From a phage, in sequence record PQ478073.1: a stretch of 64,000 bases of DNA. The stretch is one strand, 5' to 3'. The translations under genes were made by a program, and so were the position numbers. The notes beneath the pieces were generated by a model. That model was not told where the DNA came from and ran no database searches. It saw nothing but the letters and a program-made list of their open reading frames with translations. This document shows positions 1 to 64,000 of the stretch, piece after piece. How positions within the stretch are numbered: the first letter of the stretch is position 1; the number at the start of each line of letters is the position of its first letter.

Positions 1-36
1 ACGGATTCTACTATAGTATCGCTGTCCAATAAATCA

Positions 37-252
37 ATGGATACTTTCCAATTCATCTATACCAGTACTGATAACATTGAAGAAATTGAATTTCAAAACA
101 ATACATTAAGTCCATGTAGTAGTGTTATAACCTTTATGTCATATCTATGGTCAACTAAAACAAGTGCTGTTGTATATAGTTCAAATTATACACAAGATAG
201 TATTGTTGAATCATATAAAGTTCTAAAGGAATACTATGAAAATAACAAATGA
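37..252 (+). CDS. hypothetical protein; frame is open to position 1, so the gene may start upstream of the window
   Basis: ORF track; ATG at 37; frame open from window edge. Confidence 0.45.
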   Translation: MDTFQFIYTSTDNIEEIEFQNNTLSPCSSVITFMSYLWSTKTSAVVYSSNYTQDSIVESYKVLKEYYENNK

Positions 253-817
253 TTTTATTAAAAGTGTAGTACACCCTATGCTTAGTATTATGAAAAAAAT
301 ACAGAATCTACCGGAAGATAACGATTACAAGTTTAATCGTTTTGATTCAGATGTGTTTTGTATTGAAATTGAAATTAATAACAATCGCAATTTACATTTA
401 AAATTCAAAGAATCTTCGAGTCCGTACTACAACTTTGATATGAATTTTAAAATAGATACTGACATTGAAGAAAACATAATATCAAATCATACTAGCAAAA
501 ATGGTTTTATGCATAGAACTACTATGTACAATAATAAAAATAGTATTATATCTAAATGGAATCAACAATTCACTAAAATTTGTGAAATTGAATATAATGA
601 TTTTGGTGAAGAACATTACTTTCAGTTAAGTACAATTCATGAACTTCCACCATATGATTATGTTAAAACATGGTTTGATATTCATAATATAATTGATGAT
701 GCAATCAAACTTCCATTTGGTGTGTCAATATCATATACTGCTCCTAAAACATTTGTTTTTACTGAAGATATGATTATGAAAAAGATATGGGCAATTATCC
801 CACTTATGATGGATTAA
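236..817 (+). CDS. hypothetical protein, dispersed paralog family F (shared EEHxFQLSTxHxL motif)
   Basis: ORF track; AAAGGA RBS before ATG; motif EEHYFQLSTIHELPPYDY. Confidence 0.65.
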   Translation: MKITNDFIKSVVHPMLSIMKKIQNLPEDNDYKFNRFDSDVFCIEIEINNNRNLHLKFKESSSPYYNFDMNFKIDTDIEENIISNHTSKNGFMHRTTMYNNKNSIISKWNQQFTKICEIEYNDFGEEHYFQLSTIHELPPYDYVKTWFDIHNIIDDAIKLPFGVSISYTAPKTFVFTEDMIMKKIWAIIPLMMD

Positions 818-823
818 ATTCGT

Positions 824-848
824 ACCAGGGGTTGACTCTGGTATTTTT
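824..848 (+). terminator. putative rho-independent terminator
   Basis: short stem ACCAG/CTGGT followed by T-run. Confidence 0.35.
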
Positions 849-878
849 GTATGATACATTGTCCTAAAGGAGAATTTT

Positions 879-1430
879 ATGAACTACAATCATGATCTTT
901 TTACATTATGTGCATCCAAATGTGTTGATGGATGGACAGATAAAATCAATACCATAATTCATCGATATCTGGTCTTTAGTTCTCGTGCACGAAGTGAGGG
1001 GGCTATGGATTTCAAATATACACTATCTATTGATGGTGTAACTATCCATGCAGACGAAGAACGTCTGAGCATTAATTTGTATGATTCCTGTGTATTTGCT
1101 ATTCACCAAAAGATGGGGAAAGGATGGGGTTGTAATAACATTAACTCAAAAGCTATCTTTTGGGTTGGTCACCACCAGACAGTACTTGATCCTTCAATCA
1201 AATCTAATCTTTTATCCGATAATATGGTTTATGATTTATTGTACTCCGAAGAACAACATTTTCAGTTAAGTACATTACATGATCTGGCACAGTACGAGGA
1301 TTGTTACAAAACATTAGAACTATGCCATTCCCTTGAACTTAAAGATAAATTGATACAAGTTTACCCTTCATTCTTTCATGAAGAAGTACAAAGTACACTA
1401 GATCATATTTTATATGGATACGATAAATGA
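879..1430 (+). CDS. hypothetical protein, paralog family F
   Basis: ORF track; AAGGAG RBS; motif EEQHFQLSTLHDLAQYED. Confidence 0.7.
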   Translation: MNYNHDLFTLCASKCVDGWTDKINTIIHRYLVFSSRARSEGAMDFKYTLSIDGVTIHADEERLSINLYDSCVFAIHQKMGKGWGCNNINSKAIFWVGHHQTVLDPSIKSNLLSDNMVYDLLYSEEQHFQLSTLHDLAQYEDCYKTLELCHSLELKDKLIQVYPSFFHEEVQSTLDHILYGYDK

Positions 1431-2029
1431 GAAAAAGTTATCAAGAAGCTATTGACTTAATTCGTGAAGTTATCAAGGTGGCTCCTGCTGCTATTGAGTT
1501 CAAGAAGTCCATATACAAGAAGTATGGGTCAATGTCGAGTATGTGCTTTCAAAAGAAACGTAGAGCATTCACTACCCAGTACTGGAATGATTCTATCATC
1601 CTGAGCAATGAGACTCAGCGTATTTTAACACTAGAATCTGAACCTAATGAGTACGGGGAAGGGAACATTTGTGTACCTGATTATGATGAAATTAACTTCA
1701 ACTGCGGTGATTTTGAAACAACATTATTACTTCATGAGGGTTATCCAGAAGGTGATGTATTAGCTGAGTACAATCCAAAAACTAAAATTCTCAAAAGAGG
1801 AATCCAGTTCACTATTAATAACAAAGATGATGTTCAAGCAGCACTGATGCAACTGAGTACAAGTGAACCTATCACTATTAGTGTAGAAGAGTTATGGGGA
1901 ATTATTTCGGTACTCAATGAGTGCTACAAAGTAAAATCATTGCGTAAACACAGCATTATATTACATACCAATATGGCAAATATAAAATGTAAGCACATTC
2001 AAGAAATGGTGGTTCCAGATGGACTTTAA
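1427..2029 (+). CDS. hypothetical protein
   Basis: ORF track; ATGA start/stop overlap with upstream gene. Confidence 0.65.
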   Translation: MRKSYQEAIDLIREVIKVAPAAIEFKKSIYKKYGSMSSMCFQKKRRAFTTQYWNDSIILSNETQRILTLESEPNEYGEGNICVPDYDEINFNCGDFETTLLLHEGYPEGDVLAEYNPKTKILKRGIQFTINNKDDVQAALMQLSTSEPITISVEELWGIISVLNECYKVKSLRKHSIILHTNMANIKCKHIQEMVVPDGL

Positions 2030-2603
2030 AGAAATTGAAAGTAAATTAAAGTACTTCAAAGATATCAAACTTCTTTGGAAAAAGTATAAAGTTGATTACA
2101 ATTTCAGTGATGATGAGACAATAAAATACATTGAGATTAATATCAAAATCAAGTTCAAGAATAATAATTATGGTGAAGTAACCTTAAATCATACTGGTAT
2201 ATCACTCAAGGACTATGATGGTACAACACTCGCATATTTTGACTTCACACCAGAACCAGGTGAAACACTACTTAGTGAGATAAATTCCTATGACATGGAA
2301 GTGTTCGGCGGGAATCCGTTACTGTTCCGACTTTCTGAAGAGTGGAGTGAAGAGTACTACACTTACAAAGATGGTGTAGTACTTGACATTCATGGAGAAG
2401 TTGTGAATGACTTGGAAGAACGTTTGTTCCAAGAATTGTGTGTTTCAAATACTTCATATGCATACAATCATATCCTTGACATGTTTGATTTATATAGTAA
2501 AATAGATGCTGAAATGAAGGCACATGGTATTCATTACCTTACAATTAACGACTATGCTCAACTCGAAACCGCTGTGAAAGCATTGACTAAAGTACTGAAA
2601 TAG
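2019..2603 (+). CDS. hypothetical protein
   Basis: ORF track; + strand tiling. Confidence 0.6.
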   Translation: MDFKEIESKLKYFKDIKLLWKKYKVDYNFSDDETIKYIEINIKIKFKNNNYGEVTLNHTGISLKDYDGTTLAYFDFTPEPGETLLSEINSYDMEVFGGNPLLFRLSEEWSEEYYTYKDGVVLDIHGEVVNDLEERLFQELCVSNTSYAYNHILDMFDLYSKIDAEMKAHGIHYLTINDYAQLETAVKALTKVLK

Positions 2604-2612
2604 GAATGAAAT

Positions 2613-3026
2613 ATGAAACTGTATCATGCGAGTACTGTAAAAATTGATAACTTTTATATCCCGTATGGTGGTCTTCATATGGGAGGTAAACACAGTGCTT
2701 TGGAAGCTGCATTACGCAAGCTGAGAAGCCCACTGAACGTAGTAGACGCATGTACAGTATACTTGCATACCTTAGAAGTTGATGTTGATAACGTGCTTCT
2801 GTGTGAAGATTTAGGCAGTGATGATGAGTGGCGTTCACTTATTGAGAATTGCACTGCTCAAGGTTATGATGCTGTTCAGTACAAAAATGACTACGAGCCT
2901 GATAATGTTCCTAGTTATATGATTTGGGATGCATCTAAAGTTCGCATCATTGAAGTTGATGCTATGCATATGGATGAAGCTGAAATGATTATCGAAGATT
3001 TTCTTGATGAATATGAAGGTGTATAA
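2613..3026 (+). CDS. hypothetical protein
   Basis: ORF track; + strand tiling. Confidence 0.6.
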   Translation: MKLYHASTVKIDNFYIPYGGLHMGGKHSALEAALRKLRSPLNVVDACTVYLHTLEVDVDNVLLCEDLGSDDEWRSLIENCTAQGYDAVQYKNDYEPDNVPSYMIWDASKVRIIEVDAMHMDEAEMIIEDFLDEYEGV

Positions 3027-3562
3027 TGACTGACCCGATGGTAGCACTGGCACGTACTAAGTTACTATTAAAGATTGGTGAGATTTTTACGGTTCTTCTG
3101 TCCAATAATATTGATATTACTGAGCTAGATATTAAGCAACCGTGGGAAGTGACTATGTTCTCGGCGTTCCACCGATTGTCATATAAAGGTGAAAGTGTTC
3201 TTGATTTTAACCCTAAAGCAAAATTCATAGATTATGCTGCGTTGTACAGAGAGTTGCACCGAAATATTTATTCCGGTTGTATAACCAATAACTTCAAAGA
3301 AATTAAAGTTCAAACTGCATCACATGAGTTCAATGATTTACTTTATCCAGAATTTAATCTAACTGAAGAATTACTCTTTCAGTACTCGTTAATTCTCACA
3401 AATCTCGAAACGTTAGAGTACTACAAAGAGTTAGTAGATATTTTTATGAATACACGACTTTCAAAAGATATTGTGATATTCTGGTATACAGAGCATGTTA
3501 CGGAGGAATTGCTTACTGAATTTCTTCTAAATATGACAGCTATAAAGGAGAAGTTATGTTAG
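3026..3562 (+). CDS. hypothetical protein (possible distant family F member)
   Basis: ORF track; start overlaps upstream stop. Confidence 0.6.
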   Translation: MTDPMVALARTKLLLKIGEIFTVLLSNNIDITELDIKQPWEVTMFSAFHRLSYKGESVLDFNPKAKFIDYAALYRELHRNIYSGCITNNFKEIKVQTASHEFNDLLYPEFNLTEELLFQYSLILTNLETLEYYKELVDIFMNTRLSKDIVIFWYTEHVTEELLTEFLLNMTAIKEKLC

Positions 3563-4029
3563 ATATTTTAGGAAACATTGATACTGCAAATTATTTTATC
3601 CAGGACGCACTGTTCAATACAGTTCAACATGGATTAGAAGTTCGTCATAACGTTTACCAAGGTGATGGTTATTTCGTTGATATTGTTGAGGCACGAAAGA
3701 ATACGTTTAATGTTAACATTACAACACTGGGTAGACAGAACATTGCACGAATTTTAGTAAGTAAAGATGAAATTGTATTGAGATACAGTGCTAAGTTTAT
3801 GTTGACTTATAAGAAAAAAACTGATATGTTCAGTACTAATTTATTTGATGAGCCATTTGACCTTGAAGATATTGAAGCTACTTTCTTTACTCAAAGTACT
3901 ATGGTAAAATACACTGATGTTCAATTTTCTGCTGATGTAATGTCAGAAACATTACAAATGATCAAGGTATTATTTTATGCATTTGAGCAATTTAGAGAAG
4001 AAAGAAACAAGGTTAACAACCACAGATGA
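3556..4029 (+). CDS. hypothetical protein
   Basis: ORF track. Confidence 0.6.
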   Translation: MLDILGNIDTANYFIQDALFNTVQHGLEVRHNVYQGDGYFVDIVEARKNTFNVNITTLGRQNIARILVSKDEIVLRYSAKFMLTYKKKTDMFSTNLFDEPFDLEDIEATFFTQSTMVKYTDVQFSADVMSETLQMIKVLFYAFEQFREERNKVNNHR

Positions 4030-4390
4030 ACTAATAGAGGCGATCACTAAGGAGTCAAAATACCACAAAGGGATTCGTCTATATTTTATAGATATTGGTT
4101 CAATGGAAGGCATATACATTTATGGTTCACAATCTTTATCTTATGATGTAATGCCAAAAAAACATGTAAAAATCTTTTTAGGTTCAGATAAAAAAACTTT
4201 CTTGACAATTAATGATAAAAACGTTATTATGAATTCGTTGGGTCATGATAAGGTGGAAATTGATCTAAACACACTGGAGGATATTGATTTTTTTCAATAC
4301 GAGTGTTTAGGTGTTGACTTACATGGCATTAGTAGCGATATGATAAAATCATTAATCAAATATTTCGAAGGTGTTCATAAATGTATCTAA
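3977..4390 (+). CDS. hypothetical protein (start uncertain; 53-nt overlap with upstream ORF)
   Basis: ORF track. Confidence 0.45.
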   Translation: MHLSNLEKKETRLTTTDELIEAITKESKYHKGIRLYFIDIGSMEGIYIYGSQSLSYDVMPKKHVKIFLGSDKKTFLTINDKNVIMNSLGHDKVEIDLNTLEDIDFFQYECLGVDLHGISSDMIKSLIKYFEGVHKCI

Positions 4391-4878
4391 CTAAATCAAT
4401 GAAAAATTCATTTGATAAAATCAAGAGTTGTCTTGATGGGGAAAATATTACAAGTGTTACACAAACTGCTGACCAAATTCAAAGCAGTTCAAGTGATTGT
4501 ACTGTTATTTTAGGTTTACATAGTCTACGTTTATCAATAGTAAATAATATTGACAACACTGCTATTGTAATCACACCATGCCATATTCAAAATGAGAATG
4601 GTGTATATCTTCATCACATGGGAACAGTATTTCATATTTTCAATACAAACGAAAACATTGTTAAGGAATACAAATCTCTTAATATTGATTCAGGTGAATT
4701 ATTTCAAATGAGTACTTTGTACTCATGTAATTTTACAGATACTTCATGTATTTTGCCATTTTTCTTGGAAATTATTAAGAAAATGGAAAATTTAAAACGT
4801 GAATACAATAAAGAAATGGTTCCTGAAGCTATATTAAATATTACTAATGCTATAGAGAAGTATAATGCAGTGACTTAA
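4381..4878 (+). CDS. hypothetical protein, paralog family F-like (ELFQMSTLY motif)
   Basis: ORF track. Confidence 0.6.
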   Translation: MYLTKSMKNSFDKIKSCLDGENITSVTQTADQIQSSSSDCTVILGLHSLRLSIVNNIDNTAIVITPCHIQNENGVYLHHMGTVFHIFNTNENIVKEYKSLNIDSGELFQMSTLYSCNFTDTSCILPFFLEIIKKMENLKREYNKEMVPEAILNITNAIEKYNAVT

Positions 4879-4920
4879 TAAAAACGCACATGGAGTGCAT
4901 TAGAAGATCAAGGATAGATC

Positions 4921-5394
4921 ATGGAGATTAAAACTGTTGAAAATGGGAAAATTGATGACATTTTAGAGTTGGACGCATTCAAAGTTCATGATATAATGTT
5001 TAATGTGAAGGACATTATTCAATGTCTATTTTTGTGTAGCAAGACAATGCATGATTTTTTTCACAACCCAAATACTAACGTTTTTATACTAACAATCAGT
5101 ACTGAAAACTCGTTTATCATGGGTATGCCTATGAGTACAAATGAACAATATATTGATTGTGTTATTCGTAATAACGATAGTATTACGCCACAATCTGAAG
5201 TACGTAAAAAGAAAAACACCTACACAATCAAAGATGATAAAATTATGATGTGCTGTAGTAAAGGGTTTATATTAGATAATTTTATCGTCAAAGACAGTTA
5301 TCACGACTTTAAAGTGTCTGAAAATCAATCCAATGTAGTTCTTTATGCGAGTGACATAGAAAGTCTAACAGTTAAAGATCCCAGTTTGGAGTAA
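4921..5394 (+). CDS. hypothetical protein
   Basis: ORF track; GGA RBS. Confidence 0.6.
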   Translation: MEIKTVENGKIDDILELDAFKVHDIMFNVKDIIQCLFLCSKTMHDFFHNPNTNVFILTISTENSFIMGMPMSTNEQYIDCVIRNNDSITPQSEVRKKKNTYTIKDDKIMMCCSKGFILDNFIVKDSYHDFKVSENQSNVVLYASDIESLTVKDPSLE

Positions 5395-5396
5395 GT

Positions 5397-5528
5397 ATGG
5401 CTAAAAATGTAAACAACTTTGTACAAAAGCATATGAATGAGTTTAATAAACCTCAAACACATGTGGACCGTAAAAAAGCAATGAAGAATGGTAAAGTAAA
5501 ACACAAGTCGAGATTTATTCTCGACTAA
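5397..5528 (+). CDS. small basic protein (about 43 aa), below ORF-track size cutoff
   Basis: hand-read ORF MAKNVNNFVQKHMNEF...; GGAG 6 nt upstream; terminator follows. Confidence 0.4.
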   Translation: MAKNVNNFVQKHMNEFNKPQTHVDRKKAMKNGKVKHKSRFILD

Positions 5529-5536
5529 TTTTTTAT
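5507..5536 (+). terminator. rho-independent terminator
   Basis: stem GTCGAGA/TCTCGAC, loop TTTAT, then T-run. Confidence 0.6.
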
Positions 5537-5561
5537 CCGAAATTTAGGAGATTGTATTACT

Positions 5562-6410
5562 ATGGATACAACAGATTTTCTTAATTTTAAAAAGTATTCA
5601 GTACTTGAACATATCAACGAATTTCTGAATTCCCCAACACCATTTGGTATCAGTACATCAGATACATACGATGGATATAGAATCTTCCCATGCAATGACT
5701 TTCAAATTTCTGTCAAAAAAGGTACTTCAAAAGAAGTTGCAATTCGTGATGTAGTACTGTATAGCGATTCTTCTATTTATTACTGTCATGATGTGAACAA
5801 TTTTGAATCTCTTTCAACACCTAATTGTTCATACTACAAATCCAATGACACAATGATGTACAAAGAAGAACACATCAATGGGGTTTCGTTTTATAAAACC
5901 GCCAGCGATAAATCATATACATCTAGAGATGATTTTGGAAAATATACATGCACTATGTATACGGATGATGAAAAATCAAATCGTATTCATTCATTCGAAT
6001 CCAAATTCAAAGAGAGTGAAGTTTCAAATATCACTATACAAGAAAAGGTTACCGAAGATGGTGTTGTGTATCGTAGTACTGCATTCTTCCGAATGAAAGA
6101 TATTGCAACTGGTCGCCCAATGATGTATAATATTGACATATTCATGAAAGGTGAATCATCGGAAGTGGTGATTAGTACTGGTTATCGTGAAAAATATACA
6201 GTTACAATGGAATCACCAGATGCATCATTAGTTCATCTCTTTAACAATTTATATACATTCCAATTCGAACTTAGTTTCGTTCCAAATGAATATCAAATAT
6301 TTGATATATTAAAAAGTAATATTATTAATAAGTTAGAATATTACTACAAGTTAGGTGGTAAGATGTGCATAGTTAATACTATGTTACATAACATAAAAGA
6401 AACATTATAA
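5562..6410 (+). CDS. hypothetical protein
   Basis: ORF track; GGAG RBS. Confidence 0.7.
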   Translation: MDTTDFLNFKKYSVLEHINEFLNSPTPFGISTSDTYDGYRIFPCNDFQISVKKGTSKEVAIRDVVLYSDSSIYYCHDVNNFESLSTPNCSYYKSNDTMMYKEEHINGVSFYKTASDKSYTSRDDFGKYTCTMYTDDEKSNRIHSFESKFKESEVSNITIQEKVTEDGVVYRSTAFFRMKDIATGRPMMYNIDIFMKGESSEVVISTGYREKYTVTMESPDASLVHLFNNLYTFQFELSFVPNEYQIFDILKSNIINKLEYYYKLGGKMCIVNTMLHNIKETL

Positions 6411-6426
6411 ATCTGGAGGATTTGGT

Positions 6427-6720
6427 ATGGATACTAAATTCAAAATTATTTTTAAAACTAAGCCGTATATTCCACATACAGCAGAACGTTTTATACCACA
6501 TGGTGCTGAGGAAATTATTCACCAAGATGGTACTAAGTTATACCTTGTTCCTTGTTCTTATGAACGTGCAGTAGAAATGTTACTAATGAATGCTAGACTA
6601 TGCAAAAACAAGTACATTAGTTACCTATACAATGAACATATTTTAGATTTCAATGATGAAAATATGTTCATTCTAGCAATTGAGGATTTTGATAACTGGT
6701 ACAATATTATTAAAATCTAA
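6427..6720 (+). CDS. hypothetical protein
   Basis: ORF track; GGAGGA RBS. Confidence 0.6.
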   Translation: MDTKFKIIFKTKPYIPHTAERFIPHGAEEIIHQDGTKLYLVPCSYERAVEMLLMNARLCKNKYISYLYNEHILDFNDENMFILAIEDFDNWYNIIKI

Positions 6721-6728
6721 TGAAAATA

Positions 6729-6775
6729 ATGTGAACATATTAGATTCTTGTGATATAATGTTCACATCTTTTTTT
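6729..6775 (+). terminator. hairpin terminator whose loop carries a -10 element
   Basis: 10-bp inverted repeat ATGTGAACAT / ATGTTCACAT followed by T-run. Confidence 0.5.
6731..6759 (+). promoter_or_regulatory. sigma70-like promoter with extended -10 (TGaTATAAT)
   Basis: TGATATAAT about 35 nt upstream of gene start at 6792; weak -35. Confidence 0.45.
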
Positions 6776-6791
6776 GATAACGGAGATATAG

Positions 6792-7178
6792 ATGAATACA
6801 AGTTCAATCCTAAAAGCAATTGGTGGTGTTTTACTCATTGAAGTAAAAGGTGAACCAAAGCTATGCTGTTTAGAAGATATGAAGAATACAAAACACTTCA
6901 GTACTGGTCAGATTTTCAATGCCATTCGTATTCTAAATGACAAATCCATTGCTGATTATGGAAAAGTTTGGCCTGTATATCAAAATGCTGATGGTGATAT
7001 CAGTACTGATTGGAAAACAATTGAGGCGGTACGACAAAGTTGTGAGAGTGATTGGGACTTCATTGTTGAAGTTTGTGATCAACTACAAGAAGATGTTCCA
7101 GAAATTGTCGAACGAAAAGAAGTCCTAGCACGACTTGAAAAATTCCGTCACGGAACACTACAGTATGACACAATCTAA
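6792..7178 (+). CDS. hypothetical protein
   Basis: ORF track; GGAG RBS. Confidence 0.65.
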   Translation: MNTSSILKAIGGVLLIEVKGEPKLCCLEDMKNTKHFSTGQIFNAIRILNDKSIADYGKVWPVYQNADGDISTDWKTIEAVRQSCESDWDFIVEVCDQLQEDVPEIVERKEVLARLEKFRHGTLQYDTI

Positions 7179-7227
7179 TCTGCTTATTAAAAATATCTAA
7201 TTAACATTATATAAAAGGAATTTAAAA

Positions 7228-7533
7228 ATGGAAGACAATGGAATGAAATTTGATATGTTTGAAGGTGTACCAGAGTTCGATTTCAATAAACTTGAAAATG
7301 GTGAAGAATCAGAACTAGTAAGTGTTACACTAAAATCAGATACCAAAAAGAAATATTCCCCATCAGTTCGTTCACGTTCTCAAGAAGAATATGAAACCTT
7401 CATTGAGAGTATTCATTACGAAACGTTCCATCATGCAGATGGTACTCCGTATGAAGTTCGTGTTACAGTACTGAAGCCTGAAGTAAACCCAATGGAAAAT
7501 CTACGTCCTGTTTACTGCTGGGCAAGCCACTAA
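7228..7533 (+). CDS. hypothetical protein
   Basis: ORF track; AAGGAA RBS. Confidence 0.6.
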   Translation: MEDNGMKFDMFEGVPEFDFNKLENGEESELVSVTLKSDTKKKYSPSVRSRSQEEYETFIESIHYETFHHADGTPYEVRVTVLKPEVNPMENLRPVYCWASH

Positions 7534-7542
7534 TAAACCAAA

Positions 7543-7574
7543 GGACGGGATATAATATCTCGTCTTTTTTTTTG
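7543..7574 (+). terminator. rho-independent terminator
   Basis: stem GGACGGGATAT/ATATCTCGTCT then 9-T run. Confidence 0.6.
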
Positions 7575-7585
7575 TCTGGAGATAT

Positions 7586-8434
7586 ATGAAACTTTATCTA
7601 ATCGTTGACTACAGTAAGGGTTATTATGACTACGCAGAAGAATCTGAAGGGTATTGCTCGTCTACTAATGTCAATGTACGCACCAGTAGTACACATGAGC
7701 ATGAATCTATTACAAACCTAAAAGATTTCATCGCATATCGAGCATTTGAAAAGAATTTCTGTCGTAGTAGATATTCGAAGTTTGAGTACCCGTTAATTGA
7801 TGTTCCTGATGAATTGATGTTCCAGTTAATGCTCACTGGAGTACAAGATTATGATTACATCGCGTACAATCACATTACTAAGAAAATTTATATCGGTACG
7901 TCAACACATGACATTTCTATGTATGCATCATGCCCCGATGATCGAATGAATGATAGAAAATCATACTATAGTGGATCAGTTGGTTCAAATGATTCATTAA
8001 ATAAAAATTTATTCTTTGAGTACGAGTTTGATAATCATCGAGGGAAAAAAGACCGAGAAGATTATTGTACTGAAATTGATAGTACCAATGGATATGAAGA
8101 AGTGAAAGAAGCGATAATGCCATATATCCTTGACAAGTACTACAAAGATTTTCAGTACTGTAGTAATTTTCTAATCCGAAATTCTATCATAATCGGTCGT
8201 CAAAGTACTGCATTCTCTAAGTACTACAATGATTCCCCTGTTGCTGAAAATGAAAACTGTAATATTCTCTCAATCCCACGTGAAGATATGGTATTCATGT
8301 TCACATCTTTCATTGAAGATGATGAGTTGTATGTAAAAAACAAGCACAGGTTCATGCCAAGTAAGATTGAGGTTATGAGAAGCTTAAGTGCAGATATCTT
8401 AACTAATTTCACTGAAAAAACAGAATACAACTGA
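7586..8434 (+). CDS. hypothetical protein
   Basis: ORF track; GGAG RBS. Confidence 0.7.
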   Translation: MKLYLIVDYSKGYYDYAEESEGYCSSTNVNVRTSSTHEHESITNLKDFIAYRAFEKNFCRSRYSKFEYPLIDVPDELMFQLMLTGVQDYDYIAYNHITKKIYIGTSTHDISMYASCPDDRMNDRKSYYSGSVGSNDSLNKNLFFEYEFDNHRGKKDREDYCTEIDSTNGYEEVKEAIMPYILDKYYKDFQYCSNFLIRNSIIIGRQSTAFSKYYNDSPVAENENCNILSIPREDMVFMFTSFIEDDELYVKNKHRFMPSKIEVMRSLSADILTNFTEKTEYN

Positions 8435-8460
8435 GACATACCATAAGTTTATGATATAAT
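8432..8460 (+). promoter_or_regulatory. sigma70-like promoter TGAGAC-17-TATAAT with TGn extension
   Basis: same -35/-10 pair as at 22284; faces the ORF-free region. Confidence 0.45.
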
Positions 8461-8464
8461 GTAA

Positions 8465-8497
8465 GGTGACAGCAGAATATGTTGTCGCCTTTTTTTT
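8465..8497 (+). terminator. rho-independent terminator
   Basis: 9-bp stem with G-U pairs then 8-T run. Confidence 0.6.
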
Positions 8498-8498
8498 A

Positions 8499-9034
8499 AT
8501 CCTGAAAGGTTCCATATGGAAATGATTAAAGCCTAATCCACTCGAAAAGTAGAGGGTAGATGAGTAGTCCTTTCAGTACGAACAGCAAATGAAACCCGTT
8601 AGATGATGGCATAGTTTGAACCACTCACGGCAATGCGGCTGTATAAAGAACTCCAATAGGATAAAGAGAGTTCCTCGATAGACATATAAGGATCGCACCT
8701 TACCAATTATCTAAGGGAGATTTCATAAGAAATATGCGGTCGGAATTATACAATATAGTTGCGTCCAAATTTTGTGAAATCAAATACAAGTACTGGTCAT
8801 ATGGTATTTGTATTATGTGTCGGGATGTTTAAGACCGACGACCGTTGCTACAAGAACCGCGATAGAGAGAAACAGAGCAACCCGCTTTCGTCTCGTAAGA
8901 GAATTCGTGATATGAACTATGTGAAGGCCACCAGCGTCAAATTTTTTTGTTCTTTCCCCTGCGGGGGGATGAAATATGCTCAAGCAAACCCCGTCAATAT
9001 TAATTAAAAGAAAATAGTACTTGTAGAATTAGAC
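8499..9034 (+). other. ORF-poor, GC-richer, hairpin-rich intergenic region; candidate structured RNA or regulatory/origin region
   Basis: no RBS-supported ORF; several inverted repeats (TTCCATATGGAA, GTTGCT...AGCAAC, CCCCTGCGGGG). Confidence 0.3.
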
Positions 9035-9109
9035 ATGCGTAGCATGGTAATTCTACTGATGTTGATGGAATCAACGTCACGTATATTCATTGATGTTTCC
9101 ATAGGAATA

Positions 9110-9655
9110 ATGATGGCATTTATTAGAAAACAAAAAACTTTTACCTATAAGACTTTGGATTTTGTTGATTGTGAAAACCAATTACAAGATGAAGATAACT
9201 TTACAGGATTTGTTGTTATTAAAGAAAAAGGATGCATTTCGTATATAAAGGAATTACAAAATGGAATTGAAGTGACTTCAGTTAAATTACTTCCTACTCA
9301 AAAACCAACAATATCAAAAGCCCAGTATGGTAATTATTTTGAAGAAAGATATAGTAATAATTCAATAAGTGTTAAGGCTCATATTATTAAAGGAGAACTA
9401 GAAGGAGAATATAGAAAATACAACCCACAAGGAAAATGTGTTTGGGTTAAATACTTCAATTCAGGATATGATGTAACATCTGAAATTATAGAATTCTTGG
9501 GTTTAAAATGTACCCCTGAGACTATTCATGATTACAAGTTCAATACTGAAGAAGAGTTTAATCTGATGATGCGTTACGGTTCACATTTTAAATTTTTATA
9601 TGAATATAACATTGACAGTAGTACTTTTGATAAGATAGTACACAACTGTCTCTAA
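9110..9655 (+). CDS. hypothetical protein (start uncertain; ORF opens at 9035)
   Basis: ORF track; AGGA RBS before internal ATG. Confidence 0.5.
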   Translation: MMAFIRKQKTFTYKTLDFVDCENQLQDEDNFTGFVVIKEKGCISYIKELQNGIEVTSVKLLPTQKPTISKAQYGNYFEERYSNNSISVKAHIIKGELEGEYRKYNPQGKCVWVKYFNSGYDVTSEIIEFLGLKCTPETIHDYKFNTEEEFNLMMRYGSHFKFLYEYNIDSSTFDKIVHNCL

Positions 9656-9671
9656 CAAAAGGAATTATATA

Positions 9672-10193
9672 ATGTCGAAGAAGGATGCTTCGAAAAAACA
9701 TTCAGTACATTTCAGTACTGGAAAAGATAACTGGACAACTCCCAAAGATTTCTTTGAAGATTTGGATGAGTTATGGGGATTTACACTTGATGCTGCTTGT
9801 GTAGATGAGACTGCATTGTGTGATAATTTTTTCACTCCAGAAGATGATTCACTATCACAGGATTGGGGAAATAATATAGTTTGGTTGAATCCACCATACA
9901 GTGACTTGAAAACTTGGTTATCTAAAGCAGTAGATGCATATAATAACGGGGCAACTGTAGTTATTCTTGTACCCTCAAGAACCGACACAATTGCTTTTCA
10001 GGATTATGCTGCTAAAATATGTGATTGTATTTGTTTTATTAAGGGAAGATTACGATTTGGTATACCAGAAGAACCCGATAAGAAAACAGATTCAGCACCA
10101 TTTCCTTCGTGTCTGATAGTACTGGATAAGTACTTAACCACTGCTAAAATCAATTATCTTAAATCTCTTGGGTTGGTGATGAAGAATTTATGA
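9672..10193 (+). CDS. phage-type DNA N6-adenine methyltransferase
   Basis: WTTP ... LDAAC ... WLNPPYS motif pattern; AAGGAA RBS. Confidence 0.8.
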   Translation: MSKKDASKKHSVHFSTGKDNWTTPKDFFEDLDELWGFTLDAACVDETALCDNFFTPEDDSLSQDWGNNIVWLNPPYSDLKTWLSKAVDAYNNGATVVILVPSRTDTIAFQDYAAKICDCICFIKGRLRFGIPEEPDKKTDSAPFPSCLIVLDKYLTTAKINYLKSLGLVMKNL

Positions 10194-10723
10194 AAGAAAC
10201 ATGTGTATTAACGTTTGGTCGTATTAATCCTGTACATCGTGGACATGGTTTAGTTTTTGAAAAGGCCAAAACATTACAAGAACAGTACAATGCTGATTTA
10301 AAAATATATCTAAGCACCAGTACTGACAATATAAAAAACCCACTCCCACCTGAACTAAAAATGTATTATACAGAGGGATTCTATCCTTCAGTGCAAGAGA
10401 ACATCTACACAGAAGACAATCTATTTGATATAATGAGAGAACTGGATGGAAAGTACTTAGATGTTCTTTTCATTTGTGGTTCTGACCGTATTGATTCTTT
10501 TCAAAAAACTCTTGACATGTACAATGGTAAGTTGTATAATTTTTGTAGTATAAAAGCAATTCAGGCAGGTATTGACCGTAATGTAAGTCAATATAGCTCA
10601 ACACAAATGCGTAACTTCGCAAAAAATGAAGATTTTGATAGTTTTCGTGAGTTTTTACCTGGAAATGACGAGGACTTAAAAATACAATTATTTGAAGACG
10701 TTATAAAATACATGAGGAAATAA
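10190..10723 (+). CDS. NadM-type nucleotidyltransferase (NMN adenylyltransferase-like)
   Basis: FGRINPVHRGH (HxGH) and ISST..R motifs; ATGA coupling to methyltransferase gene. Confidence 0.6.
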   Translation: MKETCVLTFGRINPVHRGHGLVFEKAKTLQEQYNADLKIYLSTSTDNIKNPLPPELKMYYTEGFYPSVQENIYTEDNLFDIMRELDGKYLDVLFICGSDRIDSFQKTLDMYNGKLYNFCSIKAIQAGIDRNVSQYSSTQMRNFAKNEDFDSFREFLPGNDEDLKIQLFEDVIKYMRK

Positions 10724-10725
10724 TT

Positions 10726-11019
10726 ATGTCAGTACTGTTCAAAACCAATCCAGTACTTTGGGATCAAAATGAGCAATCAGGATTTCGTTCCATCCATGTT
10801 GAATACAAAGGTAATACTGTAGTTGCAATTATTGCTAACAAAACTCTAGGAAACTGGACTGCACAGGTTGTTCCTATGGGATATTCTTACACATCTGATG
10901 AGGTACAATTCTTGGCTGAACTATATCGCCAAGTGCCGTTTATCATTAATGTACTAGAAGGTAATGATACATTATCACATGCAGATGTGATTAATTTTCT
11001 TGGAAACTTGCATGTGTGA
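10726..11019 (+). CDS. hypothetical protein
   Basis: ORF track. Confidence 0.6.
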   Translation: MSVLFKTNPVLWDQNEQSGFRSIHVEYKGNTVVAIIANKTLGNWTAQVVPMGYSYTSDEVQFLAELYRQVPFIINVLEGNDTLSHADVINFLGNLHV

Positions 11020-11299
11020 TGAAATAAATCTTACAGGATATTTTTTACAAGAATCAATGATTAAATTTAGTGAAAAATTTTCAGTACTGGATGGTATCGA
11101 AATGTGGCATGTCAAACCACTGTTCCACACTTTCAGTAAAGAGCACAAAATGTTATTGACTGAAGCGAGTAAATCAAATAACATATGTGAAATCAAAATT
11201 GGTGTAAATGTCTATAAAGGGATGGTTATCTTTTTTGACAATAACAGCAACTACTTTTATATTGTTAAGGAGCATTACGTTGACAAATACAAATACTAA
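11012..11299 (+). CDS. hypothetical protein (start uncertain)
   Basis: ORF track opens with TTG at 11000; first ATG at 11012. Confidence 0.4.
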   Translation: MCDEINLTGYFLQESMIKFSEKFSVLDGIEMWHVKPLFHTFSKEHKMLLTEASKSNNICEIKIGVNVYKGMVIFFDNNSNYFYIVKEHYVDKYKY

Positions 11300-11894
11300 T
11301 ACATACTTCCGTTATCTTCGCTTAGGTCTTTCCCTACGTCCGATCCGTGGAAAGTGCGATTCACTCGCTGACCTTGACTATGCATATGCATTACATCATG
11401 AAGGTGTACAGTATGTATTGGGTGATTATGGTGAATTTGAAGAAACAAATGACAGTACTGGAATTAATGCTGGTGTAGAAAATCTTAACAACATTGCTAA
11501 CAGTTCTCGCCATGACATTGTGTTACAGATTCAAAACTTTATTGAGCAGCACACAGGTAAACGTGTTTGGTGCTATGTCGGTACTGATGCACAAATGTCA
11601 ATTTCATTCGGTAACGATGAAGGATATGTTGCACAGCTTATTATGGATTTTGAATCTGAAGAGAAGTTTTTAGAATTCAAAGAAAAGATTATTCAGTCAC
11701 TTGTTGATATGGGTATCCCCGAAGATAAAATGCCAGAAGTTCAAAACATTGATGAATTTGTTTTGATTCCATCTGATGAGAAATATGATGCAATGTTTAC
11801 TGCCCTTAATATTCCAGGAGTTATTGTGGAGTACTTTGATGATGGTGATGATAGTATCTATATCGATCTAGATGACGATGACGACGATGAATAA
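11208..11894 (+). CDS. hypothetical protein with poly-Asp C-terminal tail (start uncertain)
   Basis: ORF track; C-terminus DLDDDDDDE; 5' part overlaps upstream ORF. Confidence 0.5.
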   Translation: MSIKGWLSFLTITATTFILLRSITLTNTNTNTYFRYLRLGLSLRPIRGKCDSLADLDYAYALHHEGVQYVLGDYGEFEETNDSTGINAGVENLNNIANSSRHDIVLQIQNFIEQHTGKRVWCYVGTDAQMSISFGNDEGYVAQLIMDFESEEKFLEFKEKIIQSLVDMGIPEDKMPEVQNIDEFVLIPSDEKYDAMFTALNIPGVIVEYFDDGDDSIYIDLDDDDDDE

Positions 11895-11900
11895 TGTACA

Positions 11901-11929
11901 TAGCCCGACATAAGTTCGGGCTATTTTTG
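11901..11929 (+). terminator. rho-independent terminator
   Basis: stem AGCCCGA/TCGGGCT then T-run. Confidence 0.65.
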
Positions 11930-11940
11930 TAAGGGGATAT

Positions 11941-12216
11941 ATGAATTATAAAGTTCTACAATATACATACAGTGTTTTGTTTGATTTACATCACAATGGA
12001 AGATATCTCAATACAATACGAGAAAACACATTCACTCATACTATCTGGATTAATCACTTAATAATGATACGTGAATATTTTGTTAATAGTGAGATAATCA
12101 TTCGTGGTAAAAAACAGAAGATAGAACAAGTTAATAGTTTTGGTGGTAAATTAGTACTATCATTTATAGATAGTAATACTAATGAAAGATATAGTATAGA
12201 TTTGGTGGACATATGA
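11941..12216 (+). CDS. hypothetical small protein, tandem paralog array A (member 1)
   Basis: ORF track; N-terminus MNYKVLQYTYSVLFDL. Confidence 0.6.
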   Translation: MNYKVLQYTYSVLFDLHHNGRYLNTIRENTFTHTIWINHLIMIREYFVNSEIIIRGKKQKIEQVNSFGGKLVLSFIDSNTNERYSIDLVDI

Positions 12217-12479
12217 ATTATAAAGATTTCCTACTAACATACAAGATTATTCGAGATTTAGCACACGACAATGATAGCCCTAGTCTAGAAGACACATGCA
12301 CTGAAATGATTCATACAATTCGTGGTAAGATTAAAAAAAAATTCAGTACTGTTATTATTGGTGATGACCATGCAGAATTTTCTGATATAATCATTAGACG
12401 TGATGGTAAAGTTGAGGTTCAGTACTACACTGATTTTGGATTTACCAGTATTCCGTTGGAGATATTCCCTTGGGATTAA
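12213..12479 (+). CDS. hypothetical small protein, array A (member 2)
   Basis: ORF track; MNYKDFLLTYKIIRDL; ATGA coupling. Confidence 0.6.
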   Translation: MNYKDFLLTYKIIRDLAHDNDSPSLEDTCTEMIHTIRGKIKKKFSTVIIGDDHAEFSDIIIRRDGKVEVQYYTDFGFTSIPLEIFPWD

Positions 12480-12781
12480 ATTTAAATGATATACAATTCA
12501 CTTATAAGATCCTATATGATTTGTATGATGTATACCTTGTTAGTAACAAAATAGGTTCACATAACCCATACAAAGAACAACCATTTATTGATTTATATAT
12601 TGAGTACTTAGATTCAGTAGGTGAATATATAAAAAAGAATTACAGTACTTTTATCGATGGAAATGATATATTCGAGTTCTCTGGAGTTAAATCATACAAT
12701 GGGATTATCCATGTTGAATTTCTTGAAATAACTGATAGGGGATTTATCGAGATTAAAGTTGTGAAGTTGGTGAATTTATAA
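12470..12781 (+). CDS. hypothetical small protein, array A (member 3), apparent TTG start
   Basis: ORF has no in-frame ATG; N-terminus LNDIQFTYKILYDLY parallels member 4. Confidence 0.5.
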   Translation: MGLNLNDIQFTYKILYDLYDVYLVSNKIGSHNPYKEQPFIDLYIEYLDSVGEYIKKNYSTFIDGNDIFEFSGVKSYNGIIHVEFLEITDRGFIEIKVVKLVNL

Positions 12782-12791
12782 GAGGTTACAT

Positions 12792-13103
12792 ATGTTATTA
12801 AATGATATACAATTCACATACAAATTTTTGTATATCCAATACGCTACGGTTGATGCTGGTGAATATCTCTACGATGAAATCTATCGTTCGCTATGGATAA
12901 AGTTTTTGGATGAATTACATGAATATTACCATGATTTGTGTATAGTTCGTGATAATAAAATATACAAATTCCGCGATATTGTTAGTCATAGCGGTAAGCT
13001 ACGATTGGAATTAAGTACTGATAGTGATGTTGATTGGATTGGTGTAAATTTACTGGAGTTGGAGAATGAAAAACAACTTAAAGGAAATACAAGTATTTTA
13101 TAA
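12792..13103 (+). CDS. hypothetical small protein, array A (member 4)
   Basis: ORF track; MLLNDIQFTYKFLYIQY. Confidence 0.6.
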   Translation: MLLNDIQFTYKFLYIQYATVDAGEYLYDEIYRSLWIKFLDELHEYYHDLCIVRDNKIYKFRDIVSHSGKLRLELSTDSDVDWIGVNLLELENEKQLKGNTSIL

Positions 13104-13350
13104 ATTCTTATACTTATCATATGTAAAAGATGAGTACTATGAAAGTGTGTATTATTTTTTATGGCAACATTACCGTACTATAGTAAGAGATTTATATATA
13201 GGAAAATCTATCATATCCAATGGTGAAAAATGTACCTGTACGGATGTAGTTAGTTTTAATGGTTCTTTAACACTGTGTTTCAGATGCGATAATAATAGTG
13301 GGTCATTTTCATTAAACGTATATCAGTTAGAAGGAATAAATTTTGAATAA
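13066..13350 (+). CDS. hypothetical small protein, array A (member 5)
   Basis: ORF track; GGAG RBS; MKNNLKEIQVFYKFLYLSY. Confidence 0.6.
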   Translation: MKNNLKEIQVFYKFLYLSYVKDEYYESVYYFLWQHYRTIVRDLYIGKSIISNGEKCTCTDVVSFNGSLTLCFRCDNNSGSFSLNVYQLEGINFE

Positions 13351-13543
13351 ATGTCCATATTGTAACAGTACTCAATTAGCTCGTTTCCGTTTAGATTCAG
13401 ACTGGGCGACTGGTGCTGGTGATTTCTTCCCTATTAATGATGATGCGGAATACACCGAAGAACAGCACAAAGATTTTGATAAATCATGGCGACCTGACAT
13501 TGAGTGCATTTATTGCCTTAATTGTGAGCGTGTTCATGACTAA
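13343..13543 (+). CDS. small zinc-ribbon protein (CPYC ... CLNC)
   Basis: ORF track; two Cys pairs. Confidence 0.55.
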   Translation: MNKCPYCNSTQLARFRLDSDWATGAGDFFPINDDAEYTEEQHKDFDKSWRPDIECIYCLNCERVHD

Positions 13544-13799
13544 AGCTGAACTAATAGTTCATACATATAAAATGATATCAAGTACTGAGTTATCATATAG
13601 TGCAGATAATCCAGTACTGGATTATTTTGTTGAATTATTGAAAGAGCATTATATTGGTAAATCACTGAATATTAATAATATTAATTTCACTATAACGGAT
13701 GTGGGACCAGGAAAAAACGTACTAATTGTATGTATTACTTCAACTGGTAACCCATTATACCCAATATCAGTAATTTTTGAGGTATTAGGTGATTTATGA
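13536..13799 (+). CDS. hypothetical protein (start moved from 13413 to internal ATG)
   Basis: track ORF overlaps upstream gene; ATG at 13536 overlaps upstream stop. Confidence 0.45.
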   Translation: MTKAELIVHTYKMISSTELSYSADNPVLDYFVELLKEHYIGKSLNINNINFTITDVGPGKNVLIVCITSTGNPLYPISVIFEVLGDL

Positions 13800-14086
13800 A
13801 TATCATATTAATACAAAAAACATATACTCTACTGATGAAAGAATATACTAATACTTATGATGAAAAGTGCAGTGCAAATCATAATATGTATGAATTCATT
13901 ACTCAAGAGTACAGGGATTATATATATGCTGTGTTAGTGGGTAGATATTTCAGTACTAGAAAATACACAAAACTTCAAATAGTTGATGTTTCTTTTTATT
14001 TCAATGGTCATATTACTATTCATAGTTTAGACCAAGATTCAACAACGTACTTAAACTTTTCATTTGATGAGGTAACATTTTTATGA
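13796..14086 (+). CDS. hypothetical small protein, array A-like
   Basis: ORF track; MNIILIQKTYTLLMKEY. Confidence 0.6.
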   Translation: MNIILIQKTYTLLMKEYTNTYDEKCSANHNMYEFITQEYRDYIYAVLVGRYFSTRKYTKLQIVDVSFYFNGHITIHSLDQDSTTYLNFSFDEVTFL

Positions 14087-14259
14087 GAACAGTATTTTTT
14101 ATCTGGAGTCTTTTTTCATTGGCAGTACTGACAGTATGTGGGATTTGTTTCCTTTCATCAATTAATACTTGGTATATCAATTTACTATTTCCATTTGTCG
14201 GTGTTGGTTTAGGGTTTACTTTGCATAGTGTATGTAAGGATTACAATGAGAACAAATGA
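14083..14259 (+). CDS. small hydrophobic membrane protein (about 58 aa), below ORF-track cutoff
   Basis: hand-read ORF MRTVFFIWSLFSLAVLTVCGICFLSS...; ATGA coupling. Confidence 0.4.
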   Translation: MRTVFFIWSLFSLAVLTVCGICFLSSINTWYINLLFPFVGVGLGFTLHSVCKDYNENK

Positions 14260-14524
14260 AGTACTTATTGCTGAAACAATGAAGATGATTTACAATATCA
14301 CGTCAGCACAGAATATGCCCTATCCAACTAAGTCTTTATTGAGGACTGTGTATCTGGGGATAGTACAGGAGTACTACAAATCCAAGCACCGAAGCATTAT
14401 TAGTGTTTATCGTGATTATGAAAGGATTCGTATTTTATTCTGGAACAAGAATCGAGTACGTTCTGAATGTGACCTAGTGGACTTTAAATTAGAGAATCTT
14501 TATTGCTATAAACAGGGACAATAG
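14246..14524 (+). CDS. hypothetical protein
   Basis: ORF track frame; AAGGA RBS before ATG at 14246. Confidence 0.55.
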   Translation: MRTNEVLIAETMKMIYNITSAQNMPYPTKSLLRTVYLGIVQEYYKSKHRSIISVYRDYERIRILFWNKNRVRSECDLVDFKLENLYCYKQGQ

Positions 14525-14542
14525 TTTAATTCATGATATAAT
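14514..14542 (+). promoter_or_regulatory. sigma70-like promoter GGGACA-16/17-TGaTATAAT
   Basis: extended -10 about 40 nt upstream of start at 14583. Confidence 0.45.
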
Positions 14543-14582
14543 AATGGGTAAGGAACAATAATTAACACAAGGAGTGTGTGAA

Positions 14583-15311
14583 ATGCTTGACCGTATCCGT
14601 TTCGCTACAGAGATGGCGAATGAATTAAACATGGCAAATTTCCAAATGTTAACATCAGTAATGGCTGAACATGCATGTGCTTATTCTGTAAGTGGTGTGC
14701 AGTGTGGTCAGGAGAATATGTTAGCAGATGTTTATAGTGAAGTGCAAAGTAAGCAATATAGTGTAAAGACATATAAGGATAAGTTTGTTAGTCTTTATAT
14801 GAACGAAGATATTGCCGAAGACCGTAAATTCACTGATTTTATTATTGAACGCCGAGTATCAGGTGTATCTAATCCTAATGCATCAAGCGAGGAAGTTTTT
14901 GCAGAAGTACTGAAAGATATATACGAAAATGAATTAAAAAGTAAGAATCATTACAATGTACGTGAAACGAACACAGTGCTCTTGGGATATGATGAAGACG
15001 AAGAATACTATTATTTTCGTATGACTGAAGTTCCTTTTGAATACAAATCTCCATATACAACTACAGTGAAAGAATTTACTGAAAAAAGTAAAAACTTCAT
15101 GAAGCATGAAGGAAATCGTTGTAGTATAAATGGTTATGACGAAAATGGCATTCACATTTATGAATGGGTTCACCCAAATTGTCAGACATACACTCGTTGC
15201 TTGAAAAAACGTTATAATTTAGAAGAGCATGAATCATTCTATTTTAAAGTTAAGAAGCAAGGTTATACTCGCCCCGCCGATTCTGAATTGATGGGTATGA
15301 TATATTTCTAA
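14583..15311 (+). CDS. hypothetical protein
   Basis: ORF track (GTG at 14574); AAGGAG RBS before ATG at 14583. Confidence 0.65.
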   Translation: MLDRIRFATEMANELNMANFQMLTSVMAEHACAYSVSGVQCGQENMLADVYSEVQSKQYSVKTYKDKFVSLYMNEDIAEDRKFTDFIIERRVSGVSNPNASSEEVFAEVLKDIYENELKSKNHYNVRETNTVLLGYDEDEEYYYFRMTEVPFEYKSPYTTTVKEFTEKSKNFMKHEGNRCSINGYDENGIHIYEWVHPNCQTYTRCLKKRYNLEEHESFYFKVKKQGYTRPADSELMGMIYF

Positions 15312-15321
15312 GGAAACTTCT

Positions 15322-15603
15322 ATGGATTTTTATCTACACACATGGACATACGAACAATATATTACATTATATCTTGAAATTATTAACACAGAACCTAGGT
15401 GTGGTTGTAGGTTCGCAGATATCATAAAAGAGTATGCTGACGAGTTCGAGTTTGTGTATCTTGGGTCTGATATATTTGTAAAAAGTGTAGGTAAAACCGG
15501 ACGAATCACTGATATAGATTACGACACTGTTAGTGTGAATTTCTATGTTGATTTTCCTGATGCTGGCGTTGATGGTGTATATTGTCTTTATGAAATAATT
15601 TAA
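15322..15603 (+). CDS. hypothetical protein
   Basis: ORF track. Confidence 0.55.
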   Translation: MDFYLHTWTYEQYITLYLEIINTEPRCGCRFADIIKEYADEFEFVYLGSDIFVKSVGKTGRITDIDYDTVSVNFYVDFPDAGVDGVYCLYEII

Positions 15604-15610
15604 ATTCTTA

Positions 15611-15635
15611 GGCCAGCGTTTGCTGGTCTTTTTTC
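15611..15635 (+). terminator. rho-independent terminator
   Basis: stem GCCAGC/GCTGGT then T-run. Confidence 0.6.
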
Positions 15636-15647
15636 GCAGGTACAAAG

Positions 15648-15950
15648 ATGTTCAGTATAGATTTAATTAACAGTACTATCAAAATGTTGGCTGATTTGGT
15701 GAGACAATCCAATGGAACTTTATATCCATCAATGTATAAAATGTTTGACCGATACATCAAGGATTGTAACATATCATTATATGGACTTGCTGTTGATATA
15801 GACGATTACTATGGAATTAATACTTCATATAAAACAGGAATTTTAATTGGTATTAATATAAAGATGGGGTATTTACCTTATTACTGTATAGGATTACCAG
15901 ATAATACTTTTGTAGAATATCCAGCCAGTACTATTAAATTAAGAGGATAA
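15648..15950 (+). CDS. hypothetical protein
   Basis: ORF track. Confidence 0.55.
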   Translation: MFSIDLINSTIKMLADLVRQSNGTLYPSMYKMFDRYIKDCNISLYGLAVDIDDYYGINTSYKTGILIGINIKMGYLPYYCIGLPDNTFVEYPASTIKLRG

Positions 15951-15957
15951 AACTAAA

Positions 15958-16536
15958 ATGAATGTATTAGAATTAAGTACTAAGCTGATTAGTATGCGTA
16001 ATGAGTGGTACGATTGGTTTTATAATGGTACTGATATGGATTTTTCAAAATATCCATTTATGGAATCAGGATGTGATGCAAGATACCGCTGGTTGAGCAA
16101 AGATTGTTCTGGTTTACATATTCTAGTTGACGATAGTGGTCAGGGAATTATAAAAGATTTACTTCAAGTTGAACAACTCGTCCATGATAATTGGTGTGAT
16201 AACGATCCATACCTTGGAAATATGATTTATGTAAGTGAAGATGATTGCATATTCGTTATCCAGCGTCATGGTAATTCTATGTTTTATGTAGCAGATAGCA
16301 GTACTCCAGAAGGTGCAGCAGCCGATGGACTTATGCCTAAGATTGATATATTGGAATTTGGATTACCTGAGCACTTCCAGATTAGTACTTTATACGATAT
16401 TCCACCACTTGAGTTCTTTGAAGAATTTAAATTGTACTACAATGATCTTCAAAAATTGAGTACTGATCGACGCATTGAAATAACTGTTAAGTACATGGAC
16501 GGAACGAAATTAACTGATACGGGGATAGAATTTTGA
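15958..16536 (+). CDS. hypothetical protein, paralog family F (PEHFQISTLYDIPPLEFF)
   Basis: ORF track; shared motif. Confidence 0.65.
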   Translation: MNVLELSTKLISMRNEWYDWFYNGTDMDFSKYPFMESGCDARYRWLSKDCSGLHILVDDSGQGIIKDLLQVEQLVHDNWCDNDPYLGNMIYVSEDDCIFVIQRHGNSMFYVADSSTPEGAAADGLMPKIDILEFGLPEHFQISTLYDIPPLEFFEEFKLYYNDLQKLSTDRRIEITVKYMDGTKLTDTGIEF

Positions 16537-17222
16537 TTAAAGATTTAGATAGAATTTTATATGTACTAAGGGGTGTAATTACATTACATCCACAAATCAA
16601 TCGAATTGAAAGTACATTTCAGTTGGAGTCAAGAGAAACTCCATATTCACATATATCAAATGTAGTTGGTTCACTCAGTACTGAAGACTCGTCTTACGAT
16701 ATTTGTGTATGTGAAGTACAACCAAGTTCGGATCTTGGATTTGCTATTTTTGATAAAGATCAAAATCTCATTAGTATGTTTCAGTGCAATAATCCTTTTT
16801 GGAAAACATGCCTGTATCCAGAGTGGGCTATGCTTGATCCAACCAAGAGTACCATTAAAGTTTATGACTCTAAAAATGATGAAGTCGTTATTGATTTGGA
16901 TGAGTCAATGTCAGAGGAAGAACACTTTCAGCTAATGATGATGCGTGCTATGCCGGAATACAATGCAATGATTAACACTGTGCAATACATTAAGGATACC
17001 ATGCCAGCGTTGCGTACACATGAGTTTTGTCATCCGGTATTGTATGAACATCTAGATTTAGACTTCAGTACTATTAAATTTAAAGATAGTGTTAAAAAAT
17101 ATATTCAAGAGAATGTTAAATTTGATTTTATTAGTACTATGAACAATAATCCAAAAACTAATTTTAGGCATCAGTACAATGAATCTTTGTCTAATGGACG
17201 TGATACCAGTTGGTGGAAATAA
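16533..17222 (+). CDS. hypothetical protein, paralog family F-like (EEHFQLMMMRAMPEY)
   Basis: ORF track; ATGA coupling. Confidence 0.65.
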   Translation: MIKDLDRILYVLRGVITLHPQINRIESTFQLESRETPYSHISNVVGSLSTEDSSYDICVCEVQPSSDLGFAIFDKDQNLISMFQCNNPFWKTCLYPEWAMLDPTKSTIKVYDSKNDEVVIDLDESMSEEEHFQLMMMRAMPEYNAMINTVQYIKDTMPALRTHEFCHPVLYEHLDLDFSTIKFKDSVKKYIQENVKFDFISTMNNNPKTNFRHQYNESLSNGRDTSWWK

Positions 17223-17223
17223 T

Positions 17224-17487
17224 ATGAATATTCAAGATAGATTACAATTACTGTACACACTTGAACAGGCTGCTTATGATCTTGTTCGAAAAATCTCAGA
17301 TGAACTACCTAAAGGAACTAAAGTTCGTGTACGTGAGATGAATTATTTTTCTGGAGTAATTGAAGAACAAGTACTAACAGTGAATAAAGTAACATACTAT
17401 GAATCTGAGTTGTCTATTCAGTGTGAATCGGATGATGGATTAATATCATATTATGGAACTGATGTAGATATAGAGGTAATAAAATGA
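17224..17487 (+). CDS. hypothetical small protein
   Basis: track ORF from 17179; ATG at 17224 follows upstream stop. Confidence 0.5.
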   Translation: MNIQDRLQLLYTLEQAAYDLVRKISDELPKGTKVRVREMNYFSGVIEEQVLTVNKVTYYESELSIQCESDDGLISYYGTDVDIEVIK

Positions 17488-18626
17488 CCCTTTTACAAAT
17501 ATATGAAGATTTAATGCACTTATGTAATACAAACGATGCATTCTTTTATGTGGATCATAAAAGTCCTGCTGGTGGCACGTATCGTGTATTCAGTTATCGT
17601 CTAGCATCATACACTGATTTCATGCAACCAAATGCGTTGGAAACCCGTGGCTCTATGTGGGAAATTGATGAAGAAGGTGAAATGATACGTTGTGCAGCAC
17701 GTACAATGAAAAAGTTCTTCAATGCTTACGAGAATCCTGCTACAATGTTCCCTGCTAACACCACATGCGATGACATTGCGGTAGTGATGCCTAAGTTGGA
17801 TGGTTCGATTATCAGTACTTACCGTGATAATGATGGTGAGATTCGTTGTAAATCACATACTGCATTGTATTCTGACCATGCGATTAACAGTACTCGACTT
17901 ATTAACGAGAACCAGAATTTGTATCAGTACATCGACGAAGCGGAACGTTTAGGTTACACAGTTAATATGGAGTATACAAGCCCAGAGTACCGAATTGTAT
18001 TACCATATCAGGTAGAACAACTGTTTGTACTGAACGTTCGTCATCGTGTGAGTGGTGAGTTGCTATGTGGTAAAGCACTACGTGATAAGTTTCCATGTCT
18101 TGCACAGTACAGTACTAATATGACTGGAAAAGATATTCATCACACTTTTCCGGTACGAAATACCTTCCGTGAAAGCGTGGAGGAAGTTCATAAAATGCTT
18201 GATATTGAGGGTTTTGTGTGCATCCTAAATAATGGGACAATGTGTAAAATAAAGACTGACTGGTACAGTTCATTACATCTTACAAAAGATAGTATTATTA
18301 TTGATTCTCATTTATATGAAGCAGTATTAAATGGTTCAAGTGATGATTTAAAACAATTGTTCAGTACTGATGAATATGCTATGCAAAAGATATTAAGAAT
18401 GGAACAATTGGTATTTTCGTGCTATAATGCATTACAAGATGAAGTAGAAAGCTTCGTCAAGGAACACAAGCACTTGGAGCGAAAGGAATTCGCAATGAAG
18501 GTTCAGGAGTGTTTAACTAATGAACTGAATCGTCAGGGCTTGGCCTTTGCAATGTATAACAATAAGAAAGTTGATTACAAAGAGACTCTTATAAAATACA
18601 TGAAAATTGTACTAAAGGATTTTTAG
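17484..18626 (+). CDS. rnlA: RNA ligase 1 (T4 RnlA type)
   Basis: KLDGS nucleotidyl-lysine motif; N-terminal region aligns by eye with T4 Rnl1; ATGA coupling. Confidence 0.85.
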   Translation: MTLLQIYEDLMHLCNTNDAFFYVDHKSPAGGTYRVFSYRLASYTDFMQPNALETRGSMWEIDEEGEMIRCAARTMKKFFNAYENPATMFPANTTCDDIAVVMPKLDGSIISTYRDNDGEIRCKSHTALYSDHAINSTRLINENQNLYQYIDEAERLGYTVNMEYTSPEYRIVLPYQVEQLFVLNVRHRVSGELLCGKALRDKFPCLAQYSTNMTGKDIHHTFPVRNTFRESVEEVHKMLDIEGFVCILNNGTMCKIKTDWYSSLHLTKDSIIIDSHLYEAVLNGSSDDLKQLFSTDEYAMQKILRMEQLVFSCYNALQDEVESFVKEHKHLERKEFAMKVQECLTNELNRQGLAFAMYNNKKVDYKETLIKYMKIVLKDF

Positions 18627-18656
18627 TACTATCTAGCCTAAGCACAAGGAGAAGTG

Positions 18657-18911
18657 ATGGCTAAACCTAAGTATAAAAATGACGGTTCCCTTTCTCCGAC
18701 TGAGTTCAGGAAAATACAAGAAGAAATCGATGAATTACAGCACAAACGCTCAATGAAAGGTGTGAAGATAAGTAAGAAACGAATCGAGAATACCTTCGGA
18801 TGTAGTAGTACTGAATACAAGAAGAAAAGGAAACCAAAAGGTGTTAAGCCGAGAATACATGATGTAACTCGCTATACATCGAAACGTGAAAATAAATTTG
18901 ATCCACTATAA
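18657..18911 (+). CDS. small highly basic protein
   Basis: ORF track; AAGGAG RBS; Lys/Arg-rich. Confidence 0.55.
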   Translation: MAKPKYKNDGSLSPTEFRKIQEEIDELQHKRSMKGVKISKKRIENTFGCSSTEYKKKRKPKGVKPRIHDVTRYTSKRENKFDPL

Positions 18912-18920
18912 GGAGTTCAT

Positions 18921-19151
18921 ATGAAAGTTGAAGTTCAGCATAGTATTGTTCAGGATATGTCAGTAGTTAAATTTCTTTCTCTGAAAGATTACTTCAGATG
19001 TATCAAGTTCCTAGAAGAATCTCAATTACAGTGGACCCCATTAAAGTACAGTTCATCCAATGATACTGCTAGTATTCGTTGTGATGAATCTGTACTTGTG
19101 AAAATCTCCAAGCGATTTGGAGTAGGAAAAGTTAATGAGCACAGTAAGTGA
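18921..19151 (+). CDS. hypothetical protein
   Basis: ORF track; AAGGAG RBS. Confidence 0.5.
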   Translation: MKVEVQHSIVQDMSVVKFLSLKDYFRCIKFLEESQLQWTPLKYSSSNDTASIRCDESVLVKISKRFGVGKVNEHSK

Positions 19152-19389
19152 CCTAAAATACTACAACAAAACTGCGGATACGTTTATTACTCATTTATAT
19201 GAAGAATTTAGTCGTATCCGTGAGGAATATACAGGTAAATGTATTTTATATAGTTCTTATCATAGTGGTGGAATTGAAAGTGCTTACATTACTAAAGTGA
19301 AGTTTTCTGATGACTATCAATTACTCTTTGAATTAGATGATTGTTTCGTTATTGAAGCTTGTTTGATAGTGGATGTTCTAGATAATTGA
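19135..19389 (+). CDS. hypothetical protein
   Basis: ORF track. Confidence 0.5.
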   Translation: MSTVSDLKYYNKTADTFITHLYEEFSRIREEYTGKCILYSSYHSGGIESAYITKVKFSDDYQLLFELDDCFVIEACLIVDVLDN

Positions 19390-19395
19390 GGACAT

Positions 19396-19710
19396 ATGAA
19401 TAAAGAACTTGCATTTGAGAGGATCGAAAAGTTAAAGTACATTGAAAAGGAACTAATAGAATCTGTCGAATCAATGGTCGAAGATTACGTTTTCGATTTT
19501 AAGAAAACATTGATTGGATGTAAAGTTAAATGCTGGGATCATACAATCAGAGAATGGTTCAGTACTATAATTCTTGATGTTAAAGTATCGCGTACTGCTA
19601 TTGGTAATTTAGTAAATGGTGAATGCTTTGTATACACTGAATACAATAACGGAACAAGAAACCTTTCAAGAGGATGGCACAAACTCGAAGATGTAGAATT
19701 CATTGAGTAA
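19396..19710 (+). CDS. hypothetical protein
   Basis: ORF track; GAGGA RBS. Confidence 0.55.
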   Translation: MNKELAFERIEKLKYIEKELIESVESMVEDYVFDFKKTLIGCKVKCWDHTIREWFSTIILDVKVSRTAIGNLVNGECFVYTEYNNGTRNLSRGWHKLEDVEFIE

Positions 19711-19722
19711 CAAGGAGTAATA

Positions 19723-20655
19723 ATGCCAACTATTACACTAACAGTTGGATTACCTGGGTGTGGTAAAACCACATGGGCAGTTCAAGAAATTAAAAATGCC
19801 AAATCCAAGACTATCAACATCAACCGTGATGATATTCGTGAATCTATGGCTGGGTCACATGATGCTTACAAATTCAACGATGCTAATGAGCAGTACGTAA
19901 CTAATTTACAGTTCAGTGCAGCAAATTCAGCAGCAGAGAATGGTTGGAACATCATCATATCCGATACAAACCTTAAACAACATTTCCGTAATCTCTGGAA
20001 AGTATGGGCTAAAGATAATGGTTATGATTACAAAGAAAAGAACTTCTATGATGATTTTGTACCTAATGAAGACCGTGGTGCAGATGTTCATGAATTCTTT
20101 AAGATTAAAGAGTTCGTAAAACTTTGTAAGAAATATAACCTCCAGCGTGAGCGTTCAGTACAAGATGATATCATTGACACAATGGCAGATACGTACTATT
20201 ATAGTAAGGCATTGCACATTGGTTACTATGGTAATTCACGAGAAGCTGCTGTTATCGTTGATATTGACGGTACTCTTGCTCATAAATGGGGTCGTAATCC
20301 TTACGATGAAAGTACTGTTCTTCAGGATACACCTGATGAAGAAGTTATTTTGTCTATTATCGCTGAAGCAGTTTTTCATAAACGCAAGATTATCGTCATG
20401 AGTGGGCGTACTGAAGGGTGTCGTGCTGATACCGAACAGTGGCTTAAGAATTGGGGTGTTCCTTACGATGCATTGTTTATGCGAGATATCGATGATAAAC
20501 GTCCTGATGATGTTGTAAAATTCGACCTGTACATGAAAAATGTGGTTGATCATTACGATGTTAAAAAGGTATATGATGACCGAGCACAAGTCGTATTCAT
20601 GTGGCGTAAGCTACTTGGCTTGAAAGTTTTTCAAGTTGCAGAAGGAAATTTCTAA
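19723..20655 (+). CDS. pnk: polynucleotide 5'-kinase / 3'-phosphatase (T4 Pnk type)
   Basis: Walker A GLPGCGKTT; HAD-phosphatase motif DIDGTL; ends QVAEGNF like T4 Pnk. Confidence 0.88.
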   Translation: MPTITLTVGLPGCGKTTWAVQEIKNAKSKTININRDDIRESMAGSHDAYKFNDANEQYVTNLQFSAANSAAENGWNIIISDTNLKQHFRNLWKVWAKDNGYDYKEKNFYDDFVPNEDRGADVHEFFKIKEFVKLCKKYNLQRERSVQDDIIDTMADTYYYSKALHIGYYGNSREAAVIVDIDGTLAHKWGRNPYDESTVLQDTPDEEVILSIIAEAVFHKRKIIVMSGRTEGCRADTEQWLKNWGVPYDALFMRDIDDKRPDDVVKFDLYMKNVVDHYDVKKVYDDRAQVVFMWRKLLGLKVFQVAEGNF

Positions 20656-20660
20656 TACAA

Positions 20661-20690
20661 AAGGGATCATATGTTGGTCCCTTTTTCTTT
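20661..20690 (+). terminator. rho-independent terminator
   Basis: stem AGGGA/TCCCT then T-run. Confidence 0.55.
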
Positions 20691-20704
20691 TAAGGAATAT
20701 TATA

Positions 20705-20881
20705 ATGAATGTAAAAACACAGATGTTATTACAAAAAGAATACTTAGAAAATATAGAAATGTTCTATAGATTGTCTTTATACGAAAATAAACATAAAAAA
20801 TATAGCTTTTCTAAACATCTAAACACAAGTACTGATGATTATCTATTTTCATCAATGTTTTATGTGAGAGGTTTATTATAA
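20705..20881 (+). CDS. hypothetical small protein (start moved from 20636)
   Basis: AAGGA RBS before ATG at 20705. Confidence 0.4.
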   Translation: MNVKTQMLLQKEYLENIEMFYRLSLYENKHKKYSFSKHLNTSTDDYLFSSMFYVRGLL

Positions 20882-21141
20882 TGGATAAATTTCACACAGA
20901 TATAACACAGATAGGTAATCTTATCAATAGTCTAATTACTGATTTAGAAGAAAAGTATTTAGGTCGAAATGTATACGTAGAAATGTATGAAACATATGGT
21001 GTTATTGATATGATTTATTACAGTGCATTGAAGTGTGAAATACGTTTAACAGTATGTTTGTTTGAAAAAAATACATTCAACAGAAGTACTGCAATTCGCC
21101 AAGTTGGAGTTGATGATATAGAATTATACGAGGAACAATGA
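20881..21141 (+). CDS. hypothetical small protein, loose family B
   Basis: ORF track. Confidence 0.55.
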   Translation: MDKFHTDITQIGNLINSLITDLEEKYLGRNVYVEMYETYGVIDMIYYSALKCEIRLTVCLFEKNTFNRSTAIRQVGVDDIELYEEQ

Positions 21142-21392
21142 TGTTTGAGCAGGACTTAGAGATATTCAAAAGTCATATTGATTACTTGACTATATTAGAA
21201 AATGATTTAACTACAAAGTACAAAGGTATTCGTGTTCTGTGCTGGTATGATGATTGGGATTATAAACGTGAACTCACTATTGATCGAATTTATTTCAGTG
21301 ACGGTGTACTAAATGTACATGGTGTAAATGATTTTGGTCATTCATATACATATTCTAATAATGCTAAATTTAAAAGGATCTACAATGAATGA
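21138..21392 (+). CDS. hypothetical small protein, loose family B
   Basis: ORF track; ATGA coupling. Confidence 0.55.
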   Translation: MMFEQDLEIFKSHIDYLTILENDLTTKYKGIRVLCWYDDWDYKRELTIDRIYFSDGVLNVHGVNDFGHSYTYSNNAKFKRIYNE

Positions 21393-21687
21393 ATATTATC
21401 ATAATTTATTCGATTACATAAAACTAATAGATGATCTTTCTTTTGAATTTCTCAGTACTGAAAAAGTTCTTGAACCTCTCTATTATGATTGTATTAGTTC
21501 ACTATGTTTAGATGAAAAAGAGATATTAGCAAACAACTTACCATCCACGGTCTGTACAATCAATGGTTCCAAGGCATTAGTGTGCGAGGTTAATTTTCAT
21601 AAATCACTTAATACAATTGTTTACAAGTTCGATAACACTTGGGTAAATCATGTAACCAGTAATATTAAATCTGTGAGATTTTTATGA
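21385..21687 (+). CDS. hypothetical protein (start moved from 21328)
   Basis: AAAGGA RBS before ATG at 21385. Confidence 0.5.
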   Translation: MNEYYHNLFDYIKLIDDLSFEFLSTEKVLEPLYYDCISSLCLDEKEILANNLPSTVCTINGSKALVCEVNFHKSLNTIVYKFDNTWVNHVTSNIKSVRFL

Positions 21688-21980
21688 ATATAAAAAAATT
21701 ATTTGAACAAGTAAATTTATTGTACTGGTGTTCAGACGGTTCAGATAAGGAATATAGTGAAGTTTATTTAGAAATGTTTAGAACTGAAATTCATCAAATT
21801 CGAAGATACCTAATTGATAACAAAACTAAAGTACAAGTAAGATACCATAACGGTACTTTAAAGAATGGTGTAATTATTGGATTGATAGTTACACGAATGT
21901 CTAATAATATTAAAGTTGCAGTTAGATTAATGACTGATGATGGTGTCTACACAATAGAAGCTAGTGAGATTATATATTAA
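21684..21980 (+). CDS. hypothetical small protein
   Basis: ORF track; ATGA coupling. Confidence 0.55.
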   Translation: MNIKKLFEQVNLLYWCSDGSDKEYSEVYLEMFRTEIHQIRRYLIDNKTKVQVRYHNGTLKNGVIIGLIVTRMSNNIKVAVRLMTDDGVYTIEASEIIY

Positions 21981-22286
21981 ATGGATATACAAACATTCAA
22001 TAAACTTAAGTACTATGATGATGGTTTTGCATTAATAATTAACGAACTTGATGGAATACCATACGAATATCATAATCAAGTAATGAAGATAATAAAATGT
22101 ATATGTGAAGAATTAAAAAGTATATTTAAAAATGAATATGTTTATGATTTAGGTAATAATAGCAAAAAACTATACATAAAGAAATTCTGGGGAACGCATT
22201 GCGGTTTGATGGTCGATTTAGGTTTAAGTTTAGACGATAATTCTGAATCATGTTCATTATATATAGATGAAATGCGAATATCATGA
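21981..22286 (+). CDS. hypothetical small protein
   Basis: ORF track. Confidence 0.55.
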   Translation: MDIQTFNKLKYYDDGFALIINELDGIPYEYHNQVMKIIKCICEELKSIFKNEYVYDLGNNSKKLYIKKFWGTHCGLMVDLGLSLDDNSESCSLYIDEMRIS

Positions 22287-22312
22287 GACGTATCAGAATT
22301 CGGTGATATAAT
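22284..22312 (+). promoter_or_regulatory. sigma70-like promoter TGAGAC-17-TATAAT with TGn extension
   Basis: same architecture as at 8432; -10 flanked by inverted repeat GGTGAT/ATCACC. Confidence 0.5.
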
Positions 22313-22343
22313 TTGATTACATCACCAATAGGGAGAAGTTGAA

Positions 22344-22670
22344 GTGAATGGTTCGTTTTTAACAATATTAGAAAAGACAACCGAGATGCTTTCTAGCTCG
22401 TTAATGCAGATTTTCAGTACTAATAATTTATACAATACCCAGGTGTTAGATTCAATTAATAATAACTATGTGGTAAGTATATCTGATGAAATATGTCCAT
22501 TTAACGCGTATTCAATTTATAGTGTAGAAGAGTTTCATATATCCGAGATTCGATGTGGTTTTGGTGCTTGGTTAGTTCTAAATGAACGTTCAGGGTTGTC
22601 TTTATACATCGAAGAAGTTAGTAAATTTATATACAAAGGAGTAGAATATGTTAACCCCAATTATTCTTAG
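22344..22670 (+). CDS. hypothetical protein, apparent GTG start
   Basis: ORF track; GGGAG RBS 8 nt upstream of GTG. Confidence 0.5.
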   Translation: MNGSFLTILEKTTEMLSSSLMQIFSTNNLYNTQVLDSINNNYVVSISDEICPFNAYSIYSVEEFHISEIRCGFGAWLVLNERSGLSLYIEEVSKFIYKGVEYVNPNYS

Positions 22671-23289
22671 CAGTGCATATGTAATCGGTATTATTATTTC
22701 TGGTATGCTTGCATATAACTATAACCGAAGTGTTCTAGGTTATGTAGTACTTGGTACAGTACTAAGTCCAGTGATTGCCATTGGTCTTCTTGTTATGCTA
22801 GGTGAGAAAAATACAAGCTTCTTTATTACTAAAGAACTTGATAAAATCACTCCAGCACCAGAAACAGTTATTCCAGAAGTTAAAGAAGAAGTTAAAGAAG
22901 AAGTTAAAGAAGTTGAAGTTCAAATGCAAGTTAAAGTGTATAATACACTTGAAGAAACTGATCCTAAAGTTGTAGTGAATGTAGTTCCAGTCGTTGAAGA
23001 TGTGAAACCAAAAGCTCCTAAAGTACAGAAAAATACTAAAACTGCAAAGAAAGCTCGTTACACTAAAGGTAAGAACAAAGGTAAATCTAAGGATGAACCA
23101 CAACTAGGTGTTCATGACCATACTGCACAAATTGCAACGGCAGCGACCGCAGCAGCAATCGTAACATCACCAATCTACAACAATGATGATTACAGTGATT
23201 ATAGCCGTCACAGCAGTTCTTCCTCTGATTCTTGTTCCTATGATAGCTCTAGTTCTGATTCAAGTTCATCGTCTGGAAGTTGTGATTAA
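22648..23289 (+). CDS. membrane-anchored protein with KEEVKEEVKE repeats and Ser-rich C-terminal tail
   Basis: ORF track; two N-terminal hydrophobic segments; low-complexity C-terminal half. Confidence 0.55.
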   Translation: MLTPIILSSAYVIGIIISGMLAYNYNRSVLGYVVLGTVLSPVIAIGLLVMLGEKNTSFFITKELDKITPAPETVIPEVKEEVKEEVKEVEVQMQVKVYNTLEETDPKVVVNVVPVVEDVKPKAPKVQKNTKTAKKARYTKGKNKGKSKDEPQLGVHDHTAQIATAATAAAIVTSPIYNNDDYSDYSRHSSSSSDSCSYDSSSSDSSSSSGSCD

Positions 23290-23618
23290 TGTCAATGAAA
23301 CCACTAATTCAACATAATATTTTTTATAGGTCATTATTCAAAATTCAAGATGATTTTTATCAGACGTTGAGTAATGATCTTATAGGTAAAACTGTACGAT
23401 ATTCGGAACAATACATCAAACGTATGACAAGTGAGTATATTGACCCTGAATACGAATACGACATTGAACACATTAATCCCAATACTAGAATGAAAATCAT
23501 TGAGATATTTAAGAATGGGAGAACTATAGGTGCTGAAATTGAGTACTTGAATTGTGATTGTTACATAGATACCGAGTTGAGTTTGGATTATCTTGTTTTA
23601 GTGGATGATGAGGAATAA
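23289..23618 (+). CDS. hypothetical small protein, loose family B
   Basis: ORF track. Confidence 0.55.
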   Translation: MSMKPLIQHNIFYRSLFKIQDDFYQTLSNDLIGKTVRYSEQYIKRMTSEYIDPEYEYDIEHINPNTRMKIIEIFKNGRTIGAEIEYLNCDCYIDTELSLDYLVLVDDEE

Positions 23619-23620
23619 TT

Positions 23621-23836
23621 ATGATAACATTTTTTGCAATATATGGATTTGTAGCATTTGTTACATTTATAACCAACTTTCTAGTACTCAATTGGGGTTG
23701 TTTTAAAGATGAAATCATGATTATCATGAATCTCCAAACAGCAGCACTGATGGCTATTATTTGGCCTGTAACATTAGTATATATTTTTATTTCACTTACC
23801 CAAGATATTATTAACAAATATAAGAGAAAGAAATAA
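23621..23836 (+). CDS. small two-TM membrane protein
   Basis: ORF track; hydrophobic segments. Confidence 0.5.
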   Translation: MITFFAIYGFVAFVTFITNFLVLNWGCFKDEIMIIMNLQTAALMAIIWPVTLVYIFISLTQDIINKYKRKK

Positions 23837-24087
23837 TGTTCAACACTGACTTATCACATCTGCGATATCTTATGTCTTTGGCTGATGATTTTATAAATGA
23901 TCTGAAGCCAAAATATATTGGTCAAGAAGTACGATTAATAAACTCCAGAGGGTATGGAAAGTATATTATTACTGATATGTATATTAGTGGTGGTGAATGG
24001 CGTTTTAAAATTAATACTTATCTTAAAGATGGTTCTTTTGCTGGAACACAAGTTACTAAACACACTAATATTATATGGTTGGAGTAA
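23836..24087 (+). CDS. hypothetical small protein, loose family B
   Basis: ORF track. Confidence 0.55.
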   Translation: MFNTDLSHLRYLMSLADDFINDLKPKYIGQEVRLINSRGYGKYIITDMYISGGEWRFKINTYLKDGSFAGTQVTKHTNIIWLE

Positions 24088-24089
24088 TA

Positions 24090-24833
24090 ATGAAACACTT
24101 CTTAGAAGTAACCGTACCTGATGATAAAGATTTATACATTGTAGGTGATTTGCATGGTAATGGTAAACTATGGGATGCTACAGTGAAAGAATTTGGTATT
24201 ACACACAATGATTATGTTTTCAGTGTAGGTGATATTATCGACCGTGGAGAACAAAATTCAAAGCTCCTTTTTGAATTTTTGTTCGGAGAAAATCGTTACA
24301 TGATTGCGGGTAATCATGAGATGATGTGCGTTGATTCGGAAACACTTCGAGATTGGTATCATTGTTGGATAAGTAATGGTGGTGATAAATTCCTTGATGA
24401 AGTTGGAGGAACAGGCATTCAATTCTTTCGTCAGTACTTAAAGGATCTCCCTATGATTATCCAAATCAATCACCGAGGATTGAAGATTGGGTTAGTTCAT
24501 GCTGGAGTTCCGTTGGAATATACAACATGGGAACGATTTGTTAATGGGACAAAATCACTTAGTGCTGATATAATTGATAAGTGCTTGTGGGATAGAAAAA
24601 CATTCGATTATTGTAGAACTAATAATACATATTATGCACCTAAGTTAGATGGAGTGCATTGTGTCTTTAGTGGACATACAGCAGTTACAGATCCACTAAT
24701 TTACGGTAATCGCATTTGGATTGATAGTCAGTTCTTGACGGGTGACTTAACTCTCGCTACTCCACAAAGTGGTGGAATGAGATACTTACGTAAAGAAAAA
24801 GATGAGTACTCATTCAATCGTTTCAAAAGGTAA
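24090..24833 (+). CDS. Ser/Thr protein phosphatase (PPP-family metallophosphatase)
   Basis: GDLHG, GDIIDRG, GNHE motifs; GGAG RBS before ATG at 24090. Confidence 0.8.
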   Translation: MKHFLEVTVPDDKDLYIVGDLHGNGKLWDATVKEFGITHNDYVFSVGDIIDRGEQNSKLLFEFLFGENRYMIAGNHEMMCVDSETLRDWYHCWISNGGDKFLDEVGGTGIQFFRQYLKDLPMIIQINHRGLKIGLVHAGVPLEYTTWERFVNGTKSLSADIIDKCLWDRKTFDYCRTNNTYYAPKLDGVHCVFSGHTAVTDPLIYGNRIWIDSQFLTGDLTLATPQSGGMRYLRKEKDEYSFNRFKR

Positions 24834-24838
24834 TAATT

Positions 24839-25108
24839 ATGCATGATGTAGTTAAAAAATATTTGAATGATAGATATATTATGAAAAAATCTATTAATTC
24901 TATCCTAAAAGACCATGCTAATCAAATACGTGAGATTCTATCAAATAAACTTATTGGTTGTTCAGTTGAGTTCAACTACAAAAAGAATGTCGTGAAGATT
25001 GGAGTTATTAAACGTGTAGTTGCTGTTTATGACCAAAATGTATATGTTGAAATTGAATATGATGGTAAATTATCACAATTAAGTACTGAAGATTTAACAT
25101 TTTTATAA
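24839..25108 (+). CDS. hypothetical small protein, loose family B
   Basis: ORF track. Confidence 0.55.
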   Translation: MHDVVKKYLNDRYIMKKSINSILKDHANQIREILSNKLIGCSVEFNYKKNVVKIGVIKRVVAVYDQNVYVEIEYDGKLSQLSTEDLTFL

Positions 25109-25118
25109 GGAAATAGAA

Positions 25119-25346
25119 ATGAAAGTAATTCAAGTTATGGTAGAAAAATACCAAACTGAAGATGGTCGTATTTTTGATTCAGCTAAACAAGCTGAACACC
25201 ATGAACGTATTATTTCGGGTGCACGTAAAGTATGTCCTACATGTAATGGAACACAACAAGTACCGTCAGAAGATTACCGCAGCTTTTATGCTTGTCCACA
25301 CTGTGATGGGAAAGGCTACGTAGAAAAACAAGAGGTATGGAAATGA
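25119..25346 (+). CDS. small zinc-ribbon protein (CPTC ... CPHC)
   Basis: ORF track; two CxxC pairs. Confidence 0.55.
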   Translation: MKVIQVMVEKYQTEDGRIFDSAKQAEHHERIISGARKVCPTCNGTQQVPSEDYRSFYACPHCDGKGYVEKQEVWK

Positions 25347-25756
25347 AATTGTATTGTTTAACTAATATGTACTGCCAAGGTGTCCAAGCTGGTATTCAAG
25401 CATTCCATGCTGGTGTTAAACTAATTAAAGAATATGAAGGTACTGCTTTCAGTACTATTATTGATGAATGGTACTATGAACACGAAACTATTGTAGTACT
25501 AAATGCTGGTGGACATGATAAGTTAAATTTTTATTATAACAACCTTAGCAAACAGGGAAAAGTTCCGTTTGCCAAATTCAATGAAGCTGGATTGAATGAT
25601 GCTATTACCTGTGTAGCAGTACTGTGTACGTCTGAAATGATTGAAGACATGGCTGTTATGCGTATGAATCTTCCTGCTGGTGATCAACTAATGCAAGTAA
25701 AATATGGTGCATTGTTTGACACATTAAAAGCAATCAGCACAATGAGGACTATTTGA
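25343..25756 (+). CDS. hypothetical protein
   Basis: ORF track; ATGA coupling. Confidence 0.55.
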   Translation: MKLYCLTNMYCQGVQAGIQAFHAGVKLIKEYEGTAFSTIIDEWYYEHETIVVLNAGGHDKLNFYYNNLSKQGKVPFAKFNEAGLNDAITCVAVLCTSEMIEDMAVMRMNLPAGDQLMQVKYGALFDTLKAISTMRTI

Positions 25757-26955
25757 TGGATTTTCCAGAGAAGTTATTTGTTGCACGTTCCTATGTAAAC
25801 CACAACCAAGTTGATGGTTTTATTATCGATGCAACAAAATCACATACAAAAGCGTTTGAAACAAAGAAAGAGAGAGCAGAGTACTGGGCAAAGAAGAACA
25901 ATCTTCCATCGTTATATATTGACAACGTTCCAACTACGGGATTTTGTGTAGTTGATAAATTAACAACTCATGCACGAGAAACATATTTCACGATCCGTCA
26001 CCCAGAAGGATTTGAATTTATGATTAGTGCCAAAAACATGAATGATTTAATTATCAATAACGATATAATCAAAGGTGTTTTTGTAGACCCAATGTTTTTC
26101 AACAATAACTTAGAATTAATTAATGGTAAAACAAAAACGTTTGCTAAGTTAGTTGAAAAAGAAAATAAAAAAGAACAACAAAAAGAAACTGTAGCAGGTC
26201 TTAAAGTTGGTGATGGTTTCACTTATCTCAAAGAAGATTACTATTACTGCGGTAAAGTTCATGCAATTTGTATAAAGAAAACTAAAGAATTTGCATACCC
26301 CGACAAAAGTTCTGTTTATCATTTACTTTTCAACAGTACTCGTGGAACTTATGCATTGAATCAACGTTTGGATAATTACAATCTGGAACCTCGTGCACTC
26401 TTGAATAAGAAGACTACGGCAGATGAAGAAATTAAACTTGCTAATGATTTTTGGCAAAGCTATAGAACAAACAGACATAACCCATTAGGTGAATCTAACA
26501 TTCCAGTACTGGTACACAATAAATCATTTAAAGCAAAAGACCTAAAAATTAAATATGAAGAAATAAATGTTGATGATCTTATGAATAATGGACGTTTCAA
26601 CGAGAACGTACCATTTATGACTAAAGATAATGAACAAACATATCGCGTATTTTTTGGTGTAAGTAATAATACAACGCGTAGTTATTATGGGCGTAGTGGA
26701 GATTATAATATCCATTATAATGATAAATTTGAACGCTTTAGTGCATATCCAGTTCAAATTGATGATAATGGGATTATGGTAATGGATGTTGATATTAATG
26801 AACACTCATCATTTAGTACATGGAATGGCTATCGTTCCCCATTCTTCCCACCAAATGAACGCAAAACATCAAGTTCTCGTTACTACCAAGATAAGCCGTG
26901 TCACGTTCAACTATCAATTAGTAATCCACTTTATATTGGAAAGTATTATCTATAA
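25753..26955 (+). CDS. hypothetical protein (400 aa)
   Basis: ORF track; ATGA coupling. Confidence 0.7.
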   Translation: MMDFPEKLFVARSYVNHNQVDGFIIDATKSHTKAFETKKERAEYWAKKNNLPSLYIDNVPTTGFCVVDKLTTHARETYFTIRHPEGFEFMISAKNMNDLIINNDIIKGVFVDPMFFNNNLELINGKTKTFAKLVEKENKKEQQKETVAGLKVGDGFTYLKEDYYYCGKVHAICIKKTKEFAYPDKSSVYHLLFNSTRGTYALNQRLDNYNLEPRALLNKKTTADEEIKLANDFWQSYRTNRHNPLGESNIPVLVHNKSFKAKDLKIKYEEINVDDLMNNGRFNENVPFMTKDNEQTYRVFFGVSNNTTRSYYGRSGDYNIHYNDKFERFSAYPVQIDDNGIMVMDVDINEHSSFSTWNGYRSPFFPPNERKTSSSRYYQDKPCHVQLSISNPLYIGKYYL

Positions 26956-26966
26956 AGGAATATACA

Positions 26967-28385
26967 ATGAGCATTTTAGCAATTCTTGAAAGCATTAAAA
27001 ATACTAGCAGTACACTAGGCAAAAAAGCTATTCTTGAACAAAATAAAGATAATGTAACTTTACAAAAAGTACTGAAATATACTCTAGACCCTTCTATCGT
27101 TAGTGGCTATAAGAAGCTCCCTGCCGCTGATGACGTATATCAACATATGACGTTAGATGAAGCAATTGATAAGCTAGAATGCATTTACAAGCGTGATGTG
27201 ACAGGAAATGCGGGGCGTGATTTCATTGCTTCAGTACTGGGTTCTGTATCTGAAGATGATCAGGAAGTTCTCCGTAAAATGCTTACTAAAAACCTTGATT
27301 GTGGTATTCAAGAAAAGAACTGCAATGATGTATTTGGTAAAGGCTTTATTAAAGACGAACCATATATGCGTTGTTCTTTGATTGACAAAAAGACTGCAAA
27401 GAACATCAACTTCAAAGATTATGGTTACGCTATATCAGAAGTGAAAATGGATGGTCAGTACTTGAACCACGTTGTTATTAATGGTTCATTAACTTCTACA
27501 TCCCGTAATGGTAAACTATACGACTTCCTGGGTTGTCGTGATGGTGAGATGGCAGGTCTTGCTCACATCATCCAAAGTAAAGATGAACGTTTTAGTAGTG
27601 GTGTGGTCTTTATGGGGGAAGGTGTAGTACTGGACAATGATGGGGAAACAATTCTCCCACGCACTACTGGCAACGGTATAATTCAGAAAGCTGGAAAAGA
27701 TAGCATCAGTCAGAATGAAGCAATGCGTACTGTATTCGTTCTATGGGATGTTGTTCCATATGATGCATTTTGTGAAGGTGTATGGGATGTAAAACGTAAA
27801 GAACGTCGCGAGATCTTAGTAGATGCAATTAACGAACTCAATAGTGATTTTGTTCGTATGGTTGGATTCCGTAAAGTTCTAAACATCAAAGAAGCATTTG
27901 AGTACAATAGTGAACTAATGAACGAAGGTGAAGAGGGTTCAGTACTGAAATGTGAAGATGGTATCTGGAAATCTCACACTTCTCCGAAGCAGTTGAAAAT
28001 GAAATTGAAAATGCAACTAGACTTGCGTATTGTTGGTTTCAATGAAGGTGAAGGTAAACGTAAAGGAAGCCTAGGTTCTTTACAACTGGAAAGTGCTTGT
28101 GGTTCATTGAAAGTTAATGTGGGTACTGGTATCAAAGAGAAAGATGCTGAATGGACATTTAAAACCATTTGGGAAAGAATGCAAGAACTTATTGGTAAAG
28201 TGGTTACAGTTGAGTGTAATGACATTGTATTCGAGAAGCGTACTGGTGAGCCATCACTGTTCTTACCAGTGTTTATTGAATTTAGATTTGACAAAAACAC
28301 TTGTGACGACTATACTCGTATTTTAGAAATTCGTGATAGTGCTGTTGAGGTGTTCTCAAACAGTATCATTGAATCACTTGGCTAA
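26967..28385 (+). CDS. ATP-dependent DNA ligase (T4 gp30 type)
   Basis: adenylation motif EVKMDG; N-terminus parallels T4 ligase; AAAGGA RBS. Confidence 0.88.
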   Translation: MSILAILESIKNTSSTLGKKAILEQNKDNVTLQKVLKYTLDPSIVSGYKKLPAADDVYQHMTLDEAIDKLECIYKRDVTGNAGRDFIASVLGSVSEDDQEVLRKMLTKNLDCGIQEKNCNDVFGKGFIKDEPYMRCSLIDKKTAKNINFKDYGYAISEVKMDGQYLNHVVINGSLTSTSRNGKLYDFLGCRDGEMAGLAHIIQSKDERFSSGVVFMGEGVVLDNDGETILPRTTGNGIIQKAGKDSISQNEAMRTVFVLWDVVPYDAFCEGVWDVKRKERREILVDAINELNSDFVRMVGFRKVLNIKEAFEYNSELMNEGEEGSVLKCEDGIWKSHTSPKQLKMKLKMQLDLRIVGFNEGEGKRKGSLGSLQLESACGSLKVNVGTGIKEKDAEWTFKTIWERMQELIGKVVTVECNDIVFEKRTGEPSLFLPVFIEFRFDKNTCDDYTRILEIRDSAVEVFSNSIIESLG

Positions 28386-28404
28386 ACACTTATAGGAGGT
28401 AATT

Positions 28405-29196
28405 ATGAAATTTGTTGTAACGTCTGACGTACACGGTGGTACTGATTACCTCCATAGTGGTGATTACAGTGATACAGTACTGATTATTGCTGGGGACTTC
28501 GATGAAGTTAAACGCAGTCGTTACCGTACTGGTATAGAATCACTATGTAAGCAGTTTAAGAATGTAGTACTGGTTCCTGGCAATCATGAATATTATGGTT
28601 CCAATATCCACAAAACGCATAAAGTACTGTCCGATATGCAAGATGAGATTCCTAATTTCATCTTTTTGCAAAACAAATTTGTATGGCTGGATGGAGTACT
28701 GCTTGTTGGTAGTACTCTGTGGACAGACTTCGATAAAGGTAATTCTTTGACGAAGTTTGATGCTCGTCAGAAGATGAACGATTACAAACATATCCGTCAT
28801 GGAACAACATCAGAGCCTTGGCGTAAGAAACTGACACCAGATGATACTGAGTTTATGCATCACAAAGATAAACAATTTATCAAAAATTCTATTGACACAG
28901 TTCGCTTTATGCATGATAATGATTTCAAGGTCATCGTGGTTACCCATCACGCACCAAGTTATCAAAGTGTTTCACCAAAATATAAAAATGATTCACTGAA
29001 TGGTTGTTACTGTTCCGATATGGATCAGTACATTGAAGATTTGGGTGCTGATGTTTGGATTCATGGTCATGTTCATAGTAGCTTTGACTACCACATTGGT
29101 AAGACACGTATCATTTGTAATCCACGAGGCTATGAATCATACAGTGGAGCTTGTGAGAATTTTGATTACAATCCTAAATTTGTATTTGAAATTTAA
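28405..29196 (+). CDS. calcineurin-like metallophosphoesterase
   Basis: DVHGG, AGDFD, GNHEYYG motifs; AGGAGG RBS. Confidence 0.75.
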   Translation: MKFVVTSDVHGGTDYLHSGDYSDTVLIIAGDFDEVKRSRYRTGIESLCKQFKNVVLVPGNHEYYGSNIHKTHKVLSDMQDEIPNFIFLQNKFVWLDGVLLVGSTLWTDFDKGNSLTKFDARQKMNDYKHIRHGTTSEPWRKKLTPDDTEFMHHKDKQFIKNSIDTVRFMHDNDFKVIVVTHHAPSYQSVSPKYKNDSLNGCYCSDMDQYIEDLGADVWIHGHVHSSFDYHIGKTRIICNPRGYESYSGACENFDYNPKFVFEI

Positions 29197-29208
29197 TGAG
29201 AGGATATT

Positions 29209-29592
29209 GTGTCATTAATTTATTTTGAACTACCAGAATATACCAATTATCCAAGCCGAGTTATTTGCTCAGTTTATAGTAATGCATATCATCACTTGTT
29301 AGTGAATAGTAATAAAGCTGTGCATTATTATCGAAATAAAGAACCACGTACATTAAAGAATCGTTATGGGTTTGACCCAACTAACACTGAAGTTGAACTC
29401 TGTGATCTGTTCGGGGAAGTAATGGTGGTGTTGAAACGAGATATTCATCTTTTCCATACATACAAACTTAATCAGTACTTTATGGAAACACTGTCTATAC
29501 GTTCCCATGCTCCGATGATTAAAGTTGATTTGAATTATGTTGATGATAAATTGAAATATGATTTCATTAATTCACTTGTTTATTTGGAGTAA
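29209..29592 (+). CDS. hypothetical protein, apparent GTG start
   Basis: ORF track; GAGAGGA RBS. Confidence 0.5.
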   Translation: MSLIYFELPEYTNYPSRVICSVYSNAYHHLLVNSNKAVHYYRNKEPRTLKNRYGFDPTNTEVELCDLFGEVMVVLKRDIHLFHTYKLNQYFMETLSIRSHAPMIKVDLNYVDDKLKYDFINSLVYLE

Positions 29593-29593
29593 T

Positions 29594-29998
29594 ATGAATA
29601 TACGTTCAGTACGAATATTTTCATTTGTTGATATGAATAAAAAACACTCTTATGTGTTTGAAAATGTCAATAAGTTAAATCCTCATACGGCAAAAATGAT
29701 TGAAACCATGAAGAACTTGAGTTTACATATAGAAGTTTACTATCTTCATGACGATTCTGTTTATGTATATGATGATGGATGGTATGACGGTGTGTTTTAT
29801 GATGACATTAGCACTACTGCTGATTACTACTTTCTAGTGAGTAATCCACTATTCAGTACTAAAACTTTGTTTGACATTACCGATACAAGCGTGTATGATA
29901 CAAGTCATGTTGAGTTACTTAAGTTTGATCCAGTATTATTCAACAAAGAAACGGCGTATTGGATGACTGATTTCTTTTCAAATATTCCAGTAAAATAG
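29594..29998 (+). CDS. hypothetical protein (start moved from 29558)
   Basis: GGAG RBS before ATG at 29594. Confidence 0.5.
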   Translation: MNIRSVRIFSFVDMNKKHSYVFENVNKLNPHTAKMIETMKNLSLHIEVYYLHDDSVYVYDDGWYDGVFYDDISTTADYYFLVSNPLFSTKTLFDITDTSVYDTSHVELLKFDPVLFNKETAYWMTDFFSNIPVK

Positions 29999-30000
29999 TT

Positions 30001-30028
30001 TGGACATTTTAAATCTTAGTGATATAAT
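30001..30028 (+). promoter_or_regulatory. sigma70-like promoter TGGACA-16-TATAAT with TGn extension
   Basis: about 35 nt upstream of ClpP-like gene; -10 lies in AGTGA/TCACT dyad. Confidence 0.5.
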
Positions 30029-30062
30029 ACTCACTACAACGAAATAATAGAGGAAATTAACA

Positions 30063-30758
30063 ATGGTTGAACAATTCATGTTTGGTGGTTATGCTAATGG
30101 CGAAGTACGTAACATTTCTATTCCTTACGTAGTTGAGAAAGTTAATGGTTCAGAACGTACATATGATCTAGCATCTCGTATGATGCAAGACCGTATCATT
30201 TTCCTTGATACTGATTTCAATGATCAAATGGCACATATCATCAAACAACAATTGGTGTGGTTAGACTCACAAGGTGATTCCCCTATTACATTCTACATTA
30301 GTTCACCTGGTGGTTCAGTACACGCAGGTTTGGGTATTGCAGACGTTGCTAAGTCTTGTATTTCCCCAATCCGCACTGTAGTTATGGGTTATGCGGCATC
30401 AATGGGTTGCTATACACAATCTGTTATTGGAACTAAAGGTTTCCGTTTAGGTGGTAAACGCTCATACTTCATGTGTCACCAAGTAAGTTCTGGTACACAA
30501 GGTCTAATTACAGACCAGAAGATTTCCCTACAACATTCTGATGCACTGAATACATTGTTGACCAAAGAAATTGCAGAAGCAGTAGGCGTATCACATGAAC
30601 AATTACTAAAAGATGCTGACCGCGATTTGTGGTTAAATGCAGAAGAAGCACTTGAATATGGTGAACATGGTTTCATTGATGGTATTATTCTTGGACCGCG
30701 TAACGAAGAAGGCAAGTACTTAGTTAAGCGTCGCGGCGGTGTGGAAGAGTGGGTGTAA
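30063..30758 (+). CDS. ClpP-family serine protease
   Basis: SSPGGSV, GYAASMG (Ser), CHQ (His) pattern typical of ClpP. Confidence 0.8.
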   Translation: MVEQFMFGGYANGEVRNISIPYVVEKVNGSERTYDLASRMMQDRIIFLDTDFNDQMAHIIKQQLVWLDSQGDSPITFYISSPGGSVHAGLGIADVAKSCISPIRTVVMGYAASMGCYTQSVIGTKGFRLGGKRSYFMCHQVSSGTQGLITDQKISLQHSDALNTLLTKEIAEAVGVSHEQLLKDADRDLWLNAEEALEYGEHGFIDGIILGPRNEEGKYLVKRRGGVEEWV

Positions 30759-30806
30759 GATAGATTTTGATGCCTCAATATGGGGCATCATCTTTGTGGA
30801 GATTAT

Positions 30807-31097
30807 ATGAAAGTACTAGTACGTAATAATACGGAAGTAGCAAATGTATTAGAAGATTCCGATTTTATTAATGTTGCGTTCGATCAAATTAGTGCAGTAG
30901 CACTTGAGTTAAAAAATGTGGATGAATCTGAGCGTGTACTAAATGGTTTTGCAATTGTACTTGAATTAATGAAAGAAGTACTAATTAAAAAGAACATTAA
31001 TCCAGTTGATGCGGTTCAACATGCAGAAGCTGTGCGTAAAGAACACGGTACATTCTCTGACAAAAAATACATTCAAACTGATGAGGTAAAAGAATAA
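30807..31097 (+). CDS. hypothetical protein (start moved from 30780)
   Basis: GGAG RBS before ATG at 30807. Confidence 0.5.
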   Translation: MKVLVRNNTEVANVLEDSDFINVAFDQISAVALELKNVDESERVLNGFAIVLELMKEVLIKKNINPVDAVQHAEAVRKEHGTFSDKKYIQTDEVKE

Positions 31098-31098
31098 T

Positions 31099-31545
31099 AT
31101 GTCCAATGCACAATATAAAGATGGTTATGACGCATACAAAGCAAAAGTAGTTCTAAGTGCTGAACAGCTAAAAATGCAGCATCCATTATATCGTCAGGGC
31201 TATCGTGCAGCACAAGCAGAAGCAATGAAGAAAAATAATGTAACTTTCCCTACTACGCTATATGATATTCCAAAACGTCCACACATTTTTAAAGCTGAAT
31301 GGACTGATATTATGGCAGCGACAAAGCGTCCACGTTTTGCTAAATTACACACCGATGAAGGTCGCTGGTTGCTAATGGGGATTATGAAAGCAGTTGAGAA
31401 TCAATCTCATAAGATTGTTCGATATAAAGATGTTGTTGCTATGGTTGATAAAGCATTTGACCTTGTACTTCAATATGGTTATGATGAAGGTGTCCTAACT
31501 GTTTCTGATTGTGAAAAATATCAGTACACCCCATATCAAAAATAA
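31099..31545 (+). CDS. hypothetical protein
   Basis: ORF track. Confidence 0.6.
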   Translation: MSNAQYKDGYDAYKAKVVLSAEQLKMQHPLYRQGYRAAQAEAMKKNNVTFPTTLYDIPKRPHIFKAEWTDIMAATKRPRFAKLHTDEGRWLLMGIMKAVENQSHKIVRYKDVVAMVDKAFDLVLQYGYDEGVLTVSDCEKYQYTPYQK

Positions 31546-31555
31546 TATTACAAAT

Positions 31556-31584
31556 AGGAATCCAGTACTGGATTCCTCTTTTTA
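31556..31584 (+). terminator. rho-independent terminator built on a perfect palindrome containing AGTACT
   Basis: AGGAATCCAGTACTGGATTCCT then T-run. Confidence 0.7.
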
Positions 31585-31669
31585 TTGCTGTATATCAATT
31601 TTCATCGATCAAAAAATGATCTATATAAGCTAAATACCCAAGGAATCATTGTTACTAGGGTAGGTGAAT

Positions 31670-32218
31670 ATGCAGCAATATAATTTAACTGAAGAACAAA
31701 GTGATATTTTTTATCATCATATGTTTTTAATTGATGAGTTTGCTTTGAAAATTAATTCTGAAGCAATTGATATATTGAAGAAATGGTATTCATGTTATAA
31801 TAAAAACAAAAAGTGGTATTGGTTTAATAGAAATTTAAAGTCATTTTTAAAAACAATAACACAAGTTGATAGTGTAGAAATGATACATAGTTCAATTGGA
31901 TATAGTTATTTGACTAAACACAATAATACTATGATATTATCCGGTTTTAAAGTTGAAAGAATTTCAAAGCTTACAGGTTTATCATTAAAAACAATTTTAT
32001 ATGATATAGAAAAGATTTGGAAAACTATAGAATTCATGCACAAAAATATGTCATTCATATATAGAAATTATGATATATTCACTGATGTACGTCAATATCA
32101 TAATAAACCTTATGTATTGAATGAAAAGTACTATAATCATATGGAAGTTTGTTCTAAACTCGTTGATGATTGGAATCTAGAGGGACATAATGAAATACAC
32201 ACACCTAAGTATAGATGA
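31670..32218 (+). CDS. hypothetical protein
   Basis: ORF track (GTG at 31664); ATG at 31670 after AGGTG. Confidence 0.55.
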   Translation: MQQYNLTEEQSDIFYHHMFLIDEFALKINSEAIDILKKWYSCYNKNKKWYWFNRNLKSFLKTITQVDSVEMIHSSIGYSYLTKHNNTMILSGFKVERISKLTGLSLKTILYDIEKIWKTIEFMHKNMSFIYRNYDIFTDVRQYHNKPYVLNEKYYNHMEVCSKLVDDWNLEGHNEIHTPKYR

Positions 32219-32714
32219 TACTAATATCTGGTTAGATAACATAATCAAGACATTAGAATTAATTAAACTTACATTACAAAAAACTACTGATATTGAAATT
32301 AATATTAAACAAGAAATATTAAACTATTATCATAGAAACAAATATAGCACTTTTATCTCTAAATTAATTTATGGATTATATGATATTGAAGATATTTGCA
32401 TCGGTTACAGTACTGGTATTTGCTTCACTGTTAATGGTTTAAAAAATGATTTAAATTTCAGACTTTCCGATGAAGAGCAAGATTTTCGTAGATTTTGTGA
32501 TAATATTATGGATACAGACAAAATTACATTTGTGATTGAATTAAATCAAACATGGTCTACATATGCAGATAAACCATTTGAAATTAATGAAACAGATGTG
32601 TTAAACTATATTCGAGTTATGAAAATTCATGATTTGTGTAAAAACGCATTGTTAAGTATTGGAGCTTATAATGAAACATACGACTTGGTTGAAGATAGCA
32701 GAAGTAGTTGCTGA
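32190..32714 (+). CDS. hypothetical protein
   Basis: ORF track; GAGGGA RBS. Confidence 0.55.
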   Translation: MKYTHLSIDDTNIWLDNIIKTLELIKLTLQKTTDIEINIKQEILNYYHRNKYSTFISKLIYGLYDIEDICIGYSTGICFTVNGLKNDLNFRLSDEEQDFRRFCDNIMDTDKITFVIELNQTWSTYADKPFEINETDVLNYIRVMKIHDLCKNALLSIGAYNETYDLVEDSRSSC

Positions 32715-33150
32715 GGAAAGTAAATGTATTTCACAAAAAGTTGGTTGTGTTATTGTTAAAAATAATAGAGTATTGAGTACTGGATACAATGGAACGCCAT
32801 CTAAGCAGCCAAACTGTTGTGATGTAAATCAACATTTAGTGAACGATGGTCGTTTTCAAGACTGGGTTGATGATGCAGCAAAACATGAACATCATGAGTG
32901 GAGTAATATTCATGAGATCCATGCAGAGATGAACGCTTTACTGTATAGTTCTCCTACTGAACGCCAAGGAGCAACTCTTTACACAACTCTACAACCATGC
33001 TATACTTGTTCTAAGTTAATCGCAGGTAGTGGGATTACCCGTGTAATTTATCACAAAAGTTATCCACGAACACCACCTGAAGCGATTAAAGTACTGGAAG
33101 ATGCTGGGATTATTGTTAACTGCATTTATGACAAGGGTATGAATCAATGA
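32671..33150 (+). CDS. cd: dCMP deaminase
   Basis: zinc-binding HAEMNAL ... PCYTCSKLI; GGAG RBS before ATG at 32671. Confidence 0.8.
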   Translation: MKHTTWLKIAEVVAEESKCISQKVGCVIVKNNRVLSTGYNGTPSKQPNCCDVNQHLVNDGRFQDWVDDAAKHEHHEWSNIHEIHAEMNALLYSSPTERQGATLYTTLQPCYTCSKLIAGSGITRVIYHKSYPRTPPEAIKVLEDAGIIVNCIYDKGMNQ

Positions 33151-33401
33151 CATTTATGATTGTTGGATTACTATCAATATTAGTATTATTTTTTATAACA
33201 GTAATGTTTGTTATTGATGATAATGACATTTCTCAACGAAACTATGAAGTGCGTTTTTCTGCACAAAATAATAAGTACTATATTGTAAACTGTATACACC
33301 GTAGTGAGAAAAGGGTAACAAGTAGATTTGGATTTACCATTTATTATAAAGACCGAGTAGAAGCTGACATGATTTGTCAGAAGCTTAATACTGTAGAATA
33401 A
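33147..33401 (+). CDS. small membrane protein
   Basis: ORF track; hydrophobic N-terminus; ATGA coupling. Confidence 0.5.
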   Translation: MTFMIVGLLSILVLFFITVMFVIDDNDISQRNYEVRFSAQNNKYYIVNCIHRSEKRVTSRFGFTIYYKDRVEADMICQKLNTVE

Positions 33402-33429
33402 AAAAAGGAGCCAGAAGGCTCCTTTTTTG
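33399..33429. terminator. bidirectional rho-independent terminator between convergent genes
   Basis: A-run, stem GGAGCC/GGCTCC, T-run. Confidence 0.75.
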
Positions 33430-33807
33430 TTAACCAGGGATGTTACAATAATACAAATCCCAAGGGTGATATTTCATTTCTCCAGTACTCAATTTAATTT
33501 TATGAAACTGGAATGATTCGGCAAATGCACTATCATCAATCTTAATACAAAAAGTATTTTTTGCTAAAGTTGGTGCAATCTCTAGTGCAGTTTTAGTTGC
33601 ATCTAATCTGATTTTATCTTTATCAAAACTTGTTATAGTTACAAAACGATAAACATTAAAATCAGTGTCGATAAGATCGTAAACACAACTAGAACGTTGA
33701 TTAAAGATGTTCAAGTTATATTTCAATTCACCGTTTATATTAGCGGCGGTTACACAAAAGCCGCCGATATTGAATGGTAATTTACCTTGTGCTGCTATAG
33801 CTTTCAT
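33430..33807 (-). CDS. hypothetical protein (125 aa), the only clear reverse-strand gene
   Basis: ORF track; AGAGGA RBS on - strand; N-terminus GKLPFNIGGF. Confidence 0.65.
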   Translation of the reverse strand: MKAIAAQGKLPFNIGGFCVTAANINGELKYNLNIFNQRSSCVYDLIDTDFNVYRFVTITSFDKDKIRLDATKTALEIAPTLAKNTFCIKIDDSAFAESFQFHKIKLSTGEMKYHPWDLYYCNIPG

Positions 33808-33935
33808 ATTTTATTTCCTCTTATTAATAAACAACTACTTTTACAGATTGTTGTACCTTTTATATTTACACCGTCAACTAAATATCCACCTAAAGTGAAT
33901 GGAAATTGGTCTTGTCCTGCGATTGGTTCCCCCAT
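33804..33935 (-). CDS. short ORF (43 aa) sharing the N-terminal motif of the downstream - strand gene
   Basis: hand-read MGEPIAGQDQFPFTLGGYLVDGVNIKG...; AGGAG RBS; stop overlaps next start (ATGA). Confidence 0.4.
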   Translation of the reverse strand: MGEPIAGQDQFPFTLGGYLVDGVNIKGTTICKSSCLLIRGNKI

Positions 33936-33960
33936 TAAGGGCACTCCTTATAAAAAAGCT

Positions 33961-33989
33961 TTACATTTGGTATGGGTTTGTGATAGAAT
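33961..33989 (+). promoter_or_regulatory. sigma70-like promoter TTACAT-17-TAGAAT
   Basis: about 130 nt upstream of gene at 34117. Confidence 0.4.
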
Positions 33990-34116
33990 CTTCACAGTGA
34001 TTGTACTAAGGGGATTATCAGATGAGGGAAATTTGAGTTAAGTACAGAAAAAGTTTGACTTAAGTGTTTAAGTACTATATTATTTATATCTTCCTAACCA
34101 AAATTAAGGATTTGTT

Positions 34117-34725
34117 ATGAAAAGACTATGGCTTGAGGTAGTACAAGCAGTAATGCTTCTGATGTTGATAAATTTTCCAGCCAGTGCTGGTGTTGAAAGT
34201 AAAAATGTGATAAAGTACAATCCTGAAACACGTAATGTATATTTCATCTCAGATATTACGGATGGGTCACTAAAGCGTATGATGGAGTTGTATGATAAAG
34301 AACACTATGATACCATTACCATCACATCGCCAGGTGGTGATTTTGATGCTGGGATTAAAATGGCAAACTTCGTTAGAGACAATGGTATAAATTTAATTGT
34401 TTCTAGGTATTGCAACTCAGCATGTACTGTGGTATTCTTCAGTGTAGCTTTTGAAAAGCGATACATGATAAATCGCTCAGTACTGGGACTTCATAACATT
34501 TCTATTAAAAGTAATGTTAAAGACGGTGATAATTCTTTTGTATCAGTTAGGCAGCTATCAACTTTTACTGAAGAAATGGCAACTAAAGTAGGTTTTCTAT
34601 TTACACTATATTCTGCAAATGGAATTCCACCAGACGTTCTATATAAAGTTAGCCGTTCGCGTGGTGAAGATGTTGTAATATTAACAAAACCAGAACTGGT
34701 TTTTTACGGTTCAGTCAAACAATAA
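34117..34725 (+). CDS. signal-peptide ClpP-fold serine protease-like protein
   Basis: N-terminal signal-like segment; ITITSPGGDFDAG and NSAC/GLHN resemble ClpP core. Confidence 0.55.
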   Translation: MKRLWLEVVQAVMLLMLINFPASAGVESKNVIKYNPETRNVYFISDITDGSLKRMMELYDKEHYDTITITSPGGDFDAGIKMANFVRDNGINLIVSRYCNSACTVVFFSVAFEKRYMINRSVLGLHNISIKSNVKDGDNSFVSVRQLSTFTEEMATKVGFLFTLYSANGIPPDVLYKVSRSRGEDVVILTKPELVFYGSVKQ

Positions 34726-34795
34726 AAATAATTAAAATAACAGGATGATTATGATGTACTTCCTTTGTTATTAATTATATTGAGATTATATAACT

Positions 34796-35056
34796 ATGAC
34801 AAACATCCAAAATTTGACATCTATTATTTTTTATGCTACAGTAGTGATGTATATTACTGTACTTTTCCTAACAGTTTTCATTTACAAAGATTACAAAAAT
34901 GGCTTTATTGATAACACAACAATGAAGTTCAATTCAAAGTTTGAAGCAATAATTTATTATGTTCTGGCAACATCATATTTGGTGTGTCTAATGTTATTAG
35001 GTACATTGATTTATATTTTATATACAACTTTATTTGCAATTGGAGCTATTTTATGA
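34796..35056 (+). CDS. small membrane protein
   Basis: ORF track; two hydrophobic segments. Confidence 0.5.
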   Translation: MTNIQNLTSIIFYATVVMYITVLFLTVFIYKDYKNGFIDNTTMKFNSKFEAIIYYVLATSYLVCLMLLGTLIYILYTTLFAIGAIL

Positions 35057-35649
35057 CATGTATCATTGCACACACTGATGGTGTAACTTCTTTTATTGCA
35101 GGGGACAAACTGGGAAGTAACGGGTTCACAAAGTCCGTTCAAACTGAGCCTAAAGTATTTGAGAAAGAATTCATTAAAATCAATGATGATGCTGGTTTGA
35201 CCCGTACAAAAGAAATTATGGCGATTGGTTACACCACATCATTCCGTATGGGTCAACTTCTTACTTACAGTTTGAATCTACCACAGCAAGATGCAAATGA
35301 GACGTTTCCACAGTACTTAGTACTGAAAGTTATTCCTATTATTCGTCAAATGTTCAAAGAGGAATGGGGTTCTCGTGATCCTTCACAAGAAGTAGGTGGT
35401 GGACAGTTCATCATTCTTCACAATCATACAATTTATGAAGTTCAAGAAGATTTTTCAGTTCTTCAACCGAAAACACGAATCACCGCCGTAGGTAGCGGAA
35501 CATATCATGCTATTGCAGCAATGCAAGCATATATTGAAGTTGAAAATGAATCAAAAGTGCCACTACATGAACGCATCAAATCAATTTTTAAAATTGTCAG
35601 TGATAATGTAACTAGTGTAAGTGCCGAGTTTGATGTTTTAAAGTATTAA
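35053..35649 (+). CDS. HslV / proteasome beta-subunit-like hydrolase
   Basis: Thr after initiator Met; IAGDKLGSNG and TAVGSGTYHAIAA parallel HslV; GGAG RBS before ATG at 35053. Confidence 0.6.
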   Translation: MTCIIAHTDGVTSFIAGDKLGSNGFTKSVQTEPKVFEKEFIKINDDAGLTRTKEIMAIGYTTSFRMGQLLTYSLNLPQQDANETFPQYLVLKVIPIIRQMFKEEWGSRDPSQEVGGGQFIILHNHTIYEVQEDFSVLQPKTRITAVGSGTYHAIAAMQAYIEVENESKVPLHERIKSIFKIVSDNVTSVSAEFDVLKY

Positions 35650-35667
35650 AATTATAAGAGAGAATAG

Positions 35668-35862
35668 ATGATGGCATACACAATTTATGAATGGGTTTTG
35701 AGTTTTTTTATAGTTTTTTCTATTGTTGTAATTTATAACAATGCTAAATGCTTATACAGGGACTTGAAATCCAATGGTTATCACAAAGATAATAATTTTA
35801 TGTATGCCTATCATATTGGAATAATTCTGTTATTATCAATATATTTAATTGGTTTTTCATAA
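35668..35862 (+). CDS. small membrane protein
   Basis: ORF track; hydrophobic. Confidence 0.45.
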   Translation: MMAYTIYEWVLSFFIVFSIVVIYNNAKCLYRDLKSNGYHKDNNFMYAYHIGIILLLSIYLIGFS

Positions 35863-35871
35863 GGATTGAAT

Positions 35872-36624
35872 ATGATATCAGAAAAATTTATAAGTAATGA
35901 AGGTAAAAAAAGATTACTGATTATATCTGGTGCAGGACTTTCTGTTGAAAGTGGTATGGAACCTTTTCGATTTGATGATGGTTTGTGGGATACATTTAAA
36001 ATCAATGATGTATGTAACATTGCTAGTTTAACTACGAAATATCACGTTGTTCATTCCTTCTATAATACATTACGTGTAAAATTGGGACAATGCGAACCCA
36101 ATGCAATGCATTATTTTATAAAATCGTTAGAAGATCAATATGGTGATTGCTTCCTTCATATGACTTCTAACATGGATGATCTTTATACTCGTATCGGTGG
36201 TCATGAGCTTAAACTTCATGGAAACTTGTGCGAAGTTATTGAAAATTATAGTATCAATTCCGATGATTATAATGTTATTAACTGCGGATACGAACCATAC
36301 ATACCAAAACATGATGTTTTTGCTAAACCAAATGTAGTAATGATTGGAGAATATCATCGTTATGTTGATGGTATTCGCTTACCAATTTACGAAGAACGAA
36401 ATAATGTGTTGAAATCTCTTAATGAAAATGATACAGTTATTGTAATTGGTAGTAGCGATACAGTACTAGTATGGTCGAGATTAGCAGCAGCATTACCATG
36501 TTATAGTGTTAATGTTAACATTCGTAAAAATGATAATGATTTTTTGTTTAATGAAAAAGTTATCAAGCCAGCAACCAAAGCAATACCACATCTAGAGACT
36601 ATAATTAAGGAACGTATGAAATGA
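35872..36624 (+). CDS. Sir2-family (sirtuin-like) NAD-dependent enzyme
   Basis: GAGLSVESGMEPFR NAD-binding motif; HG catalytic pair; GSS near C-terminus; AAGGA RBS. Confidence 0.75.
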   Translation: MISEKFISNEGKKRLLIISGAGLSVESGMEPFRFDDGLWDTFKINDVCNIASLTTKYHVVHSFYNTLRVKLGQCEPNAMHYFIKSLEDQYGDCFLHMTSNMDDLYTRIGGHELKLHGNLCEVIENYSINSDDYNVINCGYEPYIPKHDVFAKPNVVMIGEYHRYVDGIRLPIYEERNNVLKSLNENDTVIVIGSSDTVLVWSRLAAALPCYSVNVNIRKNDNDFLFNEKVIKPATKAIPHLETIIKERMK

Positions 36625-37172
36625 GTGTTAAAGAAGTTCCCTTTGGTGAATATGGCTCACGTGCAAATTTTGTATTTTGTTATTTCTTTGCAAGAAAATG
36701 TAACCCTTACAAAAACTATGAGTTGAATGATATACCAGAAGTAAATTTAGTTTTACTACAATTACGATGGGATGGTCTTCTTGGTGGATGTGGTGGAACC
36801 GTAGAAAGTACTGATATCTCACTAGAAGATGCGTTGCGTCGTGAAGTTCAAGAAGAAATGGATTACAATATTTTTGTTTCCCATCTTCGACCACTCAAAA
36901 CTTTTGAAATTTACCCAGGTGCAAACAGTCATAGTTTTAGCTATGAAGTAAGCTATGACGAGTTGAAACACATTAGAGATGGATACACTAATGCTAAACA
37001 TGCGAGTGCTGAAGTTGCTGGTGTAAATTTATGTCATATTTCTCGTTATTCTAAGGGACAAAATCGAGAAGCGGGATATAATAATCTTATGACACAGAAC
37101 TTCATTGGTACAGCAAAACAAGAATTGGAGTATCTGGTTCAAAAAGAAAACTTACTAATTAGTTATCTATAG
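36621..37172 (+). CDS. Nudix hydrolase
   Basis: Nudix box GGCGGTVESTDISLEDALRREVQEE; ATGA coupling to Sir2 gene. Confidence 0.7.
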   Translation: MSVKEVPFGEYGSRANFVFCYFFARKCNPYKNYELNDIPEVNLVLLQLRWDGLLGGCGGTVESTDISLEDALRREVQEEMDYNIFVSHLRPLKTFEIYPGANSHSFSYEVSYDELKHIRDGYTNAKHASAEVAGVNLCHISRYSKGQNREAGYNNLMTQNFIGTAKQELEYLVQKENLLISYL

Positions 37173-37181
37173 GAGTTTAAC

Positions 37182-37502
37182 ATGTCTTACGCAATGTTTT
37201 TGGATGATATTCGTGATGCAAATCTATATTATCCAAACCAAGATATGGTGGTATGTCGTGACTTTAAAAGTGCATGTGAATATGTTATTGAAAATGGAAT
37301 TCCAGCATTTGTATCATTCGACCATGACTTGGGTGATGTGAGCGAAGACGAAAAGACTGGATATTCTTTTGCTAAGTTTCTTATTGATTATATGTTTGAT
37401 AATAATATTAAAGAACCGTTTGAGTACTTTGTTCACAGTAGTAATCCTGTTGGTAAAATTAATATTGAAACATACTTAAACAATGGATTTAACGCATTAT
37501 GA
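37182..37502 (+). CDS. hypothetical protein
   Basis: ORF track; GGAG RBS. Confidence 0.55.
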   Translation: MSYAMFLDDIRDANLYYPNQDMVVCRDFKSACEYVIENGIPAFVSFDHDLGDVSEDEKTGYSFAKFLIDYMFDNNIKEPFEYFVHSSNPVGKINIETYLNNGFNAL

Positions 37503-37801
37503 TTCAAACACACATCAAAAGTCTTATTTGTACTGTTCTGTTAGGTGCAGGAGTTCTTTGGTTCGGACAGTATCACGAGAACACTAAGCGTACCAACATT
37601 CACTACAATACCGCAGAAGTTGTTAGTTTAGGACAATGTAGCGAGTCCAAATGTTCATTCATGTATAAAACCCAAAGTGGTGAAGTACGTAATGGACTAT
37701 CAAGAGAACCAGTTTCAATTGGTCAACTTGTTTACCAGGAGTGCTGGGAAGAAAAGGTTCGAGGTTCACGTTGCTATGTTGAATACGAACCAAATATGTA
37801 A
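37499..37801 (+). CDS. membrane-anchored hypothetical protein
   Basis: ORF track; N-terminal hydrophobic segment. Confidence 0.5.
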   Translation: MIQTHIKSLICTVLLGAGVLWFGQYHENTKRTNIHYNTAEVVSLGQCSESKCSFMYKTQSGEVRNGLSREPVSIGQLVYQECWEEKVRGSRCYVEYEPNM

Positions 37802-37861
37802 TAATCCGAGTCAATAACATTAGTCGAGTACAAGGATGTACTCATAACTCAAGGATGTTTT

Positions 37862-39301
37862 ATGAAAAAATATACAATTGACACAAACGTACTACTATCT
37901 GACCCTAATGCATCTATTGCTTTTGATGGTGCTGCAATCATTCTACCATTTACAGTACTGGAAGAATTAGATTCGATTAAGAGTCGTAATGTAGATGTTT
38001 CACGCGATGCTCGTGTTGCTATTCGTAACATTGAAGCAATTATTGCAGATGCATCACATGACGAGATTAGTAGTACTGGTGTTAATATTGCTGATGTTCA
38101 TACCAATATGAATCCTGATAGCAAATTGTTTGTTATTACAAACGAAGAAGCTGAGGCACTAATTCGTACTAAAGGTACAGAAGAGAAAGTTCAAACCCTT
38201 CTCAAAAGTACTGTACCTGATGATAAAATCATTCTGGTAGCTTTAGCAACAGAATCAGTACTGGTAACTCGTGATATCAACATGCGTATCAAAGCACTAA
38301 GTTATGGTGTCGAGGTACAAGATTATCGCCATGATATTGTTATTGGTGATAGTGATTTGATTCACATTGGTCAACACCATCTGGAAATCAATTTTTGGGA
38401 AGTATACAGCAACTTAACCAATACTAATATTCAATCCGAACAAGTTGGTCGTCGTTTGTATCATTACATTTCTAAAAGCTTGATTGAACATCTGCTTCCA
38501 CAAAATCTATGCATCGGTGATTATCTATATGATGATGCTGACGTATTATTTGTGTACGAAGGACAATCAGCAATTGAGGAAGATGATGGAACACTAACAC
38601 CAGAAGATATTTTGGTATTCCAAGACATTGGACAATCAGTGGCTTTACGTGCTAAAGTATGGGATATTAAAGCAAAGAATATCCAACAAGCACTCGCCAT
38701 CAACAGTATTCTCGATCCTGATGTACATCTAACAGTACTACTAGGTTCTGCTGGTACTGGTAAAACACTAATTACAATTGCTACTGCATTAGAATTAGTA
38801 CTGGAAAAACGTAAATACGACCGAATCATCTTCTCTAAAACTCAAGACTCACAGTTTGAAGATATTGGTTTCTTGCCAGGTTCAGAAGCAGAAAAAGTGA
38901 TTCCATTCTGTGGAGCCGCGATTGATGCGTTAGAGTTTCTTCATAAAGATGATGCAAACCCACAAGGTAGTATTGAAGAGATTATGAAACGTAATGTTAT
39001 TCAATTTAAAGCACTAAACTTTGTACGTGGACGTTCATTCACCAACACTATTCTAGTAGTTGATGAATTCCAAAACATTACACCTGCACAAGCAAAAACC
39101 ATCTTGACACGAGCAGGGTTAAACTGTAAAGTAGTAATTATGGGTAACTTGAGTCAGATTGACAGTAAGTTTATTAGTCCTGTTAACAGTGGTTTGACAT
39201 ATGTAACTGAGAAGTTTAAAGACTGGGCAGGTTGTCGTGTCATCGAACTAGAAGGTGTTGTTCGTTCACCACTGGCTGAATTTGCTGAAGAAAATATGTA
39301 A
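37862..39301 (+). CDS. phoH: PhoH-family ATPase with N-terminal PIN domain
   Basis: Walker A LLGSAGTGKT; PIN-like acidic N-terminus (DTN ... EELD). Confidence 0.85.
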   Translation: MKKYTIDTNVLLSDPNASIAFDGAAIILPFTVLEELDSIKSRNVDVSRDARVAIRNIEAIIADASHDEISSTGVNIADVHTNMNPDSKLFVITNEEAEALIRTKGTEEKVQTLLKSTVPDDKIILVALATESVLVTRDINMRIKALSYGVEVQDYRHDIVIGDSDLIHIGQHHLEINFWEVYSNLTNTNIQSEQVGRRLYHYISKSLIEHLLPQNLCIGDYLYDDADVLFVYEGQSAIEEDDGTLTPEDILVFQDIGQSVALRAKVWDIKAKNIQQALAINSILDPDVHLTVLLGSAGTGKTLITIATALELVLEKRKYDRIIFSKTQDSQFEDIGFLPGSEAEKVIPFCGAAIDALEFLHKDDANPQGSIEEIMKRNVIQFKALNFVRGRSFTNTILVVDEFQNITPAQAKTILTRAGLNCKVVIMGNLSQIDSKFISPVNSGLTYVTEKFKDWAGCRVIELEGVVRSPLAEFAEENM

Positions 39302-39305
39302 TATT

Positions 39306-39328
39306 GTATGGGACATTATGTCCCATAC
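39306..39328 (+). repeat. perfect inverted repeat (hairpin) overlapping a promoter -35
   Basis: GTATGGGACAT / ATGTCCCATAC; no T-run. Confidence 0.45.
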
Positions 39329-39338
39329 ATGATATAAT
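39310..39338 (+). promoter_or_regulatory. sigma70-like promoter GGGACA-17-TATAAT with TGn extension
   Basis: about 30 nt upstream of gene at 39370. Confidence 0.5.
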
Positions 39339-39369
39339 GTTGTTATCATAATACAGAAGGAGATATAAA

Positions 39370-39558
39370 ATGGCTAAACAACCTAAGAAACAAGAACCAG
39401 TAGCAAAAGTTAAGAAAGAGAAAGTTATTCAATCCAAAGAACAACGTATGTACGAACAACGTAAGAGTGAAACCCTATCCGGTCTACAAGCTCTACGCAA
39501 GCAAGGTGTACTAACTCGTGCACAGTACCGTGAACTAGTAGCTCAGAAAGGTTTTTGA
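39370..39558 (+). CDS. small Lys-rich basic protein in its own transcription unit
   Basis: ORF track; GAAGGAG RBS; promoter upstream, terminator downstream. Confidence 0.6.
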   Translation: MAKQPKKQEPVAKVKKEKVIQSKEQRMYEQRKSETLSGLQALRKQGVLTRAQYRELVAQKGF

Positions 39559-39663
39559 TTCATTTGAAGCAATATTGTGGAGTTCTTAATAAATACTTTT
39601 ATAAGAATAATAATACTTTTTATTAAATTAAAAAGAACTCCATGTGTTATTTCAGTTTTTCGT

Positions 39664-39690
39664 CCCTGTCTTTTGGCAGGGATTTTTTAT
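39664..39690 (+). terminator. rho-independent terminator
   Basis: stem CCCTG/CAGGG then ATTTTTTAT. Confidence 0.65.
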
Positions 39691-39784
39691 ATCTATATCT
39701 TGACAAAAGGAACAAATCATGAGAACATGTATTAAAGGAAGAATGACTTTCCATTAGGTTATTTTAACTTAAAGGAGATTTCAT

Positions 39785-40342
39785 ATGTTTTTTGACCAAA
39801 CATTTACGTTGTATCACGATTCTGGTAAAGTTGAGATTATTGATAATCTGTTAGAGTACATTGCGGAACATGACGGTATAGACCGTTTCCACAGTAAGAT
39901 GAAATTCGATTTAGCTGAATTCAACAAAAAGAATCGTGAAACATTTTGGAAGAACCGTTTCTATTACGAAATGTTTCCAGAAAAGTTTGTGGGTTATTAT
40001 CTTTGTACTGAAAAAGGATTACTTGTATCTCCTGATTTACTTATGGGTGAATACATGATACTCTATAATGAGTACTGGGAACATAAACGTAAAGCTCGTG
40101 ATACGGAATGGCGACATAAGCGTTCGTATATGTACAAACATAACCACTCCCGATACAAGCGTCCTAAGACTCAACAAGAGCGTCGTATGGCTTGTGCAGT
40201 ACTGAAGGATGAGGGGGAACCTGATATACGTGGAAGACGTAAGATGCGTTCATTACCATCGTATTGGGACGATATCAGAACAAGACATAGTACTGGCTGG
40301 AAATACAGTACAAAACGTAAACATCAATACAAAGGGAGCTAA
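39785..40342 (+). CDS. hypothetical protein with very basic C-terminal half
   Basis: ORF track; AAGGAG RBS. Confidence 0.6.
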   Translation: MFFDQTFTLYHDSGKVEIIDNLLEYIAEHDGIDRFHSKMKFDLAEFNKKNRETFWKNRFYYEMFPEKFVGYYLCTEKGLLVSPDLLMGEYMILYNEYWEHKRKARDTEWRHKRSYMYKHNHSRYKRPKTQQERRMACAVLKDEGEPDIRGRRKMRSLPSYWDDIRTRHSTGWKYSTKRKHQYKGS

Positions 40343-40357
40343 TGCTCCCTAATTTTA
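40334..40357 (+). terminator. putative terminator overlapping gene end
   Basis: stem GGGAGC/GCTCCC, short T-rich tail. Confidence 0.5.
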
Positions 40358-40369
40358 TAGGTGAACTTT

Positions 40370-40699
40370 ATGAACAAAATTGACGTTACTGTAGTGATTG
40401 GTTATATTGAAATTGAACCGTGTGGCATTGATACCTTTATTGACACTCTTAATAAGTATCGTGCTGAATATAACGGTCACATTAGTCTTTCACCAGACAG
40501 TGGTTACGGCGGTTTTCATGGATACAATGTAATTTGGACCAGAGAAGAAACTGACGAAGAATATAATACACGAATTGAAGCTGAATCTAAAAGATGTGAA
40601 GAAATTGAACGTCAAGAAATGAAACACTTAATGAACAAGAAATCATTAAGTACCGAAGAGAAATCTAAACTGCTAAAATACATCAAGGATTACATGTAA
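40370..40699 (+). CDS. hypothetical protein
   Basis: ORF track (GTG at 40361); ATG at 40370. Confidence 0.55.
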   Translation: MNKIDVTVVIGYIEIEPCGIDTFIDTLNKYRAEYNGHISLSPDSGYGGFHGYNVIWTREETDEEYNTRIEAESKRCEEIERQEMKHLMNKKSLSTEEKSKLLKYIKDYM

Positions 40700-41349
40700 T
40701 GAAAAATGTAACTCAAGAAAAGATTCTGTACCTTGCAAAGTACAATGGTGGTTTCAATATCATTAGCCGTGAGTACAGTGGTAATTTGGCTAAGTTGATT
40801 GACAGTTTGTTAGAATTTGATTTCATTAAATGGGAAACTAATGAACTTTGGTACGAATATGCTGGTCAGAAATGGGAAAGTGATTATGATAATGCAATAC
40901 ATTCATACACTATCACCAAAGCAGGTGAAGTTCGATTAGCCATTATGCGTTGTGCATATACTTACAAAAATCATAAAGGTGAAGAAAAACATATTCGCAG
41001 AAATGAAGAGCTATTACTTCTCATGGAAGCAGCAAAAGTTACAATGCATGATTTGTTCCACCACCCACGTTGGTATGAAAATCTAACAAAAGCAGAGTAC
41101 AAAGCTTTACGTTACATTGATGAACAAAACAATACCCCAGTTGTAGTTGATGATGTTTGTGATGGTGAACTAACCATCAAAAACGTATTTGAAAGCACCA
41201 GTACAGAAAGTATTACAGACATTTCTGTACAGATGGCCCTAAAAGCAATGGAACTTTTCAAGACACAATATGAAGGACACAGTGCTGAAGAAGTAGAGCG
41301 TGAGTTCATCACACGCGTACAGATTGCATTGTTCCAATCGAAAAAGTAG
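40699..41349 (+). CDS. hypothetical protein
   Basis: ORF track; ATGA coupling. Confidence 0.6.
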   Translation: MKNVTQEKILYLAKYNGGFNIISREYSGNLAKLIDSLLEFDFIKWETNELWYEYAGQKWESDYDNAIHSYTITKAGEVRLAIMRCAYTYKNHKGEEKHIRRNEELLLLMEAAKVTMHDLFHHPRWYENLTKAEYKALRYIDEQNNTPVVVDDVCDGELTIKNVFESTSTESITDISVQMALKAMELFKTQYEGHSAEEVEREFITRVQIALFQSKK

Positions 41350-41476
41350 GATGATATGAAATATGAACATCCGTGATGGGTTATCATATAAAGAAGCAGG
41401 TAAAGATGGTGTCAAAGGTGAAGCTGTAGATCTTTGCATTTGTGCACTTGACATGTTCGCTTTGTAATGCGATAAT

Positions 41477-41557
41477 ATGAGTTCAGAAGAGATGGAACGT
41501 GAGTTCCTTACTTACATGAATGTTAAACTAGCCAAATGGCGTAAATCAATTCAATAG
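41477..41557 (+). pseudogene. short ORF resembling the C-terminus of the upstream gene (possible duplicated fragment)
   Basis: MSSEEMEREFLTYMNVKLAKWRK versus upstream SAEEVEREFITRVQIALFQSKK; no RBS. Confidence 0.3.
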
Positions 41558-41566
41558 GTATTTTAA

Positions 41567-42538
41567 ATGAAAACTAAAATTATTTCTGAACAAAAAATTG
41601 GCAATACTACAGTACTGAATCTTGAAGTTCAAGGTCTTAGTAATGTTCGTTCTCTTACGGTTTGTACTCAGAGAGATGATTTGACTGATTTCTATAGCTC
41701 AGAATACATGTCAGAAGAACCTTGGGATATGGGATGGTTGGACGGTAGTAGTTATATCAGTTCTCGTTATAGTTTTGGTTCTCATGAAAATATTGAACAA
41801 GTAAAAAATGAGTATATTAAACTCAGTGATACTATTGAAATGGAAGAAGTCGATTGTGTAGAACTTTTCATTTTTGAATTCGATGCCGGAAATGGTAATT
41901 CATTACTAGTAAGTAATATTGAAGAACATTTAATGTATCATGAAATTGAAGATGTAGATTTTGAAAGTATTAAAAATGTTGTTCATATGGTTGGTGGTAG
42001 TATTACGGATGATTCAGATATCGGTCATAATATTTCACTGTGCTTAATTTCTCATCCAAAAACTCGTGGTTTTAAAGTTCCACAAGATGAAACTTACGTG
42101 TTTGAAACTGCTGATGAAGGAATTTATCCTTGGAATGATTATGTAGAATACTATGGTCATTTCTGTTCTGATATAAAAGAACTGAAAAAAGGCGAACAAT
42201 ATTTTGATATGTTTCGTGCTGCACAGCGTTTAGTACTGAATAATACTGAACTATTTCCTGATCGCGGCGAAGAAAATATGATTGATATTATCTTCAAGAA
42301 CTATGATTATGTACAGAACATTCCTGATAATGTACATTTGGAATATGTTCACGGTTCTTCAAACAAATTCTATAATATTGAATTGAATGCTCCAGTGTGT
42401 GAAGTAATTATTGAGTACGGTTCTATTGGTAAAACCAGTACTACAGATGGTGAAGAATTCGAAACTATTGAAGAAGCACGTAAGTTCTTCGAGAAGAAAG
42501 TAATTTCTAAAATTAAAAGTGGTTATAGCCCAAAATGA
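41567..42538 (+). CDS. hypothetical protein; C-terminal segment loosely WGR-domain-like
   Basis: ORF track; C-terminal EYGSIGKTST ... EEARKFFEKK ... KSGY pattern. Confidence 0.6.
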   Translation: MKTKIISEQKIGNTTVLNLEVQGLSNVRSLTVCTQRDDLTDFYSSEYMSEEPWDMGWLDGSSYISSRYSFGSHENIEQVKNEYIKLSDTIEMEEVDCVELFIFEFDAGNGNSLLVSNIEEHLMYHEIEDVDFESIKNVVHMVGGSITDDSDIGHNISLCLISHPKTRGFKVPQDETYVFETADEGIYPWNDYVEYYGHFCSDIKELKKGEQYFDMFRAAQRLVLNNTELFPDRGEENMIDIIFKNYDYVQNIPDNVHLEYVHGSSNKFYNIELNAPVCEVIIEYGSIGKTSTTDGEEFETIEEARKFFEKKVISKIKSGYSPK

Positions 42539-42915
42539 AAATCACACGCTTTGGTAAAACCTTTGAACTAAACATTGTTTCTGTTTATAAAAAAGGAAAA
42601 TCAGGAAAGTTAAGCACTGATAATATTAGATTTGTTATTAGTGATTATTATGATATGTTTAATCAGGCATTTGAAGAAAATAAATTTGGTTTGATTTTAT
42701 GTAAACCACAAAAACCGGAATTAGGTATTTTGGATTTAAGAACTGATAAGTCTGATTTTATTGGTAATCTTGATATTATTGAATTTAAAGTTGATATATC
42801 AAAAGAACATTTTAGAGTTAAAAACTATAATTATTACAAAGTTGATATTAATTCTATCGAAGTACAAAACGTACTTGATGAACTTATCAGTAATAATTCG
42901 TGTTTTACTAAATGA
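42535..42915 (+). CDS. hypothetical protein
   Basis: ORF track; ATGA coupling. Confidence 0.55.
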   Translation: MKITRFGKTFELNIVSVYKKGKSGKLSTDNIRFVISDYYDMFNQAFEENKFGLILCKPQKPELGILDLRTDKSDFIGNLDIIEFKVDISKEHFRVKNYNYYKVDINSIEVQNVLDELISNNSCFTK

Positions 42916-43160
42916 GAAAAAATATCATGAAAAATATATTCATTACATTAACAATATTTGTATCCATTATTCTCTGTGGTTGTGCTCCTAAAGTTGATGA
43001 GATGGATGCTGAAATCATCCGTCAAGGTTTAACAAAACTAAATCATCAAGGAACACTATATGCATGTCATACTATGCGTCATGGGCAAGATCTTAATCTC
43101 ATGTGCAGGAAGATTGTGAATCGCAAACGTCTTAATACTGTTCCGAAGGATGCACAATGA
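42912..43160 (+). CDS. small predicted lipoprotein
   Basis: signal peptide ending in lipobox-like ILCGC. Confidence 0.55.
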   Translation: MRKNIMKNIFITLTIFVSIILCGCAPKVDEMDAEIIRQGLTKLNHQGTLYACHTMRHGQDLNLMCRKIVNRKRLNTVPKDAQ

Positions 43161-43327
43161 AAGAAGTAATTGGCTACAAATGTAAAAATTGTGGCAAAGA
43201 TAAGGGTAAGCATTCAATACAAGGAATGGCTTGTCCAAATCCAGGACGTGGTAATTTCAGAGGGTTCAGTACTGAAAAGTCTTACGAACCGGATCATACC
43301 AAACCTGTAATGGGTTATAAATTATGA
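43157..43327 (+). CDS. small zinc-ribbon-like protein (about 56 aa), below ORF-track cutoff
   Basis: hand-read MKEVIGYKCKNCGK...MACPNPGRGNF...; ATGA coupling at both ends. Confidence 0.4.
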   Translation: MKEVIGYKCKNCGKDKGKHSIQGMACPNPGRGNFRGFSTEKSYEPDHTKPVMGYKL

Positions 43328-43683
43328 GTGATTATGTAGCATTTCTTCATCGCTTTGGAGAAGCTAAAGAAAAACATATTATCCGTATGCCATTATATGG
43401 TGAAAAAGACTGGTACAAAAGTACTATCAGTGTAGGTGCATTTCGTGACCGTGAAGCTGGATTCTTTCTGGGTAAGCAACATGAACGAGAGGTACTTTGC
43501 TCACTTTGGCGTTTAGATGAATGGGATAGTGAGAACGTAAGAACTGCTGAATCAATGATGGCTATTGTTGGTATTGCGAACTATCAGCACCCATATGATC
43601 TATTACCTACATTTGAACATGCTTCTTTGTTTGACTTTTACAAAGCAGTAGGGTATGATTATAAAAAGAAACGTTACGTTTAA
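43324..43683 (+). CDS. hypothetical protein
   Basis: ORF track. Confidence 0.55.
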   Translation: MSDYVAFLHRFGEAKEKHIIRMPLYGEKDWYKSTISVGAFRDREAGFFLGKQHEREVLCSLWRLDEWDSENVRTAESMMAIVGIANYQHPYDLLPTFEHASLFDFYKAVGYDYKKKRYV

Positions 43684-43729
43684 CATCAGTACTGCCACTA
43701 TGGACGGTACTTTTTAATTGGAGATTACT

Positions 43730-44344
43730 ATGACTACATCGGAAAAGTACTGGTGGATTTTGGGTCATCCTAAATTCATAAACAAAGATATGGTTCCAGC
43801 TAGGATTGATATAGAACCTCATGATGTGTGTCCAATGACAAATCGAATTGAAGATTTCAAAGCATTGAATACAAAGACTCAATTTTGGGTAGAATTTCTT
43901 TCACCAATGTATATTGAGCAAGACGACGAATGGGTACAAGCACATGATTATCAATTGGATTGTGGTGGTGATACGTATGAAGAGGCCATTGATGAATTAT
44001 ACAAAAATGTGCTAAGAACATATGGTGATTACACCCAACAAGAAGCGGACGATGAATTTAATAAGATCCATGTAGCTATTTCGACATCATCAATTTATAA
44101 TCCCACTAAAACAGTTTGGGAGGAACGACACAGTTGGTGTTCATGTGTAATCGATGAAGAAACCAAAGAAAAAATCATCGATGACATAAAAAATTTAAAA
44201 AATACAATCCAAGCCTTGCGTGCATTCATAAAGTCTTGTACAATAGAAGAACAGCAAGAGGCAAAGATACATTTGGAGAGTGAAGAATGTAAACTTTGGG
44301 TTCTAGAAAAATCACTTGAAAAGGGTATAGACTTAGACTTATGA
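43730..44344 (+). CDS. hypothetical protein (track ORF opens with TTG at 43718)
   Basis: GGAG RBS before ATG at 43730. Confidence 0.55.
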   Translation: MTTSEKYWWILGHPKFINKDMVPARIDIEPHDVCPMTNRIEDFKALNTKTQFWVEFLSPMYIEQDDEWVQAHDYQLDCGGDTYEEAIDELYKNVLRTYGDYTQQEADDEFNKIHVAISTSSIYNPTKTVWEERHSWCSCVIDEETKEKIIDDIKNLKNTIQALRAFIKSCTIEEQQEAKIHLESEECKLWVLEKSLEKGIDLDL

Positions 44345-44709
44345 ATAGTAAATTGGAGAAACTTGTTGAAGAATTACGCCGGATGCCACCTATTGAGCAA
44401 GTAGGGAACTACAAGCGGTATCGTGTGATTGCTCGTGCACTGGATAAAAAAGGGCGAGTACTGGCAACACGCACAAATTCTTATACACAGACACATCCAG
44501 TACAGAAAGGTTTTGCAATTCGTGCTGGACGTCCACAAGGTGAATTTCTCCATGCTGAAATTTCTTGCTTATTAGCTGCACGTGCTGATGTTCATACTTT
44601 ACTGATTGCACGGATAAGTAAAGATGGTATTCCTGTACCTGCTAAACCATGTGAAATTTGCACATTAGCAATTATGGAATACGGGGTTAAGGAAATTATC
44701 CACACATGA
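44341..44709 (+). CDS. small cytidine-deaminase-fold zinc deaminase
   Basis: HAEISCL ... PCEICTLAI zinc-ligand pattern about 30 aa apart. Confidence 0.6.
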   Translation: MNSKLEKLVEELRRMPPIEQVGNYKRYRVIARALDKKGRVLATRTNSYTQTHPVQKGFAIRAGRPQGEFLHAEISCLLAARADVHTLLIARISKDGIPVPAKPCEICTLAIMEYGVKEIIHT

Positions 44710-44930
44710 AGAAAATCGAGCGTTATACAAACCATACCGTTGTAGTTGAAAATGATATATTTTATTATTATATTTTCAGACCTATACATTGTTGCCAAAT
44801 AACAACATACAATAGTGGAAGGTTTTATGACAAGAACTTTCACATTACTGAGTTAGCAAAATATTCCAGTACTGAACACTTTAGTAATCTAGTATATGTG
44901 TACTGTATACCAAACCCAAATAACAAGTAG
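44706..44930 (+). CDS. hypothetical small protein
   Basis: ORF track; ATGA coupling. Confidence 0.45.
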   Translation: MKKIERYTNHTVVVENDIFYYYIFRPIHCCQITTYNSGRFYDKNFHITELAKYSSTEHFSNLVYVYCIPNPNNK

Positions 44931-44939
44931 GAGATTAAA

Positions 44940-45299
44940 ATGGCTAAAACTATTTCTTTAAAAAATGAAAATGTAGGACAACGCAAAGATGGTTTCTTTG
45001 GATTCTCATGGACAACATTATTCTTTGGACCGTTCCCTGCATTGTTTCGTGGTGACTTTATTACGTTCATCGGTGCATTTGTAATTTACTTCATCCTCAA
45101 CGCAGTGTCATTTTGGATTGTGGGTACAATTGCAATGGTCGTGTGGGCATTTCTTTACAATAAGTACTACACAGTGAATCTCATTAAGAATGGGTATAAA
45201 TTCAATGGCACACATGAAGAAAATGCTGAAGCTGCAATGGCTTTACAAATTGATTTGAATAAAAACAACACAGTTGATAAAAACAAAGATCCAGAATAA
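44940..45299 (+). CDS. two-TM membrane protein
   Basis: ORF track; GGAG RBS. Confidence 0.55.
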   Translation: MAKTISLKNENVGQRKDGFFGFSWTTLFFGPFPALFRGDFITFIGAFVIYFILNAVSFWIVGTIAMVVWAFLYNKYYTVNLIKNGYKFNGTHEENAEAAMALQIDLNKNNTVDKNKDPE

Positions 45300-45515
45300 A
45301 TGGAAAAATATGACATAATTTACGATTATTATGGTAAGGCTTATATGAAGTGTGGGCGTTATGTTGAACTCTCTAATAGAGAATCAATAGATCCCCACAC
45401 TATTATAACAATTCATAATTCGTACTATAAAAAAGTTACAATAGCTAATTTTGCAACATACGTAAATAATCCTTTATTTCCTTACATTATTCAGTACTAC
45501 TGTAACGTTTTGTAG
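45300..45515 (+). CDS. hypothetical small protein
   Basis: ORF track. Confidence 0.45.
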   Translation: MEKYDIIYDYYGKAYMKCGRYVELSNRESIDPHTIITIHNSYYKKVTIANFATYVNNPLFPYIIQYYCNVL

Positions 45516-45528
45516 TAGGAGTTATATT

Positions 45529-45714
45529 ATGGGAAGTGTAATATTTAAAAAAGAATACGATGGTGAAAGTCTCTATGATATTCAGAGAGATGTGCATGAA
45601 GCCTTCGATTCAAGATTTAACCCATTAGCTGAACAAATCCCACAAGATGAGTTTGGTTTTCAAGAAGGGACGTTCACAGTAACTATTACATGGAGTCCAG
45701 ATGAGACTAATTAA
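45529..45714 (+). CDS. hypothetical small protein
   Basis: ORF track; GGAG RBS. Confidence 0.45.
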   Translation: MGSVIFKKEYDGESLYDIQRDVHEAFDSRFNPLAEQIPQDEFGFQEGTFTVTITWSPDETN

Positions 45715-45807
45715 ACTATTCATTGGTTGCAGTGCAATTGCAATTTATATGTTATGCCCAGCACCAATTAACACTGTTATGCTAATTTGGGCAGTTGTTA
45801 TATTAGC

Positions 45808-45833
45808 AGTACTTTAAAAGCACCCTTGTGGTG
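45808..45833 (+). terminator. rho-independent terminator
   Basis: stem AGCACC/GGTGCT then T-run. Confidence 0.65.
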
Positions 45834-45977
45834 CTTTTTCTATTTGTGCAAATAAAAAGCAATGTGACTTTTCCTTGATATAGGTCAAGAGAAATAACCT
45901 GTTCTGACGCTATAATGTTGTCTGGTGATATTAAATATCTTCACCCCCAGATGATTTCAAAATACAAGGAATGTACA

Positions 45978-47783
45978 ATGCAATTAGATAAATTATATAC
46001 CGATGTAACAAATTTCCTAAATCAGAGTAATACTGATCTTACTAATGAAAACGCTAATAAAGATGCAAAATGCGTCAATACACATAGAGATTTACTAGCA
46101 GGTATTCTATCTAAGCATTATTCACAAGATGTTATTCCCACCGAGTTAATGCAATGGCATAATGATGGATATGGTCATATTCATGATTTAGATTACTATA
46201 TTAGCCCATTGACCAATTGTTGCTTGGTTAACTATCCTGATATGCTTAAAAACGGCTTCACTATTGGTTGTGCTAAAATTGAAGAACCAAAAAGTTTCAG
46301 TGTAGCTTGCACAGTACTGACACAAATTGTCCAAGCTGTTGCCAGTTCCCAATATGGTGGTCAATCTTTGGCTCACATTGATGTCGGATTAGAACCTTAC
46401 GTTCAAAAGTCATGGGATAAGCTGTTAGAAAAACAAAAGAAATATAATCTAAGTGATGAATTCATTGAAGAAGAACTACGTAAAGAAGTGTATGATGGCT
46501 GCCAAACATTACTTTACCAAACTAATTCAATGATTAGTACTAATGGTCAAGCTGCATTTATTTCTCTTAGTTTAGGTCTTAACACTTCTAAATTTGGTAA
46601 ATTAATCACTGAACAGTACTTAAAAGTCCATGAGAATGGTTTAGGTAAAGATAAGATTACTCCAGTGTTTCCTAAAGTAATTTTCTTTTTACAAGATGGT
46701 ATAAACATGAATACCAACGATAGTAATTATGACCTTAAACAGTTAGCTATGCGTTGTGCATCAAAACGAATCTACCCTGACTTTGTTTCAGTACCATTAA
46801 ATCACAAAGTGACTGGAAGTAGTAGTACTGCTGTAACACCGATGGGCTGTCGTTCATTCTTAGGAAAATGGGAAGATTCAAATGGAAATGAACAATACAA
46901 CGGTCGTTTCAATTTAGGTGTGGTTTCTATCAATTTACCTCTAATTGCTCTTGAGAGTACTTCTGACGGAGAGTTTTTTGATAAGATAGACGAGCATATG
47001 AATATTGCATATCGTGCTCAGATGAACCGCGTAGAGCGTTTAAAAGGCACTAAAGCAAAGCAAAATCCAATTTTGTTCATGGAAGGTGCATTAGCACGTT
47101 TAGGTGCAGAAGAAACCATTGACAAGCTATTTTACAATGGTTATGCTAGTATTAGTATTGGTTATGTTGGACTTGTTGAATGTTCAGAAATCCTCACTGG
47201 TTCTATCAGTAAGGAGTTTTGTATGTCAGTACTGAATTATATGAAAGTAAAATGCGATGAGTTCAAAAAAGAGAGTAATATAGCTTTTAGTCTATATGGA
47301 ACGCCAGCAGAGTCACTTTGTTATAAATTTGCACGTTGTATTGAAGCAAAATATCCTTCAGTACTAAAACGTGATTACATCACAAATTCCTTCCATCAAC
47401 CAGTATGGGTAGAAAGTTCTCCATTTGATAAATGGAGTTATGAAGAAGGCTTTGCTTACCTAAGTAACGGTGGAAACATCAGTTATGTTGAATCTCCAAA
47501 CTTAGCAAACAACATTCAAGCACTTGAAACATTAGTTAACTATGCTTACACGAAGATACCATATTTTGGTATTAACCAACCAGTTGACCATTGTTATGAA
47601 TGTGGCTTCCAGGGTGAGTTCAGTGTAGATAAACATGGTTTCCACTGTCCGGTATGTGATAATCGTAATGAGAAGACAATCTCAGTGATTCGTCGTGTTT
47701 CTGGTTACTTGGGTAATCCTTCTTCGCGTGGATTCAATAAAGGCAAACAACAAGAGTGTTGTGAGCGTATTCAGCACAAATAA
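45978..47783 (+). CDS. nrdD: anaerobic ribonucleoside-triphosphate reductase
   Basis: NENANKD ... RDLLAGI region, C-terminal Cys cluster and glycyl-radical RVSGYLG parallel T4 NrdD; start set to ATG with AAGGA RBS. Confidence 0.9.
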   Translation: MQLDKLYTDVTNFLNQSNTDLTNENANKDAKCVNTHRDLLAGILSKHYSQDVIPTELMQWHNDGYGHIHDLDYYISPLTNCCLVNYPDMLKNGFTIGCAKIEEPKSFSVACTVLTQIVQAVASSQYGGQSLAHIDVGLEPYVQKSWDKLLEKQKKYNLSDEFIEEELRKEVYDGCQTLLYQTNSMISTNGQAAFISLSLGLNTSKFGKLITEQYLKVHENGLGKDKITPVFPKVIFFLQDGINMNTNDSNYDLKQLAMRCASKRIYPDFVSVPLNHKVTGSSSTAVTPMGCRSFLGKWEDSNGNEQYNGRFNLGVVSINLPLIALESTSDGEFFDKIDEHMNIAYRAQMNRVERLKGTKAKQNPILFMEGALARLGAEETIDKLFYNGYASISIGYVGLVECSEILTGSISKEFCMSVLNYMKVKCDEFKKESNIAFSLYGTPAESLCYKFARCIEAKYPSVLKRDYITNSFHQPVWVESSPFDKWSYEEGFAYLSNGGNISYVESPNLANNIQALETLVNYAYTKIPYFGINQPVDHCYECGFQGEFSVDKHGFHCPVCDNRNEKTISVIRRVSGYLGNPSSRGFNKGKQQECCERIQHK

Positions 47784-47791
47784 GGTAAATT

Positions 47792-48124
47792 ATGGATTTA
47801 AAGCCAATTGTGGTTAACAAATACAAAGAACCGTATGATGTGTATATTGGACGTGGGTCTAAATGGGGAAACCCATTTACCCATATTAAAGATAAACAAA
47901 CTAAAGCCGAATTCATTGTTAGTACAAGAGAAGAATCAATTGAAAAATTCAGAGAATACATTATTGAACGTATTTCTTGTGGAGAAGTTAAGATTGATGA
48001 ATTACTTGAACTCGCAGGGAAACGCCTTGGTTGTTTCTGTAAACCCAAATCATGTCACGGCGATGTTCTTGTCGAAATAGTGAGTGCAATATTAGATGAA
48101 TTACCAGACGATAATCAAGGATGA
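47792..48124 (+). CDS. conserved small Cys-containing protein (GNPF ... CFC ... CHG); family assignment uncertain
   Basis: ORF track; sits between nrdD and nrdG. Confidence 0.5.
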   Translation: MDLKPIVVNKYKEPYDVYIGRGSKWGNPFTHIKDKQTKAEFIVSTREESIEKFREYIIERISCGEVKIDELLELAGKRLGCFCKPKSCHGDVLVEIVSAILDELPDDNQG

Positions 48125-48566
48125 TTTAGTAAATGGAGAGGGCGTTCGCTGCTCTTTATTTGTTAGTGGGTGTTCGCACGGATGTGATGGTTGCTTCAAT
48201 GAAGAAGCATGGGACTACCGAAGTGGACAAGAGTTCAGTACTGAAACAGTTGAGATTATACTACAGGAACTAAAAAAACCATATGTTAGTGGGTTGTCAC
48301 TTCTAGGTGGTGATCCATTAATGAAAAAGAATATAGATGAAGTTTTAAATCTATGCAAAGTAGTTAAAGAAACTTATCCTAGTAAAACTATTTGGTGCTG
48401 GAGTGGGTATACTTTAGATGAGATTATGAAAAATCATTCTAAAGATATACTTCAGTACTTAGATGTATTAGTTGATGGTAAGTTTATTGAGTCCGAAAAG
48501 AATTTAAAATTACCTTTCCGTGGTTCAAATAATCAAAGAATACTATATAAAAATAAAGATTTTTAA
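48096..48566 (+). CDS. nrdG: anaerobic ribonucleotide reductase activating protein (radical SAM)
   Basis: VSGCSHGCDGCFN Cys cluster; N-terminus MNY...DLVNGEGVR parallels T4 NrdG. Confidence 0.85.
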   Translation: MNYQTIIKDDLVNGEGVRCSLFVSGCSHGCDGCFNEEAWDYRSGQEFSTETVEIILQELKKPYVSGLSLLGGDPLMKKNIDEVLNLCKVVKETYPSKTIWCWSGYTLDEIMKNHSKDILQYLDVLVDGKFIESEKNLKLPFRGSNNQRILYKNKDF

Positions 48567-48570
48567 CATA

Positions 48571-48595
48571 AGCACCCGTTGGGTGCTTTTTTGTT
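48571..48595 (+). terminator. rho-independent terminator
   Basis: stem AGCACCC/GGGTGCT then T-run. Confidence 0.7.
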
Positions 48596-48642
48596 ATGTA
48601 TATAAATACATTAACTAATATCTAATTTATAAGGGATATATA

Positions 48643-51339
48643 ATGTCAAAGAAAATATATGGTGGCTTGGATGTCACACATAATGTGACAGTTAATGGTA
48701 AAAGAACAATACAAGGTATCAATGATCAAGTATTTGATGCTAATGGCAATATGGAGCTAGATACTTATTCAAGAGATGAAGTACTAGATATCGTCAGTAT
48801 GATGCCAATTTCCCATTATGGGTCACAAAACTATCTTCCTGCTGGTGTATCTGGTGATTTCAATGGTGCATCTGAAAACCAGTCCCAACGTAGAAATAAA
48901 ATTTTATTAGAAAACGATGGTACACTCGTATTATTACGTAGTGGTACAAACGGTAGTGTTGAGGGATTATATTATTCATATTTGGCTAACGCATTATCAG
49001 TTGATGACATGAGCCGTACAATTAACACCAGTCGTCAATACAAGCCTGGTTTTTTCGGTTCAAATCGCGTCGCAATTGGCTTATACAATACTGATCCAAA
49101 TATTTTACTCGGTAGATATGTAGACACTTCTAACAGTACTAATGGATTGTTTATTTCTATTACTAATGGTACATTAGATGATAAATTACATACTGGTTTT
49201 TTTGTAAATCAAGCAGATATTTGCCCTGAAGGGGGTATAGAATTTGCAATGATGGCTGAAGATGGTTCAATCTATGTCTTTAGTGTTCTTAATGAAAATA
49301 ACCAACTACAGTTAGTTGTTGTCCGAGTTGTATATAATATTAGCAATGGAACATATACGGCAACTCGTATTACAGGATGGACTACAAAAACATTCTATAA
49401 TACAACTTATTCTGCACAGAATAACATGGTTATTACTAATCAAGTAACTTCAACTAATATAGCAGATAAGCCTTATGTGTATGTACCACAAAACCTACGT
49501 GGTATTGGGATTTATATGACATCCATTGATTTGTATGTTGCACAGCAACCAGGAACACAGAACTTTCGTTTTAGAATGAATGGTGATGCATGGTTTACAA
49601 TGGCGACATATAATGTCCGACCACAACATAGCTACAGCTTTGCATTTAATATGAGTACTAAACAATGCACCCTAGACGCTGGGAATGACATAGGTTCATA
49701 TCAAGCACCATTGGTTATAACCAATACTGGCTCTGCATTAGTGCCTACAGGTAACGTTTTAAATAATGATCCATTATATAATCATGCTGGTGCAAGAAAC
49801 ATTTATAGTTCATATTTTTATTTGAATTCTGGTGAAGCTTTTTGTACTGCATGTCCAAACTTAGCAGAACCATTACTTATGCAAAAAGCTAAGTTTCCTA
49901 TTCAAATAGTTTATAGTATGCTGAATGTCCGTGCTGTACTTTCTACTGACTTCAAAGGTGGTATAGTTCGCCCGTCTTTTGGTTCAGCGGTTGGTTCATT
50001 TATTAATGGTGTAGAATTACTACCAGATAACAGTACTAAACAATATTCACGTGCATCAGGTAGTGGTGGATTTAGACCATCATATGCAGTTCATAAAAGT
50101 ACTCCTAATTTTACATTTAAATCATTATCTTTAGGAACAATACAAGGTTATGAACCTACAGTTGAACGTGCTAATGTTGATGATAATGCAAATAATAGAA
50201 TTTTTATTAGTAGTATTTCTGGGTCAACTGTCACAACCAATGGTGGTATTTTTATGGTTGGGCAACGTTATTCACAATCATTATCCTATGATAAAAACTT
50301 AAATGGCACAGGAATTATAAGCGTTACACAATCAGTACTGGACAATTTTAGAAATACTGAATATGCCAAAGTTCTAAGTGACTGGAATTTATCAGCACAA
50401 GCATACCGTGATATGACACTATTTGTTCCACAACAAACAGACATTCCAGCTTTTGTTATGTTGAGTACAATTACTAATGATTATAGAAACTATATTAGAA
50501 TTGCTGAAGTTAATGTCAATACTAGAGTTGGTAATATTACATCTATTACATTTAAGCGTTTAGTACTTGAGAATACGTATGGTGATAACTTTACACCAAC
50601 TGGGAATGGTTCGATTGCATCTTCTTCTGTTGGTTTGACCATATATGATGGTGGTTCATTCTACTTCATTGGTGGTTCTGACCCATTATCACATCCAACA
50701 ATAGGTAATACTGCAACTCATCAATTTAGAGCATATGTAACTAAATCAACTGCACAATTTACAAGTTTTATAATTACTGGTTCTCATGCCAGTTATGAAC
50801 AAGGAAGTCAACCAGCAGCGTTACCTGGTATTGGTTTTGGAATTTTTGAACCAATGGATTACTCAAATAAAATGACATTCAAAAAATATGGAACAACGAT
50901 TGCAGACTATAATAACTGGACTGCACAAGGTAGCCCAATTAACGTAGTATCCCAGGACGTTGCTCAAGGGTTTATTGTATATTTTACAGAGGAAACACCA
51001 GTTATTCTTTCAGGTAAGTCATTTTCACTACCAGTTTCAAATATTGATTTGAGAACTATTAAGTCTAATCCAGCAAATACAACATTTTATGTATATGTTA
51101 AATTGGAACAAGGATTGGCAAACTATTACATAACTACTGATGTTATTTCTGAAACAGGAACAACTGCATATAATATTTTTTGGATAGGTACAATTCAAAC
51201 TAACGCAATTCAAATCGAAACAATTAATATACAAAAACGTTCCCGTTTAGATATATTTGGTGCTTCACTTGAATCAGCAGGTTCATCGTTCCCAGTTAGC
51301 TACGGTCTACCATCACAAACAGGAACCATAAACTGGTAA
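48643..51339 (+). CDS. tail-fibre-like protein 1 (putative receptor-binding protein)
   Basis: 898 aa, Asn/Ser/Thr/Gly-rich; paralogous to 51955 gene; shared C-terminal module. Confidence 0.55.
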   Translation: MSKKIYGGLDVTHNVTVNGKRTIQGINDQVFDANGNMELDTYSRDEVLDIVSMMPISHYGSQNYLPAGVSGDFNGASENQSQRRNKILLENDGTLVLLRSGTNGSVEGLYYSYLANALSVDDMSRTINTSRQYKPGFFGSNRVAIGLYNTDPNILLGRYVDTSNSTNGLFISITNGTLDDKLHTGFFVNQADICPEGGIEFAMMAEDGSIYVFSVLNENNQLQLVVVRVVYNISNGTYTATRITGWTTKTFYNTTYSAQNNMVITNQVTSTNIADKPYVYVPQNLRGIGIYMTSIDLYVAQQPGTQNFRFRMNGDAWFTMATYNVRPQHSYSFAFNMSTKQCTLDAGNDIGSYQAPLVITNTGSALVPTGNVLNNDPLYNHAGARNIYSSYFYLNSGEAFCTACPNLAEPLLMQKAKFPIQIVYSMLNVRAVLSTDFKGGIVRPSFGSAVGSFINGVELLPDNSTKQYSRASGSGGFRPSYAVHKSTPNFTFKSLSLGTIQGYEPTVERANVDDNANNRIFISSISGSTVTTNGGIFMVGQRYSQSLSYDKNLNGTGIISVTQSVLDNFRNTEYAKVLSDWNLSAQAYRDMTLFVPQQTDIPAFVMLSTITNDYRNYIRIAEVNVNTRVGNITSITFKRLVLENTYGDNFTPTGNGSIASSSVGLTIYDGGSFYFIGGSDPLSHPTIGNTATHQFRAYVTKSTAQFTSFIITGSHASYEQGSQPAALPGIGFGIFEPMDYSNKMTFKKYGTTIADYNNWTAQGSPINVVSQDVAQGFIVYFTEETPVILSGKSFSLPVSNIDLRTIKSNPANTTFYVYVKLEQGLANYYITTDVISETGTTAYNIFWIGTIQTNAIQIETINIQKRSRLDIFGASLESAGSSFPVSYGLPSQTGTINW

Positions 51340-51350
51340 AGGATTACATA

Positions 51351-51938
51351 ATGGCATATAAAATAAGAGCAGACCTTAAGGCAATGCAACAAGTTACAGT
51401 ACAGGGTAAAAGTACTGGACTTGGTGTATTAGGTAATAATATGACTTATTACCCAACAAATTCAAATGGGGAATGTACATTCCCCTCTATTACCAAAGAT
51501 GAAGTTAACTTTATTGTCAATGGATTACCACTTACACAATACGGAGAATTGTATGATGACGCTAGTCTAAATATTACTTCATCAGGCTATAGTCTTACAT
51601 TTAATAGACAGATACCATCATTTATTGGTGGTTATCTTTATAAATTTCCAGCAGTTTCTATTTTTGCTTCAACTGTTTCATCTGGAACACAAACACAATA
51701 TGTATATGCAACGTTAGTTCTCGGTGAACCAATTTATAAAATATCACCAACACAAATACAAGAATCTGAAATTATAATGTTTATTGGTACTCTTACTGTA
51801 GGTACAAGTGGTATTACAAATATAAACATTAATAAAGTATCCAGATTTAGTACATATAGACCTAGTGTTACACAAAAAGGTTCTTCATTCCCAGTCAGTA
51901 CTGGAAAACCATCAGAAACTGGTACAATTGGTTGGTAA
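51351..51938 (+). CDS. short tail-fibre-like protein carrying the shared C-terminal module
   Basis: C-terminus GSSFPVSTGKPSETGTIGW matches neighbours. Confidence 0.55.
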   Translation: MAYKIRADLKAMQQVTVQGKSTGLGVLGNNMTYYPTNSNGECTFPSITKDEVNFIVNGLPLTQYGELYDDASLNITSSGYSLTFNRQIPSFIGGYLYKFPAVSIFASTVSSGTQTQYVYATLVLGEPIYKISPTQIQESEIIMFIGTLTVGTSGITNININKVSRFSTYRPSVTQKGSSFPVSTGKPSETGTIGW

Positions 51939-51954
51939 ATTAAGGAAAAGAAAG

Positions 51955-54684
51955 ATGTCATCAAAACGAATTATAGGAAGTGCCGAGATCCTTGGGAACT
52001 TGGCAATTGGACAAAGGTACGCTATGCGTACTTTTAATGGAACCTCACCGAATGCCAATACTGGAATTGTTCAATATCCAATATATAAGCGTTCAGAAGT
52101 TCAAAGTATTTTAGATATGTTGCCTATATCACGTGTAGGAGAAATGGATTACTTACCATTAAACGTAAGTGGGTCGTATGAAGGTGCTACACCTATGTCA
52201 AGTGACCAAGTAGTTCAGCCAACAATTATTGAAGATGATGGAACCGCCGTTGTTCTGCGTAGCGGAACCAATGGTAGTACTAAAGGTTTTTATTATTCAT
52301 TTATACGAGAACTCCGAAATATAACTATGATTTCACAAGAAAGTGTTATTTCAACCAATTCAATGTATAAACCTTCAATTATGAGTAGTACTGAAAATAT
52401 TAAGTATTTTATTGGCTCTAATGGTTATGAGATGCTTGGATGTTTAAGTACTGAAGATAATTATATTTTTACTATAACCAATGGCACATTTAACGAAATA
52501 TCACATATTCATGCTAAAGTGCCAAGTACTTCTTTTGGTAATGATATGCCAATATATACACATATTGTTGGGACAAAGGTTTATATTTGGTGTAAAGATA
52601 AAAGTGTTTCTAATTTAGGATTAGCACTTTCAATTTATACAGTAGAGCTAAGTGATGTGAAAGCAAGCTCAATGGCATCATTAACAAAAGTTACTGGGTT
52701 ATCAGGTCAAACTGTTCGAAACACAAGTTATTCTGCATCTAATAACATAAGAGTGTTCGATAAATTATATAGTGTTGGTACTAGCTCGGATTCATTATTC
52801 GAAGTTACATCACCAGTATCACGTGTAGAATTTTCAGACTATACAGACTTTAACATTCAAGCCAACGTTAGTCCTGATTTATCAAAAATACGTGTAACTT
52901 TATATCCAACACATCGAATGGTTACACCTTTGTATATTTCAACAGTTTATGGTACTGGAATAAGTTTTGTTTATAATATAAACTCAAAATCTATGTCACT
53001 AGATGGTAGTGCTCGTGCACCTGCAACTGTTTCATATAATAATGGATTTCAAGTTTCTAACCCATTTGAAATTAATATGGTCAACTTCACAGGGACAACT
53101 GCTGCTGGTGTATTAGGAAACGCAGGTGGTTTATGTCAAACTAAAGATGGTTTGGTATTTGCATCTAAATTTAGATGGAGTTCAACTGAATTTTATGGTC
53201 TACAACGATATAAGGTTAGTGGTACACCGTTTGATTCATGGGTTGCCAGTACTAGAACCGCAAGTAACGTTATAAATGCAAACGTTTTACCAGTTTTTGG
53301 TAGTGCTGTTGGTGCAAACCTTTTAGGTGTACGTTTCATCGATAATAGAAAAATATTATTAGCATGTTCTGGTACGTATGATGATGTAACATATAATTAT
53401 AATAATACTGTTTTTTCTGAAATAGGTTCACAACCAACATATCAATATAACTCAGTTCAAAATAATACTACATTAAATGGTTTTGCACCACAATCTAATC
53501 GTAAACAAATAGGCGATGATTTTACATACACTGCTATGATTTCTCTTGTTGATACCGATGGTAGTGTTAGATGCTATGGAACATCATTCATTGAAGGTGT
53601 ATATAAAACAAGTGGTGGATTATTAAATCCAGATACTTTAGAATTTGATGAAACATATACAATAGAACCAACGGTATTAGAATCATTAAAACAAGATATT
53701 TTTGCTAATATAGGAAACTCTGGCATTGTTGGTACACTATCTGGACAAATTGTATTATATTATGTACCTGATAATACTTTTTCTAAATCCATCGCAGTAG
53801 TTTCAGCATATAATCTTAACAATAACCAAGGTTATGCAATCTATGCCGAAGTTGATGTTGTATTATCTGGAACTAACATAACTTCAGCTACATTGGTGAG
53901 TACTAGATATGAGACACTTAGTTCTGTTACAGGAATTATTACTGAAGCATATATGAAACGTTGTACTGGTCTAACAGTTGCAAAATATTCAGGATTTGGT
54001 TACATTGGTGTTGATGCTGTTCATCAATTTTCACAACCAGGTAATGCACAATTTAAGATGATGATAGCTAAAACAGTAGATGGTGTCATAACATCAAATC
54101 GTTTTTTATCATCTAGTTACATCCAACTTGGTGCAGCATATCAACATGGTGTTATTCCTGGTGTTGGTTTTGGATATTACAATTTTCAAGATTCTGACTA
54201 TCAAACCAAATCTGTATTCAGCGTTTTTGGTACAACATCTGCTGAAATGGATGGTTTAATTAGCGGAAATGGTAGCGTTAAAGAAAAGATTGTGGTAGTA
54301 TCACAAGACGTTGCACAAGGATTCTCAGTGTACTTTACACGTGAAGTTCCGGTGTTTTTAGGTGGAATTTTCGACAGACTACCTATACAAAGTGTTGATT
54401 TAAGTACTGTAAAAAGTAACCCAGCTAATACTACGTTCTATTTGTATATACAAATGAACAGGAATACTAAGAAAGCGTCATATGTTATTAGTACTGAAAC
54501 AATTGATGAATCTTTAACTAGCACTTACATTGGTAAGATAGTTACTGGAACTTCAGGAATAACTTCAATTGATACAGAAAAAGTAACTCGTTTTTTGACA
54601 TATCGTCCAAGTACAACGAAACGTGGTTCAGCGATACCTGCCAGTACTGGTGTACCATCAGGTCCAGGTACACGTTGGAAATAA
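51955..54684 (+). CDS. tail-fibre-like protein 2 (paralog of 48643 gene)
   Basis: shared segments VVLRSGTNGS and VVSQDVAQGF..YFT...SNPANTTFY; AAGGA RBS before ATG at 51955. Confidence 0.55.
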   Translation: MSSKRIIGSAEILGNLAIGQRYAMRTFNGTSPNANTGIVQYPIYKRSEVQSILDMLPISRVGEMDYLPLNVSGSYEGATPMSSDQVVQPTIIEDDGTAVVLRSGTNGSTKGFYYSFIRELRNITMISQESVISTNSMYKPSIMSSTENIKYFIGSNGYEMLGCLSTEDNYIFTITNGTFNEISHIHAKVPSTSFGNDMPIYTHIVGTKVYIWCKDKSVSNLGLALSIYTVELSDVKASSMASLTKVTGLSGQTVRNTSYSASNNIRVFDKLYSVGTSSDSLFEVTSPVSRVEFSDYTDFNIQANVSPDLSKIRVTLYPTHRMVTPLYISTVYGTGISFVYNINSKSMSLDGSARAPATVSYNNGFQVSNPFEINMVNFTGTTAAGVLGNAGGLCQTKDGLVFASKFRWSSTEFYGLQRYKVSGTPFDSWVASTRTASNVINANVLPVFGSAVGANLLGVRFIDNRKILLACSGTYDDVTYNYNNTVFSEIGSQPTYQYNSVQNNTTLNGFAPQSNRKQIGDDFTYTAMISLVDTDGSVRCYGTSFIEGVYKTSGGLLNPDTLEFDETYTIEPTVLESLKQDIFANIGNSGIVGTLSGQIVLYYVPDNTFSKSIAVVSAYNLNNNQGYAIYAEVDVVLSGTNITSATLVSTRYETLSSVTGIITEAYMKRCTGLTVAKYSGFGYIGVDAVHQFSQPGNAQFKMMIAKTVDGVITSNRFLSSSYIQLGAAYQHGVIPGVGFGYYNFQDSDYQTKSVFSVFGTTSAEMDGLISGNGSVKEKIVVVSQDVAQGFSVYFTREVPVFLGGIFDRLPIQSVDLSTVKSNPANTTFYLYIQMNRNTKKASYVISTETIDESLTSTYIGKIVTGTSGITSIDTEKVTRFLTYRPSTTKRGSAIPASTGVPSGPGTRWK

Positions 54685-54690
54685 ATTTAA

Positions 54691-54719
54691 AGCTCGTCTA
54701 TTGACGGGCTTTTCTTTTA
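54691..54719 (+). terminator. rho-independent terminator overlapping the next promoter
   Basis: stem AGCTCGTC/GACGGGCT then T-run. Confidence 0.6.
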
Positions 54720-54729
54720 TGTGTATAAT
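54701..54729 (+). promoter_or_regulatory. sigma70 consensus-like promoter TTGACG-17-TATAAT
   Basis: near-consensus hexamers about 25 nt upstream of RBS. Confidence 0.6.
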
Positions 54730-54751
54730 TGAATAAAAATAGGAGGAAATT

Positions 54752-55318
54752 ATGGTCAAAACTTTATTACCACCACCAAAACGTCACAAAATCAAAGAAA
54801 TGAAAGAACAACGTACATTAAAGATGTACAACAATTTAGTTAAGTTACTGTGTAAAAGTCCATCGCTCAAAGCAGAGTTTAAAACTGATGATGACCGTAA
54901 AGCACTAATTGAGATGAAATATATGCTCAGTAAAATGTCCTTTTACAAATTTGTAAAAGAATACGCATCTGACCCATTTAGTCCTCGTTGGAGAGCCAAA
55001 CCAAGAGAGTATTTTTACGGTGGTTCATATACAGATCGCATTCAAGACACAGTGATGGGAGTTGAATTTGAAATCGATTATGAGCCGAATGGTGAGGAAA
55101 TCTTGCAGATTGAGAAACGTTTACCAAGTGAAGAAGAAATTTATGTTTATGCAAGAAAACTTTCAACTTACAGTTCAAGAATTACTCTAGGCAATTTAGA
55201 TTCATTAATTATTTTCTATACACGTGTTGGTGTAGATAAGATGGTAACTAAACTCAATGAACTTTCATTACAACAAAAACAGATTAATGCATACAAAGAC
55301 ATTACTGATTTATACTAA
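54752..55318 (+). CDS. hypothetical protein, tandem triplet family C (member 1)
   Basis: ORF track; AGGAGG RBS; motif KSPSLKAEFKTDDDRKALIEMKYMLSK. Confidence 0.6.
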   Translation: MVKTLLPPPKRHKIKEMKEQRTLKMYNNLVKLLCKSPSLKAEFKTDDDRKALIEMKYMLSKMSFYKFVKEYASDPFSPRWRAKPREYFYGGSYTDRIQDTVMGVEFEIDYEPNGEEILQIEKRLPSEEEIYVYARKLSTYSSRITLGNLDSLIIFYTRVGVDKMVTKLNELSLQQKQINAYKDITDLY

Positions 55319-55324
55319 TGAGGA

Positions 55325-55846
55325 ATGGATATGTTTTTTGGATCAGTTGGAAAACAAAACAGTACTTTAATTTGGCATGAAATTATCTTTAAAATTATAT
55401 CTAAAAGCTACTCACTAAAGGATATTATCACCACAGATAATGATAGACGTATCCTGTTAGATGCAAAATATAAATTGAGCAAACACCCTTTACTTTCTTT
55501 AATCATTGATTACGTTAATGATTATGAATCTAGTCGTTGGAAGTGGGAAGACGGCGGTTTATTTCGTGGAAAAACATTCTACGGTGCGGAACGATATGTT
55601 TTCAGTGATGCATCAAATGGCGTTAAGTTTGTTATTAGAAACTTTAACTCCAAAGAAAATGATTATCTTGAAAGTGGAGTGAAAGTATATATCGATAATA
55701 ATAGCAATGTCCTAACATATGACGAATCACTAATTATGTTACAAATAATGCGTGGTGTTGAAGGTGTAAGAAACAACCTTACTAAATTGAAAATCCAGCA
55801 AAATGATATACATAATAGACAGAAAATTAAGGGTTTATATAAATGA
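55325..55846 (+). CDS. hypothetical protein, family C (member 2)
   Basis: motif KSYSLKDIITTDNDRRILLDAKYKLSK. Confidence 0.6.
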   Translation: MDMFFGSVGKQNSTLIWHEIIFKIISKSYSLKDIITTDNDRRILLDAKYKLSKHPLLSLIIDYVNDYESSRWKWEDGGLFRGKTFYGAERYVFSDASNGVKFVIRNFNSKENDYLESGVKVYIDNNSNVLTYDESLIMLQIMRGVEGVRNNLTKLKIQQNDIHNRQKIKGLYK

Positions 55847-56352
55847 TTTCATTTTTCAAAAAGAAACAAAAAGTTGATGAAACAGGATTAGAATCGTTTC
55901 TATGGACTCTTATCATCAAAAAAAGTCCATTGATAAAAGAATATGCTATCAATGATGCTAATAGAAAAACTATCATTGAATACAAATACGAATTATCAAA
56001 ATGTGATCCAATCGTTTATCACTTTGCGAAGTACTGTTCAAAAAATTTATCGGATATCACAATAGACCATGAGTCAGTTCCAATGAGCTTTCCTTATGGT
56101 GATTGGGTAGATACTTTTGATATTTTTGATGGGTCCAATGGATTCAGTTTCTTTTACTCGTCAAATAAAGCAAATGTTCGTATTAAAACAGAGATAGGTT
56201 GGGCACAGCATAGCTCAAATAAAGAAGATTATAATTTACTAGCTGACGTATACCGAAGTGTGAAGAATTCAAAGGATATTGATGAAAGAATTAAAAAGCA
56301 AAATCGTATTTCTTTATCACTTGAAACATACAAGTCAAAGTATGGTGGTTAA
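55843..56352 (+). CDS. hypothetical protein, family C (member 3)
   Basis: motif KSPLIKEYAINDANRKTIIEYKYELSK; ATGA coupling. Confidence 0.6.
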   Translation: MISFFKKKQKVDETGLESFLWTLIIKKSPLIKEYAINDANRKTIIEYKYELSKCDPIVYHFAKYCSKNLSDITIDHESVPMSFPYGDWVDTFDIFDGSNGFSFFYSSNKANVRIKTEIGWAQHSSNKEDYNLLADVYRSVKNSKDIDERIKKQNRISLSLETYKSKYGG

Positions 56353-56354
56353 CG

Positions 56355-56756
56355 ATGACTACAGTTGATGATATCTACAGCACTATACGCAATATGAGTA
56401 CAGATAGAAAAGTATTTGGTGATAAAGAAAAATCTAAGTGTTATGGTATTGATTCTTTTGATATAATTTCTTATGAGTACAACACGAGTGGAAATAGTTC
56501 ACTGAATATCGTCTGCCCTCGTGACCCAGAAAATAATTTTATGTATGTTGAAATTAATAATGATGGAATATTTTTTACAAAAGTTTTTAAAGGTGGAATT
56601 AATTACGAACCAATTGAATGTATGAATGAAGAAACTTTCTTTCAAGAAGATACAATTATCAATTTAGGTTTTAGTTTTGATGATTATAAAACATTAGAAC
56701 ATGACTTTAATCGTTATTATAACGGTTTCTTAAAGGAGTTAACAATTTATCTATGA
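56355..56756 (+). CDS. hypothetical protein
   Basis: ORF track. Confidence 0.55.
   Translation: MTTVDDIYSTIRNMSTDRKVFGDKEKSKCYGIDSFDIISYEYNTSGNSSLNIVCPRDPENNFMYVEINNDGIFFTKVFKGGINYEPIECMNEETFFQEDTIINLGFSFDDYKTLEHDFNRYYNGFLKELTIYL

Positions 56757-64000: not shown

Follow-up and report, generated by a model that had tools for sequence, protein, structure and literature searches.

The window (the whole 64,000-nt stretch of PQ478073.1 analysed here) is DNA of an Asteriusvirus jumbo coliphage of the 121Q/PBECO4 type. Read from 5' to 3', the locus comprises a PIN-PhoH ATPase gene, a perfect 11-bp hairpin overlapping the -35 box of a predicted promoter, a Shine-Dalgarno (SD) sequence, a 62-aa open reading frame, a long AT-rich hairpin, and an intrinsic terminator (Table 1). 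All the features listed in an initial annotation of this DNA were present, with coordinates off by at most 1–2 nt. The stop codon of the PhoH gene lies 3 nt ahead of the upstream hairpin. An ortholog of this gene, gp341c, is a virion protein in phAPEC6, a phage in which function is unassigned for 83% of the gene products (PMC7247149). No tRNA or tmRNA was found, and literature searches returned no transcriptomics or small-RNA studies on Asteriusvirus or RaK2-like phages.

Table 1. Coordinates of the features at the locus and the evidence used to assign them.
Feature	Positions	Strand	Evidence
PIN-PhoH ATPase gene (upstream context)	37862..39301	+	ORF; Pfam PhoH 7e-44, PIN_4 8e-20
Perfect 11-bp hairpin, loop TTA, no U-tract	39305..39329	+	dG, Markov simulation, relatives
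Predicted promoter: TGGGACA box, TG extended -10, TATAAT	39309..39338	+	Motif score, recurrence, conservation
SD sequence AAGGAG	39357..39362	+	7 nt before ATG; direct sequence reading
62-aa basic protein gene	39370..39558	+	ORF, phrog_24119, dN/dS, AF2, hhalign
Long imperfect RNA hairpin, 3' UTR	39564..39655	+	Folding, CM R1, near-invariant core
ATAAATA box, predicted T4-type late promoter	39589..39595	+	Depletion, placement, invariance
Predicted nested late RNA, about 90 nt (88 nt)	39601..39688	+	Inferred from late box and terminator
Invariant block ACTCCATGTGTT, 3' arm of stems	39637..39648	+	Alignment; ACTCCATGTTGTT in other genera
Intrinsic terminator	39662..39688	+	Stem-loop and T6, covariation, annotation in relatives

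The 62-aa Protein and Its Family

The product of the small gene (MAKQPKKQEPVAKVKKEK...QKGF; 7.2 kDa, pI 10.3) is identical to gp481 of 121Q and to its PBECO4 counterpart. Comparison of Asteriusvirus pairs gave dN/dS values of 0.07–0.26, roughly 0.1, in 20 of 21 cases at a dS of 0.35–0.9, the sole exception being the near-identical EcMJ/TH47 pair, which is 9 substitutions apart. Judged by these rates, the gene for a Lys-rich protein that the initial annotation had placed here is real, conserved, and under purifying selection among the Asteriusviruses. A disordered Lys-rich tail (residues 1–22) precedes a helix (23–45), a turn at Gly-46, and a second helix (50–60). The AF2 model is a helix-turn-helix with the invariant Gly and a pLDDT of 79 overall and >90 across the helices.

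In PHROGs the protein belongs only to phrog_24119, a group of unknown function; NCBIfam contained no match to it, and Pfam nothing above cut-off. A search for homologs, which the initial annotation had proposed, disclosed a family of 80–98-aa proteins that, as sampled, is found only in RaK2-like jumbo phages. Its 66 clusters all derive from phage contigs of ~350 kb, and an exhaustive search of 1.84e9 representatives with the family HMM gave 19 matches only. Alignment identifies the 62-aa protein as a C-terminally truncated member of this family. EcMJ-type proteins finish with KGYWSI before the stop codon, a remnant of the ...QWxRI ending, and this remnant points to truncation of the 62-aa form.

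Profile comparisons indicate that the two-helix hairpin of the protein belongs with SHOCT (PF09851; Eberhardt et al. 2013, PMC3581485) as a basic variant rich in Arg. The Pfam SHOCT model matched the 62-aa protein at 15.6 bits (E = 0.013), below its gathering cut-off of 27 bits, and 35 of 57 family members, all of them sub-cut-off, with a best E of 1.6e-4. The profiles also match in the other direction: run against 1.84e9 proteins, the family HMM retrieved, at E 1e-7 to 1e-3, proteins with 3–5 SHOCT repeats that themselves score 1e-17 to 1e-22 against Pfam SHOCT. Alignment of the family to SHOCT with hhalign gave a probability of 95.5% and E = 1.5e-8, a test that is partly circular in that the SHOCT repeats used were those first retrieved by the small-protein family profile. 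Both have a two-helix hairpin of ~28 aa with an invariant turn Gly and the hydrophobic pattern L..L..L...G.L....[FY]. In the family, the two helices and the conserved-Gly turn carry no indels (Gly-46 is invariant and the motif gap-free), and in its short form the domain lies at the C-terminus.

The two differ in that the family presents a basic face, with Arg-43, Arg-50, and Arg-54 invariant, in place of an acidic one. The strongly conserved glutamate of the second SHOCT helix (PMC3581485) is missing in the family, whose motif G[VI]LTRxQ[FY]R has Q or A there. Furthermore, the domain makes up nearly the whole 62-aa protein and is not a tail on a larger one. The SHOCT domain itself is without established function, and this family-specific basic protein could give the fold a possible nucleic-acid-binding context. 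Nucleic-acid binding is the most plausible guess at what the 62-aa protein does, with RNA the likelier ligand. The sole ribosome-related signal was a marginal similarity to the C-terminal helices of eL19 (E = 0.05). The protein was absent from the 62 virion proteins detected in phAPEC6, which counts only against a structural role.

Upstream Hairpin and Promoter

The arms of the upstream hairpin, TGTATGGGACA (39305–39315) and TGTCCCATACA (39319–39329), would form an RNA stem of -16.5 kcal/mol. Perfect hairpin repeats of at least 11 bp occur at 2 loci in the 64 kb, compared with 0.5 expected from Markov simulations. In UE-S1, ph0011, EcMJ, and TH47 the arms are kept and the loops are variable, and one A->G change in the arms yields a G.U pair. 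The stem is followed by UGAUAUAAUGUUGUU and not by the U-run of an intrinsic terminator; relatives carry true terminators behind PhoH. The hairpin is probably the 3' hairpin or a weak terminator of the PhoH transcript, and, given that it has no U-tract, PhoH transcription probably runs through it. Its 5' arm also holds the -35-like box of the small-gene promoter.

The predicted promoter has the layout TGGGACA-N15-TGATATAAT and scores 10/12 plus an extended -10, with GGGACA at 39310–39315, a 17-nt spacer, TG at 39330–39331, and TATAAT at 39333–39338. This arrangement agrees with a sigma-70-type site (TGnTATAAT with a -35 at 17 +/- 1 nt). A 7-kb scan contained 39 promoter-like sites against 34.5 by chance, i.e., no excess, so that the support for this promoter is comparative. 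The TGrrACr...TGATATAAT architecture occurs ~7 times in the window, the same promoter class stands ahead of the small-gene orthologs in Hallingskeid, Munch, EJP2, and BF, and inverted repeats overlap the -35 box in several genera. Both elements claimed upstream of the gene, the perfect 11-bp repeat and a promoter, were thus recovered, the latter as a prediction. Transcription of the small gene would start near 39345.

All three promoter classes predicted for the RaK2-like phages CBB and GAP32 (canonical TTGACA/TATAAT, divergent -35, and ATAAATA; PMC5259590) have a motif-level likeness in the window. The TGrrACr promoter with its good -10 resembles, at the motif level only, the 'divergent RpoD-like, TGAAACG -35' class of CBB (PMC5259590). 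Unlike the window, the RaK2 and A4 orthologs use a canonical TTGACA-17-TATAAT promoter, i.e., the promoter class switches among orthologs.

A Conserved RNA Module in the 3' Flank

Downstream of the small gene, the claimed long AT-rich inverted repeat and terminator were both located. The outer stem of the long hairpin pairs ~39564–39574 with 39645–39655, the inner perfect stem pairs GGAGTTCTT (39579–39587) with AAGAACTCC (39633–39641), and the loop is AU-rich. The segment 39556–39692 folds with a minimum free energy of -36.8 kcal/mol (z = -5.4), and none of 200 shuffles was as good. Three blocks of the flank are invariant across genera, namely ATAAATA, A.AA.AATAA, and ACTCCATGT(T)GTT. Within Asteriusvirus the core (39600–39654) is nearly invariant while the neighbouring dS is 0.4–0.9. 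The 5' arm of the stem varies by A->G or C->U only, changes that are wobble-compatible solely in the + strand RNA. Double-sided covariation was not seen in the long-hairpin stem because the 3' arm is invariant, and the support for pairing is from wobble only.

Covariance model R1, built without Asteriusvirus sequences, ranked this copy first in the window, although with a score of only 29.9 bits (E about 0.02), and the module model found 9 metagenome copies at 1e-9 to 1e-14. Rfam 15 gave no gathering-level match anywhere in the window, and its matches in the small-gene region and in six relatives were sub-threshold and at chance level. In several related loci (L014-16, L020, L026, L027, L037, L040, L085, L090, and L099) the protein gene is deleted and the promoter, module, and terminator are kept. 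This conservation pattern indicates that the 3' flank is an independently conserved noncoding RNA module common to phage genera. Since the module is conserved independently and outlives the loss of the protein gene, the role of the 'AT-rich inverted repeat' goes beyond that of a terminator component. Better conserved than the surrounding proteins and persistent after loss of its host gene, the module is a candidate new phage RNA family.

Terminator and Downstream Genes

The terminator consists of a stem-loop at 39662–39682 (9 bp, 5 of them G-C, with a 4-nt loop; dG -15.2) and a run of six T at 39683–39688. Across genera, both partners have changed in 4 pairs of the stem, a result matched by none of 500 shuffles. 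A G+C-rich stem-loop, a U-run, and compensatory change, as expected of an intrinsic terminator, thus coincide in the predicted element. The same terminator was annotated by other groups in G17 and UE-S1.

Between the end of the terminator (39688) and the SD sequence of the next ORFs (39707) no promoter is recognisable. Transcription of the downstream genes must therefore come from read-through, and the terminator is probably also a leaky attenuator for them. We considered a TTGACA at 39700–39705 as the promoter of these genes and rejected it; there is no acceptable -10 at 16–18 nt, and the start would fall inside a micro-ORF. More likely, it is part of the SD context of that micro-ORF. With no U-tract at the upstream hairpin and no recognisable promoter after the terminator, the isolated transcription unit proposed in the initial annotation does not hold. 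In phage A4 and other genera, a gene begins 12–20 nt past the same terminator. This gene (Munch gp150, A4_477) gave a weak hint of a Pol-beta nucleotidyltransferase (E = 0.1), had no PHROG or NCBIfam match, and is missing from the window.

A Predicted Late Promoter and a Predicted Nested RNA

The ATAAATA box sits within the long hairpin in the context AATAAATAC (39588–39596). ATAAATA occurs 6 times in the window on both strands, against 45 +/- 6 expected, an approximately 7-fold depletion. Only 3 copies are on the + strand, all intergenic; the two outside the module lie ~40 nt upstream of large genes, behind terminators. Over 117 kb of related loci the motif was found 17 times in the forward direction, 15 of these in the module, and once in reverse, where ~48 would be expected per strand. 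The box of the module is invariant in all relatives compared.

ATAAATA matches the late consensus reported for CBB/GAP32 (PMC5259590). The box AATAAATA agrees with the T4 late consensus TATAAATA at 7/8 positions, the first T being absent, and its likeness to the T4 late promoter is at the motif level only. A late promoter of this type would have its motif between genes on the gene strand, avoided elsewhere, and a start ~6 nt downstream. The motif is strongly depleted and placed where promoters sit, and the module probably contains a late promoter. As a strongly avoided signal by sequence, ATAAATA supports the late-promoter assignment made in CBB, and the box could be used for late-gene annotation across the RaK2-like group.

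Because ATAAATA is the predicted late box and is depleted in the window, a nested late RNA of ~90 nt is predicted. It would comprise an A-rich 5' part (AUAAGAAUAAUAAUA), the invariant block in exposed form, and the terminator; folds of this short RNA leave the invariant block unpaired. Possible Hfq-type features of the predicted RNA are at the sequence level only: a U6-tailed terminator with a U/A-rich stretch upstream, AAUAAUAA (A-R-N-like) repeats, and the exposed block.

A Proposed Two-Layer Cassette and Its Alternatives

The interpretation we favour, with modest confidence, sees the region as an expression cassette with two layers, a protein gene and an RNA module, that is conserved in RaK2-like jumbo phages. 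In the first layer, the TGrrACr-N15-TGATATAAT promoter, its -35-like box within the PhoH 3' hairpin, would drive the 62-aa protein through a strong SD sequence, yielding a Lys-rich disordered tail with an Arg-rich SHOCT variant that may bind nucleic acid. In the second layer, the long 3'-UTR hairpin of the mRNA would base-pair the invariant 12–13-nt block ACUCCAUGU(U)GUU, and the ATAAATA inside the hairpin would give the nested late RNA ending at the same terminator, in which the block would be single-stranded. This RNA could serve as a trans-acting small RNA or as a late leader, and the leaky terminator would set the amount of transcription continuing into the downstream genes. That the promoters are active, when they act, that the short RNA is made, and what protein and RNA do biochemically are all inferred.

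The module could instead act only in cis, as an attenuator or leader that sets downstream read-through with no small RNA acting in trans, which we regard as possible but on balance rather unlikely. In relatives, a segment just behind the stop codon can base-pair with the terminator's 5' arm and could so serve as an antiterminator; whether transcription stops or reads through would then depend on ribosomes completing the small ORF or on a bound factor. The short distance from the terminator to the next gene (12–20 nt), with no promoter between, is consistent with this. So is the finding that in 11 of 15 relatives the 5' flank complements the terminator arm better than shuffled sequences do (fraction <= 0.02), using different sequences (GGGCUUA/UAAGCCC, UGGCCU/AGGCCA, CGGC/GCCG). 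The weak sub-threshold Rfam matches are to leader-type models, and relatives share with trp-leader-type attenuators both the order of promoter, ~125-nt structured leader, terminator, and gene and an alternative pairing that competes with the terminator. Unlike that type, the module contains no conserved leader peptide, its Rfam scores are sub-threshold, and the window shows no alternative pairing. Antiterminator pairing is absent in both the window and A4, whose duplexes do not outperform shuffled sequences (fractions 0.41 and 0.69), yet the loop and the 3' block are nearly invariant in these two phages. Moreover, the window has lost the gene found behind the terminator in relatives, and a structural attenuator leaves the invariant primary sequence and the ATAAATA box unexplained.

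Two further readings appear improbable to us, each to a similar degree. One is a simple, self-sufficient single-gene unit, expressed at a high level, whose product binds nucleic acid or ribosomes and whose flanking repeats are only terminators or insulators. Promoter, strong SD sequence, and terminator are all there, and the pI and the marginal eL19-like match of the protein fit this description, but the module is conserved far beyond the needs of a terminator and outlives deletion of the gene, the upstream hairpin carries no U-tract, and the downstream genes lack a separate promoter. The other places the function entirely at the DNA level, with a late promoter for the downstream genes, an inverted repeat as a regulator site, and a functionless RNA hairpin. 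It draws on the depletion of ATAAATA and its placement at promoter positions, as well as on the inverted repeats that overlap the small-gene -35 box in several genera too. Against it, the A->G and C->U changes of the 5' arm keep pairing only in the + strand RNA and are mismatches in DNA or on the other strand, the terminator stands between the ATAAATA box and the next gene, and the invariant ACTCCATGTTGTT lies 40–50 nt downstream of the box, beyond any known late-promoter determinant. That the 3' flank codes for protein, through a 52-aa ORF (39577–39735) or a peptide from the invariant ATG at 39642, is highly improbable. A CDS is annotated here in E9.1 and other records, in some GenBank records as a membrane protein, and an ATG does lie inside the invariant block; nevertheless, both A4 (+4 nt) and ph0011 (-1 nt) carry indels that break the 52-aa frame, whose GTG start reads CTG in EcMJ/TH47. 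Peptides read from the invariant ATG can be as short as 3 aa or exceed 100 aa, have only MLF/MCYFS in common, and lose their frames, i.e., neither length, sequence, nor frame is conserved.

Possible Function of the Predicted Nested RNA

Within the two-layer cassette, a more specific and more tentative proposal, unlikely as it stands, is that the 3' flank is an undescribed trans-acting small RNA, possibly acting via Hfq. Its seed, ACUCCAUGU(U)GUU, would be exposed only in the late form and masked in the early/middle mRNA, and the SHOCT-like protein would be the RNA-binding partner with which this RNA first worked, one that some lineages can do without. Targets of the invariant block were sought in all start regions of the window and none was significant. 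The best duplex, with the leader hairpin of an ACP-like gene at 61556 (-19.9 kcal/mol; p about 0.065), was discarded, the complementarity not being kept in phage A4. Simple complement searches within the window gave chance-level counts. The nested late RNA, if real, would be an example of a regulatory RNA unmasked over time by promoter choice.

MicL and DapZ of enterobacteria are small RNAs embedded at the 3' ends of protein genes, each with an internal promoter and a shared terminator. The module resembles them in having a promoter box in or behind the coding unit, a predicted short RNA that shares the intrinsic terminator of the mRNA, and, ahead of the terminator hairpin, a conserved block predicted to be single-stranded, with A/U-rich flanks and a U-tail. 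It is interesting but of a familiar kind. It differs in that a phage late promoter (ATAAATA) is predicted, the conserved block would be sequestered in the longer mRNA, and the RNA is a prediction from sequence. A further difference from MicL and DapZ is that the parental gene is deleted in some relatives, in which the RNA module alone remains.

A Conserved RNA Module in the 3′ Flank of the Small Gene

The initial annotation treated the AT-rich repeat behind the small gene as a mere boundary of its transcription unit; instead, the 3′ flank from stop codon to terminator is a conserved RNA element. The region 39556–39692 folds with an MFE of −36.8 kcal/mol (z = −5.4), and the sequence between stop codon and terminator is kept across genera whose proteins are just ~35–45% identical. 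Carriers include Erwinia phage Hallingskeid, Salmonella phage Munch, Escherichia phage EJP2, Serratia phage BF, Yersinia phage fHe-Yen9-04, Xanthomonas phage XaC1, and IMG/VR and metagenome contigs, whereas RaK2 and Muenster have a simple hairpin plus terminator in its place. No Rfam family matches the module.

Features of the small-gene locus and its neighbours
Feature	Position	Strand	Details
PIN-PhoH ATPase gene, upstream neighbour	37862–39301	+	Pfam PhoH 7e-44, PIN_4 8e-20
Perfect 11-bp inverted repeat	39305–39315 and 39319–39329		loop TTA; RNA dG −16.5 kcal/mol
Promoter-like site	end at 39338		GGGACA, 17 nt, TG, TATAAT
Shine-Dalgarno (SD) sequence			AAGGAG, 7 nt ahead of ATG at 39370
Small gene	39370–39558	+	62 aa
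AT-rich repeat	39564–39655		folds as one long imperfect hairpin
Terminator	39662–39688		clean, after the long hairpin
185-aa gene, downstream neighbour	39785–40342		phrog_12793

A cross-genus alignment (A1) revealed the invariant blocks ATAAATA, A.AA.AATAA, and ACTCCATGTTGTT, together with a stem, AAACAAC/GTTGTTT, enclosing an AU-rich loop, and the terminator. The 3′ arm of the stem does not vary, and the A-to-G and C-to-U changes in its 5′ arm maintain pairing solely in the + strand RNA; the XaC1 stem differs in composition (GAAGAACAA/TTGTTCTTC), and four pairs of the terminator stem are altered on both sides. A covariance model made from non-Asteriusvirus sequences alone found the window copy as its top match in 64 kb (39559–39687, 29.9 bits, E ~0.02), gave the EcMJ copy 37.6 bits, and gave nine metagenome copies values of 1e-9 to 1e-14. 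The window module has gained a perfect inner stem, GGAGTTCTT/AAGAACTCC, through an insertion and keeps all three blocks. Within Asteriusvirus, the core (39600–39654) is nearly invariant, with divergence of 0.4–0.9 at the adjoining synonymous sites.

In at least 11 contigs of related phages (L014, L015, L016, L020, L026, L027, L037, L040, L085, L090, L099), the small ORF is deleted and the module kept. These retain the promoter (TTGAAACA...TGGTATAAT), some 20 nt of the gene's 3′ end, the module, and the terminator, i.e., a free-standing promoter, a predicted RNA of ~125 nt, and a terminator. Since the module survives deletion of the ORF, selection acts on it independently of the protein. We consider it a candidate RNA family, new but of a known kind: a 3′-embedded small RNA or else a leader-attenuator.

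The 52-aa CDS annotated at 39577–39735 (E9.1 CDS0241 and other GenBank records) spans the module, the terminator, and the SD of a downstream micro-ORF; close relatives carry frameshifting indels there or have lost its start codon, which points to a spurious call. A peptide starting at the ATG inside the invariant block (39637–39648, 3′ arm of the module stem) is not conserved. No target for this block was found in the window, the best duplex being neither significant nor conserved, and expression data for these phages were not found in the literature.

A Predicted Late Promoter and Nested RNA

The block ATAAATA matches the T4-like late-promoter consensus proposed for phages CBB and GAP32 (PMC5259590). 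The heptamer occurs six times on both window strands versus 45 ± 6 expected, an approximately 7-fold depletion. All three + strand copies are intergenic: that at 39589 lies in the module, while those at 48602 and 58027 each follow a terminator hairpin directly and precede the start codon of a large gene by ~40 nt. Related loci totalling 117 kb hold 17 forward copies, of which 15 belong to the module itself, and a single reverse copy, against ~48 expected per strand; the heptamer was not part of the pattern used to retrieve the IMG/VR loci. From the consensus, depletion, and placement we infer a nested late RNA of ~88 nt that would start near 39601 and end at the shared terminator. In predicted folds of such short RNAs, the terminator hairpin alone persists in four of five centroid structures, and most of the invariant block stays unpaired; the exception is Munch, in which the block is partly paired. 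The longer mRNA, by contrast, is predicted to sequester the block. ATAAATA could serve as a guide to late promoters in phages of this group.

The Downstream Side and Possible Attenuation

In 11 of 15 relatives, the segment following the stop codon is complementary to the terminator's 5′ arm, with sequences that differ by lineage; such complementarity is the signature of an antiterminator and makes a purely cis-acting attenuator a serious rival explanation of the module in those phages. The complementarity is, however, absent from the window and from phage A4, and an attenuator role leaves the strong conservation within Asteriusvirus unexplained. In A4 and other genera, a ~240-aa gene, weakly suggestive of a Pol-beta nucleotidyltransferase and without an assigned family, begins 12–20 nt past the terminator; the window has lost this gene. 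Between the window's terminator and the next SD (AAGGA, 39707–39711), no promoter of the canonical, divergent, or late class was found.

Ahead of the phrog_12793 gene is a 12-codon micro-ORF (MRTCIKGRMTFH and stop, 39719–39757), separated from that gene by a hairpin (39755–39771) and an SD (39775–39780). The micro-ORF stop codon falls in the 5′ arm of this small hairpin, just ahead of the main-gene SD. Its C-terminal (K/R)GRMTFH is kept in RaK2, Munch, and A4, and its changes within Asteriusvirus are synonymous (e.g., AGA to CGT in ph0011). These features suggest a conserved leader peptide or a means of coupling translation.

The Small Gene and Its Protein Family

Asteriusvirus jumbo coliphages (121Q, PBECO4, G17, phAPEC6, and others) are 98–100% identical to the window, in which all but two ORFs of a crude 107-ORF map lie on the + strand. 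The small ORF corresponds to 121Q gp481, G17_00444, and phAPEC6 gp340c, a "hypothetical protein" in all annotations, and its product belongs to phrog_24119 (function unknown). Among seven Asteriusvirus variants, dN/dS was 0.07–0.26 in 20 of 21 pairs at dS 0.35–0.9, the exception being the near-identical EcMJ/TH47 pair with 9 substitutions in total; by this measure the small gene is a real gene. The product is basic, as initially proposed, with 16 K+R versus 6 E and no D (7.2 kDa, pI 10.3).

The homolog search suggested in the initial annotation returned homologs restricted to RaK2-like jumbo phages (66 clusters, contigs typically ~350 kb), and an exhaustive family-profile search of 1.84 billion representatives gave 19 hits in total. 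Outside Asteriusvirus, members have 80–98 aa and an extra C-terminal segment (GVKGxP..TYEV.K.G.KKV...K..QW.RI), a beta-hairpin in the AF2 model. Some Asteriusvirus proteins finish in ...KGYWSI, a remnant of the terminal ...QWxRI, and a TGG-to-TGA change places the stop of the window copy three codons earlier than in those forms. AF2 modelling of the window protein (57-sequence alignment, mean pLDDT 79) predicted a disordered Lys-rich tail (1–22) and helices at 23–45 and 50–60, with a turn at the invariant G46.

Residues 36–58 match Pfam SHOCT below threshold, as do 35 of 57 family members. In the reverse search, the family profile found proteins with 3–5 bona fide SHOCT repeats, and profile–profile comparison gave 95.5% probability. 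Because the conserved Glu of canonical SHOCT (PMC3581485) is missing in the family, where Arg43, Arg50, and Arg54 are invariant instead, we regard it as a basic variant of SHOCT. As judged from sequence comparison, the window protein joins a SHOCT-like family restricted to phages as a new, truncated member. No function is established for SHOCT; its describers considered nucleic-acid binding as well as oligomerisation, the latter without support from their own experiment (PMC3581485).

The PIN-PhoH protein of phAPEC6 (gp341c), ortholog of the upstream neighbour, is reported to be virion-associated (8 peptides, 31% coverage; PMC7247149), which is unusual for a PhoH-like ATPase. Munch encodes a 76-aa protein between PhoH and the small gene (L008 1075–1305) that resembles Lar (restriction alleviation) below threshold (Pfam E = 1e-4) and has no counterpart in the window.

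Promoter and Upstream Hairpin

Match counts to consensus promoters and terminators near the small gene are not above chance on their own, so support for these elements is comparative. About seven window sites have the form TGrrACr-N15-TGATATAAT, resembling a class of CBB and GAP32 promoters termed "divergent RpoD-like", whose −35 is TGAAACG (PMC5259590). A promoter of this class precedes the orthologous gene in Hallingskeid, Munch, EJP2, BF, and Yen9-04; RaK2 (L004 2390–2430) and A4 (L033 30–112) have a canonical, perfect TTGACA-17-TATAAT instead. The −10 box of A4 sits between the arms of a 9-bp inverted repeat (TGTGTTCAT/ATGAACACA). Short inverted repeats overlap the −35 box in Hallingskeid, EJP2, and Munch (TTTGGG/CCCAAA, ATTGAG/CTCAAT, and GTTGGG/CTCAAC, respectively) and may function as operators.

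Perfect repeats like the 11-bp one occur at just two loci in 64 kb versus 0.5 expected. Its arms are kept among Asteriusviruses while the loops vary, one A-to-G change preserves a G.U pair, and its 3′ arm falls within the promoter spacer, a place not otherwise expected to be conserved. Lacking a U-tract, the hairpin would at most act as a weak terminator or stabilise the 3′ end of the PhoH transcript, unlike the proper terminators that follow PhoH in relatives. The layout first described (11-bp repeat, promoter-like site, AT-rich repeat, terminator) is present in full. Its reading as an isolated unit holds for the gene's own promoter-like site, of a conserved class, but not for the ends: with such an upstream hairpin and no downstream promoter, the unit is probably leaky at both. 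That reading was partly right, having missed this leakiness and the 3′-flank RNA element.

Other Promoter-Hairpin Arrangements in the Window

A hairpin/−35 overlap like that at 39305–39338 occurs at 54685–54751, where the 3′ arm of a terminator hairpin (GCTCGTC TATT GACGGGC TTTT) supplies the next promoter with its −35 box, TTGACG, which a 17-nt spacer separates from TGTGTATAAT. Two strong predicted promoters, TGAGACA...TGATATAAT and TTGACA-17-TGTATAAT, lie at 8440–8500 and 61482–61555; no more than ~10 nt after each comes a G+C-rich hairpin with a T7-8 run, ahead of the next gene's SD, and by their sequence these hairpins are promoter-proximal terminator-like leaders. The hairpin at 8461–8497 is followed by ~300 nt with no obvious ORF, and the leader hairpin at 61510–61540 is kept in A4 and ph0011.

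What the first reader, a model, noticed from the sequence alone, without database searches (positions are those of the whole stretch)
44341..44709. Second, minimal deaminase in addition to dCMP deaminase
A 122-aa protein carries the zinc-ligand pattern HAE ... PCxxC in a compact cytidine-deaminase-like arrangement, separate from the canonical dCMP deaminase at 32671-33150. A second deaminase could act on a different nucleotide pool, on tRNA, or on nucleic-acid bases.
Basis: partly seen in the sequence, partly recalled or inferred. Interest (0 to 1): 0.5.

Follow-up and report, generated by a model that had tools for sequence, protein, structure and literature searches.

The report
Stripped-down second phage deaminase
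The 122-residue protein is a real, strongly conserved zinc deaminase from a large, uncharacterised, phage-only family of unusually small and very basic enzymes; it most likely converts cytosine nucleotides to uracil nucleotides for thymidine synthesis, but its true substrate is untested.

Summary
ORF 44341-44709 (+) encodes a 122-aa protein with HAE (aa 71-73) and PCEIC (aa 103-107). The window is Escherichia phage 121Q-like (Asteriusvirus, a Rak2-like jumbo phage), and the protein is 100% identical to 121Q gp490, already labelled "dCMP deaminase" in GenBank. It passes Pfam PF00383, models confidently (pLDDT 92) as a CDA-fold core, and evolves under strong purifying selection (dN/dS 0.03-0.04).

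It is not a canonical dCMP deaminase. It belongs to a large phage-restricted "mini" clade (about 1,130 clusters at E<=1e-10, 96-166 aa). The clade has its own signature (N-x-Y-x-K-T-H-P-x-Q, an invariant Arg on a long strand3-helix3 loop). It lacks helix-4 and strand-5: 121Q ends at strand-4, while longer relatives add an antiparallel hairpin. It is very basic (median pI 9.6, versus 6.4 for canonical enzymes).

Its closest solved relatives by sequence profile are dCMP deaminases (S-TIM5, E=4e-10). In two unrelated AT-rich phages it is the only CDA-fold deaminase, alongside ThyX. In 121Q and two other lineages it coexists with a canonical enzyme.

Best reading (about 0.5): a non-allosteric cytosine-nucleotide deaminase. 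Main rival (about 0.27): a polynucleotide deaminase. A TadA-like role is unsupported.

The parts
44341..44709 (+). Mini deaminase gene (122 aa; identical to 121Q gp490). Predicted topology: helix1, strand1, strand2, inserted helix, helix2 (HAE), strand3, long loop, helix3 (PCxxC), strand4, then the protein ends.
   Evidence: ORF. 100% aa identity to 121Q gp490. Pfam PF00383 at 29.4 bits. AF2 model pLDDT 92.1 with elements H3-14, E28-34, E40-45, H53-61, H72-80, E86-92, H105-114, E118-121. dN/dS 0.03-0.04.
44551..44559 (+). Codons for H71-A72-E73: the first zinc ligand and the catalytic glutamate.
   Evidence: Sequence. H71 and E73 are 100% conserved and A72 97% conserved in 231 family members.
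44647..44661 (+). Codons for P103-C104-E105-I106-C107: the second and third zinc ligands.
   Evidence: Sequence. P103, C104 and C107 are 100% conserved.
44476..44508 (+). Clade signature N46-S-Y-T-Q-T-H52-P53-V-Q55-K (family consensus N-x-Y-x-K-T-H-P-x-Q). N46 aligns with T4 dCMP deaminase Asn40, which contacts the deoxyribose.
   Evidence: N46 99%, K50 87% (Q in 121Q), H52 93%, P53 92%, Q55 91%. T4 contact residues from PMC12697855, mapped through the alignment.
44611..44646 (+). Invariant R91 and the long strand3-helix3 loop (R-I-S-K-D-G-I-P-V-P-A-K). The loop is 10-11 residues longer than in canonical dCMP deaminases. It is a candidate phosphate-binding element (inferred).
   Evidence: R91 99% conserved, K102 78% K/R. 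Loop-length contrast with canonical enzymes.
43718..44344 (+). Upstream gene (121Q gp489 homologue, 208 aa as called here from a TTG; unknown function, PHROG 16370). Its stop overlaps the deaminase start (ATGA), so translational coupling is likely.
   Evidence: The adjacency is conserved only among Rak2-like phages.
44706..44930 (+). Downstream gene (121Q gp491 homologue, 74 aa, unknown function). Its start overlaps the deaminase stop (ATGA).
32671..33150 (+). Canonical dCMP deaminase (121Q gp469, 159 aa). It has GYNGTP, a short T-L-Q-PC loop and a C-terminal helix4-strand5; pI 6.7.
45915..47783 (+). Anaerobic ribonucleotide reductase NrdD, 1.2 kb downstream (nucleotide-metabolism context). 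NrdG follows it.

Best explanation
gp490 is an active, stand-alone zinc-dependent hydrolytic deaminase from a phage-restricted 'mini' clade of the CDA superfamily. It most likely deaminates a cytosine (deoxy)nucleotide in the pool: dCMP, dCDP or dCTP, possibly a C5-modified form. The product would be a uracil nucleotide that feeds the phage thymidylate synthase, helping a 33% G+C genome replicate in a roughly 51% G+C host. Chemistry (established knowledge of the fold): H71, C104 and C107 hold a zinc-bound water, and E73 shuttles the proton. Inferred steps: N46 binds the sugar 3'-OH; V29, A72, E73 and P103 line the cytosine pocket as in T4 dCMP deaminase; the clade-specific R91, K102 and K50 on the loops around the pocket bind the phosphate(s). 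The protein has no room for the allosteric dCTP/dTTP site or for the helix4-strand5 tail of canonical dCMP deaminases. It would therefore act as an unregulated enzyme with different specificity alongside the canonical, probably regulated, gp469. Shown here: the gene, fold, catalytic residues, selection, clade and distribution. Inferred: the substrate, its phosphate state and the lack of regulation.
For: Real and functional: Pfam above cut-off, 100% conserved catalytic residues in 231 members, dN/dS 0.03-0.04, confident model. Nearest characterised relatives by profile are dC-nucleotide deaminases: S-TIM5 dCD E=4.4e-10, S. mutans dCD 1.6e-7, T4 dCD 3.7e-7, human DCTD 2e-5, against tetrameric CDA at 0.02. 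Among 40 diverse members, the sub-threshold NCBIfam hits are most often the anti-phage dCTP deaminase (20/40) and ComEB (13/40). All five T4 dCD residues that contact the dC moiety (V24, N40, A105, E106, P131; PMC12697855) have conserved counterparts: V29, N46, A72, E73, P103. In Synechococcus phage Sf-CH8 (175 kb, 40% GC) and Aeromonas phage 2L372X (116 kb, 36% GC), the mini gene is the only CDA-fold deaminase in six frames. Both phages also encode ThyX and ribonucleotide reductases, and 2L372X a dUTPase. The gene sits among nucleotide-metabolism genes in 121Q, with nrdD/nrdG 1.2 kb downstream. There is precedent that phage CDA-fold 'dCMP deaminases' differ in phosphate-state specificity because the alpha-phosphate contacts are not conserved (PMC12697855).
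Against: No activity has been measured for any member. The clade lacks features of canonical dCMP deaminases: GYNG, the short strand3-helix3 loop, and helix4-strand5 with the YR motif. Its long form has an antiparallel strand4-5 hairpin, which is the other structural division of the superfamily. It coexists with a canonical dCMP deaminase in 121Q, in contig L007 and, as adjacent genes, in L022, so a simple duplicate role is unlikely. A net charge of about +9 (median pI 9.6 versus 6.4 for 120 canonical enzymes) is unusual for a free-nucleotide enzyme. Being the sole deaminase beside ThyX is only suggestive, because many phages with ThyX have no deaminase at all (my own knowledge).
Confidence: 0.5

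Rival explanations
1. It is a polynucleotide cytosine deaminase that acts on ssDNA, mRNA or tRNA (C-to-U). It would be used by large lytic phages to damage or reprogramme host nucleic acids, or to edit RNA. The open active site that results from losing the C-terminal elements would admit a flipped-out base from a polymer.
For: The clade is uniformly very basic: median pI 9.57 and net charge +9 in 230 members, against 6.43 and -2 in 120 canonical enzymes, p about 1e-50. Conserved K/R lie both near and far from the pocket. Iyer et al. 2011 describe loss of strand-5 and truncation after strand-4 only for toxin-type, nucleic-acid-targeting clades. [quoted passage not shown] The long form has the C-terminal hairpin typical of that division. 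Phage enzymes annotated as dCMP deaminases can deaminate ssDNA in vitro (bioRxiv 10.1101/2024.12.05.627091).
Confidence: 0.27
2. It is a TadA-like tRNA adenosine-34 deaminase, as some automatic annotations (JGI) call members of this clade.
Against: The 121Q protein gives no hit to the curated TadA model, and only 7 of 40 clade members give sub-threshold hits. The helices after strand-5 that characterise TadA/Tad2 (PMC3239186) cannot exist, because the protein ends at strand-4. The fully censused carrier phages encode only tRNAs with G, U or T at position 34: gtt, tct and tcc in Sf-CH8; tat and tgg in 2L372X. The window has no tRNA gene. The host already has an essential TadA (established knowledge).
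Confidence: 0.04
3. It is a decaying or non-catalytic remnant: a truncated duplicate of the dCMP deaminase, or a regulatory subunit that pairs with gp469.
For: It lacks the last strand of the fold, and a full-length paralogue lies 11 kb away.
Against: dN/dS is 0.03-0.04. All catalytic residues are invariant across 231 diverse members. The short form is shared by about 40% of clade representatives, 58 of 146. The clade occurs without any canonical partner in Sf-CH8 and 2L372X. It is only distantly related to gp469, which scores 29 bits on the mini profile against 147 bits for gp490, so it is not a recent duplicate.
Confidence: 0.03

Closest known systems
dCMP deaminase family (T4 Cd, S. mutans and human DCTD, cyanophage S-TIM5 dCD; IPR016473), including the phage dCTP-specific and promiscuous members (PBS1, phiR1-37, DSS3_VP1, PBCV-1 bi-DCD)
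   Same: Same HAE / PCxxC zinc site. The residues that contact the dC moiety in T4 Cd are conserved. This is the best profile match among solved structures (S-TIM5 at 4.4e-10). Both are encoded by large lytic phages with their own thymidylate synthase and RNR. S-TIM5 dCD is also small (138 aa).
   Different: No GYNG motif. The strand3-helix3 loop is 10-11 residues longer and carries an invariant Arg. There is no helix-4, parallel strand-5 or YR tail: 15 residues follow PCxxC, against at least 35 in canonical enzymes. There is no second zinc site and no room for the allosteric site. pI is 9.7 against about 6.4. It falls below every curated family cut-off.
Tetrameric cytidine deaminase / blasticidin-S deaminase (C-terminal hairpin division)
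   Same: Similar size (120-135 aa). These are the top Foldseek hits (M. tuberculosis CDA at 9.5e-5). They also have a long loop before PCxxC. Long-form clade members share the antiparallel strand4-strand5 hairpin.
   Different: The motif is HAE rather than CAE. There is no PCxxCR motif and no conserved Glu at the end of strand-5. TIGR01354 scores 13.8 bits against a cut-off of 113.65. Profile similarity is much weaker than to dCMP deaminases (0.02). The 121Q protein has no strand-5 at all.
TadA / ADAT2 tRNA adenosine deaminases
   Different: No helix-4, strand-5 or C-terminal tRNA-binding helices. No curated-model match. No A34 tRNA substrate is encoded by the censused carrier phages.
C-terminally truncated toxin deaminases (YwqJ, BURPS668_1122, XOO_2897 clades; DddA/SsdA-type effectors)
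   Same: [quoted passage not shown]

Membership tests
CDA / deaminase superfamily (Pfam PF00383 dCMP_cyt_deam_1) | [HC]xE in helix-2 plus PCxxC in helix-3 as zinc ligands and catalytic Glu | tested here: met
   HAE at aa 71-73 and PCEIC at aa 103-107. Both motifs are 100% conserved in 231 clade members.
CDA / deaminase superfamily (Pfam PF00383 dCMP_cyt_deam_1) | Score above Pfam's gathering threshold | tested here: met
   29.4 bits against a cut-off of 25, E=7.8e-7. All 40 diverse clade members match, best 3e-16.
CDA / deaminase superfamily (Pfam PF00383 dCMP_cyt_deam_1) | Three-layer alpha/beta/alpha deaminase fold with a five-stranded core sheet | tested here: inconclusive
dCMP deaminase (T4 Cd / ComEB / DCTD; helix-4 division) | Helix-4 between strands 4 and 5, making strand-5 parallel (Iyer et al. 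2011) | tested here: not met
   The protein ends 15 residues after PCxxC, at strand-4. Long-form relatives have an antiparallel hairpin instead. 120 canonical relatives of gp469 have at least 35 residues after PCxxC.
dCMP deaminase (T4 Cd / ComEB / DCTD; helix-4 division) | Residues that contact the dC moiety (T4 V24, N40, A105, E106, P131) | tested here: met
   The counterparts are V29, N46, A72, E73 and P103 (alignment; conservation; residue list from PMC12697855). TadA and other clades largely share these residues, so this test is weakly discriminating.
dCMP deaminase (T4 Cd / ComEB / DCTD; helix-4 division) | Curated family model (NCBIfam TIGR02571 ComEB) above cut-off | tested here: not met
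   No hit for the 121Q protein. Only sub-threshold hits in 13 of 40 clade members. The canonical gp469 does hit ComEB, though at 69.4 bits it is also far below the 219.45-bit cut-off, so this test separates the two proteins only weakly.
dCMP deaminase (T4 Cd / ComEB / DCTD; helix-4 division) | Hexamer with allosteric activation by dCTP and inhibition by dTTP; dCMP-to-dUMP activity | not testable with these tools
   This needs biochemistry. [quoted passage not shown]
TadA tRNA adenosine-34 deaminase | Curated model (NCBIfam NF008113 PRK10860) above cut-off, and two helices after strand-5 | tested here: not met
   No hit for the 121Q protein. 7 of 40 members give only sub-threshold hits. No residues exist after strand-4.
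TadA tRNA adenosine-34 deaminase | Availability of an A34 tRNA substrate specific to the phage | tested here: not met
   No tRNA in the window. Sf-CH8 tRNAs have anticodons gtt, tct and tcc; 2L372X has tat and tgg. The rest of the 121Q genome was not scanned.
Tetrameric cytidine deaminase (CDD/CDA) | C[H]AE, the PCxxCR motif, Glu at the end of strand-5, and the TIGR01354 cut-off | tested here: not met
   TIGR01354 scores 13.8 bits against 113.65. PCEIC is followed by T, not R. There is no strand-5.
Toxin-type deaminases (YwqJ, SCP1.201/DddA, BURPS668_1122, XOO_2897) | Match to the clade's Pfam model; secretion or delivery module and adjacent immunity gene | tested here: not met
   No such Pfam hit in 40 members. 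The proteins are stand-alone, 96-166 aa. No conserved neighbour was found in 22 non-redundant loci.
Anti-phage dCTP deaminase (NCBIfam NF041025) | Full-length model above cut-off (two-domain, about 437 aa) | tested here: not met
   11.6 bits against a cut-off of 400, and only the deaminase core aligns. The gene is phage-encoded.

The most novel reading that the evidence does not exclude
The mini clade (about 100-135 aa, net charge about +9, with strand-5 absent or reduced to a hairpin) could be a phage-encoded polynucleotide cytosine deaminase family acting on ssDNA or RNA. That would make it the smallest natural nucleic-acid deaminase scaffold. It would also be the first such enzyme with a role in lytic phage infection, and an attractive compact domain for base editors.
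Probability: 0.25. Interest if true: 0.75.

Novelty: new variant of a known kind. Interest (0 to 1): 0.4.

Why it matters
The gene is labelled "dCMP deaminase", "TadA" or "hypothetical" in different records, and nobody has tested it. It represents a very large phage-only clade: about 1,130 clusters at 50% identity with E<=1e-10. The clade is found in Rak2-like and phiKZ-like jumbo phages, T4-like cyanophages and Aeromonas phages. It departs from every characterised deaminase family in architecture and charge.

If it is a nucleotide-pool enzyme, it shows a minimal, probably unregulated way for AT-rich phages to push cytosine into the thymidine pathway. It would also explain why some phages keep two deaminases.

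If it acts on polymers, it would be a new class of phage weapon or editor and a very compact tool domain. Either way, a simple substrate panel on one purified protein would correct the annotation of hundreds of phage genomes.

Tried and rejected
- **Guilt by association.** I called ORFs in 40 loci (22 non-redundant) and clustered them with all-against-all BLASTP. Nothing is conserved next to the gene outside the syntenic Rak2-like phages. The upstream gp489 family is Rak2-specific, and the immediate neighbours have no Pfam or PHROG function.
- **Single-sequence PDB search.** It gave nothing significant; only profiles worked.
- **Literature.** The jumbo-phage comparative paper PMC7824862 does not mention deaminases. 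The S-TIM5 structure paper is not held, so I did not score its dCMP- and dTTP-site residues. The 5mC-selective phage deaminase mSCD-B5 is a 154-aa canonical-type enzyme, not a mini-clade member.
- **Locus searches.** The search for related loci failed with the broad alignment A2, so I used A1. The cellular-genome scan is pattern-based and reaches only fairly close relatives.
- **Not done.** I did not run a whole-genome census of a phiKZ-like carrier or identify the phiKZ gene number. My recollection that phiKZ encodes a dUTPase-fold dCTP deaminase was not confirmed by the literature search, and I do not use it.
- **Rejected readings.** Chance motif, TadA, tetrameric CDA, toxin module and decaying duplicate (see the membership tests and rivals).

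Full report
**What is there.** The window is from a close relative of Escherichia phage 121Q (Asteriusvirus, a Rak2-like jumbo myovirus): 98.4% nucleotide identity over 43000-47800. The ORF at 44341-44709 (+) encodes 122 aa that are 100% identical to 121Q gp490, annotated "dCMP deaminase". HAE is encoded at 44551-44559 and PCEIC at 44647-44661. The start overlaps the stop of the upstream gene, and the stop overlaps the start of the downstream gene, both as ATGA. The gene therefore sits in a tightly packed same-strand array, 1.2 kb upstream of nrdD/nrdG and 11 kb downstream of the canonical dCMP deaminase gp469 at 32671-33150. A six-frame scan of the window finds exactly these two CDA-fold genes.

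**Is it real?** Yes.
- Pfam PF00383 is matched above its gathering score, 29.4 against 25 bits, and PHROG 174 at 6.6e-13.
- AlphaFold2 with a 20-sequence alignment gives pLDDT 92.1. The topology is helix1, strand1, strand2, an inserted helix, helix2 (HAE), strand3, a long loop, helix3 (PCxxC) and strand4, where the chain ends.
- Between Asteriusvirus orthologues dN/dS is 0.03-0.04.

**The clade.** An exhaustive profile search found 4,658 representatives at E<=1e-3 and 1,130 at E<=1e-10. The top 150 are all 96-166 aa.
- Across 231 members, H71, E73, P103, C104 and C107 are 100% conserved, N46 and R91 99%, and K50, H52, P53 and Q55 about 90%. This gives the signature N-x-Y-x-K-T-H-P-x-Q ... L-H-A-E ... 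R-(10-11 residues)-A-K-P-C-x-x-C.
- Aligned with canonical phage dCMP deaminases from the same loci, the clade lacks GYNGTP. Its strand3-helix3 loop is 10-11 residues longer. It also lacks the C-terminal YR...helix4-strand5 segment.
- Of 146 representatives, 58 end within 19 residues of PCxxC, like 121Q, and 78 carry 20-31 residues with a T-T-x-x-G turn.
- A model of the long-form member P0214 (pLDDT 91.6) shows strand4 (117-122) followed after two residues by strand5 (125-130), an antiparallel hairpin. In the classification of Iyer et al. [quoted passage not shown]
- By sequence profile, however, the nearest solved proteins are dCMP deaminases: S-TIM5 4.4e-10, S. mutans 1.6e-7, T4 3.7e-7 and human 2e-5. 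TadA-type enzymes follow at 1.7e-7 to 1e-3, and tetrameric CDA is far at 0.02.
- All 40 diverse members match only PF00383 (40/40), MafB19-deam (24) and Bd3614-deam (6), with no toxin, APOBEC or DYW model. The canonical gp469 matches those same three models.
- NCBIfam gives only sub-threshold hits, most often the anti-phage dCTP deaminase (20/40) and ComEB (13/40). The clade is thus a distinct, uncharacterised branch of the superfamily.

**Distribution.**
- tblastn finds the clade in 196 phage records: Rak2-like jumbo phages of enterobacteria, 47-48 phiKZ-like Pseudomonas phages, 49-57 Synechococcus myophages, 15 Aeromonas phages and others.
- All named members are phage proteins.
- A pattern scan of 185,579 species genomes returned two hits, both MAG contigs.
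- Public names alternate between "dCMP deaminase", "TadA", "cytidine deaminase" and "hypothetical".
- The literature I could search notes two CMP/dCMP deaminases in phage CBB (PMC5259590) but only one in RaK2 and phAPEC6. None examines this protein.

**Evidence on function.**
1. *Nearest relatives and pocket.* These point to a cytosine nucleotide. The T4 residues that contact the dC moiety (V24, N40, A105, E106, P131; PMC12697855) correspond to V29, N46, A72, E73 and P103, all conserved. The same paper shows that CDA-fold phage enzymes range from dCMP-specific to dCTP-specific because the alpha-phosphate contacts vary. The phosphate state therefore cannot be read from homology.
2. *Genome census.* In Synechococcus phage Sf-CH8 and Aeromonas phage 2L372X, the mini gene is the only CDA-fold deaminase in all six frames. 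It sits beside ThyX and RNRs, plus a dUTPase in 2L372X. Their genomes have 40% and 36% G+C. The hosts are much more GC-rich (my own knowledge).
3. *Coexistence.* 121Q, contig L007 (3.2 kb apart) and L022/L023 (adjacent genes) carry both a canonical and a mini enzyme. The two enzymes are therefore not simply redundant.
4. *No conserved partner.* No neighbour is conserved in 22 non-redundant loci.
5. *Charge.* The clade has median pI 9.57 and net charge +9 (n=230). For 120 relatives of the canonical gp469 the values are 6.43 and -2, Mann-Whitney p about 1e-50. The two 121Q proteins differ the same way, 9.71 against 6.69, so genome composition does not explain it.
6. *Truncation.* Iyer et al. report loss of strand-5 only for toxin-type, nucleic-acid-targeting clades, and their YwqJ description partly resembles this clade.
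7. *No tRNA target.* The censused carriers have no A34 tRNA, and the window has no tRNA at all.

**Novelty and verdict.** The gene and its broad label are already in GenBank, so "a second deaminase" is not new. What appears undescribed in the sources I could search is that it belongs to a huge phage-only clade with a reduced fold (four strands, or a hairpin fifth strand), its own motif set and a strongly basic surface. The clade fits none of the curated deaminase families. I rate it a new variant of a known kind, of moderate interest (0.4). It would be higher if the polymer-substrate reading proved true.

Noticed in passing
window ~45503-45533 (compare L001 15163-15593): The window lacks about 430 bp that 121Q has here. 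This corresponds to 121Q gp494 (411 nt, hypothetical protein), which is also present in SP27 and Turkey3. This phage therefore carries a clean deletion of one small gene between the deaminase and nrdD.
   Followed up: partly
window 45915-47783: From its first ATG the nrdD ORF is 622 aa, but the orthologues in 121Q, SP27 and Turkey3 are annotated at 601 aa (1806 nt). The true start codon is therefore ambiguous by 21 codons.
   Followed up: no
L024 7275-7934; L008 5565-6128; L034 5028-5669; L001 1115-1810 (121Q gp464): ClpP-like protease genes recur close to the mini deaminase in four otherwise unrelated phage lineages, at 52 bp, 0.9 kb, 2.1 kb and 12 kb upstream. The 121Q region itself carries three ClpP- or HslV-like protease genes, and Aeromonas phage 2L372X has HslV-family peptidases. 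This may be coincidence among large phages; it is unexplained.
   Followed up: no
L022 7622-7975 and 7944-8402 (same in L023): In this viral contig a 117-aa mini deaminase and a 152-aa canonical dCMP deaminase are adjacent and overlap by about 30 nt. This is the tightest pairing of the two types that I saw.
   Followed up: partly
L007 9296-13839: In a T4-like metagenomic contig, genes for an Rnl1-type RNA ligase, an AAA_33 kinase-like protein and a TAGT-family protein lie 2-6 kb downstream of the mini deaminase. This looks like an RNA-repair and DNA-modification neighbourhood.
   Followed up: no
L005 8896-9570: A 183-kb phage contig encodes a 224-aa protein with a GGDEF domain and a weak Cas10 palm-domain match, 1.5 kb from the deaminase. 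It could be a phage nucleotide cyclase.
   Followed up: no
L003 4320-6783 (Synechococcus phage Sf-CH8 genes 26, 29, 31): Three 2OG-Fe(II) oxygenase genes follow the mini deaminase directly in this cyanophage.
   Followed up: no
window 32671-33150 and its orthologues: The canonical dCMP deaminase gp469 homologue is named 'tRNA-specific adenosine deaminase' in UniRef. The Sharanji paper also lists a tRNA-specific adenosine deaminase among translation factors, and I infer (not checked) that this is the same protein. gp469 scores as a dCMP deaminase here (PF00383 78 bits, PHROG 174 at 7.5e-62), so that label is probably an annotation error that has spread.
   Followed up: partly
window 43718-44344: The upstream, translationally coupled gene (gp489 homologue, PHROG 16370, unknown function) is called here from a TTG start as 208 aa. 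121Q annotates 615 nt (204 aa). Its adjacency to the deaminase is conserved in all five Rak2-like lineages sampled but nowhere else.
   Followed up: partly

Follow-up and report, generated by a model that had tools for sequence, protein, structure and literature searches.

Three adjacent genes of a jumbo phage encode proteins that agree at both ends and differ in the middle, one of the three consisting of little more than the ends, and the question raised by this locus is what such a set of proteins might do. The stretch of DNA analysed (64,000 nucleotides of record PQ478073.1, hereafter the window) comes from an Asteriusvirus jumbo coliphage of the 121Q/PBECO4/phAPEC6 group. Nearly all Asteriusvirus and Mimasvirus records retrieved, including those of phages proposed against E. 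coli O157, APEC and Salmonella, list the genes, here called A, B and C, as "hypothetical", and at least one reference record, that of phAPEC6, leaves two of the three without annotation. We consider it fairly probable that A, B and C are baseplate-peripheral paralogs of the host-recognition type, in which the ends would anchor the protein, the propeller would form a distal head, and B would be a headless anchor.

Gene Calls and Borders of the Unit

Three + strand open reading frames were recovered at the coordinates given in the initial annotation. A (48643..51339, 898 aa) and C (51955..54684, 909 aa) are full-length paralogs of type 1 and type 3, respectively, and B (51351..51938, 195 aa) is a "headless" type-2 paralog made of an N module and a C module. 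Translation of C most likely begins with the ATG at 51955, because this codon has its own AAGGA Shine-Dalgarno sequence and agrees with the ortholog starts, every C ortholog beginning at a matching M[SA]S[KR]R[IV]IG; the mechanical GTG start at 51865 is probably wrong. The genes slot directly after nrdD-nrdG. They are surrounded by nucleotide-metabolism genes and lie away from the main structural cluster.

A, B and C are flanked by terminator-like hairpins and appear to make up a single unit, headed by a T4-type late-promoter-like box. The upstream border is a terminator-like hairpin with a T-run after nrdG (48570..48588, + strand; 8-bp stem, 5 GC pairs), and this hairpin, AAGCACCC...GGGTGCTTTTTT, is kept 5' of the first paralog in phAPEC6, Ecwhy_1, 7t3, ph0011, GAP32, CBB, L012 and L013. 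The downstream border is a similar hairpin with a T-run directly after C (54689..54712, + strand; 10-bp stem, 5 GC pairs). The box, TATAAATA, is found at 48601..48608 (+ strand), approx. 35 nt upstream of the A start codon; it is the sole + strand copy in the 64 kb, where 2 copies were counted in total against 12.6 ± 3.4 expected, and its core, [TCA]ATAAATAC, stands at the same position in eight related loci. The box may act as a promoter, and the unit would then be transcribed late.

Module Layout of the Three Paralogs

A and C had been described as sharing internal blocks, which is correct and understated, as they are full-length paralogs that align end to end with 27–29% identity (BLASTP E about 1e-62). 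Similarly, the C-terminal module reported as common to all three proteins is far beyond chance (BLASTP of B against A, E 9e-17; against C, E 7e-24), but instead of approx. 45 aa it spans approx. 120–130 aa, namely a beta-sandwich of about 95 aa and a tail of about 30 aa, and the motif quoted for it is present in B and C, with a diverged version, KRSRLDIFGASLESAGSSFPVSYGLPSQTGTINW, in A. The idea that the C-terminus alone is conserved had to be abandoned, since the N-termini are conserved too: B 1-85 aligns with A 1-74 (E 5e-7), and an N-module HMM detects A, B and C at E 1e-18 to 1e-29. B corresponds to the first ~65 aa and the last ~120 aa of an A/C-type protein. Within the 64-kb window, only A, B and C carry the N or C module; a neighbouring 929-aa virion protein (58692-61481, phAPEC6 gp314c "tail fiber") was considered as a fourth paralog and rejected on comparison.

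All modules lie on the + strand. In A, the N module (aa 1-65, 48643..48837; HMM E 2e-29) contains a short helix at aa 44-51 and ends with an LPISHYG motif; it is followed by an all-beta, propeller-like body (aa 66-765, 48838..50937), probably of two halves split near aa 435, then by a shoulder-like beta-sandwich (aa 766-868, 50938..51246), which aligns to B 77-165 and whose fold assignment is taken from the B model, and finally by a Gly/Ser/Pro-rich tail with a Trp at its end (aa 869-898, 51247..51336). B consists of the N module (aa 1-65, 51351..51545; helix 49-58), the shoulder-like beta-sandwich (aa 72-165, 51564..51845) and a tail of type-2 flavour (aa 166-195, 51846..51935). C has the same order as A: N module (aa 1-67, 51955..52155; HMM E 2e-18), a propeller-like body that aligns with A over its full length (aa 68-778, 52156..54288), a shoulder-like beta-sandwich with 43% identity to B 77-192 (aa 779-879, 54289..54591), and a tail of type-3 flavour, EKVTRFLTYRPSTTKRGSAIPASTGVPSGPGTRWK, which also closes with Trp (aa 880-909, 54592..54681).

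In profile searches, A and C matched phrog_3573 (E 9e-276 and 8e-267) and B matched phrog_26864 (E 4e-115), and the PHROGs matches of the three proteins were to "unknown function" families only. Pfam and NCBIfam, including the Peptidase_S74 profile, gave no match for A, B or C. Nor did the sequences of the entire PDB, whether searched with phmmer or with profiles, hence there is no solved homolog detectable by sequence.

Predicted Folds

The AF2 model of B has a pLDDT of about 90 over aa 70-165 and shows 9 strands together with a helix from the N module. The known shoulder domain is built of two 4-stranded sheets and a helix, trimerises and receives the baseplate "hand" (PMC7291167). Two four-stranded antiparallel beta-sheets and a helix are also present in the B model, and the C-terminal module is predicted to have the fold of the "shoulder" anchor of receptor-binding proteins (RBPs); the N and C modules may form one domain. 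Among the roles that had been offered for the module, this predicted fold favours the attachment element. In shoulder trimers, a cavity accommodates a loop from the baseplate (Dit "hand", TssG). The same fold would be shared with the lactococcal RBPs (p2 ORF18, 1358), SPP1 gp22 and the N-domain of T6SS TssK, although the search of all PDB sequences revealed no sequence similarity of these proteins to A, B or C. Classical RBPs carry the shoulder at the N-terminus, ahead of neck and head, whereas in A and C the sandwich is the last folded domain and the head lies between it and the N module; A, B and C differ further in belonging to a jumbo myovirus and in having the extra conserved 30-aa tail.

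For A, the AF2 model has a pLDDT of 85 and a pTM of 0.79, with low values for the N module (pLDDT below 65) and a disordered tail in the monomer. The body is probably a beta-propeller with two propeller halves, and its predicted fold would be of the putatively five- or six-bladed kind of propeller glycosidases, sialidases and fucose lectins. The best Foldseek matches of the body are WD40-type assembly proteins, and no conserved catalytic or sugar-binding motif was found in it, Pfam and NCBIfam profiles giving no match.

Relatives and Loss of the Body

In GAP32 and CBB, the position behind nrdD-nrdG is likewise taken by three paralogs, all of full length, and the family falls into three orthology types. 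A is 44% identical to GAP32_143, while C is 38% identical to GAP32_145 and 35% to CBB_149. B is of type 2, the ortholog of the middle GAP32/CBB paralog, and both of its ends have GAP32_144 as the best match (N-end E 8e-12, C-end E 9e-28); its length is 195–202 aa across 12 clusters at 46–99% identity. In the metagenomic L012 and L013, a type-1 paralog without body is found instead of the type-2 mini, and the third paralog of L012 (L012_p3) lost only aa ~438-785, i.e., half of the body. All three deletions stop at predicted domain borders, the N module is kept in all mini paralogs, and one N+C module of each type is retained in every genome examined. Body loss is repeated and independent. Asteriusvirus and Mimasvirus jumbo phages conserve the paralog set, which has distant relatives among phiKZ-like phages.

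Of these relatives, SPN3US gp168 is a true homolog, whose residues 545-1411 align with A 57-885 (alignment A2, hhalign prob 98.6%, E 7e-16); from the proteomes of mutants it was reported to be a tail protein, present in the tail fraction, and it is annotated baseplate/fibre (PMC5105663). In phage EL ORF115, the C-terminus can be aligned to the C module, with the tail included (hhalign prob 99.4%), and EL ORF114, EL ORF115 and SPN3US gp168 all carry the shoulder-like C-terminal module; PHROG 3573, 7449 and 26864 correspond to the "virion structural protein" of phiKZ-like phages, including gp168 and ORF114/ORF115. Unlike A, B and C, these proteins have 1200–1700 aa with extra N- and C-terminal regions, the module being internal in gp168, and no type-specific triple set or mini forms are described for them. 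The published link to phiKZ runs only via gp168, with 16% identity to ORF145 (PMC5105663). Homology to phiKZ gp131, gp145 and gp146 was rejected, as hhalign of alignment A2 gave prob 1% or less for each, and the gp131 crystal structure is not among the top fold matches of the propeller-like body. The design proposed for A, B and C would match that of the phiKZ gp131-gp135 proteins, i.e., adjacent paralogs with a shared anchoring region, a (hetero-)oligomeric fibre base and a distal beta-propeller, to which the propeller-like body may correspond. The phiKZ family includes the very small member gp132, but its shared anchor is N-terminal only and is a helical bundle.

Virion Presence

A and C are virion proteins. 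In phAPEC6 virions, the A ortholog gp323c was detected with 4 peptides (PMC7247149), and in JP4 virions the orthologs of A (JP4_233) and C (JP4_235) were detected with 2 peptides each and at similar abundance (1.8e6 and 2.3e6, respectively; PMC12648861 supplement 2). The B ortholog is not among the 49 JP4 virion proteins, where about 0.3 peptides would be expected; this non-detection is uninformative, since B has only 5 usable tryptic peptides, compared with 29 and 36 for A and C, of which 2 each were seen. Mass-spectrometric support for A and C amounts to 2–4 peptides and is thin. The proteome table in the main text of the CBB study does not list CBB_147-149, so their label "structural protein" is not direct mass-spectrometric evidence in that text.

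Together with gp168 as a tail/baseplate-fibre homolog, the orthologs in virions agree with the initial annotation, which had taken these for virion proteins of the tail-fibre or receptor-binding kind; absence from the virion proteome and homology to non-structural proteins had been named there as grounds for giving this up, and on both points the outcome favoured a structural role. That A and C might be the hair-like whiskers known in phAPEC6 and CBB was also considered and set aside, because the propellers are globular and GAP32, for which no such whiskers are described, has the family too. Superficially, the 2129-aa tail fibre of JP4 begins like B, but the N module finds no match in its N-terminus.

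Sequence Conservation and Selection

The dN/dS values of 0.08–0.41 for A, B and C are only rough, as most comparisons have a saturated dS (above 1); with the same limit, the values for B (0.19–0.36) indicate purifying selection. In most comparisons of A and C orthologs, the tail is conserved better than any other segment, and the tail sequences are type-specific. For A, this holds in two of three comparisons (97% and 87% identity in the tail vs. 85% and 60% overall), while the C tail is 90–93% identical in Ecwhy_1 and 7t3 and 80% in ph0011, compared with 47–74% for the whole protein; the mean tail identity within type 3 is 0.87. The bodies are the most variable segment in the more distant comparisons, and among close orthologs of C it is the first half of the body (63% vs. 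88% for the N module), with some body residues invariant across all types of the family. At the DNA level, the longest stretch common to the paralogs is 70 nt at 70% identity, none is found in the C-terminal modules, and no DNA repeats fit for recombination cassettes were found among the paralogs.

Proposed Role and Alternatives

To hypothesize, the N module, sandwich and tail would act jointly as an anchoring and oligomerising unit. Lactococcal phage RBPs and T6SS TssK are fixed to their baseplates by the shoulder domain, and the sandwich described here may play the same part. The variable propeller body between the ends would be a distal head for binding (or cleaving) a glycan of the cell surface. 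B would be the middle paralog after in-frame loss of the whole body, kept because the anchor is still required to complete the assembly, either as one seat in a hetero-oligomer with A and C or as a plug for its own docking site. Such an anchor would explain the conserved ends and variable middle of A and C; the location at the baseplate, the trimeric or heteromeric state and the receptor binding are all putative. A bolder version, which we regard as possible but rather doubtful, is that the paralogs assemble 1:1:1 as a heterotrimeric RBP whose base consists of three type-specific split shoulders (N helix, C sandwich and tail) and whose heads are removable, giving three-, two- and one-and-a-half-headed forms. 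If true, this would be a modular, multi-specific RBP of a jumbo myovirus on an anchor of the TssK/siphophage type in permuted topology.

It seems unlikely that A and C are a purely architectural scaffold or brace of the baseplate or tail periphery, with propellers as protein-protein platforms and no receptor or enzyme role. Such a role would suit the fact that beta-propellers are common scaffolds, as well as the WD40-type assembly proteins among the best Foldseek matches, the invariant body residues, the lack of a recognised catalytic motif and the many large structural proteins held by phiKZ baseplates. With an equally small probability, B and the other minis could have no place in the virion and serve as assembly factors, or as competitive regulators, with the shared ends capping A and C or acting on them as chaperones during assembly. 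B is encoded between its putative clients and was not detected in JP4 virions, and for SPP1 gp22, a shoulder protein that stands alone, no position in the virion has been established (PMC7291167); however, that non-detection carries no weight with so few usable peptides, and B is the ortholog of a full-length paralog of the structural type. Moreover, a different paralog is the mini in L012 and L013, so a seat that must stay filled fits better than a dedicated chaperone.

Two other readings of the shared module fare worse. An intramolecular chaperone or trimerisation tag (Peptidase_S74- or fibritin foldon-like), which folds the body and is maybe cleaved, would account for a module at the C-terminal end of most fibre-like members of the family and for last 30 aa that are highly conserved but disordered in the monomer model, and the shoulder fold would permit a part in oligomerisation. 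We nevertheless find it quite improbable: no S74 or other Pfam/NCBIfam profile matched, the predicted fold resembles anchoring shoulders and not helical chaperone domains, the module is internal in gp168, and a pure chaperone is hard to square with B and the other minis, in which purifying selection has preserved the module although there is no body that would need folding. Least credible of all, with hardly any probability left to it, is an option raised in the initial annotation, that the shared ends are recombination cassettes that swap middles between paralogs or co-infecting phages for host-range switching. Conserved flanks with variable middles could in principle allow homologous exchange, and the bodies do diverge faster than the ends in more distant comparisons, but the flanks of the paralogs are not similar enough in DNA to recombine homologously, the proteins have type-specific ends, which have therefore not been homogenised, and the conservation of these ends is accounted for by purifying selection on the protein.

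With the anchor that we favour, the shoulder type, familiar from siphophage RBPs and T6SS TssK, would occur in jumbo myoviruses as well, and in a new topology. Assignment to host recognition would turn A, B and C into concrete candidate determinants of host range, and the natural cut borders could guide head swapping. The tailspike cluster of RaK2 / K64-1 (ORF525-534), annotated as tail, tail-fibre or tailspike, gave no N- or C-module match for the RaK2 tailspikes and is similar to podovirus tailspikes and K5 lyase, not to propellers; in this related jumbo phage, it stands where A, B and C do, directly behind nrdD-nrdG, and likewise comprises several receptor-binding proteins.

Organisation of the genes and their shared modules

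The tail-fibre-like genes A (48643-51339, 898 aa), B (51351-51938, 195 aa) and C (51955-54684, ATG start, 909 aa) are neighbouring open reading frames on the + strand, in a region whose DNA is 96.5-97.6% identical to that of 121Q, PBECO4, phAPEC6, UB, JP4 and other Asteriusvirus jumbo phages (22 records), in which all three are labelled "hypothetical protein". Each is preceded by a Shine-Dalgarno sequence, and the set is bracketed by strong terminator-like hairpins upstream (48570-48588) and downstream (54689-54712). For C, the ATG at 51955 appears the best start, in preference to an upstream GTG, because it has its own AAGGA Shine-Dalgarno sequence and equivalent start residues are present in all orthologs. 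A mechanical ORF call begins C at the GTG at 51865 instead (51865-51954), which places its first 74 nt inside the end of B, and the C ortholog in the 7t3 record carries a similar extension (950 aa). Searches of Pfam, NCBIfam and PDB sequences with A, B and C gave no match, and in PHROGs they fall in families whose function is not known.

The common C-terminus noticed in the initial annotation is genuine (B vs A, E = 9e-17; B vs C, E = 7e-24), although the module is about 120-130 aa long and not ~45 aa. The "internal blocks" described for A and C are indeed shared, but their extent was underestimated, as the two proteins are paralogs over their full length (27-29% identity). Nor is conservation confined to the C-terminus: the N-terminal ~65 aa are also common to A, B and C, and since both ends are shared by all three, B amounts to the two ends of a large paralog joined together.

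Three paralog types and loss of the body

The most powerful argument comes from comparative genomics. The syntenic slot of GAP32 and CBB, immediately 3' of nrdD and nrdG, contains three full-length paralogs of 902-916 aa, and three orthology types, each defined by both protein ends, can be recognised: type 1 (A, GAP32_143, CBB_147), type 2 (B, GAP32_144, CBB_148) and type 3 (C, GAP32_145, CBB_149). As GAP32_144 is the top match for B at both the N-end (E = 8e-12) and the C-end (E = 9e-28), B is, judging by these matches, the middle paralog after in-frame loss of its whole propeller-like body, about 715 aa. The layout large/195 aa/large is kept in Ecwhy_1, 7t3 and ph0011, and B orthologs measure 195-202 aa across 46-99% identity.

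A search with the C module only revealed a second class of such short proteins (186-216 aa), with type-1 ends, which fill the first position of the slot in two metagenomic jumbo-phage contigs, L012 (JGI contig Ga0456365_0000060; 193, 918 and 568 aa) and L013 (190, 912 and 915 aa). The 568-aa type-3 protein of L012 (12358-14064) equals residues 1-437 plus 786-916 of GAP32_145, with residues ~438-785 missing, so that its deletion is confined to the second half of the body. Each of the three paralog types has thus undergone an independent in-frame deletion, in all cases ending at the predicted domain borders, and exactly one N plus C module per type is kept in every genome examined; on these genomic grounds the ends are apparently indispensable and the heads (bodies) dispensable one by one. 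The 568-aa paralog is also a natural marker of a domain boundary within the propeller body.

The dN/dS values (Nei-Gojobori) of A (0.08-0.35), B (0.19-0.36) and C (0.12-0.41) are rough because dS is saturated. In most comparisons among A orthologs and among C orthologs, conservation is highest in the last 30 aa, the tail (e.g., C and its 7t3 ortholog, 93% identity in the tail, about 40% in the body), and in more distant comparisons the bodies vary most, above all the first half of C. Mean tail identity is 0.74, 0.68 and 0.87 within the three types vs 0.22 between types, and this type-specificity suggests that each tail has a separate conserved partner or site.

Predicted structures and virion evidence

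The AF2 model of A (pLDDT 85, pTM 0.79) is all-beta, with residues 1-60 and 870-898 disordered in the monomer, and its body gave only generic propeller matches in Foldseek (tandem WD40 proteins, DPP4, GH43, sialidase; all TM <=0.2). The B model is confident at residues 70-165 (pLDDT about 90), a nine-stranded sandwich, and has a helix at 49-58, inside the N module. Fold matches of this sandwich were the RBPs of lactococcal phage p2 (score 9.0) and phage 1358 (7.8), the tail fibres of cyanophage A-1(L) (8.5) and HFTV1 (7.1), SPP1 gp22 (7.2), three TssK entries (6.1-4.9), the phi812 baseplate protein (6.0) and Mtd (4.7), with ordinary Ig/FN3 domains below 3. The p2 and 1358 RBPs, gp22 and TssK have in common a "shoulder" domain, made up of a helix and two four-stranded sheets, which trimerises and accepts a baseplate loop from the Dit "hand" or TssG (PMC7291167). 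Based on these matches, the C-terminal module is best read as a shoulder-type anchor, and the N-module helix, although modelled with low confidence, probably completes the domain.

Virion proteomics, named in the initial annotation as a test that could refute the idea, instead favours a structural role. The A ortholog of phAPEC6 (gp323c, 98.6 kDa) was found with 4 peptides (PMC7247149), and LC-MS/MS of JP4 virions detected A (JP4_233, 898 aa; abundance 1.8e6) and C (JP4_235, 909 aa; 2.3e6) with 2 peptides each (PMC12648861, supplement 2), at low and similar abundances. B (JP4_234) was not among the 49 JP4 virion proteins detected in that dataset, which is scarcely informative since it offers 5 tryptic peptides of usable size vs 29 for A and 36 for C. 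In the phAPEC6 GenBank record (MK817115), the B and C orthologs (14697-18042, equal to 51339-54684 of the window) are unannotated, the sole ORF called inside C being gp322c (114 nt), and the published proteome probably could not have scored them.

Proposed function and relatives

The mechanism with the best support is that the N module, C sandwich and tail would together anchor the proteins at the baseplate periphery and bring about their oligomerisation, the inserted propellers would be host-contact heads with a lectin or glycosidase role, and B would be an anchor without a head, retained to complete assembly. A purely architectural role of A and C scored lower, as did B acting as an assembly factor outside the virion and the C-terminal module serving as an intramolecular chaperone or foldon. 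The recombination cassette suggested in the initial annotation also scored lower and is contradicted by the absence of DNA similarity among the paralogs. Within the preferred reading of anchor ends and propeller heads, A, B and C may form either one heterotrimer or three separate homo-oligomers; a single heteromer is compatible with the similar A and C abundances, the one-of-each-type rule and the type-specific tails; a precedent is phiKZ, whose hetero-hexameric fibre base is built from the paralogs gp131, gp133, gp134 and gp135 (PMC13250141).

A profile of the large proteins matched 564 cluster representatives (clusters at 50% identity), most of them 870-1000 aa long and matching up to the final profile position. 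With tblastn, 171 phage records were matched, apparently all jumbo phages (184-386 kb for the matches listed), many over the C module only; those listed include Rak2-like (GAP32, BF, SNUABM phages, fHe-Yen9-04) and phiKZ-like phages (EL, SPN3US, Goslar, RAY, PCH45, Aeromonas phages). By hhalign, A 57-885 aligns with SPN3US gp168 545-1411 (probability 98.6%) and the C module, tail included, with the C-terminus of EL ORF115 (99.4%), while neither A nor C could be linked to phiKZ gp131, gp145 or gp146 (<=1% each). The distant homolog gp168 is already reported as a tail protein, with the annotation "baseplate/fiber", and was grouped with phiKZ gp131 and ORF145 (PMC5105663). Paralogous fibre or receptor-binding proteins that share an anchor but differ in their heads are likewise of a known kind; in the literature searched we found no description of the shared module as a shoulder-type fold in permuted position, of a set of three paralog types in the slot next to nrdG, or of recurrent headless forms.

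Genomic surroundings

The intergenic octamer TATAAATA (48601-48608, + strand), before A and behind the conserved terminator, corresponds to the T4 late-promoter consensus. It is the sole + strand copy in the 64 kb, where the octamer is strongly depleted (2 copies in total vs 12.6 +/- 3.4 expected), and the arrangement of terminator plus [TCA]ATAAATAC is conserved at eight related loci, in each case 5' of their first paralog. The depletion and the lone + strand copy suggest a T4-like late promoter, stray copies of which may be selected against.

In RaK2 (NC_019526, 322764-345682), a tailspike/tail-fibre cluster (ORF525-534), which lies mostly on the other strand and contains neither the N nor the C module, fills the slot that follows nrdD-nrdG. 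This suggests that the nrdG-adjacent position serves Rak2-like phages as an exchangeable site for receptor-binding proteins. A DUF4326 gene lies between nrdD and nrdG in the window (47792-48124) and downstream of the paralog set instead in GAP32, CBB, L012 and L013, so the neighbourhood has been rearranged between genera.

At 54701-54729, a sigma-70-like promoter close to consensus (TTGACG-17-TATAAT) overlaps the terminator ending C. Directly 3' of C, three tandem small ORFs of 188, 173 and 169 aa (54752-56352) gave no Pfam match and are mutual paralogs (E = 2e-14 and 4e-4); an RlaP-type nucleotidyltransferase is encoded further downstream (56753-57985). A 929-aa ORF (58692-61481), unrelated to A and C and with no Pfam match, is the ortholog of the MS-detected phAPEC6 "tail fiber protein" gp314c, and is a second virion gene lying among non-structural genes.
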